Of a DNA stretch of 64,000 nt, positions 1 to 64,000 are shown piece after piece. Position 1 is the stretch's first letter; each line of letters starts with the position of its first letter. The notes below the pieces were generated by a model. That model was not told the origin of the DNA. It saw only the letters and a program-made list of their open reading frames with translations, and did not search any database. The DNA lies in NCBI GenBank assembly GCA_020184695.1, contig JAANOX010000238.1:62001-126000 (forward strand), in the 5' to 3' direction. Position numbers and translations under genes: made by a program. Source of the DNA: Histomonas meleagridis 2922-C6/04-290x (lineage: Eukaryota > Protista > Parabasalia).

Positions 1-558
1 TATACAATGATTGGTGGTACATACTTGAATGATACAAAGAAAAGACTACATGTTCAAGCACAAAAAAAGAATTGGTTTGGGAAAATTAATAAGTTCGAAA
101 ATCCAAACTATAACGATAGCTACTTTGAAATAATAACCGATATGCCGATAGAGAATTTCAATGGGCAAAGTCTATCGGTCATTGATGAAGGATTTGAAAG
201 AGCTTACAGAATTTTCGGCGTGGAAAAAATAAGCAATGGGTATAACGTATACACTAGAAAGAATGGATATGGATTTAGACTTAATAAGACTGGAGAATGG
301 AGAATAGCAAGTGTATCACAAATGGATATAAAATACACGCCTGAAGTAACTTCGTCACCTAGCTCAAGAATATCTGAAAGTGTAACGTTTGAACCAGATT
401 TGAAGCTTAACGCACATGGTTCATTTTTGACTTGTCGAGCAATCGCAGGAATTGCTGCAGTGTGTATTGTTGTGCTTGTTGGTGTTGCTGCTGAGGTAGC
501 CACATTCATTTTGAAATCTAAAGCAAAAAACAATCAACTCTCCAAATCTTTCTACTGA
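1..558 (+). CDS. Membrane protein, C-terminal part (probably starts upstream of the window)
   Basis: Frame open from base 1. C-terminal hydrophobic segment AIAGIAAVCIVVLVGVAAEVATFIL followed by a short basic tail. Confidence 0.6.
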   Translation, partial: YTMIGGTYLNDTKKRLHVQAQKKNWFGKINKFENPNYNDSYFEIITDMPIENFNGQSLSVIDEGFERAYRIFGVEKISNGYNVYTRKNGYGFRLNKTGEWRIASVSQMDIKYTPEVTSSPSSRISESVTFEPDLKLNAHGSFLTCRAIAGIAAVCIVVLVGVAAEVATFILKSKAKNNQLSKSFY

Positions 559-749
559 TTTATAAAAATGACTAATTGACAATCAACAAAAAAACATTTT
601 TCTCTTTGGAAAAGATTCAATAAGCATAATATCGTTTTTTATACTTGAATATGATTATCACTGCAGTGTTTGTAATTCCAAATTAAGCTCATGGATTTGG
701 GGCGCCTCGAAATGACACGTTTAAATAACCGCTGTCATTTAGTCCTATT

Positions 750-2489
750 ATGTCATCGCTCCCAGTTTCAGATGCTAGTAGCACTGGAAGTAACATTGCA
801 CCAACTCTTACACAAGAACAACTTGCTGATGAAAGAAGTCATTGGCTTCCTCGAATTCTTGAACAAAATCCACATTTATTGGAGCTTAGAGAAAGAACTT
901 TACCTTGGACTGGAGGTTATTCTTTTGCTAATGTTGTACACACTGCGATGACTGCATCTCCAACACCAGTTAACCGTCATGCCATTCTTCAATTAATTGT
1001 TAATCATTTAAACGCAATTGGCATGAAAAAGACTGCAGAAACCATTATCAAAGAAACTGGTCACAAATTTCAATTATTTGATCAACCATGGGAAAAAACA
1101 GATTTATTAATTTTATTATCTCTTGGTCTTTTACCACGTGAAGACCCTTGGAACATACCAAAAGATCCTCTTGTACAATTTGTTGAGGAACCACTTGAAG
1201 AAGACTTCTTTGCTTCTCCATATCGTGAAGATCCACATGATCTTTACCAAGAAATTCTCAATCCAGAACTAAATATTACGTTCACTGAAGGTCCACGTGT
1301 ATTCAAGAACATTGCTACAGCCTCTCTCAAACGTCTTGTTGTATGTCTAACATTATCACCTCCAGATTTCATCACCAGTGAAGATTACAGTCAATTTTTC
1401 TTGACACTTCATTCAATTACTTCTTCTCAACACTTCTTAGAGCATCTCATTGCACTTTTTGATCTTGATTTCTCAGATCCATCTGCTGTTGAACAACTTA
1501 AGCCAAACCAAAAGGAAATCCGCGTGACCGTAATAAATCTTATCAGTCGATGGATTAATTTCCATGGGCTTTTCATAGGCAAGAAGACTCTTAATTTGAT
1601 ATCAACATTTATCAGACGTATCATAGATGAGTCCGAAGACTTAATGGGGTCCAAAGATTATCTTAACAACATCCTTACCGACATGGAGAACCTTACCTTT
1701 AGTCAGAAGCAAGAACAAAAATCAGTAAATCTTGAGCCACCAATCATCCGTGATCCACAAGTGTTGTTTAAGCCATCTCTTACACTTGTTGATCCTGAAC
1801 CAGTTGAAGTTGCTCGACAGATCACATTATTGTCACATGAAACATTTAAGTCAGTTCATTCACGGGAGTTCATGGAAGCTCTCATGAACAAGAAGTGCAC
1901 CATCCAAACGCCCACACTCGCAGAATTCTTTGACTTCAACGAGAAATTAAGCAAAATCATTTTGGAGACCGTTATAACCTCTAACGATAGAAACGGTTCT
2001 TTTTCACGTGTATTAGAAATTGCTCAATCGCTTGATTTCCTATGTAATTTCCAAGCATTATCAGCTATACTTAATCAGTTGTCACGTGAAGAAGTTTTAT
2101 TTGTCCTAGAGGCTACAAAAGAACAACGCGATATGATTGACTCATTATCATCAAAATGTGGAAATGGAGTCAAATCATATGATGACTACTTAACAACAGT
2201 CAAATCGCGTTATGATAAGAAAGAGCCGGCGATACCAAACATTAGTTCCGAATTAAAATTTGCCGACTCGAAGAAGGCGCCCGATTTCATTAACAACTTG
2301 ATCAATTACTCAAAGAGAAGGCAAATGGTCGAAAAGGCGTCGATGTTTTATCAGTTCCAAAACAAATCATATCCATTCTTCCCAGTGCAACAGATCCAAA
2401 AAGTCATAAAAAGAGGAACAACAATGTCTGACAAAGCTATCGAGAATAAAATTGTTGAGTTGTGGCGTAATTTGAAGAAATTACAGTGA
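750..2489 (+). CDS. RasGEF (REM + CDC25 domain) protein with N-terminal LisH-like motif
   Basis: 579 aa ORF. CDC25-type PVEVARQITLLSHETFKSV and NFQALSAIL motifs; LisH-like ILQLIVNHLNAIGMKKTAETIIKE. Confidence 0.8.
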   Translation: MSSLPVSDASSTGSNIAPTLTQEQLADERSHWLPRILEQNPHLLELRERTLPWTGGYSFANVVHTAMTASPTPVNRHAILQLIVNHLNAIGMKKTAETIIKETGHKFQLFDQPWEKTDLLILLSLGLLPREDPWNIPKDPLVQFVEEPLEEDFFASPYREDPHDLYQEILNPELNITFTEGPRVFKNIATASLKRLVVCLTLSPPDFITSEDYSQFFLTLHSITSSQHFLEHLIALFDLDFSDPSAVEQLKPNQKEIRVTVINLISRWINFHGLFIGKKTLNLISTFIRRIIDESEDLMGSKDYLNNILTDMENLTFSQKQEQKSVNLEPPIIRDPQVLFKPSLTLVDPEPVEVARQITLLSHETFKSVHSREFMEALMNKKCTIQTPTLAEFFDFNEKLSKIILETVITSNDRNGSFSRVLEIAQSLDFLCNFQALSAILNQLSREEVLFVLEATKEQRDMIDSLSSKCGNGVKSYDDYLTTVKSRYDKKEPAIPNISSELKFADSKKAPDFINNLINYSKRRQMVEKASMFYQFQNKSYPFFPVQQIQKVIKRGTTMSDKAIENKIVELWRNLKKLQ

Positions 2490-3082
2490 ATTAAATGTGT
2501 GGACTTAATAATTATTGTAATCAGTAAAAACGATTAAATATCTCACAATACGAACTTTTTGATAACTGAATTGAATATTTCAATGTTAAAACTTAAGTTT
2601 CTACAACACCAAATGTTGAATTTCCATTGGCGCAATTGTTGCTTTTGTGATCTTATGGTCAGTATTATTATATTTGTTGTTAAACGCAGTAACAAAAATA
2701 TACCAATGAAAGATCCAAGAAAATGATAAAATGACTTCTTCGATTATTGGAAGCAGAGCTACTGAGGTAGGACATCAGGATGTGAGCCAAAATATAAATA
2801 ATGAAGAAGATCAATGGATTTAAATCAAGAAAAAAATTATGTAATAAATAAAAAAAAAATCTATAAGAGGGAATGCAATTTTGAATATTTTGTGAATGGA
2901 ATCGTTAAAAATTATTTTGAACATCATAATGATCGATAAGGAGAATTTAATGTACATTAGTTTTTGGATGTTCGAATAAAATTCTTCTGATAGTACGCAT
3001 CGTTAAAAGCACTTTTTATTTTGAAGTAAAAAGTTAAAATGTACGTTAAAAACACGTTACAAAGAGTTGGGTACATAACAGA

Positions 3083-4582
3083 ATGTACAAACCAGATTTC
3101 CCAACCAGAAACCACATTGAGCTACAAAAGTCGCATATTCAAATAGGCTCTCGGAAAGGTTCTCAATGGGAAACTACATATAATTCTACAATGAAGCCTC
3201 AATCTAGAGATGTATCTCCACAAACAATTGATACAATAGCTCTTCAACAAACCCATTGGACAGTTGGAAACGACTCAAGTGAAAAAATTTCGGAAGCTCA
3301 TTCAGCTTATCATAAATATAATGTTCAAAATAATATTAATCCAGCTTATACAAGAAACCAAATGATGAGAACAACATTTAAATTAGGCGATGGTTCACCA
3401 ATGGAATCGCGCGTCAATAACATGGCAACAGCATCACATGCTCCCAAAAGGGAAAGTTTCAGAGAACAAATGGAAGCAACGCATTTTGAAATCAAAAACC
3501 CATACTCAAATGATAAATGGGAAACAACAAATCATGCCGACTTTAAGCCAATCAAATCTAATCCTGCACAAACTGTTAATTTACAACTTAACAAGGGCGA
3601 AGGAGCAAAAGCGAGTTTTGGAAATATAGAAGCTCCAATGGAATCTATAAATCACAGTACGTATGTTGATTTCTCAAAGAGGCCCAATGATATAATTCGA
3701 AATCGTGTGACAACAATTTCTGGAAATCAAATTGAATTTGGTCAAAACACAACGAATAAATGGCAACGTACTAACTTTGTTATAGGTACAGACAGACCAA
3801 GTTATTCTACAACAACTGGTGATGCAACTAGAAAACCACAAAGTGCATACGTTGACCCAAAGCTTGCTCACCAGCGTAGGGTTGACTTTGGTAGGTCTTC
3901 GTTTGCGACTGGCTATAAGTATCCATCCGTTACAAGAACAACGATGCAGGACGCGATCCAGCCCCACCCAGAATTTAAACCGCCGCCGATGGCTGACAAA
4001 ACCGCTTTTGTATCGCATCAAGAGTACGTTAACACCAATGAAAGACCAACAACTACTAACAGAGCTACATATAAACCTTGTAAATATGAATATGTAGCAC
4101 CTATAAATAATAGACTACAAGAATCACATGCATCATTTGGTTCACCTTATATTAATGAAAATCATACACTTTATAATGATACATTTAAGAAGTTCGATAA
4201 CTCTCAAAATAAAGTCGACATGGAAGCTATTAGAAATTTCCATATGTCACATCACTCAGATTTAATGAGAACAGATGCGAAAACAGAAATTACAACTAAT
4301 CAAGCATCTTACACAGGATTTCCTGGCTTTAAGCCACCTCCAACTTGTGATGCTCTTAAAGGAAGTAATAATGTTGTTCCAAATGATCCAAGATTTAATT
4401 TGAAAAAGTCAGCAATGAAAGAAGATTATATTCCGTACAAAAATGCTTTGCCACCAAAGCCAATTGATAATCATTTACAGCAATCTCATATTCAAATGCA
4501 AGGAAATCAGTCTAGTTATAGCACAACTCAAGGAGATTACTTCCAATTCAAAACTTATAGAATGCCGAATGAACAATCATAA
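3083..4582 (+). CDS. Repeat-rich protein resembling axonemal microtubule inner proteins (TEX45/SAXO-like)
   Basis: 499 aa. Recurring SH(I/F)x(I/L)G and (E/S)TT(Y/N)xxxF motifs at fairly regular spacing. The family assignment is inference. Confidence 0.5.
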   Translation: MYKPDFPTRNHIELQKSHIQIGSRKGSQWETTYNSTMKPQSRDVSPQTIDTIALQQTHWTVGNDSSEKISEAHSAYHKYNVQNNINPAYTRNQMMRTTFKLGDGSPMESRVNNMATASHAPKRESFREQMEATHFEIKNPYSNDKWETTNHADFKPIKSNPAQTVNLQLNKGEGAKASFGNIEAPMESINHSTYVDFSKRPNDIIRNRVTTISGNQIEFGQNTTNKWQRTNFVIGTDRPSYSTTTGDATRKPQSAYVDPKLAHQRRVDFGRSSFATGYKYPSVTRTTMQDAIQPHPEFKPPPMADKTAFVSHQEYVNTNERPTTTNRATYKPCKYEYVAPINNRLQESHASFGSPYINENHTLYNDTFKKFDNSQNKVDMEAIRNFHMSHHSDLMRTDAKTEITTNQASYTGFPGFKPPPTCDALKGSNNVVPNDPRFNLKKSAMKEDYIPYKNALPPKPIDNHLQQSHIQMQGNQSSYSTTQGDYFQFKTYRMPNEQS

Positions 4583-4686
4583 ATGTGTTTTTATATAATA
4601 AACAAATGTGTTGATAAAGATTTTTGTTGTTTTTGTTTGCATTGTGTCGACCGTTTGTTTGGGGCACCCCTACTTCCAAAGCCAAA

Positions 4687-5118
4687 ATGGATCCGCTTGA
4701 TAAAAATAATGGCGTGTTTGATTTTTCCAAGTCAAAAAATCCAATAATGGATGCCTTTGAAATGGCGGCCTCTTCACTTGCTGTTCACAAGCAAGTACCA
4801 AATGCAAAATTTTATCAGATTCCAACAGAACCTCCTAAGCAACAAAATATTCAAATTCCTAATCAACCAAGCCAACCACAAAAGCCAGATGCAGTTCCTA
4901 AACAAATTCCTCCCAAACCATCACTTCCACCACAAATTGCAGTTACTACCAATGAACTTCCAGTTCCATCAAATGTAACAATATACCCGCCTCCTATAGC
5001 AGACGAGTCAGATCCAGATCGCACTCGCCTTCTTCACAGTTGGTACTGGGCTGGTTACTACACTGGTCTCGCTGATGGTAAACGCATCTCTTCTCATCCA
5101 AATGTATCACAAAATTAA
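4687..5118 (+). CDS. SMN: Survival motor neuron (SMN)-like protein
   Basis: C-terminal YG-box-like LLHSWYWAGYYTGL, N-terminal helix IMDAFEMAASSL, Pro/Gln-rich linker. First ATG is at 4687 (the ORF track starts at a TTG). Confidence 0.7.
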   Translation: MDPLDKNNGVFDFSKSKNPIMDAFEMAASSLAVHKQVPNAKFYQIPTEPPKQQNIQIPNQPSQPQKPDAVPKQIPPKPSLPPQIAVTTNELPVPSNVTIYPPPIADESDPDRTRLLHSWYWAGYYTGLADGKRISSHPNVSQN

Positions 5119-5281
5119 TGTTTCTATATAAACAACACATTTGTTCTTTTTCTTATAATGTTTTTCAATTTATGTAAGGAAAATCCATATTATTTAATCA
5201 CTATTTGGCTAACTCTAATCTTTTGATTATGAAGTGAAATATAATTTAAATTATGTGCAAAATTAAATACATACATATATA

Positions 5282-6588
5282 TAGGGTGTTCAAAAAGTCC
5301 TGACCCCCCCTCCTATTATGGGCTGTGATTAGTTTATAAATAAAATATTCATATAATATTAAAATATAGTTAATGAAGATCTTATATATGTGAAATATGT
5401 GATTTTTGATTAATTGCATATCGAGAAAAATTTAATTTAAATTTTGGTGACGCAAAAAATTTGAGAAGAACCGTCACTTTTTATCATGGATGCCGTCGAA
5501 CAAAGATTCATTATTAAATTTCTCTTCCTCTCAGGAAAAAGATACAAAGCCATATACAGAGAAATGTTCACTGTCTTGGGAAATAATACAGTTCATATAA
5601 GTACAGTCAAAAGGTGGTGTAGAAAATTCAAAAATGGTGACTTTTCATGCCTTGATGAGGAACGTACGGGTAGACAACATCTGATATTGTTTATCAAATT
5701 TAAAAAATTCTTCAAAAGCAACCATTTATTTCTAGCCCGCTTAATTGCAAAGCAATTATCAGTGACTCCAAATACTGTATTAAAAGTTCTTTATGAGGAC
5801 ATGGGGTTGAGGCGCTTCACTAGGAAATGGGTCCCCCATGATTTGACGGAAGAACAAAAATTGGAAAGAGTCGATATGTCAAAATCAATTTTAAAAATAT
5901 TAGAAAAAGCGGAAAAGAAAAATTTCATTAATATAATGACTGGGGATGAGTCATGGTTTTATTTTAATTATCAAAGTTCTTATATGTATGCAGCATCACG
6001 AGATGAAGTGCCAACCCGTACCCAAAAGAAAATTGACAGTGAAAAATAATGCTGACAATGTTCTTCAATGGAAATTCCCTATTATGCATTGATTTTTCTA
6101 CCAAAAGGCAAAAAAATATAATCAACGCTATTTCATCGATAATATTATTGAAGAAATAATTAAAAATACAAATGAGGATGAGGATCAATTGGACTTAGAT
6201 CAAATGATGATTCATATGGACAATTGTAAAGTTCACAAAGGAAATTTAGTTCAACAAAAATTAAATCAAATAAAGCTTAAATCCATTCCGCACCCACCTT
6301 ATTCTCCTGACATCAGCCCATGCGACTTTTTGGTTATTTGGTTATTTAAAAATATTTGGAAGATAAAGAGATAAAAATCGAAACATCAATTAAAAACTCA
6401 AATTTTTTATCGGCATGGGAACACGTCAATTTTGAAGAGCTTCAAAGCGTGTTCTTGGAATGGATCAAAAGATTGAAGTGGATAATAGAAAACAATGGAG
6501 AATACTATATCACATAAATAAACAAGAATATCTAAAATTGTTTATTCATTGAGATAGGAGGGGGGGTCATGACTTTTTGAACACCCTA
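5282..6588 (+). mobile_element. Mariner (Tc1/mariner) DNA transposon, about 1.3 kb, non-autonomous copy
   Basis: 35-bp TIRs TAGGGTGTTCAAAAAGTC(C/A)TGACCCCCCCTCCTAT at 5282-5316 and 6554-6588 with one mismatch; TA dinucleotides on both flanks. Confidence 0.93.
5486..6516 (+). pseudogene. Mariner transposase with frameshifts
   Basis: HTH region, WVPHDL, GDESW, MDN..VH and HPPYSPDISPCDF motifs distributed over several reading frames. Confidence 0.88.
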
Positions 6589-7295
6589 TATTAAGTGGTT
6601 TGTGACACAGTGTCAATCTATCGATAGTAAAAACTATAATTTTTATTGAATCGTAGTGTATAAGATGTAAATCTTTAAACAATTTTTATCAGACAAAATA
6701 TTAATATTATAAATCAAAAGAACAAATTCAAATCACAAACAATATGTGATTTATTCATAATAAATAATACGAGATCGATTATTGATGATCTAAGTTATTA
6801 TAATGCTTATGATGTTGTCAAAATAAAAGAAAAAGATATGTATGATGACAAAAGGTTTTCTGAAACATACATAAATAATGGATGAATAGATAAATCACAG
6901 GAATTAAATTAATGACAAATCAAAGAACCGCAAACACCATCATATCGAAAATGCAAGCAAAAGAATAATAGAAAAATGAATCGAGAAGATTACAGAAGAA
7001 TAGGAAATTATTGAAGAATTTGGCTAATAGTGTTAAAGATGTGGTTGGTAAATTTGACTAGTGTTATGATTTACGGTTCTTTTCACTTCTTTTTGTTCAA
7101 GAAGGAAAATCAATAATTCCAAATAAATTCGAATTCAAATCAAATGATTAAACAACATAAAATTTATTATTTATCTATTATAATGATGAAATTTAATTGA
7201 CAATAAAATAATAAATAATTTGTATGTAACCTATAAAAACAAAAATATCTTTAAAAAAAATTACTCAAAACCAAACAATTTATAAAAATTTTTTT

Positions 7296-9113
7296 TCAAT
7301 CCACAGATTGAATTGGTGTTTTTGCTCTGTTATGATTTATCACATCATTTTTAGGCAAAAACGGCTGGTAATCTATTACTTGTTCCATTGCTGCATTCTC
7401 CTCGTTAACATTTTCGTTAATATTTTCTATTTCGTTTCCGATATCTCTCAAATAATATTTTCCGTCAGCGCCTTTAAGGAATTTTTGGTTCAACGCGAGT
7501 AATCTCGAGTTTCTTGCCGGCACTAATTGGGCAGGTTGTGTTGAACCTTTAACATTTCTTTGATGAATAGTATATTGCCCATTTTCATGTAAATCGTTTT
7601 GTTTTTGCAATGATTTATTTAAATTTTTCTCATTACCTTTAAGAGGTGGTAATTTATTTTTGATGTTACTACAAGTTTTTTGTAACAAAGGATTCGAAGG
7701 GAATAATGTCATTAACATATTATAAAATTCTTCTCGTGTAATTCGAATATTTAATTCATTTTCGGCATCAGATTTATCCATTTTCAAGTTAACTAATGAT
7801 TTCAGTTTTGTTATTTGTTCTTTTAATTCAGAGATATGTGAAAGTTCTTTAATAATTGTTTTAATATCAGAATTGTCGATTTTGACATTGTTCGAATTAA
7901 TTGTCGATAACAAATCAGTAATCATTGATTCAACTCGATTCATTATTATATTCGATATGCGATATGTTAATTTAACTTCGTCAACATTCGAATTACGTAA
8001 ATTTTGACTATTCGTACTCATTAAATTCATTCGCTCTTGTTCACTAAGCGCTGTTTTCTTTCGTAACCTTTTCCGTGATGACATTTCTTCTCGATTTTCT
8101 TCTTCTGCTTTATTTTTATCTAATTTGCAAATCGTTTTTATGTTTCGTCGATGACTTTCAATATGTAACTTCGATTTATAAACATTACTTTCTTCAATGT
8201 GTCCATTAGTATCGATACCAACATCACGAATTTCCTTTTCTATTTCTTCTTGTTTATCATTATTAGTATTATATTCGAAGACTGAACTTTCATTTTCATT
8301 TTGTTCTTCTTCTTCTTCATATTGATCACTTTCACCAAACATATTCATCAGTTTGTTCATGTTATTGTTGATTTTGTTGCGCTTTTCTTGATATTCTTTG
8401 TCTAGTTTTGCACTGCTTTGCCGAAGTCGAGCAAGTGAAATTTCAGGATTATCTTCATCGTAAAGATCAATGTCATCACTTAGAAGTGGTTGATTGGATT
8501 TTTTGGCATTACTCAAAATTTCGTTAAGTTCGGAAATAGTTACGTATTGGTTATTGTCTTTAAGCATTTGTTCTTCGTTATGAAATTTTTGGATTTCCAT
8601 CTCAACAAGCTTAGTGGTTCGTTCCATCATTTTGTCATTCTCAGTACGTTGACGTTGGAGTTCTTTTTGAAGACTTTGAATAGTAGATGATATTTCGGAA
8701 TAATCATCATTACTTTTGGAATTATAAAAACAACGTTGATCAAAGGTTTCAAAATCGACTTTGGTTTTTAGCTCGTTGGAGAGATTGGTGATTGCTTCAT
8801 CATGCGATTTCGCTTTTTCAAGAGATTCTTTTGATAAGTTTTGAAGGTTATCAAATGCTTCTTCTAATGAAACACCATCAAGACTACTTGGAAGCATATT
8901 TTCTACTTTGTCAATTATCTTGCTTTCAAGGCTTTCAACTGTTTTTGAAATTGTTGTTATTTGTGCTTGTAAATCTCGAATTTGTGATTGAAGTCCTTTA
9001 ATAGTTGTCTGCTGATTAATATTAGTTTGAAGCATTTGCGACATGCTTTTTCCAAACATATCAAATATTGTATTCATTGTAGAAGTTTCGATTTCATCTG
9101 TTGTTTGTTGCAT
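7296..9113 (-). CDS. Coiled-coil hypothetical protein
   Basis: 605 aa ORF with heptad-rich Q/E/K/L composition. Confidence 0.7.
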   Translation of the reverse strand: MQQTTDEIETSTMNTIFDMFGKSMSQMLQTNINQQTTIKGLQSQIRDLQAQITTISKTVESLESKIIDKVENMLPSSLDGVSLEEAFDNLQNLSKESLEKAKSHDEAITNLSNELKTKVDFETFDQRCFYNSKSNDDYSEISSTIQSLQKELQRQRTENDKMMERTTKLVEMEIQKFHNEEQMLKDNNQYVTISELNEILSNAKKSNQPLLSDDIDLYDEDNPEISLARLRQSSAKLDKEYQEKRNKINNNMNKLMNMFGESDQYEEEEEQNENESSVFEYNTNNDKQEEIEKEIRDVGIDTNGHIEESNVYKSKLHIESHRRNIKTICKLDKNKAEEENREEMSSRKRLRKKTALSEQERMNLMSTNSQNLRNSNVDEVKLTYRISNIIMNRVESMITDLLSTINSNNVKIDNSDIKTIIKELSHISELKEQITKLKSLVNLKMDKSDAENELNIRITREEFYNMLMTLFPSNPLLQKTCSNIKNKLPPLKGNEKNLNKSLQKQNDLHENGQYTIHQRNVKGSTQPAQLVPARNSRLLALNQKFLKGADGKYYLRDIGNEIENINENVNEENAAMEQVIDYQPFLPKNDVINHNRAKTPIQSVD

Positions 9114-9127
9114 TTTCTATTTAACGT

Positions 9128-9203
9128 ATTTTGAAACGGTTTCTTTATTAAACGTCTCTTTCCGATAACCGTTTAAAAAGCGGTTTTGGTCGGCCTTTTT
9201 GCG
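9128..9203 (+). promoter_or_regulatory. Divergent core promoter with M3-like (AACGGTT/ACCGTT/AGCGGTT) and M5-like (CCTTTT) motifs
   Basis: Lies between the head-to-head ATGs at 9113 and 9204. CCTTTTT sits just before the RPL13A ATG, matching Trichomonas M5 usage. Confidence 0.6.
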
Positions 9204-9800
9204 ATGTCTATAGTTATTGATGGTAAAGGACACGTATCTGGTCGTTTAGCTGGTGTTATTGCTAAACAATTACTCAACGGAAGAAAAATAGTTGTTGTTC
9301 GTGCTGAAAGCATTGTCACAACTGGTGATCATCGTTTTAATTATCACAAATATCGTCGTTTCTTAAGAAAGACAACTAACTCAAACCCACGCCATGGTCC
9401 TTTCCATGAACGCGCTCCAGCTGAAGTATTCGCTCGTACAGTTCGCGGAATGGTCAATTATAAAACAGCTCGCGGTGCTGCTGCTTTCGCCAGACTTAAG
9501 GTTTACGAAGGCATCCCAGAGAAGTACGAAGGTGTCAAGAAACTTGTTGTTCCAACTGCTCTTCGTGTTGTTGCAATTCGTACTGATCGTCCAGTTACAA
9601 CACTCGGAAAGATTTCAACGACATTCGGATGGAAATATGGTCATGTTGTTAAAGCACTTGAAGAAAAGAGAATAGCAAAGGCAGCTGAATTACATGAAGC
9701 AAAGAAAGCAGAAAAAGAAAAGAAGGCACGCGCTATTGCTGCTGCTAACAAACAATTAGGTGCTGCAGCTGTTAAATTCCTCGAAACATACGTAGAGTAA
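9204..9800 (+). CDS. RPL13A: 60S ribosomal protein L13a (uL13)
   Basis: IVIDGKGHVSGRLA, NPRHGPFHERAP and LKVYEGIP motifs. Confidence 0.97.
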   Translation: MSIVIDGKGHVSGRLAGVIAKQLLNGRKIVVVRAESIVTTGDHRFNYHKYRRFLRKTTNSNPRHGPFHERAPAEVFARTVRGMVNYKTARGAAAFARLKVYEGIPEKYEGVKKLVVPTALRVVAIRTDRPVTTLGKISTTFGWKYGHVVKALEEKRIAKAAELHEAKKAEKEKKARAIAAANKQLGAAAVKFLETYVE

Positions 9801-10371
9801 ACATTTTACATTTTTGCAACCAAAATAATATATTGAAATAATTCTATAAGCTTATTGATTTCACTTTTTGATTTTTTGTATAGTTTATGTGACTTGTCAA
9901 GTAAACCATTTAAAAAGATATTTTGTTTATGACGAAGGAAAATTAAATTTGACAACATCACATGATAAAGAACAAAACAGAAAGAAAATAATGACCAATG
10001 GCTATAGTGCAACTTATATCTATTTTAGTTTCAAACGTTTTATCATAATAAAAATAAATATTATATTTATTTTCATTTTATTACATTTCATTGATGAGAA
10101 AGAATTCCGATTAACTTTAATTAAATTTCATGTTCTCATCACATATAAAACAACTTTCGATTGCTATAAAATAATTATAATTATAACTATCTTCAATTCA
10201 ATTGAATATAATCTTCTTTTAATGAATTTAATATCATGATTAATGAATCAGTTTATGACTTAAATAAATCTACATATCTTGTAATAAAAAATCACACATT
10301 TAAATGAAAAGTTTTGATTTATGGTAGACATTTCCATCTGTAATTAAAGGTTTCTATACCACATTCTTAAT

Positions 10372-10800
10372 CTACTTCTTTTTAACAAATTCGTTATGGA
10401 ATGAATTCAAACATGCGAAGAGAGAACCTCCTGATGATACAGTCTCTTTTTGGTTTGCTAATGACAACAAAAAATTTTTTGTTATTTCCTTTTCTAAAAA
10501 TTGGTGGAAACTAAAACCTTTTAACAATGTGTTACCACCTGAAAGAATTATGTTATTTAACAAACTATTCCTCACATTATCATCCAACTCATAATGATAA
10601 CAAAAAGATGTTTATTAATTTCATCAAATTTATATTAACTGACAGAGTTGGGTGAAAAAGTACTCAGGACAATCAATATGTTCTCTTATCAATGGAAAAA
10701 TGTTCCATCTGGAAGTCGATGATATTTAAAATCATAATAACAACATTCCTTAATCTTCCGAACATTTGAAATTCAGATGTTGTTATTAGACGAAAGTCAC
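10372..10800 (-). pseudogene. Actin/actin-related protein remnant
   Basis: Actin-fold motifs LPDG, NNIILSGGNTLLKGF and GGSLFA in broken frames. Confidence 0.6.
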
Positions 10801-11257
10801 TTTAAAAAATGAAATGTTGGAGCATTTTTGTAATACGATCCCTGCGAATTGGAATAGTTTTCTTATATATAAGAACAAGTGAATCTGTTAATTCGATAAG
10901 GATGAGAAAAGAGCTTAATTATATAATATCTTTAATTTTTTTTAATACAAAGGAATTCTACAATCAAAAAATTCTTTGTGCTCCAATCAAAAATCATTGA
11001 TGTACAGATGTTAACATCGAAACATTACTATAATAATTATCGAAGAATCCGTACGAATTTCTGAAACTGAAATGATACCAATCTTAATGTTAATACAAAA
11101 AAGAATCAGTTTATATATACAAATGAATTTTCTCTAAATTTCCATCACATGTTTCAGTGCATTATTTACATTCATCACATTGCTTATACTTAGAATGATA
11201 TTTAAGAAAAAAATAGTGAAATGAAAACAAATGTTTATTATTAGTTTTGCTTATTTT

Positions 11258-12050
11258 TCATAATTCGATATCCTTTTCTTCAACATCATTTCCTTCACTG
11301 CTGACTTGTTTGTTATTTCTTTTGCGAATTACCAATAATACTATTAAAACGGCAATTAATATCACAACGACAGAAACACATATTCCAACAGCTATTGCGA
11401 CGGTGTTATCATTGTTTTCAGTTTCACTTGTTTCGAATGTGTTATCATCATTTGATGTAAACAATGATTGCGCGATTTTACTTATTCGGAAGCTAACACT
11501 AGAAAAAGTGGAATTAGAATAATAATCAGTGATAACTGAGTCATAATAAGATATTTGTGTATCTAAATATATTATTCGTGTATATAGTTCACCACGTCTT
11601 GTTTTTATACTAAACACAGAATGTATTTTTGAATTTGATATGAAAAGTGAATCAGTGACTGAATTTGTAAGTGATAATGAATTAATTAATGCAATGGAAT
11701 GTCAAATCAAATTGTAATGATGGATTAAATGTATTCGACTGAGTAAATGTATTTGAATGTGAATATGCATTCGACTGAGTAAAAGATTGCGTTATCAATG
11801 AAGGACATCCTTCAACTGTCGCTCCTTTTAATACTTTCAATGTTACAAATGTTTCACCAGTATACGAATATAATGTCATGACATACTTTGGGGGAACACC
11901 ATCAAAAACATATGATCCATATAATGGATTTTAGTCACCATAATACAACTTAAATTAGAACAATATCTAAATGCATTTTGTCCAATATAAGCAACAGAAG
12001 ATGGAATTTCAATATTTGTTAATACTCGTTTCTTTTTACTTGATCTATTA
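11258..12050 (-). pseudogene. Surface-protein (BspA-like) C-terminal remnant with FTQSN repeats, TM helix and cytoplasmic tail
   Basis: SNTFTQSNTF repeats in 11682-11879; TM helix VAIAVGICVSVVVILIAVLIVLLVI plus RKR in 11258-11617; frames are discontinuous. Confidence 0.5.
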
Positions 12051-12586
12051 ACTGGATATTCCTGTTAGAAAAAAATTCATGTATAAGAAATTTGATAATA
12101 ATTTTCAAAAATTAAATTTTGTAGAAATCTCATATTAAGCTTAATAAACATGTTCTATTAAATGTGCATAAAATAACTATTCATAAAAAAGTCAATATAT
12201 AATAATTAACAGGAAGTGAACGAGACCTCTTCAATTCATTAAATCAATCAATATGACGATTATAGCTTAGTGCAGAAATTTTCCCGCTAAATTAAATGCA
12301 ATCCTATAGGAAATATTAGAAGGGCACAAGCGAGAGCGTTTTGAGGTCCCATCAAATCTTAAGTTGGGAATAATTCGTTTAGATGCAGTATCAAAAGGAG
12401 TTAAACAGCCACATTTTGATTCAATTCCCCGACTTTTTGTTATGCATAACGATACCTCTATCGTCCCGATAAACCGTTTCCCATTGAATTTTCGCTTGAC
12501 GACCGTTAAAATGGAACGGACCTTCTGACAGAAAATATTTTGAGATAATAACCGTAAAAACCTTATTGCGGTTATAAACGGCCTCA

Positions 12587-14719
12587 ATGTCGTTGGTTGG
12601 GAAATGCCTTGGAATGTGTCCTCAAGAAGAAATTAACCAACGCTTAGAATCCGATTTTTCTGCAATATCACCGTTCGAGTGTGACTTCCAAGGAAATTTT
12701 CGCCCAGAATTAGCAATAAAAACATTTCATCGAAGTGAAGCAAGTCGAGAATTTAAACCAGAAGAAATTCGCCCAATCAATGTATTACAAAAAACTCTTG
12801 ATCACATATTTTCATATGTAATTGGCCAAAAATTAAATACTGGAAAGGACACATCAGAAATTCAAATGTTTCACTATGTTAATGATAAACTAAGGTCAAT
12901 TAAAAACGATATTATTCTACAAAGTCTTTTCGGTTCTGATGTTATCAGTATATATGAAACAAATATCTTATTTTATATTTGGGCGGGAATTCGTTTTTAC
13001 CAAATGGATATTTCTGATTTTGATCCTGTCCAAAACATGGAACAAATCACACAAACGTTTTTAAGTCTTGATGAACAATATGATATGTATTTTCAAATCA
13101 ACAACAGTTTCTCACCAAATGAATTTTTTTTCAGACCCTTAAATATGTTGACGTACTTAGAAAGAAGAGAGTTTATGTACAAACTATCCAAACTAAAATC
13201 TGATATTATAAATTCACATCTTATGAAAGTTGTAATTAAATTGGAAGCAATGATAAAACAGTGTAACATTGTTGGATTTTTAAAGTCGCTTTCTGGTTTG
13301 CCGATCCAATTTGTTTGTTATGCGTTAATCAATTCTTCCGGACTTTGGGTCGAAACTATAAATAATTTACGCATTGGATTCAACAAAAACACGTTCCCAA
13401 TCAGTTTTATTAGGGAAGCAATGCAAATAACAGACCCTCATTCATTTGAACAATGGTGTAATGCATTCAACATCGTTCTCACAGATGGTGATTGCAATTT
13501 TGATGTTCAAAAGAGTCCGGATCTAAGCGTGCTTCCGAATTTAGTTGTTCCAGAAGAAATTTCATTAAATCCTTGCGTACAAAACTGCATCAAATTTGTT
13601 AAATCATTAAATGTCCAAGAAGAAAGTCAACAAATTCACATAGATAGCATTCCACCTGAAAAACCAGTGTTTACCCAACAATTGGTCATCGAACAGCCAC
13701 CAGTAGAAGAAAGAAATGAACAGATTATACAAAAAGTGGTAATTTCAGAGGAACGACCGTTAAAACTGCCTGACCAAGTTACGGAGGTACCCCAAATTCT
13801 CAGAATTCCAGAAATTCCTAAACCTATCCCAAAAAAAGAGAAAGCGGAGGCATTGGCAATTCCAAGTCCTCCGTTAAAAAACGCCAAAGAAATTACAGAA
13901 AAAATCGAAGATAAAATTCGATACTCCGAAATCTCAGCCATGATTCCTAATTCCATTCCTCAAATGTCATTTTCCACTGTCCTTCTTATTGCTGATGATG
14001 GGTCCCCGAGTTCAAATTATGCCATCAACAAATTTGATTTCATCGATTCACAAACTGCCATATGTGGGAAACTTACTAATCAATCAAGCATCTGCTACAT
14101 CTTAGTAACGCGAAATCGTGATCATCCAACCATCTCATCCATACTCAATTGTCAAGAGATATATCCTCTCGAATATTCCCAAGTTCCAGTTATTACGTTC
14201 AAGGAAGACTTCGGATTCTCATCTCGCTGTGCCTTTCTTTCATGCCTTAGGCGCTCCATCATCGAAGGCATCATTGAGTTTCGACCGTTTGATGTGTCAT
14301 ATTTAGTAATTACAATTCTCTCTCGAATCAGAGAGATTGTCCTCACATCCTCATGGCGGAATTCCACGGCTAATTCTGTGCTCTCTCTTTTTAACAACGG
14401 GTTTGAGCTGATCAGCAAATCGCTTCTTTCCGAAGAGTTCATTTCTTTTTTGATTCCTTTCGAACACGGACTTTTGACGTATGAAATGATCGAAAAGTAT
14501 TCGTTCCAAATTAAGGGAATGAGAATGAAATTGTTGAGCACTGTACAGTCGAACCAAAGATTGCAGGGAACAAGTTGGCCAATGCACATAACGCAAGCAA
14601 TGAAACTGAATGTGCCGAAGTTCGTTGCGCCAATGTCAACAGCTTTTAGCCCGGACGCTTTTGTGGAGAGCGTAGTAAATAAGTTGAAAGTTAACATAGA
14701 TGAAACAGACTGTTATTAA
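12587..14719 (+). CDS. SAC3/GANP family protein
   Basis: GKCLGMCP, AIKTFHRS and EIRPINVLQKTLDHI motifs of the SAC3/GANP domain. Confidence 0.85.
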   Translation: MSLVGKCLGMCPQEEINQRLESDFSAISPFECDFQGNFRPELAIKTFHRSEASREFKPEEIRPINVLQKTLDHIFSYVIGQKLNTGKDTSEIQMFHYVNDKLRSIKNDIILQSLFGSDVISIYETNILFYIWAGIRFYQMDISDFDPVQNMEQITQTFLSLDEQYDMYFQINNSFSPNEFFFRPLNMLTYLERREFMYKLSKLKSDIINSHLMKVVIKLEAMIKQCNIVGFLKSLSGLPIQFVCYALINSSGLWVETINNLRIGFNKNTFPISFIREAMQITDPHSFEQWCNAFNIVLTDGDCNFDVQKSPDLSVLPNLVVPEEISLNPCVQNCIKFVKSLNVQEESQQIHIDSIPPEKPVFTQQLVIEQPPVEERNEQIIQKVVISEERPLKLPDQVTEVPQILRIPEIPKPIPKKEKAEALAIPSPPLKNAKEITEKIEDKIRYSEISAMIPNSIPQMSFSTVLLIADDGSPSSNYAINKFDFIDSQTAICGKLTNQSSICYILVTRNRDHPTISSILNCQEIYPLEYSQVPVITFKEDFGFSSRCAFLSCLRRSIIEGIIEFRPFDVSYLVITILSRIREIVLTSSWRNSTANSVLSLFNNGFELISKSLLSEEFISFLIPFEHGLLTYEMIEKYSFQIKGMRMKLLSTVQSNQRLQGTSWPMHITQAMKLNVPKFVAPMSTAFSPDAFVESVVNKLKVNIDETDCY

Positions 14720-14840
14720 TGTTCCTATATAATATAATGTATATAAATAAAATTTTTATTATTAATAGAAAATTTTTGATTAACTTTCAGTTATTTAATC
14801 AGATTTTAACTTCGCTTTTGTAACATATATTTTTCTAAAA

Positions 14841-15337
14841 ATGGTTTTATATGCATTGTTTGGAATTTATTTGAATAATTTCTGATTTATTTGAATAATT
14901 TAAAACTTATTTGCGTTATTTGATATCAAAATTTATTTTAATAATTTCGAATTTATATGTTTTATTTGTTCTTTATTATAATAATTTCTGATTTCTTTTG
15001 ATAATTTGAAATTAATTTTAATTGTTTCTAATTTATTTGTTTTATTTGATATTTTGTATTTATTTTGATAATTCGATATTTTAAAATAATATTTGGAAAT
15101 TCTTTAAATTATTTGAAACAGCACTTATTTTAGCATCTGAAAAAGGTAATACAGAAATAATTAAATTACTTCTTGAACAAGAAGGAATTGATATTAATGC
15201 TAAAGATATTTATTTGTTTATTTGATATTTATTTTAATAATTTAATATTTCAAAATAATATTTGGAAATCATTTAAATTATATGAAACAGCACTTATTAG
15301 AGCATCTTATTTTGGTTATAATGGAAGAAGACGTTAA
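14841..15337 (+). other. Orphan ankyrin fragment preceded by a long array of single triplets separated by 17-nt spacers
   Basis: 13 spacers in 14844-15114, then a TALILASEKGNTEIIKLLLEQEGIDINAKD module, then a second 4-spacer array (16/17/17/17 nt). Confidence 0.75.
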
Positions 15338-15435
15338 ACATTTAAATGACAAAACCGCAAATCTTTGAGTACTTTACAAGTAGAAATGCAATTGGCAAAA
15401 CGGAGGTTTCGGCGGTTTGGCCGTCCTTTTAGCAA

Positions 15436-15624
15436 ATGGGTAAGGTCCATGGTTCACTCGCTCAAGCAGGTAAGGTTCGTTCCAACACACCAAAGGTTCC
15501 AAAGATGGAAAAGCCAAAGCCACTTCGCGGCCGTGCTGCCACACGCAAACATTATAACAAGTATTTCCTCTCTGCCAATCCAGACGCCAAGCGTAAGGTT
15601 GGTCCAAACTCTCAAAGCCAGTAA
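15436..15624 (+). CDS. RPS30: 40S ribosomal protein S30 (eS30)
   Basis: MGKVHGSLAQAGKVRSNTPKV; CCTTTT (M5-like) immediately upstream. Confidence 0.97.
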   Translation: MGKVHGSLAQAGKVRSNTPKVPKMEKPKPLRGRAATRKHYNKYFLSANPDAKRKVGPNSQSQ

Positions 15625-15783
15625 GTGATTAAAATATGATTCTCTTATTTTGCATATTTTCAATTTTCGATATTATTCCAATAATACAAATCATACAAAA
15701 ATGACAATGTTTTACAAGAGGCCCTTTTTTAATGTTTCTCTTTTAGTTTTTTTTTAGAAGAATTTGCATTCAATGGATTTTTA

Positions 15784-17115
15784 TTAAATATTGGATAAAA
15801 TATTTTTGGCAGATTGTTCAATAATTCTGTTTTGATAACTACAGTGTGTTTCGTTAACCAACGTTGCAATTTTCCAATCGATCAAAGAACGAGAAATTGC
15901 AATATCTGTTGATATCATTACTGGGTGTACTATCAATTTCTTCAAGTAATCTATTTTTGCATTTCTTTCTTTTGAAGTTGAATTATTTTCGATGAACCGA
16001 GTTATTAAGTTCGCGCCGATTGTGCAATAATTTTCATATGCCGTGTTAACGTTCCCGCCTTCACGTAACATGTCGTGTATCGTTGCGAAACTTTCGCCGT
16101 TAAAACCGAAATTTGATGCGATGAATTCGAAATCTTTTTTGTTAAAGATGTCGCCACCGACTAAAATTTTCCGACTTGTTTTCTTGTCAAATTCCTCTAC
16201 ATGATAGAGTCTAAAATGATGGTTATTAAGAGGTATAGTACCATCAAAGAAAGCATTTTGATCTGAAACTTCAATAATAATCGGAGTATCTTTTCTTGTT
16301 GAAATAAATAATACAAGGCATGACCAAAAGCTTTCAACAAATTCGCGTTGTTCATCATAAACAGAATTATAAAGATTATCAAAATCATGGATAATTAAGA
16401 TTGGTTTGCATGGAGCAAGAATATCAATGCTCTGAAGAAGCATTTCCAATCCATGTTTTGGATCGTTTTTGATTTCACTTGCAATGAAATAAAAATTAGT
16501 TATAAGTTTTTGATAGATAGGATCTCTAAATAAAACTGGGACTTTTATAGAATTATTTTGGTCAACACTTGTAAGTGATTCAATAAGTGCAAGAGGATTT
16601 TTGAGTTCATATGAAGTTTTAGAATGTGCATCTGCATAACCTTTAATGGATTTGAAAATGATACTTTTAATGTATGAAACAAGGTCGTCCATTGTTGCAA
16701 CTTTGCTCATTAATTGAAAATCAAAATCGAAAAGTAATCTTCCTGTTGTAATCATTTCTTCACCAAAAGTTAATAATCCGCGCGTTTTTCCAACTCCTGA
16801 TGAGCCATAGATAACAAGGGCTTCTTCTTGAGAGGGTAAATTTACATATTTTGATAACGTTTCATAAAAATCTTTGTTAAAAATATATGGAATTGGCTTG
16901 TCAAAAACCACAATCCGTTTCTTCCTTCCAAATATAAGGAATAAAATTATAGCTAATAAAACTATACTTATAACGATAATAATTGGTAAAGAATTACTTT
17001 TCTTTTCTTGTGTGTTTTCCTGTATTTTTTCTTGTTCTGGTACAGCTTCTTTTTTGGGTGTATCTTGTTGGACTGTTTGTGATTCTTCTTTGTTTTCAGG
17101 CTGACTCTCAGTCAT
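15784..17115 (-). CDS. Membrane-anchored P-loop NTPase-like protein
   Basis: N-terminal TM helix IIIVISIVLLAIILFLIF, Walker A GSSGVGKT, Walker B-like LIIHDFD. Confidence 0.7.
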   Translation of the reverse strand: MTESQPENKEESQTVQQDTPKKEAVPEQEKIQENTQEKKSNSLPIIIVISIVLLAIILFLIFGRKKRIVVFDKPIPYIFNKDFYETLSKYVNLPSQEEALVIYGSSGVGKTRGLLTFGEEMITTGRLLFDFDFQLMSKVATMDDLVSYIKSIIFKSIKGYADAHSKTSYELKNPLALIESLTSVDQNNSIKVPVLFRDPIYQKLITNFYFIASEIKNDPKHGLEMLLQSIDILAPCKPILIIHDFDNLYNSVYDEQREFVESFWSCLVLFISTRKDTPIIIEVSDQNAFFDGTIPLNNHHFRLYHVEEFDKKTSRKILVGGDIFNKKDFEFIASNFGFNGESFATIHDMLREGGNVNTAYENYCTIGANLITRFIENNSTSKERNAKIDYLKKLIVHPVMISTDIAISRSLIDWKIATLVNETHCSYQNRIIEQSAKNILSNI

Positions 17116-17780
17116 CTTTAGATTTGTTTTGTTTACCCTTTGTCATGAATAAACTATTGAAAACTATTTAAGCTAAAAACAATTGTTCCATTCATATTAA
17201 CATGACTTATCTCTTTAAAATAGTATCTTACAACTTAAATTATTAATGTTGTGTTTAAGATTTTTCATTTCAAAAAATTTACAATTTCGATGATGTATCA
17301 ATAAAATATTTTCATCAAAGACATAATCGAATCTAAAATGCAAAAGTAAATGTCCTTTTATATTTCTTTATGGGTTTAAATTTAAAAATTAATTGAAAAC
17401 AATCAGTATAATTTCCCACGATATAAAAATATTTTAAACTAAGAATGAATCTAAAAAACATAAAACAAGGGAAACTTTATTTTCTTTGATACTTTGTTTT
17501 GAAATTTATAAATTGAAGTTAAAAATCAAAATCATTTAAAAATCTATCTTCATGAATATGTGCAATTCTTAACGCTTAGTTCTACCAACAAAAATTATAG
17601 TTTTTAAAACTATTTTGTGCAAACAAAGTCAAAAAAGTGAACACAAGCACACTTTTTAAATAATTTATCAGCGAGATAAACAATCAATGGTTAAGTGCAC
17701 TTTTTGAATGTTGACAAAGAATTGAATGTTGACAAACAATAACCAGGTCGTTAATGTCCTACTCACTTCACTTTGATAGA

Positions 17781-18206
17781 ATGTCATTGACTGCAATTAA
17801 AGTTCATGATGACTGCATGCCAGTTTGGAACGATATCAAGATCGGACACAAGTACCGTTATGTTATCTTCACATTCAGTGATGATCTTGAATATATTGTC
17901 GTAGAAAAGACAGCCCCAAAGGAGAAGACATATGATGATTTCCTCGACGATCTTCCACCACGTGATGTTCGCTATGCCGTTTACGATTTCGACTTCACTG
18001 CTGAAGATGGCACACAACGTAATAGACTCGTCTTCGTCGCTTGGGCTCCAGATATTGCTCCAGTCAAGAGGAAGATGCTCGTTGCTTCCACCAAGGCATC
18101 ACTCAAGAATGCACTTGCCGGTATTTCATTAGAAATTCAAGCTACCGATGATTCTGAAATCCAAGAATCAGAAATGCTCGCTAAGTGCTTAGCTTCAATC
18201 AAGTAA
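17781..18206 (+). CDS. Cofilin/actin-depolymerizing factor
   Basis: RYAVYDF, LVFVAWAPD and KMLVASTK motifs. TCACT Inr-like motifs before the ATG at 17781 favour this start over 17754. Confidence 0.92.
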   Translation: MSLTAIKVHDDCMPVWNDIKIGHKYRYVIFTFSDDLEYIVVEKTAPKEKTYDDFLDDLPPRDVRYAVYDFDFTAEDGTQRNRLVFVAWAPDIAPVKRKMLVASTKASLKNALAGISLEIQATDDSEIQESEMLAKCLASIK

Positions 18207-18669
18207 ACAACTAGATATGGCATCAATGCTGAGTAAACATTTGGCAGGCAATAATTTCATTTTCTTGTCTCTAATATTTCAAAACAAAACTCACACATTT
18301 TGAATAACATTGAAATTGGAAAATTATTTTTGTCAGTTTTTGTGATATTGTATCGTTCTCACTTTTTAAATGAAATAATTTCTTCAAAAATAAACGTTTT
18401 CTCTATCAGACCAAACGACCGTTTAAATTAAGTGAGATGTAATCTGAGTGAACATTTTCAATACTCCAAATCTAGATCGCATTCAAATTTGTGTTAGCAC
18501 GAATTTCAATTGCTGACATCATCTCAACATTGAAAATGATGAAGGAACTTATCAAAAACTTCAACATGTTCGAACATAAAATTGTTGTACAACATAAATA
18601 TTGATAACTTACATAAACAGATTTTCTGGAATTTATTCAACCTTTACATTTAATTACCGTTTAAGACGA

Positions 18670-19767
18670 TCAATCTATTCTGCAGAGTCGAGGGAATTTA
18701 TAATCCGGGAAATAGAAATGAATTTTATCATCTTTTATATTGAATATTTTCTTACATATCTCTATCGAGTAATTCACACCGTTTGCATGATGATGTAAGA
18801 AGACCACTTTATTCAACGGCGCCGAAGCTATTCTACAAATCCACGGATTATATGGTTTTATTGGATTTGGGCATTTTCTTAAATTTTCAAAATTATTATT
18901 TTTTATCCTCAATATGTCATCATTCGGAAATGGATGACCAATGAAATGAGGGGATGTTACGTTGACCATTGTCATGTTTAATCTTTTTATAAACTCATTA
19001 TGACAAATATCTTCCGACTTCACACATTTAAAAATAATATCCTCATACATCGGAAGCATTAACTCAACAGCTCTACGCGAATAAAGATAACCAGAGCCTC
19101 CTTGAAGGAAGCCTACGGTGTCAATATTCTTCACACAGTTGCCTAATATTATCGGTTGTCGAAGTGGATCATATTGTTTTTCTATCATTTCATAATATGA
19201 CTCTATTAGATTTGTATTAATTATATTATCATCTGTTGCACGATGAAGCCATCGATATTTTGTTTCATAATAAAAATATGAAAGTCCGAAATATGTCTTA
19301 CGAAAGATATCGATATCTTTCGAACTATAACAATACCGACATTCATGCGGAGTAATTTTGGAGACAATTTCGGTATAAAATTTGGGCGCTTTAATGGTTA
19401 AAATATCATTATGATTCTTTTGCGTACTAGTAACATTGATATCTTTCCAATCAAGAAATAAAGCTTTGTATCCTTCCATATGATTTAATTGATTAACATA
19501 TATTGGGGACACCAAATTTGGTATTTGACTTTTCGGCATTGTAATAATTAAAAATAACATTTTCTGTTCTGGTTCATTCACTATGGAATTGTTCCTGAAG
19601 ATGTAATTGATGTATATTCCTTCGGATGGACTTTTGATTAATATGAACACAGCAAATAATGTGATGAAATAGACATAATGAATGACAACAACGGCACAAC
19701 TCCTTCCTTCGGGCTCGTTGGTCGTTTGCTCCTTATCTAATGGCTCCTTCTTAATGACGTCGTTCAA
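18670..19767 (-). CDS. Type II membrane glycosyltransferase (GT31/fringe-like)
   Basis: N-terminal TM helix; WLHRATDD, QGGSGYLYSR and EDI motifs. Confidence 0.7.
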   Translation of the reverse strand: MNDVIKKEPLDKEQTTNEPEGRSCAVVVIHYVYFITLFAVFILIKSPSEGIYINYIFRNNSIVNEPEQKMLFLIITMPKSQIPNLVSPIYVNQLNHMEGYKALFLDWKDINVTSTQKNHNDILTIKAPKFYTEIVSKITPHECRYCYSSKDIDIFRKTYFGLSYFYYETKYRWLHRATDDNIINTNLIESYYEMIEKQYDPLRQPIILGNCVKNIDTVGFLQGGSGYLYSRRAVELMLPMYEDIIFKCVKSEDICHNEFIKRLNMTMVNVTSPHFIGHPFPNDDILRIKNNNFENLRKCPNPIKPYNPWICRIASAPLNKVVFLHHHANGVNYSIEICKKIFNIKDDKIHFYFPDYKFPRLCRID

Positions 19768-20230
19768 ATTTGGAAGTCTAAGTGTAAGGATAAGTCAATT
19801 CATTGAATTCATTCAAAAATTGTAACCCACATTGTCAAATTGTGAATGACCAGACGGTTAACTGTGAAATATAAACGGTTTCATTGAAAAAATTGATAGT
19901 TTTTTGAAAAATGTTAATGATGCAATATAGCTGAATTTGAGAAAATTTGCGCCAATTGCCAATTAAAATATATTTTTTTTTTGTATTTACATTTTGATAA
20001 TAGAAAAGTCAAATTTTATATGAAAAATTTTTATTTTTCGTGCAAAGGCAATACATCAATGAAAGATACGAAATACTGTGAAGCAGTAATACACAAAGAA
20101 TATATAATGAAACATTCCATGCTGAATAAATATAACATTCATATTCCGTCATTTATTTTTCTAATCCAAAATTTATAGGACACTACACACCACCCCAAGA
20201 CATTTATTTCATATAATCAAATTCGTACTT

Positions 20231-20363
20231 ATATTCAGTCACTTATCCTACAAATCACATATTCCAAATCTATACAAAACATTTATATCATTTCAAACTC
20301 ATATTCAGTCACTTATCCTACAAATCACATATTCCAAATCTATACAAAACATTTATATCATTT
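20231..20363. repeat. Two-copy direct repeat, 63-bp unit, 70-bp period
   Basis: ATATTCAGTCACTTATCCTACAAATCACATATTCCAAATCTATACAAAACATTTATATCATTT at 20231 and 20301. Confidence 0.9.
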
Positions 20364-20454
20364 AATCCGGATGCGCGTTGTCTCTATAAACGCCGCGCAT
20401 CTATCGAAAGAGACATTTTCCGAATGAATTGCCGGTCAAATCTATATAAAACAT

Positions 20455-23364
20455 TTACTTCAGGTTGAAGAAGCCCGACTTGCGCATTCCGTCGCTTATC
20501 TGCAAGCTGACCTCGTGCGTTGGGTTGAATCTCTTTTGGTAGAACTGCGATATCAGGAGCGGCAGGATGCAAATTATAGTCAGGAAGAGCGTCTTCACGA
20601 TGAACTCCTTCGTGAACATGAAGTATATATCGAACGCTTCCGGCAGCAAAAAGATCGTAATGAAGTACATCAGAAATGACAATATCTCTGCAACAACAGA
20701 TGTCAATGTGAAACGATTTAACTCAATTGCAATCAATACTAACTCAGTTAATATCATCGCAGTGAATGCAATTGATTGCATATGTCGTTCATCAATTCCT
20801 TGAAACCCATAAACATTAATCGTTGTATATATGATAACAGACCCTTGATAAATAGCTAACCAAATCCATTGCATAAACGTCTTTGGTGAAAAATATCTTC
20901 CCTTCTGACACTTTACGTAAAGTTCTGGAAATTCCATAACGGTCGACAGGTCTACAAAAGTGTCAAAAATAAGTGAAAATACAGGTAAACTAGTGAAAAA
21001 GGTGGCAAAACCCATGTTCAACCAATCGTTATACAATTTTGTGGGAACGAAGTTGTAAATCAGTGAATATATGGCTTGCGTAACGGTCATTATGACGCCT
21101 CGATGCATGACAAATTGTGCCAATCTTGAGGAATGCTTGTAACAACTAGAGCCATGCCAAAACAACAAGTTCTGTAGTTGGCTAAACGAATTAATTGAAA
21201 CATCAGCTGAAAGTGATGCTTGTTTACCTTCTTTACCAACAATTCCAATGCCAATTGATGAAGCTTGAATCATAGAAACATCATTACCTCCATCACCTAT
21301 GGCACATGCAGTAATGTCTTTATATTCCATTACCGATTTCACAACTTTTTCTTTTTGTGATGGTGAACATCTAAATACAATTACCGCTGGTGATTGGATT
21401 ACAACATTAATGAAGAAGTCGGGAAGTTTTGTTGTAGATTGTAATGCGTTCCCATTAATTACTAATGGTGGTATATATTGAGAATCAATTAAGTCAACCA
21501 ATTCTGATAAAGAATTGATGACTTTATAATCAGAATCATAAGAAAACAATCGTGAAGATAATGCTATACAAATTGCAGTTTCCATTTTGTCACCGGTTAA
21601 CATCCAGATTTTAATTTGAGCAGCTTCAAGTGCTTCAAATGTCTCCTGGACTTTGTCTTGTAACTTATCTTCAACGCCAGTGACACCTAACAACTCCATA
21701 TTATTGGAGATGTGTTGGAAACTTTGGAGGATCATTTCGCTACGGTTAGTGATTGAATTTGATGCGGTGTGAAATTCACTCAAAAATGAATTTAATTCAT
21801 CGTCGTTAAGTCCTTTGTAAGCAAAGACTAATGTACGTAATCCTTCACGTGCTAAGTTCCCAACAACTTCATCAAGCCATTCACTTGGTGGACACATTTT
21901 GCTAACACTTGTATCTGACCCTTTAATAAGTATAAATTTCCCATATTTTGTATTGCTTAGTACAATACCCATATGACTCCAGACTGATGAGAATGGTAAC
22001 GTTGCAAGAATTTCAAATTTTTCGATAATTCCATTAATTTCAACATCAATAAAATCATCTGTTCGATTAACAAGTTTTAATCCTATGCGTGAAGCTTGTT
22101 TAACTAACGCGATTTCATCCGGAGAAGAGGCTTGAAAACCTTCTTCTGTGACAGATACACAATGGCATAATGATAATGCTAAAAATGACATAGGATGTGG
22201 TGGTGTTAATGAATTGCTTTCGCAAATGTAATTATCATATTGAAGTTTTTTGAATTCCATTTCATTTTGTGTTAATGTTCCCGTTTTATCAGTAAATAAA
22301 AATTGTACTCGCCCAAGCTCTTCAGGTAATGAGGAATTACGTAGAATTGCTCCTTTGATATTTTCATCATGAGATATTCGATGTGCAAAAATTAAACGAG
22401 AAAGATCCAAATTAACTCTCATTGAGATAGGTATAATATATGAAAACAACAAGACAAATCGGACTAAAAGAACTGGGAAATTTGATGTAATACCATTAAT
22501 ACCAGCTGCTATAAAAGATGCGATAAACAAAAGTGAAAAAAGTACTGTTGAATATCTGTTCATTTCTTTTTCAAATCTTCCCATTTTAATGGATGGAGGC
22601 GCTGCATTTAAAGAGGATCGAGTTTCGGTGCTTGTATACGCAACGATACCGGTTATTTTGCCGCTGGAAACTACACAATTGCACCAAACGGTCGACTCGG
22701 GGCCGATAGGCTGATATTCGTTATTATGGAGCACCCTGCCGCTAAATTCGTATATGTTCGATTGAGGTGGTTCGATCTCAAATGTGATATCAGTGATGCT
22801 AAATAAATCATCACATGATTGTGAAAATCCTAATGATCTACGAAGTTTCCAATCTGTTTCACCATCTAATTGATCTGTTTTAATAAAGGCTGAACCAACT
22901 TCTTCGGTTGTTTTAAGGAGAATTAAATCAGCAGGAACTCTTTCACCTGCTTCAACTTCAATAATATGACCAACTAATAATTCTTCTGATTTAATACGTT
23001 TAGGTCCTTGAGGTGTGATAACTGTATACTCTTTAGAATTTAACTCAATATCTCTTTTATACGTTTGGTATTCATCCCACATTTCTTTGATAAAGGAAAT
23101 CATTAGTACAAATACAAGAGGTGAAATATATGTAATTAAGAATCCGATTCTAAATGCTGGAATAAGTTGACTCAAGGTAATAGCTAAATAGAAAAAATTA
23201 AAGAAAAATCTAAATTGTAAGAATAAAAATTTTGGAATTAAATTAAAAGCGTTGTATTTTTGATGAGAAACTTTGTTAGAAGGGAACTGGTCTGTTGGTT
23301 CTAACGTAAATATTCTAGGTGATAAATCTTCTGTTTCATCTACTTCTAAGAAACCATTCCTCAT
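20455..23364 (-). CDS. P4-type ATPase phospholipid flippase (NEO1/ATP9-like)
   Basis: DGETDWKLR, DKTGTLT, WMLTGDK and AIGDGGND motifs. Confidence 0.93.
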   Translation of the reverse strand: MRNGFLEVDETEDLSPRIFTLEPTDQFPSNKVSHQKYNAFNLIPKFLFLQFRFFFNFFYLAITLSQLIPAFRIGFLITYISPLVFVLMISFIKEMWDEYQTYKRDIELNSKEYTVITPQGPKRIKSEELLVGHIIEVEAGERVPADLILLKTTEEVGSAFIKTDQLDGETDWKLRRSLGFSQSCDDLFSITDITFEIEPPQSNIYEFSGRVLHNNEYQPIGPESTVWCNCVVSSGKITGIVAYTSTETRSSLNAAPPSIKMGRFEKEMNRYSTVLFSLLFIASFIAAGINGITSNFPVLLVRFVLLFSYIIPISMRVNLDLSRLIFAHRISHDENIKGAILRNSSLPEELGRVQFLFTDKTGTLTQNEMEFKKLQYDNYICESNSLTPPHPMSFLALSLCHCVSVTEEGFQASSPDEIALVKQASRIGLKLVNRTDDFIDVEINGIIEKFEILATLPFSSVWSHMGIVLSNTKYGKFILIKGSDTSVSKMCPPSEWLDEVVGNLAREGLRTLVFAYKGLNDDELNSFLSEFHTASNSITNRSEMILQSFQHISNNMELLGVTGVEDKLQDKVQETFEALEAAQIKIWMLTGDKMETAICIALSSRLFSYDSDYKVINSLSELVDLIDSQYIPPLVINGNALQSTTKLPDFFINVVIQSPAVIVFRCSPSQKEKVVKSVMEYKDITACAIGDGGNDVSMIQASSIGIGIVGKEGKQASLSADVSINSFSQLQNLLFWHGSSCYKHSSRLAQFVMHRGVIMTVTQAIYSLIYNFVPTKLYNDWLNMGFATFFTSLPVFSLIFDTFVDLSTVMEFPELYVKCQKGRYFSPKTFMQWIWLAIYQGSVIIYTTINVYGFQGIDERHMQSIAFTAMILTELVLIAIELNRFTLTSVVAEILSFLMYFITIFLLPEAFDIYFMFTKEFIVKTLFLTIICILPLLISQFYQKRFNPTHEVSLQISDGMRKSGFFNLK

Positions 23365-23571
23365 ATTTTGCCACTTTTAAAATAAACAATTTATTTTGCC
23401 GAAGTGTTTGACCAAAATTAGCGATCAAATGGTTTTTGTGATAAGTTACCATGTCCTTTAGATCATAGAGATACTTATTTACTCACTTTAGGGAAGTTCA
23501 AAATTTTTTTAATTATTTCATAAATTAAATAAATGAAAACCATTCATAATTATGATTTTCTTGACTATTTA

Positions 23572-24438
23572 TTAAATCCAAAAAGAATCGTCGATTGGAA
23601 AGTTTGCATTAAGATCCGGAGTTTGATTGATAAAATCATTTAGATCATTTTTCTGGTTCGTTGGTTCACTGTCAAATGGGTTCCAATTAAGAATTGAATC
23701 TAATTGCAATGGGTTATTAAGCACCTCAATTTCATGCTTGGAAGCGGAAATTTCCTCAACTTTCTTCGGCATTAATAAATCGAGAACTGTGAATGGATTT
23801 TCTTTCGTTTTTTTATCTTTTTGCTTCCAAATCTGTTCCTTTTTAAATAGTTGCTGATAATGATATCTACATTGTACATCACTTCTATTGCCCATTTGAA
23901 CGGCTATTTTCATCCAATTCTTATCTCCGTACATTTCATAGAAAAGTAACAATTTCTCTTCTTCTTCTGTCGTCCAATGCGATCTAGAGATTTTTGGGTC
24001 TAGAACTCTAATCCATCTTTGTGAACATTGAGACTTTTTCCTTCCATAACCCACAAAATCAGAAACAGCGGGCCAATTCGAAACGCCATACTTATAGACT
24101 GCGTATATTAATCTATTATCTTCATTTATTGTCCATGTTCTTGTCTTTTTCCTTGTAAGGTTATCGTTATATTCATCAACATTATAAGGTATAGGAGGAG
24201 CTATTGTATCAGCACAACTTTGTATTGCTTTTAATCTTTCAAGTACAGTTTCCCCATTTGCGAAACATTGGATAGTTTTTATGGATTTAGAAGGATTAGG
24301 ATTGCTAATAAAATCTAATAAGGCTGATCTGATCTGTTCCTTTATTTCATCACTAAGAGGGTTATTTTCATTGGCTATAAGAGACAAACCAAATTCAACC
24401 AAAAGATTGCTCATGAGATGAATGAAGTGAATATTCAA
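23572..24438 (-). CDS. R2R3 Myb-like transcription factor
   Basis: WTINEDNRL...SQCSQRW and WTTEEEEKL...RSDVQCRYHY repeats. Confidence 0.92.
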   Translation of the reverse strand: MNIHFIHLMSNLLVEFGLSLIANENNPLSDEIKEQIRSALLDFISNPNPSKSIKTIQCFANGETVLERLKAIQSCADTIAPPIPYNVDEYNDNLTRKKTRTWTINEDNRLIYAVYKYGVSNWPAVSDFVGYGRKKSQCSQRWIRVLDPKISRSHWTTEEEEKLLLFYEMYGDKNWMKIAVQMGNRSDVQCRYHYQQLFKKEQIWKQKDKKTKENPFTVLDLLMPKKVEEISASKHEIEVLNNPLQLDSILNWNPFDSEPTNQKNDLNDFINQTPDLNANFPIDDSFWI

Positions 24439-25088
24439 TTATGGCAACTCAAAATTCTAAATAAAACGGTTTTTTCTTTGGTTGGCTGTCAAAATTGAAT
24501 GCTTGGCCTGACCATGAGACAAAAAACTAAAATGGTTTGTCCAATTTCAAAAAATGGAACATTTCAACGACATTTTTTCACTATTTCATGAAAAGATTTT
24601 TTCTGCGTTGCTTTTTTGATTTAACCAGAAACTTTAGACAGATTAAAAAATACAAGTAACTCTTCTAGAAATATTTGTTTTTCGTTTGAAATAACATTTG
24701 AAATAAAAGATTACGTTGTTGAAGTAATAGGTTTGAGTGTACTTGAATTAATTCAAAAAATTATTGTTTGTTTTCTCGCTTTCGATCGATGGTGAAAAAA
24801 GTTTTCAGAAACGATAAAAATGGAAAAAAAGTGGACGATACACATATTAACCATTGAACATGAACAACGTTGAAAAAGGTGATGTAAATATGTTTTTGTG
24901 GTGAAAAAAGAAGAATTCTCCGAAATTTGATGGTAACATTTGCTTAATTACGTATTTTGTAGGCTGTTAATCCTACAAGTAATGACTTATTTAATTAATG
25001 ATTTATGAAAATAAATATGATTTTATGATAATTTGCTTGATAAAACATTATATTCATAAAATATTTCAAGACATAATTATCATATTTA

Positions 25089-25500
25089 TTAATATGTTCG
25101 TTTTTTTCTACATCGACATCTTGACATTTGCTTAATTGTTGTTTTATAACTAGTATATGTTGCTTGCATATATTTAAAAAAAAATAATTTGTAAACTGTA
25201 ACAAAAAGTGAAAAGTGACAAATGTATGATAAGAGTTTTGTGTTCAAAGAAGAAATAAAATTTGAACAACATTCTGTGTGACTCATTTGTGCACTTATGC
25301 AATAATTGCAGAACCACTAACATTTCAGTGGATTATAAAGTATACGTTATGCAGTTAATAATGTACAAAACGTAAGATTGATTGATTATAAACCTGTTTT
25401 ATATTTGTTCAAATACAAATTTATTTTATAAACGAACTTGATTTTTCGAAAAACATTTTTGATTGAGTAAATGCATTAGATTGAGTGATTTTTAAACAGG
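25089..25500 (-). pseudogene. Remnant of an FTQSN-repeat surface protein
   Basis: FTQSNAFTQSK-encoding stretch near 25450-25490, followed by a hydrophobic segment and basic tail in broken frames. Confidence 0.3.
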
Positions 25501-25749
25501 TAAAACATTCACAACTGATATTAGTTGTTTCTTTTTTCGTGTTCGTTTTTATTCTTTTTCATTAGAACGATGAAGGTTAACGTTAATAACGATAAAATTA
25601 ATGTCATTAACAAATTTTAATGTCATTAACAAATTTTAAAATGCATATTGATATGAAATGATAAAATTTAATTAATGACTCATTAACACTTATCGTTGAA
25701 TGACTTCAAATGCTGCAACAATTTATTTTTCAATCATCAATGAATATTT

Positions 25750-26025
25750 TGATCTTATCTTCAGAATCAAAAAAATGTTGAACTTGTAAAATATATCTTA
25801 GAACAAAAAGAATGTAATGTTAATGCTGAAGATATTTGACTATTTTATTTAAAATTTATTTGTATAATATAAAATTTCAAATTTATATTTGGAAATTATT
25901 TGAATTATTATTTTCCATCACTTTATATAGCATCCATAAGCGGCGATGCAGAAATACTTAAGTTACTTCGTGAACAAGAAGGAATTGATGGTCATAATGA
26001 AAACATTCGCCTAATTTTAAATTGA
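25750..26025 (+). pseudogene. Ankyrin fragment with one 4-spacer array
   Basis: VELVKYILEQKECNVNAED-[17]-AAA-[17]-AAA-[17]-GGA-[18]-TTT-PSLYIASISGDAEILKLL; upstream frame disrupted. Confidence 0.75.
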
Positions 26026-26583
26026 TGCCGCAGGCAAAGCCACAGAAAAAGTTGTGATGTCTCTTCAAAAACCTCAGAGGAGCCGTTCAAAAAATAACAT
26101 CATGCCGTTAACGTTTTCCATTCAATATTTCGAAATATTAATATTGAAACTGTATGGATCGCAATTAAATATGTAGCTATTCAATTTTGGTGATTTTTTG
26201 CGTTACTTTACCAAGAAATATGGGGTGAATAAGGGTTTTTCTGCTGGATATGGATTAATCCAGTGGCTATAACAAAATAAAATTATTAATTACAAAAGCT
26301 TAAAAAATTCTTCATTAAATTTTTTGTGGAGCCATTTGGTGTTAAGGTTATAGTGATTTCTCTTATAGGTGGATGAGGTGTAATTTTCAATGAAACATAA
26401 AGAGTTCCAGTTAATTGCTCTGGTTCGAAATTTGCACAAAATTTTTTCTTTAATTTTTCCTTAATGCCATTTCATATTTTGCATTAATCTGAAGTCGACT
26501 TAAATTTGGTTTCTTGGCACGAAGTCTCAAAACATAACAAAAATTCAAAATTTTCACAATACATCAAAACATTTACAAACATT

Positions 26584-29500
26584 TCAGTCGTATTCGAACT
26601 CGTCGCTAGATTCCCATTTTCTTGTTCTTCTACTTCTTCCACCGCTACTTTCGTCGTCTTCCAATTCCACCTCATCATCATCATCCTCCGTATCATCGTC
26701 GGTTGGTCTGAAATCGCTATCGTCGGAGTAATTTGCCTTCACTTTATCCCTTACCACAAAGTCGTCACTTTTGTAGTAATTTCTCTTTTTCTTTCCGCTG
26801 TTAACGTTCTCGCTCAAGTTCACGAACTCTTCATCGTCGTCACTCAAATCGTTTTTGAATTCATCGTCGTCACTTTTGCTTTCCGACGATTCAATTTCAT
26901 CGTAGTTAACGTAATCCGAATTTCTAATTTTGTTCAGCGCGTTCTTTTGCGCCTTTTCTTGTTCTCTTTTCTTAATTTCCTTTTCGTGTAACAACAAATT
27001 CTTCTTTTCTTCAACTTCGTCATCGAATTTGGAGAAGTCCAAAAACTGTTTATAATCATTTGGATGATTTAACACGTATAAAAGTTTGTCGACTAATATT
27101 TGTATTGATATTACATTGTTTTCGTCGTCGATTATCTTTTGCGTTTCGATGACTTGTAATATATCAAATTTAAGTCCGTCGATGTTACGGTAAAAGTTAT
27201 TTTCGATTCGGCGTTTGATTAGCCCTAAGTCCGATGGATAAACAATGTAATTACTAAACTTAGGCTGCTTAAAGAAGGTACGTAATGTTCGATTTCGTTG
27301 CGCTGCTTCGATCACTTTATAGATCGCGTCGAATTTGATCTTTAGTTCCGGTGTTGGCAATGGATATTTAAATACGATTTCGTCGTTAACAGAATAAAAT
27401 TCCCACGGAGAAAGAAACTCAGTGACTTCTTCGCCCCAATCGATTTCAACCGAATTAAACAAATTCGTTTTGTTCAGCTTAAGAAGAACTTTGCCAGTGT
27501 ACGCTGTTTCGATCCCATTATGTCGATAATATGCCACAATTTCATCATTAACTTTGAGCTTGTTATAGACATTTGAAGCTGATTTGAAGTGTAAAGCTTC
27601 GATTAAGAAATATGGAGCATCACTTAATGCATAATTAAATGTACGGATTGGCTCGTTTTGATTGATCTCTAATGAATCAATGTTGTTGAGCTCTTCTAAA
27701 AATATGTTCGTGTTTGGCGGTAAAGAATTTTGATTTTTCAAATTTAATTTTAACATTTGTATCTCACAATAATACTTGGAATAATTGATGTTGATGATTT
27801 GAAATATGCTGATCTCAGGCCAATATAACTCATTGGTGAAATCTGGAGTAATGTTTTGGAATAATGAGGAATCATTTTTTAACATGTCAATATGACCTTC
27901 TCTAATATAAATTACTTTGTCTTGACATTGTGGGAAATAAGTTCCACGATTAGTAGAAATTAATGTTGTCCAAAATGGGTAATGATTCATTGGTTTCGAT
28001 TCTTCATTTTCACTTGATACTTCATCTTCTTCATCGCTAAAGATTGCTTCTGCTTCTTCAGTTAAGATTTTGTTTAATTTCTTCTCTTTGATGGAATTTT
28101 CTTCTTCATCTTCGGCGGTTATTATTTCATCGGTTTTTGATGCGTATTTTGAAAGCCATTGAATTTCGTACAAAACCGACTTTTTGGATTGTGAGTGAAG
28201 AGAATTGGGCAGAAAAATGTCAGTGAATTCGTACGGATGATAATCAGTAATAAGAAGTTCCAAATGTGAGTTAACAATTTGATCGCGTGGATTTAAATGA
28301 ACTAATGTGTGAGTCTTTTCTTCAACTTGTCCTTTAGGATCTTCCCATTCACTTGGCGTAAAGTCTGAAGGAAAAAAATATTCGGAAACTTTACATATCG
28401 ATGGGGTTTGAATTTGTGATTCATTTTGTAATCGAAATGTATAAAAGCCGCCGTTGTCACCAGCATAAAATTTTATCCCGTTAGAGTCCCAACATCCACT
28501 TGAAAGTTTTGATCCTTCACATGGAATCATTTGAGTATTAATTATTTTCCCAATTTCACAATTTACAAAAATCACAGATTGCTTTGTGACTAATGCAACG
28601 ATTTCATTTATAAAGACATGTGGACAAATTGTAACAATATTTGTTAAATTTTCAATTTTGGATAATAATGATCCATCTGATTGAGCCCAAGTAACTAATG
28701 TTGTTGACGAACAACAAAAAACTAAAGAAGAATCGCACGATAATGAAAACAAACATTGGCCATATCGTTTAAAAATTTGTCGGCCATTAAATTCTTGTAA
28801 CATTCGAAGTTTATCAGTGATTTCCCACATTGAAGCGACCCCAGACTTCGAAGAATAAGTGAAAATTAAGGTAGAAATTGTTGGATGAAATGAACAATAA
28901 TCACATGAACCATCACAAATATTAGTTGTCCAAAGGCAATTATTGTAAACAGAAAAAACAGCTAATACGCCATGTTCTAAAGCTACTGCAATTAGATTTT
29001 CACCTGGCGAAAAACAGCAATGTTTAACCGGAAACCGTAAATTAACGGTCTTTACGTGATTTGGTGATAAACCAGTCGATTTCGTGGAATCGAAGCCTTC
29101 CATTGACCAAATAAACACACGACCCTTTTCTGTGGTTGCTGCTAATAAATCACCATTAGGTGAAAATGTTATAGATTTAAATAATGATGAAGATTTATCT
29201 GTAATGACATCTAAACAAGCACCATTTATAAGAGACCAAATTCTAATGGTCTTGTCTTGTGAAATTGTTGCAATAAAGGTTCGATTAGAAGAAACAGAAA
29301 TCGCTGTAATGGAATCTTGATGACCTTTATATGTAAACATTAGGCTAAGAGTATTGGCATGCCAAAGCTTCATCACTGAATCATCAGAAGCTGTAAGAAT
29401 GAAATGTGATGCTGGATCAGAATAAATTACTTTTACACCACGAGTATGTCCAACAACTCGATGAGTAAGTTTAATTCTACTTAGATTTCGTTTGATTAAT

Positions 29501-29784
29501 TCGTTGTGCTTTTTTCTTGGCGAAGAAAAAAAATTTTGAGATTGCTTAAATGGATTTGGATTATAAATAATTGATGGATAATCTGTCTTTGGAATTTCTG
29601 AGTTTACAAGAACATGAAAAAAATCTTTTGGTAAAGTTGAAATAGTAATATCCAAGTTCATCAAAGATTGTTCATTTTCAAATGCTTCTGTTTTATATTC
29701 TTCTGCAATGCTTGGATCAAGCGATTGGAGAAAACTATAAATGAATGTTTTAGCTTCATTGTCTACTTGGGTTTCAACATCCAT
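26584..29784 (-). CDS. WD40 + bromodomain protein (BRWD/PHIP-like)
   Basis: GH...WD-type repeats (ILTASDDSVMKLWH, ATISQDKTIRIWS); bromodomain-like YPSDLGLIKRRIENNFYR; acidic tail. Confidence 0.82.
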   Translation of the reverse strand: MDVETQVDNEAKTFIYSFLQSLDPSIAEEYKTEAFENEQSLMNLDITISTLPKDFFHVLVNSEIPKTDYPSIIYNPNPFKQSQNFFSSPRKKHNELIKRNLSRIKLTHRVVGHTRGVKVIYSDPASHFILTASDDSVMKLWHANTLSLMFTYKGHQDSITAISVSSNRTFIATISQDKTIRIWSLINGACLDVITDKSSSLFKSITFSPNGDLLAATTEKGRVFIWSMEGFDSTKSTGLSPNHVKTVNLRFPVKHCCFSPGENLIAVALEHGVLAVFSVYNNCLWTTNICDGSCDYCSFHPTISTLIFTYSSKSGVASMWEITDKLRMLQEFNGRQIFKRYGQCLFSLSCDSSLVFCCSSTTLVTWAQSDGSLLSKIENLTNIVTICPHVFINEIVALVTKQSVIFVNCEIGKIINTQMIPCEGSKLSSGCWDSNGIKFYAGDNGGFYTFRLQNESQIQTPSICKVSEYFFPSDFTPSEWEDPKGQVEEKTHTLVHLNPRDQIVNSHLELLITDYHPYEFTDIFLPNSLHSQSKKSVLYEIQWLSKYASKTDEIITAEDEEENSIKEKKLNKILTEEAEAIFSDEEDEVSSENEESKPMNHYPFWTTLISTNRGTYFPQCQDKVIYIREGHIDMLKNDSSLFQNITPDFTNELYWPEISIFQIININYSKYYCEIQMLKLNLKNQNSLPPNTNIFLEELNNIDSLEINQNEPIRTFNYALSDAPYFLIEALHFKSASNVYNKLKVNDEIVAYYRHNGIETAYTGKVLLKLNKTNLFNSVEIDWGEEVTEFLSPWEFYSVNDEIVFKYPLPTPELKIKFDAIYKVIEAAQRNRTLRTFFKQPKFSNYIVYPSDLGLIKRRIENNFYRNIDGLKFDILQVIETQKIIDDENNVISIQILVDKLLYVLNHPNDYKQFLDFSKFDDEVEEKKNLLLHEKEIKKREQEKAQKNALNKIRNSDYVNYDEIESSESKSDDDEFKNDLSDDDEEFVNLSENVNSGKKKRNYYKSDDFVVRDKVKANYSDDSDFRPTDDDTEDDDDEVELEDDESSGGRSRRTRKWESSDEFEYD

Positions 29785-30863
29785 TTAATGCATAAATAAA
29801 CCATTGAATAAAAATTGGAATCCAAAAATAAATGATTCATCTTAAGATTGTTCAAAGCAAATAAATCAGTTTTAAATTACGTTTTATAGAAAGTAAAATG
29901 AAATTTTCTTGGTTTTATAAACTTACAAGAATTAGTGTGGTTTGATACGCCACCATCTGATCAGGGAATTCGTACGTTTAGATTTTTTTTTTTTTTTTGG
30001 AATAAAATAAGGTTTTTGCAAGATCAAAAAAAATTTACAGCTATATATGAAAAAAATAAGCTTTCATTTATTTAAAAAAAATTATGATAAAATCATTATC
30101 TAAATTTAAGTTTTTTGTTATGTGATATTGATAATTTCAATTTTGCTCAGTGTACACAATACATTATCAGCAATCATTTGGAGGTTAATTTCTTCAATAA
30201 GGTGTCTCCTTATTTTATTAGTCTTAGCGAATAATTCCAAGGTCATAATTATCGATTTTTGAAACTCAAATATCTTGTAATGCATCAAAAATTTTTTAAA
30301 ATAAACTGCATTACTCGATATAAAAACAATTCAGAAAAATCTATTTTGCTTTGAAGTCGGATTTTTTGAAACAAAAATGGAAGAAAAAATAGTTTGTTTT
30401 TTTATTTTTATGTTTTTTTTCACATCAGCTTAATATTTTAAGATTAAAATGGTTGCAATCAATTGGAAATTTTCCCGAATATGTGTTATAAATATGAAGC
30501 AAATTTATTTAATGTATTGTAAGATATAAATATTTGTCATCTTTTAAATTCAAAATATTTGCAACATTTATATATCAGCATCTACAATATGTTTTGGAAT
30601 GAAGTGTACATTTTATCAGTACCAAGATCTTTACAGGCTGTAATAATTTGACTTTTAAAAACTCCAATATGAATCCCCGATTATCGAATTCAGTGGCAAA
30701 AATTTGTATCCGGCGAATTGAATGGACATGAGGGTGCCCGTTTATACAGACATGCAAGCTTTTTATAATCTATATGTAAACTTTTTAAAATGCACATGTA
30801 AACTTTTCAAAAAAATTGACAATTTTCGTCCCCTTTGAAAGTACTCAATTGTTATAACCCCAG

Positions 30864-33800
30864 ATGGAAACAACAGCACAACAACAAATCAAACAATGTT
30901 TCTTGTTTCTTCGTCAAAATAACAATGAAAACATTCAATTTGCGTCCAAATGGCTTGATGAATTTTATTCTCAGCCAATATCGGTATATTCATTAATTTT
31001 ATTTTACCAATCGTCTGAGGATCAAGCAGATCGTTTTCATGCGGCGGTTGCGTTAAGTACTTCAATACAACGAAATTGGCCAAAATATAATGCAGAGACA
31101 AGAGAAAAATTATTTATATCTCTTTTAAATCTTTTAGTTAGAGAAAGCGTTTGGGTTGTACGGACTAACCTTATAAATGCTGTTCAATTAGCAATGGTTA
31201 ATGAATTAGGTCCTTTACTTTTCCAATTTATTGTTCAGGCAGCAGCGAATGGTAGTGATTCATACTTAGAAATTGCTCTTCTGCTAGGTCCCTTGGTTGT
31301 TGGTGCCTCTGAACAAGTTAATATTTTTTTTGTTGAGTTAATAGATCGAGGATATAATTCAACTATATTAGAAGTTCAATTAGCAGCCTTTGAATTCATG
31401 GTATACTTTACCAATTTCCCGCAATATCAACAATCACTTGAGAAATATCAACAATATCAAATGATAGTATTAGGACTTTTAGACAAAACGTTTGACGATA
31501 ATCACATGGCGTTATGCCGTATCAAAAACCTTATAGTATATGCCTTTGATATTAATCAAATTCCCAAGAACCCGTTAATTTTCATCCAAAAGTGCCTATC
31601 GTTCTTCCAACTTCCTAATCCTAATGTTGATTCCCTTATGATAATATATGAAATTATCCAATGCATTTGTCATAATTTCCCTAATGAAATCCTAGAAACC
31701 AATTTATTTTTACCTATTGTTCAAGTCTCCTTTTATTTATCAACACGTATTTATAATCGAACAGATTCATATTCATTATCAAATGCCGATTTTTTTGTAC
31801 CAGTAATTTCTGACTTATGTAAATCACATTTAGTATTAAATGAATTATGGAATATCTGTACGCAAATATCAGCGACAGAACAAGGAAAACTATTTTCATG
31901 TTTTTGTTTTTCAACAACGTGTAAAATATTTCCCGAATTTTATTATGATAAATTACCACAATTTACTGAATTACTTTGTATCTGTTTAACAGGTTCATCT
32001 TTGTTATTATGTGAAGTATCCGCACGTGTCACCAAACGATTTATTAAATGTTTCGGTAGTCAATCAGAGTATACTGATAGTATCATCACTGCATTATTTC
32101 GATCATTTTCATGTCATTTAAATTCTGATTTGTTATTAATATTCGCACGGCTATTAGACCTAACTAAAAACAGTGATTATATATTCGATGAAGCTTATGC
32201 ATTTCTAATAAATGTTTTAACTAATATTCGGAATTTCGAATTACAATCATCAGCTTTAACATGCTTAGCATCACTTTCAAGTAGTTCTACATTAAAAATT
32301 GCGGTATATTTCCAACAACTATATCAAGTATTAAAAGAAATTCTTCTATCACAAAACGAATCAAATGCACAACTAAAATCATTTGCTATAGTTTGTTTAT
32401 CACATGCGTCAACTAATTTAGGCGAAATATTCGAGCCACATGTTATCGAAGTCAGTGAATTTTGTATCAAAAACTTAAACAATTCGAATGATATATCATT
32501 AGCTATTTCATGTTATTCGTCACTTGAATTAATAATACAAAAATATCCATTAACATTTAAACCTTTAAATAATATAATATTACCGATTCTATGTGAAGCC
32601 GCATCAATAAATTATAATCAATTATATCGATCAACTATTGCTAAGTCGATTGATATGTTAGAGTTAGGTACGGATGCTTCACAGTTGTTTGATTTCGATG
32701 CTGATAATGTTCCACAATTTATTGCGAGTTCTTTAGCGTTAAGAATTTTAAGCATTTTGGTGAAAAATAACGTTGGTGAACTTGTCCATAAGTATACAAT
32801 GTATATAATGAATTGTTGTGAAATGCAAAAGGATTCGGTTTCTTACGTCTGTAAATCTGCAACATGTTTCGCAATTGGTAATTTGGCGGAATCATTAGTT
32901 AATCATCACTTCGGTTCATTCGCTGCGATTCCTGATCAAATGGGAAGTATATTAGTCGATATAATACCAAATAAAGTCAGCGATAAAAATGATCGAAGAA
33001 TTGCAATCGACGCATTTGACGCCGCTAAAAAACTTGTCGAATGGTTGGACTATGATTCTTTGCCGAATACTTTAAGGCCTTTGTTAGAAATAGCTTATAA
33101 GTACTTGGCGAAAATTTATGAGAAAAATGAAAACGAAACTTTTTCAAAAGAACTCGTCGAGAACGTTTATTCGTTTATTAACATGACAATTATGTCGGCC
33201 GAAAAAGAAAGCCCTCAATTACTTCAGAACTTTTTGCCGTTGTTTATGAAATATTCTGAGAAACCGCCGTTCCGTTCAATTGCAGCGCGCTTTTTCGGAG
33301 ACATGATATCGGTCGGTTCGCACTTTTTGGACGAGCCGTTTAAGGTGAACGTTATGAACTTTGCCTTAGAATTGGCCGATAAGGAGAACGATACGTATTC
33401 TTTTTCGTGTATCAAAGACATGATATTAAAAGAAAAAGAAATCACGTTAAGGTTTGGGCAAAAGATTTGTGAGTTATGTTTAGCTAAATTAATGATACCA
33501 GTTGTTAAAACTGAAAAATTTTTATTGATGAGAGATAATTGCATTGTTACATTTGTCGCATATATTATGAATATTGGAACGGAATCAATTAACTTGGACA
33601 TAGTGTTGCCGAATATCTTAAATGCGTTACCATTAGTTATTGATTATTCTGAAAATTTGATGATCGCCGATTTCTTAATTTGGACATTTAACTTGGAAAA
33701 TGGGAAATTTGCGGAGTTCATTTTGAGGCCGTTGATTATAATATTCGCTAATCCGCCTTCGATAATTGCGAGGTTCCAATTTAGCGAACAAAATCAAATC

Positions 33801-33947
33801 GAAATGTTTAAGATCCTTTACTTCTTGCTATCAAATCAATCGGATCCAAAGCAAATTATTGGAAGCGTGCTCGAGGATGACGAACTAAGAGCTAATTACC
33901 TTCAATCGAATGTAGAAAGTATGCGGCAAAGATATTCATCTGCTTAA
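30864..33947 (+). CDS. Karyopherin-beta/importin-like HEAT-repeat protein
   Basis: 1027 aa all-helical ORF with an IBN_N-like N-terminus (FHAAVALSTSIQRNW). Confidence 0.7.
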   Translation: METTAQQQIKQCFLFLRQNNNENIQFASKWLDEFYSQPISVYSLILFYQSSEDQADRFHAAVALSTSIQRNWPKYNAETREKLFISLLNLLVRESVWVVRTNLINAVQLAMVNELGPLLFQFIVQAAANGSDSYLEIALLLGPLVVGASEQVNIFFVELIDRGYNSTILEVQLAAFEFMVYFTNFPQYQQSLEKYQQYQMIVLGLLDKTFDDNHMALCRIKNLIVYAFDINQIPKNPLIFIQKCLSFFQLPNPNVDSLMIIYEIIQCICHNFPNEILETNLFLPIVQVSFYLSTRIYNRTDSYSLSNADFFVPVISDLCKSHLVLNELWNICTQISATEQGKLFSCFCFSTTCKIFPEFYYDKLPQFTELLCICLTGSSLLLCEVSARVTKRFIKCFGSQSEYTDSIITALFRSFSCHLNSDLLLIFARLLDLTKNSDYIFDEAYAFLINVLTNIRNFELQSSALTCLASLSSSSTLKIAVYFQQLYQVLKEILLSQNESNAQLKSFAIVCLSHASTNLGEIFEPHVIEVSEFCIKNLNNSNDISLAISCYSSLELIIQKYPLTFKPLNNIILPILCEAASINYNQLYRSTIAKSIDMLELGTDASQLFDFDADNVPQFIASSLALRILSILVKNNVGELVHKYTMYIMNCCEMQKDSVSYVCKSATCFAIGNLAESLVNHHFGSFAAIPDQMGSILVDIIPNKVSDKNDRRIAIDAFDAAKKLVEWLDYDSLPNTLRPLLEIAYKYLAKIYEKNENETFSKELVENVYSFINMTIMSAEKESPQLLQNFLPLFMKYSEKPPFRSIAARFFGDMISVGSHFLDEPFKVNVMNFALELADKENDTYSFSCIKDMILKEKEITLRFGQKICELCLAKLMIPVVKTEKFLLMRDNCIVTFVAYIMNIGTESINLDIVLPNILNALPLVIDYSENLMIADFLIWTFNLENGKFAEFILRPLIIIFANPPSIIARFQFSEQNQIEMFKILYFLLSNQSDPKQIIGSVLEDDELRANYLQSNVESMRQRYSSA

Positions 33948-34379
33948 TTTTTGTTGTAAATGTTACATATGTTTGGTTTGTTTGCGTGAATTTTGTTTTT
34001 GTTTTGGATTTAAAATATTAATAAATAAATGTTCTTTCTTTAGTATTATTTTAGTAGAATTTGAATTATAATTCAAGAGTAGCAAAAATTATAATGCTTT
34101 TGGTTTATAAACTATATTATTGGTGAAAATTATGAATCTTTTTTTTTTTTTTATACTATATTCAACGTTTGGTCCCTTTAAATATAAAACCCAAAGTAAT
34201 GCTTATAATGGATAAAATATATATGTGAATGCAAATTTAAATAATTTAACATTCTTGAATAATTATGCATCATAACAGTTATGATATATTTATACAGATA
34301 TTATTTATTTGATTATTTTTTTCTTCAAATAAATTACAATATAAAAACATTTAAAAATATAAGTAAATTTATGGTCATC

Positions 34380-35290
34380 AAGCATTAGATCTTAAGATAT
34401 CTTACTTTTAGGTTATATATAAAACTCATTGAAAATAATTCTTCAATTTCAGGTTTGTTATGCTTTTTATAAAATACGTGTGATGTATAGGTTTTAGTAT
34501 ATGGATTTGATTTAGTATAAATGTTAGATTGAGTAAATTTTTAAGATCCTGTATTAAATATTGATGAAGGAATCAATTTAAGACCTTCAATAAATGCTAC
34601 TGATGTCAAACAAGAACAATACCGAAATACACCGCTATCAAAACTTGGAATATCTGATTTTAGATCCAATTTTTTTGGGTTATTGCATTGATAAAAAGCT
34701 TCAGATTTAATTGTTGTAACAGAACTAGGAATTGTCAGCTCTATTAAGTTATAGCATTATGTAAACGATTTAGTTTCTATAGAAGTAAGAGTTTTGGAGA
34801 ACGTGATGTTTGTTAATTTGTAACAATTATAAAATGCATTTGTCAAAATGGCACTAACATTTTGACCAAATTCTACAGTTACAAGTTCTTGGCAATGATA
34901 AAACGCTCAATTTCCAAAATTATTATTTTGTACTCCCGTTTCCAATTGTAACTGAAATTAATATCAAGCATCTTGTGAATGCATCATCACCTATCGAAAC
35001 CACAGAATCAGGAATTATAATTATACGCAACATTTCGCATGTATAAAAAGCAGAGTCCTAAATCCTTTTCAGATTTTGAAGTGCTTCCAAGCTATCGCAA
35101 GAAAAAATAAATTTGATCCAATTGTAAAGAGAAAGCCTAGGAATTGACAATTGCTGAACTGTAGTTTGAAAAGTTGCTTTGATAAATTGTCGGCATATTC
35201 GTAATCTCGAATTTCTATTCATACCTGAGAGAAAAGCCATTGCAGCAAACAACATCATTTTCATTATCTCAAAAATCAAAGAATACAAAA
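34380..35290 (-). pseudogene. BspA-like leucine-rich-repeat (LRR_5) remnant
   Basis: IIIPDSVVSIGDDAF..C and IPSSVTTIKSEAF..C type repeats with multiple stops and frameshifts. Confidence 0.75.
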
Positions 35291-36222
35291 AATCTTAGAA
35301 TTTGGAATTGCACAGAATTTTGAATAATTTACTGCATTTAAACTCATTCCCAAAAATCCGTAGGTATTTATTTTGCTATAACATTCCTTGTTATAATCAT
35401 AAAAAGAAATATGAAGAAAAAGCTAAAAGTAACTAAGAGACAAAAAATCTCACCAATATATTAACTGAATATATTCTAAATAAAATGAATTCATTGAAAA
35501 TTTTCACCATTTATGCATCCTTAATATTTTGTACATTATGAAATCGATTCTAATATTTAAAGTATTTAATGATCCAGCAACTAATTGAAATTCTCCCAAG
35601 GATATAGTTTTCTTTACATTTACGGATTCATTTACAAAGTCAAGATTTATAAAATAAATTTCTAACTTTTACAAAATTATATATAGCAGCAAAGTGTTTT
35701 ATCTTTGACACTAATATATTAATATATTTTTATTTTGAAAAACTTAAAAGTTAAATTGAAAATTATCAAAAAATTTGATCAAAAATATCTTTTTGAATTG
35801 AGCTCAAAAATTTCATTTCCACTATTCAACCATTTCCTTATAGGCAATCTGATAGATTTTTTTTATTAAAATAAATTTTATTTAATGATATAAATTTTGT
35901 CTCGTAGAAATGTGTCCTCGTGAAGCCTTTTTGACAGGGTTTGCTTGGTGATAGGAAAGTTGGTTTATTCAAAATTGAATTATCTCCCCCACAACCGATA
36001 AAATAATGCTTGAAACTCATATTCCTCAAAGCAAATATCCTATTTAATGAATAATATTAAATTGATAGAGAAGTAATTTTTTATTATTAAAGTGTTATTC
36101 AAATATTTTGCTTTTTTATTGGAAAATTTTTATTTTGAGTTCCAATTTATTGGCATAATATCGTATTCAAAATTCGGCCACACAACATTCAAAATTCAAT
36201 TGCTACTGGCCATTTTTATACA

Positions 36223-37230
36223 ATGAATAAACTCATCATTCCAAAAGGATATTCAACCCCTTTAAAGCTTATAGATCTCCAAGTTGCTATCAAATTAGCT
36301 AAGGATACATTTGAACACAAACTTGCAGAAAAACTTAATCTCACACGTATCTCTGCACCCTTATTTGTCAAACCAGAAACAGGTCTCAATGATAACCTTA
36401 ACGGCGTTGAACGTCCAGTTTCATTTGATGTTCCAGCAGTTGATGCTACTGTTCAAATTGTACAATCACTTGCCAAATGGAAGAGATTTGCATTAGGCAA
36501 ATATGGTTTTAAACCAGGACAAGGACTTTACACTGATATGAACGCTATTCGTCGTGATGAAGAACCAGACAATCTTCATTCAATATATGTTGATCAATGG
36601 GATTGGGAAAAAGTAATCACCGCTGAACAAAGGAACATCGAAACACTCAAAAGCACAGTCACTTTGATTATTGAAGCATTAAAGGAAACAGAAAGCATAA
36701 TCTGTTCTCAGTTCACTCAATTAAAGCCATTTATTCAAACTGAAATTAAGTTTATTACATCACAAGAACTTGAAGATATGTATCCGAACCTTACTCCACG
36801 TCAAAGGGAAAATGAAATTTGCAAGCAATATGGTACCGTATTCTTAGGTCAAATTGGTGGACTTTTGAAATCAGGCACAAAACATGATGGAAGGTCACCT
36901 GATTATGATGATTGGTCCTTAAATGGCGATATAATCATGTGGAACCCTGTTCTCGAAGAAGCATTTGAAATCTCATCTATGGGAATTCGAGTCAACAAAG
37001 AATCACTCGAAAAGCAATTAAAGGAATCTGGCTGTGAAGATAGGAAAGGACTTCTATATCACAGAATGCTTCTTGAAGACAAACTTCCATTGACAATCGG
37101 TGGTGGTATTGGTCAATCAAGATTATGCATGCTCCTCCTTCATTGCGCACATATTGGTGAAGTTCAGGTTTCTATTTGGCCAGATGAAATGGTGAAGAAG
37201 TGTGAAGAAAATGGAATTAATCTACTCTAA
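36223..37230 (+). CDS. asnA: Aspartate-ammonia ligase (asparagine synthetase A)
   Basis: NDNLNGVERPV, VQSLAKWKR, HSIYVDQWDWEK, HDGRSPDYDDW and TIGGGIGQSR motifs. Confidence 0.97.
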   Translation: MNKLIIPKGYSTPLKLIDLQVAIKLAKDTFEHKLAEKLNLTRISAPLFVKPETGLNDNLNGVERPVSFDVPAVDATVQIVQSLAKWKRFALGKYGFKPGQGLYTDMNAIRRDEEPDNLHSIYVDQWDWEKVITAEQRNIETLKSTVTLIIEALKETESIICSQFTQLKPFIQTEIKFITSQELEDMYPNLTPRQRENEICKQYGTVFLGQIGGLLKSGTKHDGRSPDYDDWSLNGDIIMWNPVLEEAFEISSMGIRVNKESLEKQLKESGCEDRKGLLYHRMLLEDKLPLTIGGGIGQSRLCMLLLHCAHIGEVQVSIWPDEMVKKCEENGINLL

Positions 37231-37369
37231 AAATAGATTACACGCCAAACACAATTTTTTAAAATATAAGGCAGCATCATGAGATTTGCATTTTTGTTAC
37301 ATATTGAAAATTTCGGTGGAAAAATGAGATTGAGACTGACAAGCGACAAAGCATTTAACATTTAATTAA

Positions 37370-38500
37370 TTTCAACAACAACTTTCTGGAGACGTTCCGT
37401 TTGTTGCGGTTCATTTTTCATGAAGAAGAGCGATCCGAAAATAACATATGGGGTCAATCCGTGCACGATTGATTCCTTTTACTTTGAAGTAAATATTTTA
37501 TTTTCATTTGATTATTTTCAGATGCTATTGTAAGCGCTGTTTTGATATTAAAATATCAAATTTTTAAAACGAATAGAAAATAAAATAAATTAATATCTTT
37601 AGCATTGATATCGATTCCTTCTTGTTCAAGAAGCAAATTGACAATTTCTATGTGACCATTTATAGATGCTTCCATAAGTGCTGTTTTAAATAATTTGAAT
37701 GAATTCATCAAATTTTTTAATAAAATATTAAATAAAGCAAAAAAAAAATTTTTAGAATTAATATCAATTGTTTTTTGTTCTAAAATATATTTAACAAGTT
37801 CAATATTGTTTGAGTTCACAGAATCAAACAAAATATCTTTTGGAATTTGATTATTTTGAAGGAAATATATTTAACATGATATAAGTTCCCAATTTTAGCA
37901 GCTATATTAATTAAATCCTGATAAATTTCCATTAGATCTAAAAATAAGAAAATCTCGTAACCTCCATTTGTAATACACAAAGATCCCAAACTATTAATAT
38001 CTTTTTGTTGTGTTTCAGATGAAAAAGTATTAACATCCCAACGAATATAAAGTTTATAATCAATTCCATAGAAATTTTCTATTTTGTTTTCATAAATATA
38101 TTTAAAAATATTATTTTGATGAAATTTAATTTCTATTCCGTTTGCATATTCAAATGTTGGATAGTTTTGCTCACATGAATAAATGAATGATTTCTATATT
38201 TCCACCTGCAACAGCATAATTACCTGTTTTGCTTACTTTTATTAATAAATATTTAAAACATTTAACAAAATATGCTGCATAATCAATTAATGGAACTTCA
38301 CCATTATTAATAAAATCACATCTTTCATAAAGTGATGGTTTAATTGTTTGATTAAATTTAAAATTTGTTTGTGATGATATAAAAAAATATTTATTAAAAG
38401 GTTTGTGTGCTTAATAATATGTTATTTTTTTAAATCATTTGTTTTTTCTTGAGCTTTAATTTCTTTTTTTTTTTTTCCTTGCTTCCTGTTCCATCGCGCT
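37370..38500 (-). pseudogene. Decayed DUF3447-type ankyrin gene with damaged spacer arrays
   Basis: YAAYFVKCFKY/YAVAGG remnants in broken frames; two ankyrin junctions with partly deleted spacer arrays. Confidence 0.7.
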
Positions 38501-38949
38501 AATTTTTTTTACATTAATTTTATCACTGATAATAAAACTGAGATTCTGGAAAATTGATCTTCTAATAATAGAACTTCTTCTAATGAATCTATTATTTTAT
38601 TTCCATGATGTGCTTCAACGCTCTTATCATATTGCTTTTCTAATTCAAATATTCTCGAAACATCTGATCAATATAATTCAATAAAATTGGGTTGCCACGA
38701 GTTTCCACAAGATACAGTAACCCTAATGTTTGATCCATTAACTTTATTTCATAGGCAGATGGAGGACCAATGATATTGTCATCACAATTCCCTGGTACTG
38801 GAATTTGTTGATAATTTTTTACTAAATTTAAAAGCACAAGACAACTTTGGAGTGTAGTAATTTTAAGCCATATAATAGAATAGTTGTTTATTAACCAACA
38901 GAGATTTTACAACAAATTAACAAACAGGCAACCGACGCGCCAATTCAGT

Positions 38950-39714
38950 TCACCTAGTGAACTTGGCTTTTAATGTGTTAATGAGATTTCCGTACAAAAT
39001 TCTTTTAGTGCAAGAATCTGTATTTTCTTGCTGACATTCATTTAGTTGTACGCACCTATCACCTTTCCAAGGGTTCGGAAGCGGGTCCTCATTGATAGAT
39101 GGCTCATAATCCAAGTTTGTTGATGGAACAAAAAAATCAAATTCATTTTTTTTGGATCCAATTTTGAAGAAATCTTTTAGAGCTTCAATTCCTTCTGTTG
39201 TTTGTTCTAATTTTGATATTGTAAAGTCGTTTAATTGCGCAATTGTTACAACATCAGTACTACTTGTATCTCTGAAATTAGAAACGATTGATAGTGCTTC
39301 TTTCATCATTACCTGTGATTCTTGATTAATTCTAGAAAATGCTTGTAACATGGGATTTTCAAGCAAATCAATAATTTCAGTTATTAATACATCTTTTTGA
39401 GGATTGAAAGAAAACAAGAGTTTCCATAAGCATTTGCAAAGCCTTTCATAAAGTTCAGATGGTCGAATTCTTTTTTTCTTGTTTTGACAAGGTAAAAGAT
39501 AAATTGTTGAACCTTCAGTTATTCCATAATAACCAGGGCTTATCTCGTTTGAAAGTAGTGTGCCTTTATATACTAACCTTTGAAAGTTAGGATTTAATCC
39601 AATTTTATTTGATAGCTGTTCTTTTATCTCTAGCACTGTTCCATTTGGATAAAAATACACCTTATGAATAGCAGCTCCCATCTTCACTCTGATCGTTGGT
39701 CTAGAATTTATCAT
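38950..39714 (-). CDS. Ubiquitin-like domain protein
   Basis: N-terminal UBL fold TVLEIKEQL...QRLVYKGTLL...YGITEGSTIYL. Confidence 0.8.
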   Translation of the reverse strand: MINSRPTIRVKMGAAIHKVYFYPNGTVLEIKEQLSNKIGLNPNFQRLVYKGTLLSNEISPGYYGITEGSTIYLLPCQNKKKRIRPSELYERLCKCLWKLLFSFNPQKDVLITEIIDLLENPMLQAFSRINQESQVMMKEALSIVSNFRDTSSTDVVTIAQLNDFTISKLEQTTEGIEALKDFFKIGSKKNEFDFFVPSTNLDYEPSINEDPLPNPWKGDRCVQLNECQQENTDSCTKRILYGNLINTLKAKFTR

Positions 39715-40041
39715 TAACCAAGAAAAAATTTAAACAAACGGCTTTTCTATCAAAAAGACCAAAAAATCATTGAGTAAACTATTGAAAGTCAGAATTTGAT
39801 TAATGTATTTTAAATCGTATCGTTTATTTAAATGGTTGTGTAATAACATTATTACTTTACTTAGACCCATTTTAAAATCAATTGTAATGCCTGCTCTTTG
39901 AAATGCTCTATAGCATGATTTTCATCTTTGTTTGGCGTTTATTAAGAGAACCATATGACATACGTCATAAAGTCAAATGTCTTTTTGCTACGAGGAGGGG
40001 ACTCAAAGTCTATTCACAAGCCTGTCGTTTTAATTGATATT

Positions 40042-41262
40042 TTAAAAGGTTATTTTCACTTGAAATATACTGCAATACCTCGTAGTAATGAAGCGATACA
40101 CTAAGGATTGGGCATAATCGAAAAAAAAAATCATTAAACAGGGATTGATTATGTGAAACGTCATAAGATAATTACCTTCTAACATTTCGCAAATGATAAC
40201 AGTGAAATTGATAAAGTTTATTTGACCATTTGCTCTATATATATTTTCATTTGATGCCTTTTTCATGCTCTTCACAATGCATAACTTACAGTTTGCCCAA
40301 AACAGCAAATCAATTATATATTGGTAATCGAACACGCAAAAGAGCCAATAAACATATTTCATCCAATTTTTCAACAACAATTTTATTCCAAAACTTATTT
40401 TACTTCCAGTGATTATTGGATTTGTGTTGTAATCGATTTCGATGTTAAGAAAGATATTGTTTTGTGAACACATTGATATGTATTGTTGATACATTTCATT
40501 AGAATATTCCACATTAACATCGAAAATTATTACATTTACATCATTTTTTGGAATACCATTAAAGTTCGAAGTTTCTTCCCAAGTTTTATAATGCAAATTT
40601 TTATTTGTTTGAACATTTTTCCCTATTTTTTGTTGGATGTTAAAAATTGGTGGTGACATAAGCACATTTGAAATATGATGAAATGTTTCTTCTTTGGTAC
40701 ATATTGAAGTACCTATAAGTGGATAATAAAAACCAAATTTTATCATTTTTCTGGAATTTATCGCTAAAAGAAAAGAAAAGAAAATACCGCTAATCATAAA
40801 ACAAGCAGATAAGCCTAAAATAGTTGGATTGGTAGGGCTCGTTTTGTCATTATAATTGAGTAAACAGTAAAGTGAACTGATAAAAAATCCTAATGAAAGA
40901 TTTGCAAGAAATTGTAAAAATAATCGATTCCAAAAAAAGAATGGATTCATGGATTTTATAGAAGAAAGATCTTTGAAAATACCGACGTAAATAATGGTGA
41001 GAGTTAAAGGGAGTATGAAAATTACTGGAATCCAAATAAAGATGGTATATGAGACAAAACACCATTCATAATGTCCAGCATAACAATAGGATTCATTTTC
41101 GTGTATAACCGTTTGATTATAAATTAATAAATATTCATAAGTAATATAGTTAATACACAAACCTGTGCACAAGCCATCACCACATGATATGTTTTCTCCT
41201 CGAGTCTTTAAACTTTCAGTAATTTTTTCTGTAAAAATGAACTCAAAAAAGAAAAAAAACAT
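40042..41262 (-). CDS. Multi-pass membrane protein (possibly TMEM151-like)
   Basis: 406 aa with three to four hydrophobic helices. The family assignment is weak inference, and the C-terminus may be frameshifted. Confidence 0.5.
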   Translation of the reverse strand: MFFFFFEFIFTEKITESLKTRGENISCGDGLCTGLCINYITYEYLLIYNQTVIHENESYCYAGHYEWCFVSYTIFIWIPVIFILPLTLTIIYVGIFKDLSSIKSMNPFFFWNRLFLQFLANLSLGFFISSLYCLLNYNDKTSPTNPTILGLSACFMISGIFFSFLLAINSRKMIKFGFYYPLIGTSICTKEETFHHISNVLMSPPIFNIQQKIGKNVQTNKNLHYKTWEETSNFNGIPKNDVNVIIFDVNVEYSNEMYQQYISMCSQNNIFLNIEIDYNTNPIITGSKISFGIKLLLKNWMKYVYWLFCVFDYQYIIDLLFWANCKLCIVKSMKKASNENIYRANGQINFINFTVIICEMLEGNYLMTFHIINPCLMIFFFDYAQSLVYRFITTRYCSIFQVKITF

Positions 41263-41962
41263 TTTGATACTGCCATTTTATGCCTATAAAAATTCAAACG
41301 AGAATATTGTGAAAAGAACGTTTGAACATATCAATTTTGCATAGAGATTGATAATTGAATATGAAAACGATTATTTTGATATTAAATTCCGATGGGGAAT
41401 TTCCCAACCACCGTTCATTTATTTGTTTATCAATAAACTCATCAAAAAATGTCATTTGCCAATTTCAAACAATTTTTACTATAACGAAGACATGTGCTAA
41501 CTAACGTGAACCACCGCTTCTTTCACGTCTTAAAAAATAAGCTTTGCTTGCTTAGCCAACCAGACTTGGCGGAGCTCGTTTTGTTTGGAGAAAAAAATTT
41601 TCTTTGATTTTTGAGGTTTTGTTCGAGAAATCACAAAAGTGCAAAAAATGCGTAAAGCACAGAATTGCACCGAAAAGTTTATCGTTCTACGGTTTTCTTG
41701 TTGGAATGGGAAATACAATCCAATTTTGGAATCGAACTCTCAGAACCAGCAAATTTACCTATATAATATGTGGTAAAATAACTTTAGTAATAGAGTTTTT
41801 TTTGAAATTTGAGATTTAAATTTTTTGCATTAATAATCAAAATGTACTTGAAAAGGTTTTATTAAATTGTTTCTAAAACAAGTAAGAATTTAGATACATT
41901 TTCTTGAAATTAAATAGATAGAACATTTGTTTACTAAAAAAAATGTCGCAAGCGATGGGGTT

Positions 41963-42538
41963 TCAACAACATGTATTGTTACCACTATTTGAGTTCAGAT
42001 CTTTGCTGGTGTGGACGTTTCTTATGGATTGATTATTTAAAATATAATCTGATATTGAAGTAAAAAGTTCTTCAATACCTTCTCCATTCATTGCTGACGC
42101 AAAAAACACATTAAATCCCATCTTCTTTCCCCATTCAATAGCTTCTGATTTATCAAAGACACTTTCTTCATCAAGCTTATTCCCAACAATTACTATATGG
42201 CACGTACTAGGAGCATTTTGTTGTATGCTATCCACCCATTTATTTAGGTTTTTGAAACTAGATGGATCTGTAAGGTCGAATACAATAATCGCAACATGTG
42301 CACCTCGTGAATACATTGGAACAAGACTCCTATATCTTTCTTGACCAGCAGTATCCCAAATATTTAGGTTTATTGGACCTGATGGGGTATTGAGAGTTTT
42401 CTTAATAAAAGAAGCGCCAATCGTTGGTTCATTTCCTGTTAAAAACATATTGTACTGAAACCTAATTATTATACTAGTTTTTCCGACACCTGAATCGCCA
42501 ACAACTATAACTTTATAATCTTTTGTGTTGTTGTTCAT
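41963..42538 (-). CDS. Rab family small GTPase
   Basis: GDSGVGKT, WDTAGQE, NKLD and SA motifs; C-terminal CC prenylation motif. Confidence 0.95.
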   Translation of the reverse strand: MNNNTKDYKVIVVGDSGVGKTSIIIRFQYNMFLTGNEPTIGASFIKKTLNTPSGPINLNIWDTAGQERYRSLVPMYSRGAHVAIIVFDLTDPSSFKNLNKWVDSIQQNAPSTCHIVIVGNKLDEESVFDKSEAIEWGKKMGFNVFFASAMNGEGIEELFTSISDYILNNQSIRNVHTSKDLNSNSGNNTCC

Positions 42539-42999
42539 TTTGGAGAAAAATCGGTTTGAGAAAATGTAACTTTTCTGTACCGAACGTTAAAGTACGATTT
42601 TTAACGTGCGAAATTGTCAATTCATTTCTTTTTTTAAAAGACTCCAATTGCTAATACTAAGACACTTCATATAATATTTCAAAATATTGTTTAGAAAATA
42701 TTAATAAAAAATTATTCCTGCATTTTAACATCTTCAAGATATTTAAATGCAGCACTTAAATTACTTAAAGAAAAATATGTTAATGTAAATCAAAATTTAA
42801 CAGTTTTTGGAGTATCAAATTCTAATTATAAAAAAAATTTTTATCATCAGTGGAAAGCAGAATGATCATTTTCAAAATCTTGAACTTTATTTCAAAATCA
42901 ACCATGCGTGGTTGTAAAGTAATTTCATACTTATTTGTTTTTTAAAGATCTATGATCGATTTAAATCTTGTTTAGTGAATTAATAAAATCAGTGAACAT

Positions 43000-43455
43000 T
43001 TATGCAGTAATAGCAGATGCTGTCTGAGCGTTATATTTCCAGTTTGGTGCAATGATGCGCCTTGACTTATAATAGCGTGCAAGTCGATGAATACGACTTT
43101 CGATGAGGATGAGACGATACTTGCCATCGATATCATGACTAGACCTTTCAAGGTGTTTACGAACATTGACTGCTTTCTTAATCAAATAGTATAATTCTTC
43201 TGGAAGAGCTGGAGCTAATCCATTAGCTTTTAGAATACGAAGAACTTTATTTCCTGTAACTGCGCGGACTTGACCAACACCATGGCTATCACGAAGTTTT
43301 TCACCAATTTGTGAAGGTCTAATTCCTTTTTTAGCATAATCACAAATGAGTTGGACAACATTTTCACCTGAAAGTTGAAGCCAATGTGGAGCTGTTCTGC
43401 GATATGGAATTGTTGAACCTGAAATTCCTTTTCCAGGGGAGTGGAGGCGTACCAT
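43000..43455 (-). CDS. RPS13: 40S ribosomal protein S13 (uS15)
   Basis: [25 protein letters not shown] and [16 protein letters not shown] motifs. Confidence 0.97.
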
Positions 43456-43626
43456 TTTAAAGAACGACCATAACCGTTAAAAATGGGGCGCCCCATTTTC
43501 AGAAATTTTTATTTGCAAAATAACATTAAAAAATGGTATTTTTCTTTAACTAATTTATTATATTGATATCATTTATTTTTTCAACATTCTGATTGAAATA
43601 GCATAATCTAGTTCTTAACTTCGAAG

Positions 43627-44550
43627 TTATTTGGCTTCTTCTTCAGCCATTCCGAAATTATTATCAAACTTTTGAATATATTTAACCAATGCTTCAAACT
43701 TTTTAAAGTTTATCCCATTGAAGAAAGCCTTTTTCGTGAGAAACATTTGATATATTTCTTGGAAAGTTGGCCTTTTATCAGGATTATGTTCCCAACATGA
43801 AGAGATTAGTTGTGAAAGTCCTTGTGATGTATTTGAAGGAATTTCAGGTCTCTTCTTTTGGATACATACAGCTGTCATTACTTGGAAGGATGTCATGTTT
43901 TCGAATGGAATTTCTTCTGTGAGAATTTCCCATAACAAAATTCCAAATGCATAAACATCGACTTTTTCGGTATAATCATCTGTTTCAAACATCTCAGGAG
44001 CCATCCAATGAGGAGTTCCAATGATGTTTGTTGCGATTTCCTCGTTTTCACCAAGAAATCGTGATATTCCAAAATCACATATTTTTGGAAAAAGATTCTC
44101 GTCAAGTAAAATATTCATGGATTTGAGGTCGTTATGAATTATATGTCTTCTGTGAAGTTCACACATTCCATATGAAATACTTAATGCAATAATTGTTTTT
44201 TGAGTTGAGTCAATTTTATGTGAACCAGGCTTATGTCTAAGTGAATCATAAAGAGATCCATATTTAGCTAACTCCATTGCAATGGAATATGGATAATTAT
44301 CTGTGTATCCCAAAAATTTAACGATAAATGGATTATTGCATAAACTCATAACTTTAATTTCTTTACAAAAACATGCCTTTGATTTTCCTTCAAGAATTTT
44401 ATCAGAGAAAATTTTTAATGCAACTTCATTATTATTTGGGATATATTTAGCAAGAAAAACTTCACCATATGAACCATATCCAATGGACTTTATTTTTTGG
44501 AAATCATCTAATGAAACCTTAAATTTTGAAATTTCTTGTGGGAAATCCAT
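43627..44550 (-). CDS. TKL-family protein kinase
   Basis: GYGSYG, HNDLKSMN, DFG, GTPHWMAPE and DVYAFG motifs. Confidence 0.92.
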   Translation of the reverse strand: MDFPQEISKFKVSLDDFQKIKSIGYGSYGEVFLAKYIPNNNEVALKIFSDKILEGKSKACFCKEIKVMSLCNNPFIVKFLGYTDNYPYSIAMELAKYGSLYDSLRHKPGSHKIDSTQKTIIALSISYGMCELHRRHIIHNDLKSMNILLDENLFPKICDFGISRFLGENEEIATNIIGTPHWMAPEMFETDDYTEKVDVYAFGILLWEILTEEIPFENMTSFQVMTAVCIQKKRPEIPSNTSQGLSQLISSCWEHNPDKRPTFQEIYQMFLTKKAFFNGINFKKFEALVKYIQKFDNNFGMAEEEAK

Positions 44551-44585
44551 AATAAACGATCGCCATATTTCTATAGTTTACATGG

Positions 44586-46004
44586 GTGATGACCGTTAAT
44601 GGATTTTGTGGTCAGCAATTAAAATCCATGAAACCTGGAATTCTATCATCAGGCACAAAATTTACAGGTCAAGCAAATGAAAAAGCAAAGAAATTATTTA
44701 AAGAACGCGAAACAAAAACACTTGGTGAACTTACAGATTATACAGTTTTGGATCAATATCATGTTTCTGTTTCTGGTGATAATCCACCACCACCAATGAA
44801 AGACTGGTCTCTATTAAATGAAAAAATTCAAACTGCTTTATTAAATGCATCATTTTCACAACCAACACCAGCACAGCAATATGGAATTCCATGTTTTTTA
44901 TCACAACGTGCATTTATTATGATCTCACCAACAGGCAGTGGTAAAACCCTTGCCTATGCTTTACCACTTCTTCATCTTCTTAATGACAAACCACAAAATG
45001 AATTAAATTGTATAATTCTCATGCCAACACGTGAACTTGCATCCCAAGTATTCCGACAATTTATACGCTTCTCTGAAGCATCCACAGTCCGTGTTCAACT
45101 TTTACGTAAGAATCGTGATATTCCAAAATGTCAAATCTTAATTGCCACACCCAAACGTCTTATTGACATGAAACCCAATCTTACGCAAATCGAATATGTT
45201 GTTGTTGATGAAGCTGATCAACTTTTATCCCATAGTTTTGTTCAACAAACAGATCAAGTATTTTCTATGCTTCCATCGAATCGAAAACTTCATTTTTCTC
45301 TTTTCACGGCCACCATGATGCCCAAAGTTGAGGAGACTGCGAAATCTTTTCTGATCAATCCGATACGAATTCAAGTTGGTGATGATCATGCAGTTGCAGC
45401 ATTAATCACACAAGAGCTTAAATTTGTAGGGAAAGAGAAAGGGAAAGTTGTAGAAATCCGCCAACGCTTAAATGAAGGATCGATCGAATTGCCAGTTATG
45501 ATCTTTGTTTCCAACAAACAACGCGCGTATGACTTAGCAGGCGAGTTAGGAGTTCCATGCGCCGTCTTGACCAGCGAGAAAAGCGACACAGAACGAGCTG
45601 AAGCAATTCGAATGGTTCGGACAGGCGCCACGCAAATCCTCATCACGACGGATTTGGGCTGCAGAGGCATCGACATCGCAGCGCTGAAAACAGTAATAAA
45701 CTTTGACATGCCGCCGAATTCAATTACTTATATACATCGAATCGGAAGGACTGCCCGCGCTGGAAGAGGCGGACACGCAATAACTTTCTTCACGATCGAC
45801 GACCAGCCGTATTTGAGGCCAGTGGCGTCCATAATGAAGAAGAGCGGATATGAAGTAGAGGATTGGATGCTGAATAAGATGGATAGGAAACATTCTGGCG
45901 CAAGGGCTTTGTACGAGCCGATGAAAAGACACACAATATCGTCTAGAGTGTGGAAAAATGCAAAGGTTAGAAACCCGAAGCCGAAGACACAAATTCTTGA
46001 ATAA
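44586..46004 (+). CDS. DEAD-box RNA helicase, ROK1/DDX52-like
   Basis: PTGSGKT, PTRELA, DEAD, HRIGRTARAGRGG and AITFFT motifs. Confidence 0.85.
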   Translation: MMTVNGFCGQQLKSMKPGILSSGTKFTGQANEKAKKLFKERETKTLGELTDYTVLDQYHVSVSGDNPPPPMKDWSLLNEKIQTALLNASFSQPTPAQQYGIPCFLSQRAFIMISPTGSGKTLAYALPLLHLLNDKPQNELNCIILMPTRELASQVFRQFIRFSEASTVRVQLLRKNRDIPKCQILIATPKRLIDMKPNLTQIEYVVVDEADQLLSHSFVQQTDQVFSMLPSNRKLHFSLFTATMMPKVEETAKSFLINPIRIQVGDDHAVAALITQELKFVGKEKGKVVEIRQRLNEGSIELPVMIFVSNKQRAYDLAGELGVPCAVLTSEKSDTERAEAIRMVRTGATQILITTDLGCRGIDIAALKTVINFDMPPNSITYIHRIGRTARAGRGGHAITFFTIDDQPYLRPVASIMKKSGYEVEDWMLNKMDRKHSGARALYEPMKRHTISSRVWKNAKVRNPKPKTQILE

Positions 46005-46427
46005 ATTTTGTATACTTCATTTTGCTATTATTGAGCATTATTACTACAATCATTGTGCTATTAACAAATTCGCATAAGATTTTTATGAAATGTTCTCTCA
46101 ACGAAATTATAAAAATATTCAGCAGCTTCCATTTTTACGTCAATAATTTGGTTTTTTAGTTATGCTTCAGAAATTAATCATAAATCTAATAAAGTTATAT
46201 TCACATGCAATATTCCAGTGTAATTTTATAAACTACATATGTAGTTTTATTATGCAATAAAGTTTCTTCTAAATTTTGATTACTCATAACTCGTCAAAAA
46301 AGGGTTTGATTCATCAAACGCAAAATTAACAATGTTCTATAAATAATACCTAAATTAAAAAATTTCATAACACAGTAAATTTTTCCTTCTATTAATGATC
46401 TAAATAATAAATCAATTTTTATTAAGC

Positions 46428-48983
46428 TTAATATCCTTTTTCCTTCATTAGTTTGGATATTTCAGCATTTTTTGATGCTTTTGATTGCTCATCAACTTCA
46501 ATACCTTTTTGTTCCAGAAGCAATTGTACGATTTTAGCATTACCATGAGTACAAGCAAACATTAGTGCTGTATTAAATTATATTTAGAAATTCCAAATAA
46601 TAAAATTTAACATTTTATATTCAAAACAAACTTTGATTAAAAGAAATAAACAGATTTTGCGTTGAAATCGATTCCTTCTTTTTCAAGAAGTAATTTAACA
46701 GTTTCAAAATGACTATTTCTACATGCATACATCAAAGCTGTCCAAAATTATATTCACAAAATCCGAAAAATTAAAAGAAATATCAAATAAAATCAATAAA
46801 CATTATTAAAATATTTGAAACATTTTTTGCATTTACATCAATTTCTTTATTTTGAAGAAGTAATTCAACAATTTCATTATATCCTTCTTTCGATGCATAA
46901 ATTAATGCTGACCAAAACATTTATATTAAACACCATAATAAAGCAAAAAACTCTAAAAAAATTAAATTAACATTAAACAAATCATATAAATATTTCGTGA
47001 ATTTACATCAATTTCTTTTCTTTCAAGAAGTAATTTAACAACTAAAGGACGATTATTATAACATGCATCCATAAGTGCTGTCCAAAGAAATTAAAAGAAA
47101 TTCCAAAACTAAAATATAAAAATCAAATAAATTAAATAAATAGCATAAAAAGAAAATTAATATTTCTCGCATTTATATCAATTTGTTTATGATTAAGAAG
47201 TAATTTTACAATTTCAATTCGACCTTTACCACATGTATATGCTAAAGCATTCCAAAATAAACCAAATAAACACCAAATTATAAAAATAAATACCAAATTA
47301 TAAAAAGTTAATCGAATTATAATATTTATACTGCTTCATTATTAACATTTATTCCTTCTTTCTCAAGAAGTAATTTAACTATTTCAGTATGACCATTTGA
47401 ACATGCGTGGAAAAGAGCAGTTATAAATACATCAATAAAACGCCATAAATAAAAACAAAACTCTAAAAAAATAAAAATTTATATTATATTTATAAAACAA
47501 ATATCTTCTTCATTAACATTAATTCCTTTTTGTGAAAGAAGTAATTCAGTGATTTGAATAAAACCATTATAACAAGCATAAATTAATGCTGTAAAAAACA
47601 ATTTGATTAAATTCCAAAAGCAAATTTAAAACTTTAATTGATAAAATTTAATATTAATTAAAAATAGAAAACATCTTTTTCATTTAAATCAATTCCTTCT
47701 CTCAAAACCAATTTTGCAATATCAAAAATATTATTTTTACAAGCATATATTAATGTTGTACAAAACATCAAATATAAATTCCAAACCTAAAAAGTAAACA
47801 CTAAATAAATTAAAATATCCATCAGATAAACTAAAAAAACATCTTTTGCATTAATATCAATATCTTTTTGTTCAAGAATGAAATTAATAAGTTCAAGATT
47901 TCTTGATTTAGCAGATTCTGTTAATATTTCTTTTGGCGCATTATAAGTTTCTAAGAAATATTTAACAACAAACAAATTTCCAATTTTTGCTGATTCAACA
48001 ATTAGTGAATTATGATCAATTTCTAATCCTTCTTCTTCCAAGAATAACAAAATATCATAGTTATTACACTCAATACATTTATTTGCTAAAACGTTCACAT
48101 CATTAATCTTTGAAATATGATTATTATAAAGATGATAAAAAATATCATTTCGATGGAATTCAATTGCTGTTTCATATGCACCATCGAAAGAAGATCCATT
48201 TTGTTCACATAAATGAATAATTTCTGGATTTCCTCCAGCAACAGCAAATTTTGCGGTGTTTTTAGTGCTTGAACCATTAATTAGTAAAAACCTAAAACAT
48301 TTAATTGCGCCAAAGAATGCGCAATAATCAATAAGAGAACTTCCAATTTTATTAATAAATGAACATCGCTCATAAAGTGATGGTTGAATTATTTGACTAA
48401 AATTAAAATTAGTTTGTGATGTTATTTCTTGAAGTTTTTTAACATCATCATTTCGAATGATTTGTGCAACTTCTAATGGATTAACTCCTTCATAAATATG
48501 CTTCTTATGAAGTGCCCATTCATCTTTTGAAAGTTCATCATAATGTTCAAAAAAGTCTTTTCCAAATGGAAAGAATCGAAGACGATTTATCTCATCTTTC
48601 GATTTGAAATGAGCAAAATATAACGATTGCCTATTTTCTACAAGTTTAGGATTAGCAAGGCCTAAGCGAATAACATTCTCAAGAAGATATTTTGACTCTT
48701 CTGTTGTTTTACTCAGAAGAAATTGACAAAAATATTGAAAAATGCCTTTAAGGGAATCATCAATTTCCTTTAAATAATCAAAATATATTTTTGCATCGTC
48801 AATTTTGGATACAAATGATGAATATATTAATTGACAAATAATGAGATTAAATGAATATTGATATTTCGGATTTACTAATTTAAGTGTCGATTGAGCTGAT
48901 TGTGATATGCTTTCATGGTTTAAATTAAAAATGATTTGAGTAAGTGACTGTAATAATTGAAATGATTCGCTTTCTTGGCTCAT
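46428..48983 (-). CDS. DUF3447-type ankyrin-repeat protein, 669 aa after removing 32 spacers (30 of 17 nt, 2 of 18 nt)
   Basis: Contiguous for 381 codons, then 8 four-spacer arrays alternating with stop-free 29-30-codon ankyrin modules. Ends EVDEQSKASKNAEISKLMKEKGY-stop. 2556-546=2010 nt = 670 codons. Confidence 0.85.
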
Positions 48984-49049
48984 CTCAATTTGCGATTCTG
49001 ATAAACGGTCGTTTTGTACGTCAAATTATAATTTATAATTATTATTATT

Positions 49050-49105
49050 ATAAGTATTATAATTATAATTTATTAATAATAATAATAATAATTATTATTA
49101 TTATA
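49050..49105. repeat. (ATT/AAT)n microsatellite-like tract
   Basis: Runs of ATT and AAT triplets upstream of the ankyrin gene. Confidence 0.7.
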
Positions 49106-49739
49106 AAAACGAAATTCCTTATTCATTAGTAAATAGCTTGATTGAAGGAAAATTTTAAAACTCTGTTACCATGTAAAATTGATTTCACAGCGAAACACAT
49201 GTTATTAGAGCTAACAGGGAAACTTATTAGCAAATTATTCATAGCAAACGTTTAACATGTTAAATCATAGCAAAATTACCAGTCGAAAAGAAACAAGATT
49301 TAAGTTCAATTAATATCATTTTTTCTAACACTTATAAAGATAATTCCAGATCATTTCTATGTTTTATTTATTTTTTTGTACCTTTATCAACAAGTAATTA
49401 TTTTCAGTTGTTGTCTTAAATATTATAAATAAGTTCCAAATATCAATTGAATTTTTTTGCGTGCAAATTTATAATAAATTCCTTACAACAACATTAAATG
49501 AATAAGGAAATTTTAAATTAATTATATTTCTTGTTTTCTGTATAAATAAATCATGACTTTTTTTCAGTTCAATTATTATATGTTCAAGTGATATAAGCAA
49601 TTCCATGTAGGCATCGAAATTTTCTCATAATTTTTTACTCCTAATAATTTTATAGCTGAGATACTGAAACAACATGAAACCTCAAAAATAATATTTATAT
49701 ATATACACGAAAAGTTACATTTTCTAAAGTTTATTTTTT

Positions 49740-50000
49740 AATGAATTTGCCAATAAGGGTTCTCCTAGCTTAAATCGGATGTTTCACTCGGAGTGTCATT
49801 ATAAAAAGAGTCCCCGTAAACATCTCTACGAAGATTTATTTGTATTGACTGAGTTATGACACATCAACTTGCTTGTATGGGTTTATTCTCACTGTGAAAA
49901 TATTGAAACATATTTATTGTAAAAGAAATTCTGGTTTCATTATGTTGTTTGAATTTGGTGATAAAGACATTTCCATTGTCATAAAAAATATTTTCAATAC
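49740..50000 (-). pseudogene. Possible protein kinase remnant
   Basis: PYKQVDV..S...EMFTG resembles kinase subdomain IX; contains stops. Confidence 0.3.
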
Positions 50001-50344
50001 TTTATCAATCTGAAATTTTTTTTTGTATGTTTTATGTAACCGCCATTTTATCGTCCTTACTTTTTAAATATACTTGGGAGGTTATTTGTAAATTTAATTA
50101 AAAAACTTAAGTTTCAAAATTTGAATGGAAATTGTTGTTTTGGCACGGAAATCAAAATGAAAATATTGGGAAAAATATTAAATAAAACCAAACAAATAAA
50201 AACCAAATCATCTTACACTAATAGGCAGTCAATAAAATAACTACAAAATGAAAATACACCATAAGTTATTAGGTGTTTTCAATTGGAATTTAAATTCAAT
50301 AGGTTATTGAATGGATGAATTCAAAATAAAGTTTTCAGGCTAGG

Positions 50345-51391
50345 ATGGATAAGGATGATTCAGACTTTTTCCGAGAGAAATTTGAAGAAGGAAAAGTCAT
50401 AAATCAATTCACAATTGTTAACCATATTGGCTCAGGAGGATATGGTGATATATATATGGTAAAAAGAGAAAATAATGTTTATGCAATGAAAATCGAATAT
50501 TTAGATGCAGAAAAGCAAGGCCTACATCAGGAGATCAAAATCTTAAACGATTTACAAGGGTCTCCTTATTTTCCAGTTTTTATTACAGATGGTTATTATG
50601 AAAATTTTCGCTATTACGTCATGGAACTTTTTGGTCCTTCCTTATCTCAAGCCCGTAGGGCAGCACCCAGCAGGAAATTCTCACTTAGCACAACACTGAA
50701 GTTATCAAATGAAATGCTTAATTGTATTGAAGAATTCCATAAACATGGCTATATCCATAGGGACATCAAGCCAGGAAATTTTCTTATACGACCTAATCGG
50801 GCTTTTCCTATCGGCCTTATTGATTTCGGACTATCTCAATCATATTGGATATCACCACACAACCACAAGCATATCAAATCGAACCCACAGGCAGGATTTA
50901 CCGGAACCTGTGGATACGCATCATTAAATGCTCATAACGGGAAACAACTTTCAAGACGCGATGATCTTTTTTCATGGTTTTTCTCTGTAATCGAACTTTC
51001 CGAGGGCCACGTCCCATGGCCAGGCAGCAAAGACGTAGAACTCACCATTAAACTTAAGAAGAAAAGTACACCACAAGAATTATGCCGATCACTCCCACCT
51101 CAATTTATCGAAATATACAAATATTTAAAAAGACTCGAGTTTAAAGAGGAGCCAAACTATCAATTCATCAGACAAATGATACAAAAAGCTATCAAAGAAC
51201 AGGATTATGATGACCCAAAATTCGATTGGGAATATTTCCCACCAGAAAAAATAGCAGAAATTTCATCAATTAGCTTAAAAATGAGTGGAGAAAAAGGTTC
51301 TAATCCATTAGATGACGATATCCTTAATGAACAGAATAATGAGCAAGAAATCGCTGGTGGTGGATGCACAGGTGGTTGCAATATTTATTAA
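50345..51391 (+). CDS. Casein kinase 1 family kinase
   Basis: IGSGGYG, MELFGPSL, HRDIKPGNF, LIDFGLS, GTCGYAS and SRRDDL motifs. Confidence 0.93.
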   Translation: MDKDDSDFFREKFEEGKVINQFTIVNHIGSGGYGDIYMVKRENNVYAMKIEYLDAEKQGLHQEIKILNDLQGSPYFPVFITDGYYENFRYYVMELFGPSLSQARRAAPSRKFSLSTTLKLSNEMLNCIEEFHKHGYIHRDIKPGNFLIRPNRAFPIGLIDFGLSQSYWISPHNHKHIKSNPQAGFTGTCGYASLNAHNGKQLSRRDDLFSWFFSVIELSEGHVPWPGSKDVELTIKLKKKSTPQELCRSLPPQFIEIYKYLKRLEFKEEPNYQFIRQMIQKAIKEQDYDDPKFDWEYFPPEKIAEISSISLKMSGEKGSNPLDDDILNEQNNEQEIAGGGCTGGCNIY

Positions 51392-51803
51392 TAAATTTGT
51401 TTTATTTCGGAATTTGTTTTTCATGAAAAACAACAAATATTTGCTGCGGTTATAATTGAAATATTTCTATAAATTATATTGAATTGTGTAACATTACAAC
51501 GCGTTGTAAAATTTATGACGCAGGTTGTAAAATTTGTTGATTGAAAAGGAAACTTAACGGAACTCAGGCGAAATATTATGAAGAAAGTACCAAAAGACGT
51601 TCTTTTAGATTAGTAGTTTTAAATCTACTTTTTTTCAAATTACTGTAGTCGCAGACTTTGTTGGTTGATGAAAAGCACTTTTGTCAATAAACGGTTTCCA
51701 TTACCTTTCAAAATATTCTATGCAATCATTCAATTAAAATGGAGGTAAATACACCACTTAACGATCATAACCGTTTCGATTTTGTACGACCAAAACTCTC
51801 AAG

Positions 51804-54803
51804 ATGCAAAACAATCTTCTCCAATTATATTTAGAATTAATTGATCCATCTCAATGTGAAAAAATTTCACTAATTTCACAAAGAATTATGGAATGTTACC
51901 AAAATCCAGAAAGTGTAATTCAGGTATTAAGTATATTAAAAGATGAATCAATTCCATTTGTTATAAGAGAGCACGCAGCACTAGCGTTGAGACAAGTAAT
52001 TAAAAATCATTGTGATATATTATTATCTGGTCAGTTAGGTATTTCATTATCAGATCTTGTTCAAATTTTAGCCCAAGAAAACAATACGTCAATAGCCAAT
52101 CATATTGTATTTTCATTAACTCCAATATTTGAGAGAACAGGTGAATCATGGGTTGAATTATTACAATTAATTTCGAATTTATTGTCAATTGATAATATCC
52201 AAAAAAGAATCATTGTTCTAAACTTGCTGGTTAACTTTCTTCCTTACACATCTCCACAGTATACAATTCAATCTCTTCAATCAGGTCTTGCCATGATAAT
52301 CATGCAATCACTTCAATCTAATAATCCTGAACTTGTTGTCCTTGGTTTTGGTCTTTTTTCTTCTCTTCAACAATCAGGCATTCCATCTGATCAATATTCC
52401 AAAGAATTTTCCGAGATTTACAAGATGATGATGCATCTTTATCTCTGTTTCTTACAATCAAATGACGCAAATGTTGCCAAAGCCACACAATATATGCAAT
52501 CTTCCATCCCATCAGAAGGACTTTTTGAATCACCTCAGAATATATTTAACGGTTTCATTGAAATCATTCAATCACCTAACATAGAAAATCATCTTCGAAC
52601 TCTTCCATTATTTCCAATTAAGCGTCTAATCAAACATTATGGCTCACAAGTTGAAGCATCATTTGGTGTAGCAATACCTATTTTCCTTCAAATTTCATCT
52701 GTATTATTCCAAGGCAATGGATATGAAAATGAAGAAGATTCACATTTTATATATTTCATATTTGATAAAATTGCGAAATCAACAAATGCCACAAATCTTA
52801 TAAAATTTTTATTGGAACTTTCTAATTCATCACCAGAACCACCACAATCATTTGCTGTATTATCAGCATTTCATGGAATTATTGGAATATGTGTTGAAGA
52901 AGTTGATTTTTATTTTGATGAAATTATGGCAATGATATTAACCAAAATTTCATTAAATAATATATCAATTATTGAGTTATCTTTTCATATATTACGATCA
53001 TTAGTTAAATATCATTCCAAATTATTTGTTAATTATGCCGAAAAAGTCATTGGAATTATATTACAATTTTGTAATAGTCAAAAAGAAGAACTTTCATATA
53101 CATCATTAGATTTATTAACATTAATATTATGTAAAGTTGAAGATGTATCAACTATAATACCCATTACAGATTTACTTGTTCAACTTATTAATTTTTATCA
53201 AGTTTCAAGAATAACATTAAAACATCAAATTATGTATGCAATTTCAGGTATCATAATATCATGTAAAGAAGATAGTAAACAATATGCAGGAATGATCTTA
53301 AATATTATATGGGAAGGTTGTCAATTAAATAATGAAGAAAATAACGAAGCTCGTTATGCATGTATTGAAGCGTTATGTAACTTATTAATATTTGCTACTG
53401 AAGAATGTAAAAATATTTATGATGCATCAATTCAATTATTCTTTTCATTATCGAATAATGATAATAATGATTTACAATTAAGAGATATATCATTAAAATC
53501 TATTATTAGTTTATTAAGATTTAAAGATGAATTTAATCAACAATTTTATGAATCTGCAATGAATAATGCTATTAATGCAATCCATACTCCTTTTGATGAG
53601 GATTCTGATCTTTATACTGAAATTGATTTAAATCATGATTTAATCATCGATGGATTTCAAATCATTTATGAAATTATAAAGAAATTAAAACAAGCAATTG
53701 AACCTATGTGTAATCAATTAATAATTATTTTCCAGAAATTTAATGAATTTAATTCATATGAAATATTTACTTATTTCATACGTACATCAACAAAATTTTA
53801 TTCGATTTTCCCTCAAATTGATACAAATATAATTGATCAACTTCAAAATATTATAATGGAAAGTAAAGAAGAAAAAAGAGTTCGAATAAGTTTCAAATGT
53901 TATAATAAATTATTTAATTCGAATCATCCAAAAGCATTAGAAAAATGTAATGAATTTTTAGAATTATGTTTTCAAGGTCTTTTACGTAAATTACGATTTC
54001 AAATCAATTATAAATATAATTATAAAACAATGCAATCAATTCATGATATAATCTGTTCAATGTTTAAGTTTAACATTGTACAATTTCCTTCAAATACATT
54101 TTTCCAAATATTTATGAATATTTTGCCGAATATTAATGACACAGAAATATATCAATTCTTTTCAACGTTTGCATTATATGTAAATGTTGGTGGAGAAATC
54201 GATAAAATATTTATCCAATTATGTGTATCTAAACTTCAAACAATGAATTTCTCATTATTACCTGAACCAATATATTTCTTTCGTGTATTAATCCGTGAAA
54301 GACTTCAATCAGTCATCGAATATATACCATTTTATTTACAAGAATTTTGTCCAAAAATTTTAAGCGTTGAACCTAATGGTAAATATTATTGGGAAACTAT
54401 TACTAATGTTTGTTCTTCTTTACTCGATTTATATATAAATTCTCCAAATTTAGTATCATTACCACAAATTCTTCAATTTATTTCTGATAAATTACCAGTG
54501 AAAGGTGATTATAGTGAAGGAGATTTTATATATAAAACATTGTTGGTAATAATTCAGAAACATCCAAAAGAAATTATTCAAGTAATACCTCAGTTAGTTG
54601 TCGGATTCATTAAAACTTTAGCGTTGGAAGAAGTGAAATTTAAAAAATATAAATTCCCAAATGATACTTTAATGAATATGATAGCGTTTGTTAGAACAGT
54701 TTTAAATAATTTACCACAAATGCAACAACAAATACCATTAATATTAAATAATGATGAAATTAGAATGAAAAGATTCTTAGAAAGATACCAAATGTTTCAA
54801 TAA
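51804..54803 (+). CDS. Karyopherin-beta/importin-like HEAT-repeat protein
   Basis: 999 aa helical ORF with an IBN_N-like N-terminus (IREHAALALRQVIKNH). Confidence 0.7.
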   Translation: MQNNLLQLYLELIDPSQCEKISLISQRIMECYQNPESVIQVLSILKDESIPFVIREHAALALRQVIKNHCDILLSGQLGISLSDLVQILAQENNTSIANHIVFSLTPIFERTGESWVELLQLISNLLSIDNIQKRIIVLNLLVNFLPYTSPQYTIQSLQSGLAMIIMQSLQSNNPELVVLGFGLFSSLQQSGIPSDQYSKEFSEIYKMMMHLYLCFLQSNDANVAKATQYMQSSIPSEGLFESPQNIFNGFIEIIQSPNIENHLRTLPLFPIKRLIKHYGSQVEASFGVAIPIFLQISSVLFQGNGYENEEDSHFIYFIFDKIAKSTNATNLIKFLLELSNSSPEPPQSFAVLSAFHGIIGICVEEVDFYFDEIMAMILTKISLNNISIIELSFHILRSLVKYHSKLFVNYAEKVIGIILQFCNSQKEELSYTSLDLLTLILCKVEDVSTIIPITDLLVQLINFYQVSRITLKHQIMYAISGIIISCKEDSKQYAGMILNIIWEGCQLNNEENNEARYACIEALCNLLIFATEECKNIYDASIQLFFSLSNNDNNDLQLRDISLKSIISLLRFKDEFNQQFYESAMNNAINAIHTPFDEDSDLYTEIDLNHDLIIDGFQIIYEIIKKLKQAIEPMCNQLIIIFQKFNEFNSYEIFTYFIRTSTKFYSIFPQIDTNIIDQLQNIIMESKEEKRVRISFKCYNKLFNSNHPKALEKCNEFLELCFQGLLRKLRFQINYKYNYKTMQSIHDIICSMFKFNIVQFPSNTFFQIFMNILPNINDTEIYQFFSTFALYVNVGGEIDKIFIQLCVSKLQTMNFSLLPEPIYFFRVLIRERLQSVIEYIPFYLQEFCPKILSVEPNGKYYWETITNVCSSLLDLYINSPNLVSLPQILQFISDKLPVKGDYSEGDFIYKTLLVIIQKHPKEIIQVIPQLVVGFIKTLALEEVKFKKYKFPNDTLMNMIAFVRTVLNNLPQMQQQIPLILNNDEIRMKRFLERYQMFQ

Positions 54804-55446
54804 AATAATGTTTTTATATATTAAATTTAATAAATAAAGAAAAATTTGACTGTGATAATATATTTCATGTCAATGTGTATAAAAAAAAAGTTTCATGTGC
54901 TTACTGATCAAGAAGGTGTAATGACATTACGTTTCTACACTTGTTAACATATTCAGAGCCCAAAAACATAAAAGATCCTTTTTTTGAGATTCTTATTTTA
55001 TATTTACATTTATTGAGTCTGTTCATCAGTCAAAGGTTTCCTTTATAATAAGTTTTTATATTATATATTAATTATGTTATACATATTTTGTGTGTGGAGA
55101 TTTGGTTGAATTGTGTTTAATCATTTCTATATTAAGATATTTATATTTTTTTTTAATTTTTAATTCAAAATGGTCGACTTTTAAAAGTCGACTTTTTTTT
55201 GATGTTTGCCTTAATTTTGTTTATATCATCAATAATATTGATAACGCATTTTATTTGATGGGTTTCTTGATTTTTTATTTTTATAACTTCTATGTGATGT
55301 TGACATTTTTTTCTTGTTTCATAAAGCAAAAAAGTAAAACTTTTTGATTTTTTAATTTTTGAATGAATACCGTTTACTTGCACTTTTTATTAACGATTAT
55401 ATTTGGTATAAAAATTGTGAAGAATTGAAATGGCTCATTTTTCCAC

Positions 55447-57659
55447 ATGAGGCCAAAGGAACATTGCAACTGGGAAACACTTCTATCTATAAATCAAGCA
55501 ATTTTTGGTTTGAATGAAGAAAGTTTCCCTAGAACTTTAGGTTTGATAATCAACAAATTTGATGAAATCCATCCTTTATCTTATGATTTAATTATTATTC
55601 AAATGATATATTATTCCTTTGTAATTAAAATCAATAAAAAGGATTTATTTTTGAATATTATAAAAGAAATAAGAGCATTTGAAGAGAGTAATAAAATCAA
55701 ATCCAATATATTTGATGTATTTGGTCGATTTCTTATCAATAAGTATACAAATGAATCATCTTATCTTCTTGAAGCTATGATTGAACATAATTTTCTTGAA
55801 CCAAATATTGTAAAAAACGACCAGAGTGCTTATTTTGCACATTATATGTCTAAAGATAAATTAGCAATCCGTTTAAGGGAATATGATTTTGTAAGTGCCT
55901 TACCGAATTATGATGAACTTTCAAAGAATGATTGGGAACTTCATAAGAAATTAATTCGAGAAGGACATAATCCAAATGAAATTTCGAAAATAATACGAAA
56001 TGATGAAATAGAAAAACTTCAAGAAATATCATCACGATGTAATTTTAGTTATAATCAAAAAATTGATAAATCTATTTATGAAAAATGTTCTTTTATAAAT
56101 ACGAAATATGTTACACCCATTAATTATGCAGCATTCTTTGGATCTGTTAAATGTTTTAAATATTTGCTTATAAATGGTGCAAAATTAATAGACACAGGTA
56201 AATATGCAGTTGCAGGCGGAAATGAAGAAATCATTCATTTATGTGAACAAAATCATTCATCTTTTAATAATGCTTATGAAGCAGCAATTGAATTTCATCG
56301 AAATGATATCTTTAAATATTTTTATGATAATAAGTTAAAAGAAATTCATAATTTAGAAGAATTAGGAAAGCTTTGTATTTTATATCATAATTATGAAATA
56401 TTTTCATATTTACTTAAAGAAGGAATGAAGATCAATGATGATATTATTAATGAAGCAGCAAATATTGGAAATATTTTTTTTGTTAAATATTTCCTTAAAG
56501 ATCATTCAATTCCCCATGATATATTGGTGTTTTCAGCCGGATCAGGAAATATTGAACTTGTTGAATACGTATTAAAACAAAAAGGAATTAAAATTAATGC
56601 TAAAGATATTTATTTGTTTTATTTAATATTTATTTTAATAATTTAGAATTTCAAAATAATATTTGGAAATTATTTAAAATATTTAGAACAACACTTATGA
56701 TTGCATCTTGTAAAGGTTACACAGAAATAGTTAAATTACTTCTTGAACAAGAAGGAATTGAAATTAATGCTAAAGATATTTATTTGTTTTATTTAATATT
56801 TATTTTAATAATTTAATATTTCAAAATAATATTTGGAAATTATTTAAATTATTTAATACAGCACTTATGTTTGCATCTTCAAATGGTCATACAGAAATAG
56901 TTAAATTGCTTCTTGAACAAGAAGGAATTGATATTAATGCTAAAGATATTTATTTGTTTTATTTTGTATTTGTTTTAATAATTTTATGTTTCAAAATAAT
57001 ATTTGGAAATTATTTGAAATATTTAGAACAGTACTTATGTTTGCATCTTCAAATGGACATACAGAAATAGTTAAATTACTTCTTGAACAAGAAGGAATTG
57101 ATATTAATGATAAAGATATTTATTTGTTTTGTTTAAAATTTATATTAATAATTTGGAAATTCAAAATAATATTTGGAAATCATTTAAATTATTTATTACA
57201 GTACTTATGTGGGCATCTTGGAATGGTCATACAGAAATAGTTAAAATACTTCTTGAACAAGAAGGAATTGATATTAATGCTGAAGATATTTATTTGTTTT
57301 ATTTAATATCAATTTTTCAAAATAATATTTGGAAATTATTTAAATTATTTAATACAGCACTTATGTTTGCAGCTGAAAATGGTCATACAGAAATAGTTAA
57401 ATTACTTCTTGAACAAGAAGGAATTGAAATTAATGCTAAAGATATTTATTTGTTTTATTTAATATTTATTTTAATAATTTAGAATTTCAAAATAATATTT
57501 GGAAATTATTTAAAATATTTAAAACAGCACTTATGATAGCATCTGATGAAGGTAATACAGAAATAGTTAAATTACTTCTTGAACAAGAAGGAATTGATAT
57601 TAATGCTGAAGATATTTATTCGTTTTATTTAATATTTATTCGTTAAAAATTTAATTTAA
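55447..57659 (+). CDS. DUF3447-type ankyrin-repeat protein with spacer arrays (3' end possibly truncated)
   Basis: 387 contiguous codons, then arrays at 56608, 56778, 56948, 57118, 57288 and 57444 reading NRGR, NNGN, CYGR, KGGI, N(IN)GN and NRGK, plus a partial array at 57614. Confidence 0.78.
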
Positions 57660-58112
57660 CAATTCGATCCAGTTTGAACTGAAAGGGTCGGTTGAAAGGG
57701 GCCTGTTCACCAAAAACGGAGCATTTGTTTTATTTAAAATTTATTCTTTTAGATCAATTACACAACCGCAAACCAATTCCAATTTGAATATTCAAATTTA
57801 TTACAAAGTTGGAGGTGTATGGAAAAATAAAGGTGTAGACACGAAATTTCAAATAAAAATATCTTGATAAAAATCAGGATTAAAAACATATTACGAAACA
57901 TACTGTTGTTATTAATTATAGATGGAAAAATAATTATATTGTTAAAATCACATAATTTAGTTAATATTTTCTCTTTATAATAAATAATTATTATTTAGAT
58001 ATATTAATTATGAAAATTCCAATTAAATGAAAAAAATCCATAAAATTTCCAAAAAATTGTTGGTTTTATTTTTTAATAGTTTACATGTTTATTCACTTTT
58101 TGTATGTTTTCC

Positions 58113-61100
58113 TTATCTTATTTTTTTGACATTTGTATCAATCCCATTTTGTGCAAGAAGGAGATCAACTATATCACCAAAAGATTTTTCATATGCAATA
58201 GCGAGTGATGACATAAATATTATTAATAATTTCCAAATATTATTTCGAGATATTAAATTATTAAGACAAAATTTAAATATAACAAATATATATTTTTAGC
58301 ATTAATATCAAGTCCTTTTTGTTCAAGAAGTAATTTAACGATATTTCTATTACCTTTTTTAGTTGCTTTAATAAGTGATGTATCAAATACTTTCAATAAT
58401 TTCCATATATTATTTTTGAAATATCATATTAACAAAATAAATATTAATTAAAACAATCAAATATTTTTAGCATTAATATCAATTCCTTTTTGTTCAAGAA
58501 GTAATTTAACTATTTCTGTATTACCTTCATCAGATGCAATCATAAGTGCTGTTTTAAATATTTTAAATAATTTCCATATATTCATTTGAAATAGGAAATT
58601 ATTAAAACAAATATTAAATATGGTAAGTAAACATCTTTGGCATTTATATCAATTTCTTCATGTTTAAGAAGTAAATTAACTATTATTATATTTTCTTTTA
58701 TAACAGCACAAATAAGTGCTGTAAAAAATAATATAAAAAAATTCCAAATATTATTTTGATATAAAAAATTATTGTAATAAATTTTAAATAAAACAAACAA
58801 ATGCTTTTAGCATTAACATCAATTTCTTTTTGTTCAAGAAGTAATTTAACTATTTCTATATGCTCATTTAAAGTTGCAAACATTAATGCTGTTTGGAATG
58901 CTTCAAATAATTTCCAAATCTTGTTTTGAAATATAAAATCATAAAAACAAATCCTAAATAGAAAAAGTAAAAATATTCTTTAGCATTGATATCAATTCCT
59001 TCTTGCTCAAGAAGTAATTTGATAACTTCTTTATAACCTTTTTCAGATCCATACATAAGTGCAGTTTGAAATATAATAAATAATTTCCAAAAATTGTTTT
59101 AAGTTATTAAATTGTTAAAATAAATATTAAATACAATATAGAAATATTCGCAGAATTAATATCAATTCCTTCTTGTTCAAGAAGAAATTTAACTATTTCT
59201 GAATGCTCATTTAAAGAAGCAAGCATAAGTACTGTTTGAAATATAATAAATAATTTCCAAATATTATTTTGAAATAAAAAATTATTAAAATAAATATTAA
59301 ATATAACAAACAAATATCTTTATCATTAATATCAATTTCGTTTTGCTCAAGAATTAATTTGACTATTTCTATATGACCATTTGAAGATGCAAGCATAAGT
59401 GCTGTTTGAATCAATTTAAATAATTCCCAAATATTATTTTGAAATTAAAAATTATTAAAACAAATTTTATATAAAATAAACACATGCTTTTAGCATTAAT
59501 ATCAATTCCTTCTTGTTCAATAAGTATTTTAACGATATCAATATTACCATTTTCAGATGCATACATAAGTGCTGTCGTAAATATTTTAAATAATTTCCAA
59601 ATATTATTTTGATATTTTAAATTTTTTATATAAATCAGAAATTAATTAAAAAATTTTTTTCTTTTAAATTGACATCAATTCTTTTTTGTTCGAGAAGTAA
59701 TTTAACTATTTCATTTTTACCATCTTTAGATGCAAATATAAGTGCTGTTCTAAGTAATTAAAATAATTTCCAAATATTAGATTGAAATATCAAATTATTA
59801 ATATAAATATCAAATAAAATAAATAAATGTCTTTAGCATTAACATCAATTCCTCTTTTTTTAAGAAGTAATTTAGCGATTTCCATGTTGCCATTTCCAGA
59901 TGCATACATAAGTGCTGTTGAAAATGATTTAAATAAATTCCGAATAATATATTGATACCAAAAGTTATTAAACCAAATATTAAATAAAATAATTAAATAT
60001 CATCAACATTTACATTAATTCCTTTTTGTTCTAGTATTAATTTAACCATTTCTACATGTTCTTTAACAGTTTCAATTATAAGTGCAGGTTGAAATAATAT
60101 AAATAATTTCCAAACATTAAATTAAAACAAAAAATAAATCAAAAAAATCTTGTTTTTAAGATTGATATTAATTACTTTTCTTTCTAAAATAAATTTCTCA
60201 AGCTCATCATTTCCTGATTCTATAGCATGAAACAAAATTTTATCAGGAAATTCATTAAAATATTTAATAAGATATAAATTTCCAAGCGATGCAATTTCAT
60301 AAATCATCTTTTCATTGCTTTTCATTCTTTTTTCAATTAAATATGATAAAATTTCATAATTATGATACAAAATACAAAAATGTCCTAAAATATTTAAATA
60401 TTTTTGTCCCTTTTTTTTACCAGAAGTTGAACATAAATTTATATTATTAAAACTATTGAAATTAATTGATGAGTTACCAGTAATTGGAAAATTATTTTCT
60501 TCTAATGTTTTAACTTTTTCGGAATTATTTTCATAAAGATATTTAAAGATATCATTTTGATGAAATTCAATTGCTGCTTCGTATGTGCCTTCAAATGAAG
60601 AATGATTTTGTTCACATAAATGAACGATTTCAATATTTCCGCCTGCAACAGCATATTTACCTGTGTTAAAAACATTTGCACCATTTATAATTAAATATTT
60701 AAAACATTTGACTGCTGAAAAAAATGCTGCATAATCAATTATTGTAACATTTTCATGATTAATAAATGAACATTTTTCATAAAGAGATAATTGAATTATT
60801 TGATTAAAATCAAAATTTGCTTGTGATGATATTTCTTGAAGTTTTTCGATTTCATCATTTCGAATTATTTTCGCAATTTCATTCGGATTACGTCCTTTTT
60901 TAATTAATTTCTTATGAAGTTCCCAATCATTTTGTTTAAGCTCTTCATGATTATTTATATAATGCATTATATTGATGAAATGAGGTTTATTTGTTTTAAT
61001 GATATTTTTAATTTCTTTTTCTTTTTGTCGATGAATAAAATAAAGTGGTTGAACATTTTCAACTAAATTTTCAACTATATTTTCATCAATTAAATTTTCT

Positions 61101-61471
61101 ACAATCATTTTCTCAATTAAATATAATGATTCTTGTGTGAGTGTTTTAGATATACAATTATAAAAAATGTTAAAAACTTTAGATTTATTTTTATAGATTT
61201 CTTCTTCTTTTGTTTGAATTTTTTCTAAATATTTAATATATAAATTATTTATTTCTTTGTGTGAAAAAAATGCATAATAAGCTAAATTACAAATAACTAA
61301 ATTACATGAATTAGGAAAATTAATATCAAATAACTTCATTGTTTGTTCAATTGATAATTCAAAATTTTCTTGAGATAAATTAAATATAATTTTTTGAAGC
61401 TCGCAAAGAGTTTCAAGATAATAATTTGATGATTTAGTATTATTGTTTTTCTTGCTTCTTTTTACAGGCAT
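58113..61471 (-). CDS. DUF3447-type ankyrin-repeat protein, 852 aa after removing 47 spacers (46 of 17 nt, 1 of 18 nt)
   Basis: 441 contiguous codons from the ATG at 61471, then 12 arrays. Ends GIDTNVKKIR-stop. 3359-800=2559 nt = 853 codons. Confidence 0.85.
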
Positions 61472-61541
61472 TATGCGTTTTAAATGATTTACATAGAAAA
61501 CGTTAAAAAAGAAGATCCTAACAGAGTTTGTCAAATCAAAT

Positions 61542-62183
61542 ATGAACTCCAATAAATGGAAGTTTCCATATCAAAAGAAAAAAAGAGAGCGTCAACAACC
61601 CAGCTCACGCGCCCACCTTGGGTTCCTTGAAAAAAAGAAAGATTATGTAATAAGAGCTAAATATCAACATGAAAAAGATAATTTTATTCATCAAATGAAA
61701 AGAGAGGCAGCACAAAGAAATCCTGATGAATTTTATTTTTCAATGATTACTGATTCGAAAAAGAAAAAATTAGAAACAAAATCAAAACCATTAAGTCACT
61801 TTAATAAAGAGCAACGTCTTTTACTAGAAACACGTGATCAAAACTATATTCAGATGAAACTGCAGATTCACCGTAAAAAACTTGAAGAGTTAAAACAAAT
61901 GATTCCTCCTCCAAAACCCAAACCAACTCGATTTTTTGCAACAATTGAAGAAGCTTTAGCCGCCAAAGAAAAGGAGGAACAAGAAGAAGCAGCAGAGGAA
62001 CCTACTCCTGAAATCAGAGAACTGAAAAAAGAAATTGCACAAAGAGAAAAAATTGTTAATCAGCTTCAAGAAGTATATGATGAAATGCAGTTACAAAAAG
62101 ACCTTAAAGATGGCGAACATACCACATATGAGGATGATGAGGGAAATGTTTCTTATCAATGGAAGAGAGAAAGAAAACACTAA
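61542..62183 (+). CDS. UTP11: U3 snoRNP/SSU processome protein Utp11
   Basis: RERQQP..R.HLGFLEKKKDY..RA and RNPDEFYFSM motifs. Confidence 0.9.
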   Translation: MNSNKWKFPYQKKKRERQQPSSRAHLGFLEKKKDYVIRAKYQHEKDNFIHQMKREAAQRNPDEFYFSMITDSKKKKLETKSKPLSHFNKEQRLLLETRDQNYIQMKLQIHRKKLEELKQMIPPPKPKPTRFFATIEEALAAKEKEEQEEAAEEPTPEIRELKKEIAQREKIVNQLQEVYDEMQLQKDLKDGEHTTYEDDEGNVSYQWKRERKH

Positions 62184-62752
62184 CAATATTTAATAAAATA
62201 GAACTTTAATTTTAATTTTTAGAGTGTGCTAAAGTAAAAACTCGAAGAAGAATGAAACAAATTAATTTACTGATGGCGACCGTTAACACCGATTTGATGA
62301 GATAATTCTTCGATTCTTAATGTTAAACGATGTTATTACCTTATTTTGAACCAAATTATGGAAGGTGAAATGCTTTATTCAAATTTCTTTTTCAAATATT
62401 AAATCTGATATTATCAGGTTGTAATTCAGATTTGTTATTGGTCAACTTATATGAGCCCTCCTTGGTAAGTTAGTGATCAATATTTGTAAGCCAGAAGACA
62501 ACAGTTTAAAAATATATTATTAATGATTAATAACTTTCACTATCGAAAAACATTTGAATGGCGTAATTCTTATGACTTAACACTACTCGTAAACAAGAAA
62601 GAACTTAAAGTCCTTTTCGAGTTGTGACAAATTTCTTTGTTTTTTTATTTTTTTCAGAACTGTCAACATTTTGAATTTAAAACCAGAGAACAAACCGTTA
62701 GATCATTAAAAAATTCAAGGAACAAACCGATCAAAAGGAAGACTGATTGTTG

Positions 62753-64000
62753 ATGAAGGTTACACAAAATTCATCAATTAACAAATCAAAAAACAATACC
62801 CTTTCGTCTCCCAAGAGCCCTACAAAACCTAATAGGACCACAGAACCCGTTTTTCTTGATTCCAAAAAAAGAATTTATGATAAACTATACAGACCTGTAA
62901 AAGCAAAAACAGGAAAACAAGAGGAGTTAGAAATTTCTCCTCAAACTTTTCCTTTGCCAGAAAATGTTACAACTAAAAGTAATTATTATTCAGAATGTCG
63001 TGAATGGAAACAACAAACAAAGAAGTTAGTAAGTGGATTCTACTTAGCTACTCCAATTGTTGCGGATTTACGTATACCTCAAAAACCATATCATGTAAAA
63101 GTTGGATCACATCAATACAGAGGATTTAACCCAAGGAAAATGCCGCCAACGCCTATTAACTATGTAGTAATGGACAAAATAATTTTTAGTGGATATGATT
63201 TTAGAGATGAAGATACATTTCCAGTTCAATATCCAAATAGAGACGTACTCAATTTTAAACATCAAGTCACAAAAGAACCTCAATGGCAATCTCAACTTCT
63301 TCCACGTGAACCATATCCGTTTTTATATGATAAATTCCAGGACTTTGAAGAAGCTTATAAAAACTGGAGAAATGTTTGCGCCGAAGGCCTTAAAATTCCT
63401 CTTCGTCCCAAAGCTTTAGACATCAAAGTAGATTTAATTCCAAATTCACCAATATATAAAATGCAAGCAAAACCAAAAGAAAAACTAGAGACGCACGACT
63501 TTTCATGGGCCAAAGGATTAGCGTTTAGTGGCACTGAGGAAGAAGCCTCAAGTCTTAAAAAGCTATCAAATTATCCATCTGGATATCGAATGACATCTGT
63601 ACCTGACAATTGTATTGTAGTTGGCTTTGACCAAACAGAGTTTCTTCTTGACTTCAAATATTATGGGTGTCATATGAGAGCAATTTATTCTGATACTCCA
63701 TTAGTTTGTAGTAAGACTGTACCTCTTGATGACCGAGCAGAGAAACGTATTTTAGAGGTCTTTGCCAAACATGAGCATTCAGGGATGAATCAAATTCTCG
63801 ATCTTTTAAATGTTGGGTTTGATCAAGAATCTTTCCAAATAGCAGCCAACCAAGCCAATCGTATTCGTTCACGTTCTGTTAAACGTAAGTCGAGTTCACA
63901 TCTTAGTTCTCGTTCTAATTCAGTATTTGGTCAAATCCCACGATCAACATCATCTTCCTCCAAACTTGGTCAATCGTTATTACAAAACTCAACCTCACCA
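62753..64000 (+). CDS. Hypothetical protein, partial (runs off the window end)
   Basis: Frame from the ATG at 62753 (MKVTQNSSINKSK...), read stop-free for roughly the first 230 codons and apparently open to the window end; absent from the ORF track, consistent with no stop in the window. Confidence 0.75.
   Translation, partial: MKVTQNSSINKSKNNTLSSPKSPTKPNRTTEPVFLDSKKRIYDKLYRPVKAKTGKQEELEISPQTFPLPENVTTKSNYYSECREWKQQTKKLVSGFYLATPIVADLRIPQKPYHVKVGSHQYRGFNPRKMPPTPINYVVMDKIIFSGYDFRDEDTFPVQYPNRDVLNFKHQVTKEPQWQSQLLPREPYPFLYDKFQDFEEAYKNWRNVCAEGLKIPLRPKALDIKVDLIPNSPIYKMQAKPKEKLETHDFSWAKGLAFSGTEEEASSLKKLSNYPSGYRMTSVPDNCIVVGFDQTEFLLDFKYYGCHMRAIYSDTPLVCSKTVPLDDRAEKRILEVFAKHEHSGMNQILDLLNVGFDQESFQIAANQANRIRSRSVKRKSSSHLSSRSNSVFGQIPRSTSSSSKLGQSLLQNSTSP

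Follow-up and report, generated by a model that had tools for sequence, protein, structure and literature searches.

Results

The ankyrin gene and its reading frame

The minus strand of the 64,000-nt window, by which we mean the whole stretch of Histomonas meleagridis DNA that was analysed, carries an ankyrin-repeat gene that, once its spacers are removed in silico, runs from an ATG at 61471 to a TAA at 58115-58113 (853 codons including the stop). The spacers number 47, of which 46 are 17 nt and one, in array 11, is 18 nt long (800 nt in sum), and they are gathered into 12 arrays in which successive spacers lie exactly one codon apart, so that the loop codons between them would be 3-nt microexons. 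For the re-parse, a mechanical comb of 17 and 3 nt was started from the end of every 30-codon module, and spacer removal yields a 2640-nt frame (880 codons counted from a TTG at 61552) with no internal stops. This automated parse agrees with the original prediction of 47 spacers across 12 arrays, 853 codons in a single open frame, modules free of stops and frameshifts, and an in-frame end at 58113. Taken alone, the absence of stops in the rebuilt frame is weak evidence (p about 0.017 against shuffles). The 12 modules share 76% pairwise identity with no stop and no frameshift among them, and the arrays recur in tandem with a repeat unit of 170 bp. The predicted product would have 852 residues, with 12 ankyrin repeats of 34-residue period behind a DUF3447/ankyrin N-terminal domain.

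The locus has no gene on record, and the annotated versions of two relatives break off at the point where the frame enters the first spacer. The published count for H. meleagridis is about 11,000 genes, none with more than one intron (PMC8529796), and since the ankyrin family escapes annotation this count is incomplete for it.

Exons and arrays

Exon 1 (60149-61471; this and all following parts are on the minus strand) encodes the DUF3447 and ankyrin N-terminal domain, from the ATG at 61471 to its last codon, AAG, at 60149. The N-terminal ORF (60122-61552) matches Pfam DUF3447, Ank_2, Ank_4 and Ank_3, and the RNA contig pieces over exon 1 stop exactly at 60149. Array 1 (60092-60148), with three 17-nt spacers, would keep TTT (60131-60129) and GGA (60111-60109), and is followed by an exon made up of Q and module 1 (PALIIETV...NVDD; 59999-60091, 93 nt), which has a weak match to Pfam Ank (17.9 bits) and is covered without mismatches by an RNA contig piece (59998-60091). 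The other arrays have four spacers each. Array 2 (59922-59998; 4 x 17 nt) is predicted to keep AAT, TTG and GGA (N, L, G) ahead of the exon with S and module 2 (59829-59921, 93 nt; Pfam Ank 36 bits, profile positions 4-32), and the start of an RNA contig coincides exactly with 59921. Array 3 (59752-59828; 4 x 17 nt) would keep GAT, GAT and GGA (D, D, G) and leads into R, module 3 and an extra K (59656-59751, 96 nt; 25.9 bits). The RNA piece over this exon (59655-59751) reaches one base beyond the prediction, and because it ends at 59655 rather than 59656, the first spacer of array 4 (59579-59655) may sit one base further and give M instead of L. The triplets kept by array 4 would be CTG (or A+TG if its first spacer is shifted by 1), AAA and GGA, before T and module 4 (59486-59578, 93 nt; 34.4 bits).

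Further along, array 5 (59409-59485) would keep AAA, TTA and GGG (K, L, G) before Q and module 5 (59316-59408, 93 nt; 33.7 bits), and array 6 (59239-59315) AAT, TTT and GGA (N, F, G) before Q and module 6 (59146-59238, 93 nt; 29.6 bits). Arrays 7 and 8 were placed by the comb, and the ends of unspliced contigs match both: array 7 (59069-59145) would keep AAT, AAT and GGA (N, N, G), followed by Q, module 7 and an extra Y (58973-59068, 96 nt; 26.8 bits), and array 8 (58896-58972) AGG, TAT and GGA (R, Y, G), followed by Q and module 8 (58803-58895, 93 nt; 29.8 bits). The predicted triplets of array 9 (58726-58802) are AAA, TTT and GGA (K, F, G), those of array 10 (58556-58632) AAT, CCT and GGA (N, P, G), and their exons consist of F and module 9 (58633-58725, 93 nt; 25.5 bits) and of K and module 10 (58463-58555, 93 nt; 36.7 bits). 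Array 11 (58385-58462), whose spacers are 17, 17, 18 and 17 nt, would keep AAT, GAT and GGA (N, D, G), and the exon of D and module 11 (58292-58384, 93 nt) is an open frame. Array 12 (58215-58291), placed by the comb and matched by RNA contig ends, would keep AAA, AAT and GGA (K, N, G), and the last exon, M and module 12 (58113-58214), ends in NVKKIR and the TAA at 58115-58113; RNA contigs at 57586/57589-58214 have their edge exactly at 58214, the border of array 12 and this exon. Direct RNA support covers arrays 1-3, 7, 8 and 12, while arrays 4-6 and 9-11 rest on the sequence, apart from the piece end at 59655 in the case of array 4.

The comb reproduced all 12 loop readings that had been proposed (FGQ, NLGS, DDGR, LKGT, KLGQ, NFGQ, NNGQ, RYGQ, KFGF, NPGK, NDGD and KNGM), and the report of GGG as a fourth glycine synonym also stands, GGG being the array 5 glycine (59428-59426) and GGA, GGT and GGC being used by the paralog at 47840-46572.

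Spacers and retained triplets

The spacers are more than 90% A+T with the consensus RTTT-N9-ATTT; they start with ATTT, AATT or GTTT and end in TTT. Among 79 spacers the 5' ends include AT (42), GT (19) and AA (12) and the 3' ends TT (64), AT (9) and TC (4) with no AG at all, and the GT-AG pair never occurs. An A is found at spacer position 14 (-4) in 93% of cases in the ankyrin gene versus 53% in the older paralog, and its assignment as a branch-point adenosine is only suggestive. The retained triplets have an entropy of 1.39 bits compared with 0.44 bits in the spacer columns (Mann-Whitney p=3e-6), forming exact 3-column islands of high entropy that bear out the earlier judgement that chance is an unlikely cause of the pattern, and the third retained triplet in an array is always GGN. 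These 3-nt islands of variability, together with the conservation of GGN and the way the exons match the ankyrin profile, suggest that the letters retained are the predicted triplets.

At 77% identity versus 73%, the spacers are not more constrained than third codon positions. RNAalifold applied to 16 arrays gave no pairs and no conserved structure, a result that AU-only pairing could escape; with no conserved array structure predicted, there is neither a bulge-helix-bulge nor a stem-loop. Rfam and tRNA scans of the window gave no matches, and none of the U12-type (AT-AC) signals (5' ATATCC, branch TCCTTAAC, 3' AC) is present in the spacers.

Fit to the ankyrin repeat

The Pfam check that accompanied the original prediction, run here exon by exon, succeeded for nine of the ten single exons from modules 1-10 (25.5-36.7 bits, the gathering cut-off of Ank, PF00023, being 21.1 bits) and failed for module 1, which falls below the cut-off. 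The matches run from profile position 3 or 4 to 31 or 32, so positions 33, 1 and 2 are absent from the exons, and with these loop positions missing it is the arrays that provide them, glycine included. The positions split by spacers are accordingly the last repeat position and then profile positions 1 and 2 with the conserved Gly. Against P0027, an ankyrin protein without interruptions, the spliced tail gives an alignment of 369 aa and 11 repeats with two gaps, loop G over G, at 148 bits, compared with 100 bits and at least nine gap openings for a model from which whole arrays are removed. In the window, an array stands before each canonical TAL-type ankyrin module, and contiguous G-x-TAL does not occur.

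RNA evidence for spacer removal

Much of the RNA lacks the spacers; the missing length is divisible by 17 without remainder, and the outer edges agree with the bases predicted. One RNA contig (X4 record 27; 747 nt, no mismatches) spans arrays 1-3, where 397 letters of the genome correspond to 210 in the contig. The removal of these 187 nt, or 11 x 17, leaves the flanking exons joined in frame, and at array 1 two contigs (X1 record 5 and X3 record 20) have 6 letters in place of 57 nt. The spliced contigs agree with the locus at every base over several modules and more than 400 nt of the unique N-terminal part, and the spliced form, which is precise and identical in four runs, has greater depth than the unspliced. 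The claim that removing the spacers restores a full-length ankyrin gene is supported by this shortening over arrays 1-3. The runs counted as RNA carry the label 'RNA?', and the evidence consists of lengths and boundaries in contigs assembled from short reads, not of single molecules.

Unspliced contigs at arrays 2 (59892-60027), 7 (59039-59174), 8 (58866-59002) and 12 (58185-58320) also bear on the boundaries. They end as predicted at array 2 and exactly as predicted at the other three, and all eight end positions coincide with what the spacer model gives for k-1 = 30, compared with two of eight for a whole-array model and none to three for registers shifted by 1-2 bases. Such contigs are abundant, at about 0.4 to 1 times the spliced depth, and may stem from pre-mRNA, from retained forms or from carried-over DNA. 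The expectation that transcripts would lack the arrays is therefore borne out by the spliced contigs at arrays 1-3 and qualified by the abundance of unspliced ones.

Two other intron models were rejected. One ordinary intron per repeat would have no GT-AG, would leave repeats of 30-31 aa that each require a gap, and fits two of the eight contig ends. A 51-nt plus a 17-nt intron, keeping the first two codons of the array, was prompted by a paralog contig reading D-I-Y-G-D-T-A-L and was rejected for the ankyrin gene because the RNA pieces end at 60149 and 59829, without running into the array. Protein-database homology searches and exact look-ups returned no product of these RNA runs.

Taken together, we put the probability at roughly 85% that the locus is a real, expressed and unannotated H. 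meleagridis gene from which 17-nt spacers are removed while single-codon microexons are kept.

Paralogs and distribution

The paralog at 47840-46572 and another H. meleagridis contig have the same array architecture with diverged spacers that mostly start with GTTT, and conservation in these old arrays is limited to ends and length. The architecture is also found in a metagenome contig from a separate project (L002). The ankyrin family is large, and many paralog RNA contigs cross-match. In a Tritrichomonas foetus relative (L003), inspected by eye, there is a longer AT-rich gap between repeats and no 17/3 comb. A scan elsewhere in the window for solitary 17-nt spacers joining long ORFs gave ankyrin genes only, and a literature search found no description of the arrangement of 17-nt spacers and single codons.

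Discussion

How the spacers may be removed

That the spliceosome removes the spacers as minimal-length introns has, in our estimate, about even odds, and an aberrant ultrashort spliceosomal intron is our leading guess. The spliceosome would then recognize the 5' RUUU, the U-richness, the A at -4 and the fixed length instead of GU...AG, and adjacent spacers would be taken out one after another. The arrays would have spread through duplication of the 170-bp repeat unit, and the older paralog would retain only the length and the end signals. Against a spliceosomal step stand the lack of GT-AG, of AT-AC and of a parabasalid branch motif (the search for the Trichomonas-type motif being loose), and the 3-nt exons between 17-nt introns, which leave no room for simultaneous assembly.

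Removal without the spliceosome, by an endonuclease and a ligase in the style of tRNA splicing or Ire1/RtcB or by some other ruler-like machine, is a possibility that we hold to be distinctly less likely. Such a machine would cut before RUUU and after AUUU, 17 nt apart, and then join the ends. Spacer ends that are never GT-AG, an extremely uniform length, exons of 3 nt and old arrays that conserve only ends and length all favor it, but a uniform minimal length is also typical of tiny spliceosomal introns, and diverged arrays have GT more often than any other 5' end, which would suit an origin from ordinary introns. There is in addition no predicted conserved RNA structure in the arrays, and the exons, being single variable codons, are unable to supply conserved pairing. 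We consider it similarly doubtful that the spacers are substrates of an undescribed excision-ligation system that measures 17 nt from 5' RUUU to 3' AUUU and acts only on hypervariable loop codons in a single expanded ankyrin family, in which case the 3-nt exons could be independently included, skipped or exchanged and so diversify binding surfaces.

Explanations that dispense with removal from the RNA of this gene fare far worse. That the locus is a pseudogene in decay, or a 170-bp satellite that arose from an ankyrin exon, with spacer-free RNA supplied by an intact paralog elsewhere, would fit arrays that are a 170-bp tandem repeat and a large family with cross-matching RNA contigs. It is nevertheless very improbable given that the spliced contigs match this locus without mismatch over its unique N-terminal sequence and modules, that 12 diverged modules lack stops and frameshifts, that variability is confined to in-phase triplets and that the window holds no uninterrupted TAL-type repeats; the contigs and modules likewise uphold the view in the original prediction that simple decay is unlikely. 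Equally improbable is that the spacers are cut from the DNA in some or all nuclei, like the internal eliminated sequences of ciliates, with the RNA copied afterwards. The libraries do contain both forms, but most array-region words occur in the DNA runs (0.72-0.82 versus 0.24-0.38 in RNA runs), a kinase gene about 7 kb from the ankyrin gene is identical in two assemblies with similar neighbour genes, and 17 nt is far below the size of known eliminated sequences. We know of no germline/soma split in parabasalids.

The spacers break the frame, as they would if they remained in the mRNA and were skipped in translation by ribosomal bypass or serial frameshifts, but they are absent from RNA contigs and 47 events per message would be unprecedented, which makes this scarcely credible. 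The same low standing applies to an artefact of genome assembly or of reverse-transcriptase template switching in AT-rich repeats: the DNA is AT-rich and repetitive and nanopore reads were used in the assembly (PMC8529796), but Logan contigs from separate DNA runs contain the arrays, four runs agree on a spliced form that is precise and exceeds the unspliced one in depth, and the metagenome contig from another project has the same architecture.

Comparison with known systems

The shortest introns cited are 23 nt in Trichomonas, 15 nt in Stentor and 18 nt in Bigelowiella (PMC12316389). Minimal spliceosomal introns of this kind (Trichomonas vaginalis type B, 23-25 nt; Stentor coeruleus, 15-16 nt; Bigelowiella natans nucleomorph, 18-21 nt) resemble the spacers in being removed from RNA, very short, near-uniform and AT/U-rich, and in occurring in an intron-poor lineage. 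They differ in having GT...AG ends, and in Trichomonas also a branch/3' motif, whereas the spacers have RTTT...ATTT, never AG, and stand in tandem, 3 nt apart, only in ankyrin loops. Animal and plant microexons (3-27 nt) can likewise be as short as one codon, keep the frame and often encode surface loops, but they have long canonical introns on either side and depend on enhancer proteins, while the present gene has as many as three 3-nt exons in a row with non-canonical 17-nt spacers between them.

Euglenid nonconventional introns are abundant and, like the spacers, lack GT-AG borders; to our knowledge the machinery that removes them is not established. They are much longer, with variable borders and with ends paired by a stable structure, of which none is predicted for the spacers. 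The bulge-helix-bulge introns of tRNA and archaea and the HAC1/XBP1 intron (26 nt, cut by Ire1) share with the spacers a short length, a fixed distance between cuts and independence of GT-AG, but require helices or stem-loops with conserved G/C, and the arrays are more than 90% A+T without conserved pairing. Translational bypass elements, such as that of T4 gene 60 and the 'byps' of Magnusiomyces mitochondria, the latter present in many copies per genome, are also short and frame-breaking within coding sequence, but they stay in the mRNA, from which the spacers are absent as judged by the RNA contigs.

If the reading holds, up to four 17-nt intervening sequences follow one another with a single codon between each pair, their borders match no known splice-site class, and they are among the shortest intervening sequences known, near the 15 nt of Stentor and below the 23 nt of Trichomonas (PMC12316389). 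This opens testable questions on the minimum length of introns and exons and on how, in DNA of more than 90% A+T, cut sites are recognized in the absence of GT-AG. The missed family looks large and highly expressed, in a poultry pathogen. The spacers coincide precisely with those repeat positions that vary most and are exposed at the surface, and this may point to a link with diversification.

The focal gene and its reading frame

On the minus strand, an ORF at 61552-60122 (ATG at 61471) that encodes a DUF3447/ankyrin domain is followed downstream by 12 units of ~170 bp, each consisting of an open ankyrin module of 90 nt and ~80 nt of AT-rich sequence, termed an array, that breaks the frame. 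Mechanical cutting of each AT-rich stretch into alternating pieces of 17 nt and 3 nt, starting with 17 nt (the 17/3 comb), yielded 47 spacers, all of 17 nt except one of 18 nt, and taking out these 800 nt left 2640 nt without an internal stop. The frame starts at the ATG and has 853 codons when the TAA at 58115-58113 is counted in; it would encode an 852-residue ankyrin protein whose loop residues come from 3-nt exons. The original prediction had given a loop reading for every array, GGG as a Gly codon, and the same frame end and codon total, with an automated re-parse as the test of the open frame; the mechanical cut reproduced each reading, the other three particulars were right, and the frame stayed open.

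The window has a G+C content of 29.7% and long, intron-poor ORFs, and it contains eukaryotic genes (Utp11, protein kinases, importin-beta, WD40-bromodomain) and several DUF3447+ankyrin genes. The kinase at 50345-51388 is identical, letter for letter, in two H. meleagridis assemblies, GCA_020186115.1 (contig WSYJ01000025.1) and GCA_020184695.1, which assigns the window to this species. The gene table of WSYJ01000025.1 has no entry at the three ankyrin loci of window 46.4-61.5 kb, and the public record of positions 459154-480200 of that contig contains only four genes across 21 kb, with these three ankyrin genes and a 999-aa ORF (window 51804-54803) unrecorded. A G+C-richer island at 57655-57720 (+), between the two convergent ankyrin genes, gave no Rfam or tRNA matches.

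Evidence beyond chance

The isolated triplets are stop-free, with weak significance (p about 0.017), and several registers besides the predicted one are likewise stop-free. Unlike this lack of stops, three other comparisons are strong evidence beyond chance, bearing out the earlier claim that the spacer pattern is unlikely to be accidental. When 16 arrays were aligned, variability coincided exactly with the three positions of every retained triplet, where entropy averaged 1.39 bits vs 0.44 bits across 69 columns of spacer (p=3e-6), and the third triplet was GGN in every array. Nine of ten single exons tested passed the Pfam Ank gathering score, matching from profile position 3 or 4 up to 31 or 32, of 33, and therefore the part absent from the exons is the loop, including the Gly at position 2, which is what the retained triplets supply. 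Finally, the joined tail aligned with P0027, an uninterrupted ankyrin protein with a 34-residue period, over 369 residues with two gaps, at 148 bits and with G over G; discarding whole arrays scored 100 bits and left almost all repeats with a gap.

Processing seen in RNA contigs

About half of the focal gene's words were found in four runs of 2023 labelled 'RNA?', and these runs contained 0.24-0.38 of the words of the array region vs 0.72-0.82 in two DNA runs of 2021. Contigs from the RNA runs, which are not single molecules, cover arrays 1-3, 7, 8, and 12, and give lengths and boundaries rather than microexon letters. In one contig of 747 nt (X4 record 27), letters 1-400 match 60548-60149 and letters 611-707 match 59751-59655, both without mismatches, so that 210 letters stand for 397 in the genome; the difference of 187 nt is 11 x 17, or the 3+4+4 spacers of arrays 1-3. 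Array 1 (57 nt) appears as 6 letters in two further contigs (X1 record 5 and X3 record 20), and predicted exon ends coincide with piece ends at 60149, 60091, 59921, 59829, 59751, and 58214. One piece ends at 59655, one base off the predicted 59656, which suggests that array 4 has its first spacer at 59654-59638, with M in place of L.

Arrays 2, 7, 8, and 12 are each spanned by unspliced contigs of 136-137 nt. In a 31-mer graph, a side branch is expected to start and stop 30 nt from the first and last base that differ between unspliced and spliced forms, and the 17/3 model predicted all eight contig ends exactly. Whole-array removal predicted two of the eight, and shifting the register by one or two bases predicted none to three. 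The contig ends confirm that the processed form also exists at these four arrays and pin down where the first retained codon begins and where the Gly codon ends, to the letter. The depth of the unspliced contigs, which may include DNA carry-over, is 0.4 to 1 times that of the spliced ones.

Contigs of 609-612 nt from all four runs match 57586-58214, from the last exon of the focal gene via the intergenic region to the end of the convergent gene, with 0 mismatches and exactly 17 letters missing inside; candidate solitary spacers are 57899-57883 (minus, GTTT...TTTT) and 57614-57630 (plus). On paralog-shared modules (56600-57600 and 58400-58600) RNA word depth reaches 10^5-10^6, and many cross-matching contigs read K/D, four codons, and TAL; taken together, the ankyrin family is therefore expressed at very high levels in processed form.

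Spacer anatomy and the excising machinery

Focal-gene spacers begin with A (89%) or G (7%), are T-rich at positions 2-4, have A at position 14 in 93%, and end in T at positions 15-17. Identity between repeats is about equal in spacers (77%) and modules (76%), and hence there is no sign of extra constraint inside the spacers; no consensus RNA structure was predicted from the 16-array alignment. In the older, more diverged paralog at 47840-46572, position 1 is G (53%) or A (37%), position 2 is invariably T, and the interior is free.

Much of the RNA lacks intervening sequences that the DNA contains, and the loss comes in units of 17 nt. The class of intervening sequences removed from RNA is known, and there is a substantial chance that the machinery itself is new. 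The spliceosome is favored, at about even odds, because the spacers share the uniform minimal length that characterizes tiny spliceosomal introns elsewhere, spacers of the old arrays most often start with GT, and a near-3' adenosine is enriched. Three features speak against it: the 3' ends carry neither AG nor AC, A is frequent at +1, and spacers only 3 nt apart would have to be removed sequentially. Its main rival, removal by a dedicated endonuclease-ligase system, is a more tentative possibility, and four other readings are each unlikely: a pseudogene or satellite, elimination at the DNA level, translational bypass, and an artefact.

The shortest Trichomonas introns, of 23 nt, retain GT...AG and a branch motif (PMC12316389), in contrast to the 17-nt H. 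meleagridis spacers without a 3' AG. According to the H. meleagridis genome paper, introns are scarce and no gene has more than one; neither ankyrin genes nor inserts of this kind are mentioned there (PMC8529796). A full-text literature search found no published description of such spacers.

Other loci

Eight arrays of the older paralog fit the same 17/3 parse, reading DSGC, NKGF, NRGI, RGGW, ADGW, NRGW, NDGW, and KNGN with GGA, GGC, and GGT as Gly codons. At another H. meleagridis locus (L001), GTTT starts predominate, one array has two spacers only, and the annotated 'caskin' protein terminates because its frame continues into the first spacer. The comb recurs in a metagenome contig of a separate project, where the third spacer is identical to the commonest focal-gene spacer. 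An array precedes every one of the window's approximately 30 canonical TAL-type modules on both strands, and none of them has a contiguous G-x-TAL; a scan found no single 17-nt inserts joining long ORFs outside ankyrin genes.

The convergent paralog at 55447-57659 (+) has six or seven arrays built from the same four types of spacer; one array, near 57270-57350, has a second spacer of only 3 nt (ATC), a 14-nt loss that preserves the frame and gives a unit of 156 bp vs 170 bp. A single clean array at 25834-25910 (+) in another ankyrin gene reads AAA, AAA, GGA, then TTT TCC ATC ACT (D-KKGF-SITL). At 37685-37750 (-) an ankyrin gene carries a 63-nt loop insert, in frame with both flanks, that lacks a GGN codon and fits the comb poorly. 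At 14843-15117 (+), ~13 spacer-like units of ~20 nt separate an ATG from the first module in a small ankyrin gene; a 20-nt comb applied rigidly gave only I/L/V-rich triplets in a register that was not clean, and a putative peptide of one codon per 20 nt is not established. In Tritrichomonas foetus (MLAK01000993.1, L003 2990-3200), where no 17/3 comb was seen by eye, TRFO_08250 and the next gene resemble a single ankyrin gene interrupted by about 150-190 nt of AT-rich sequence, which starts with GTTTTTT and includes TTTCTAG.
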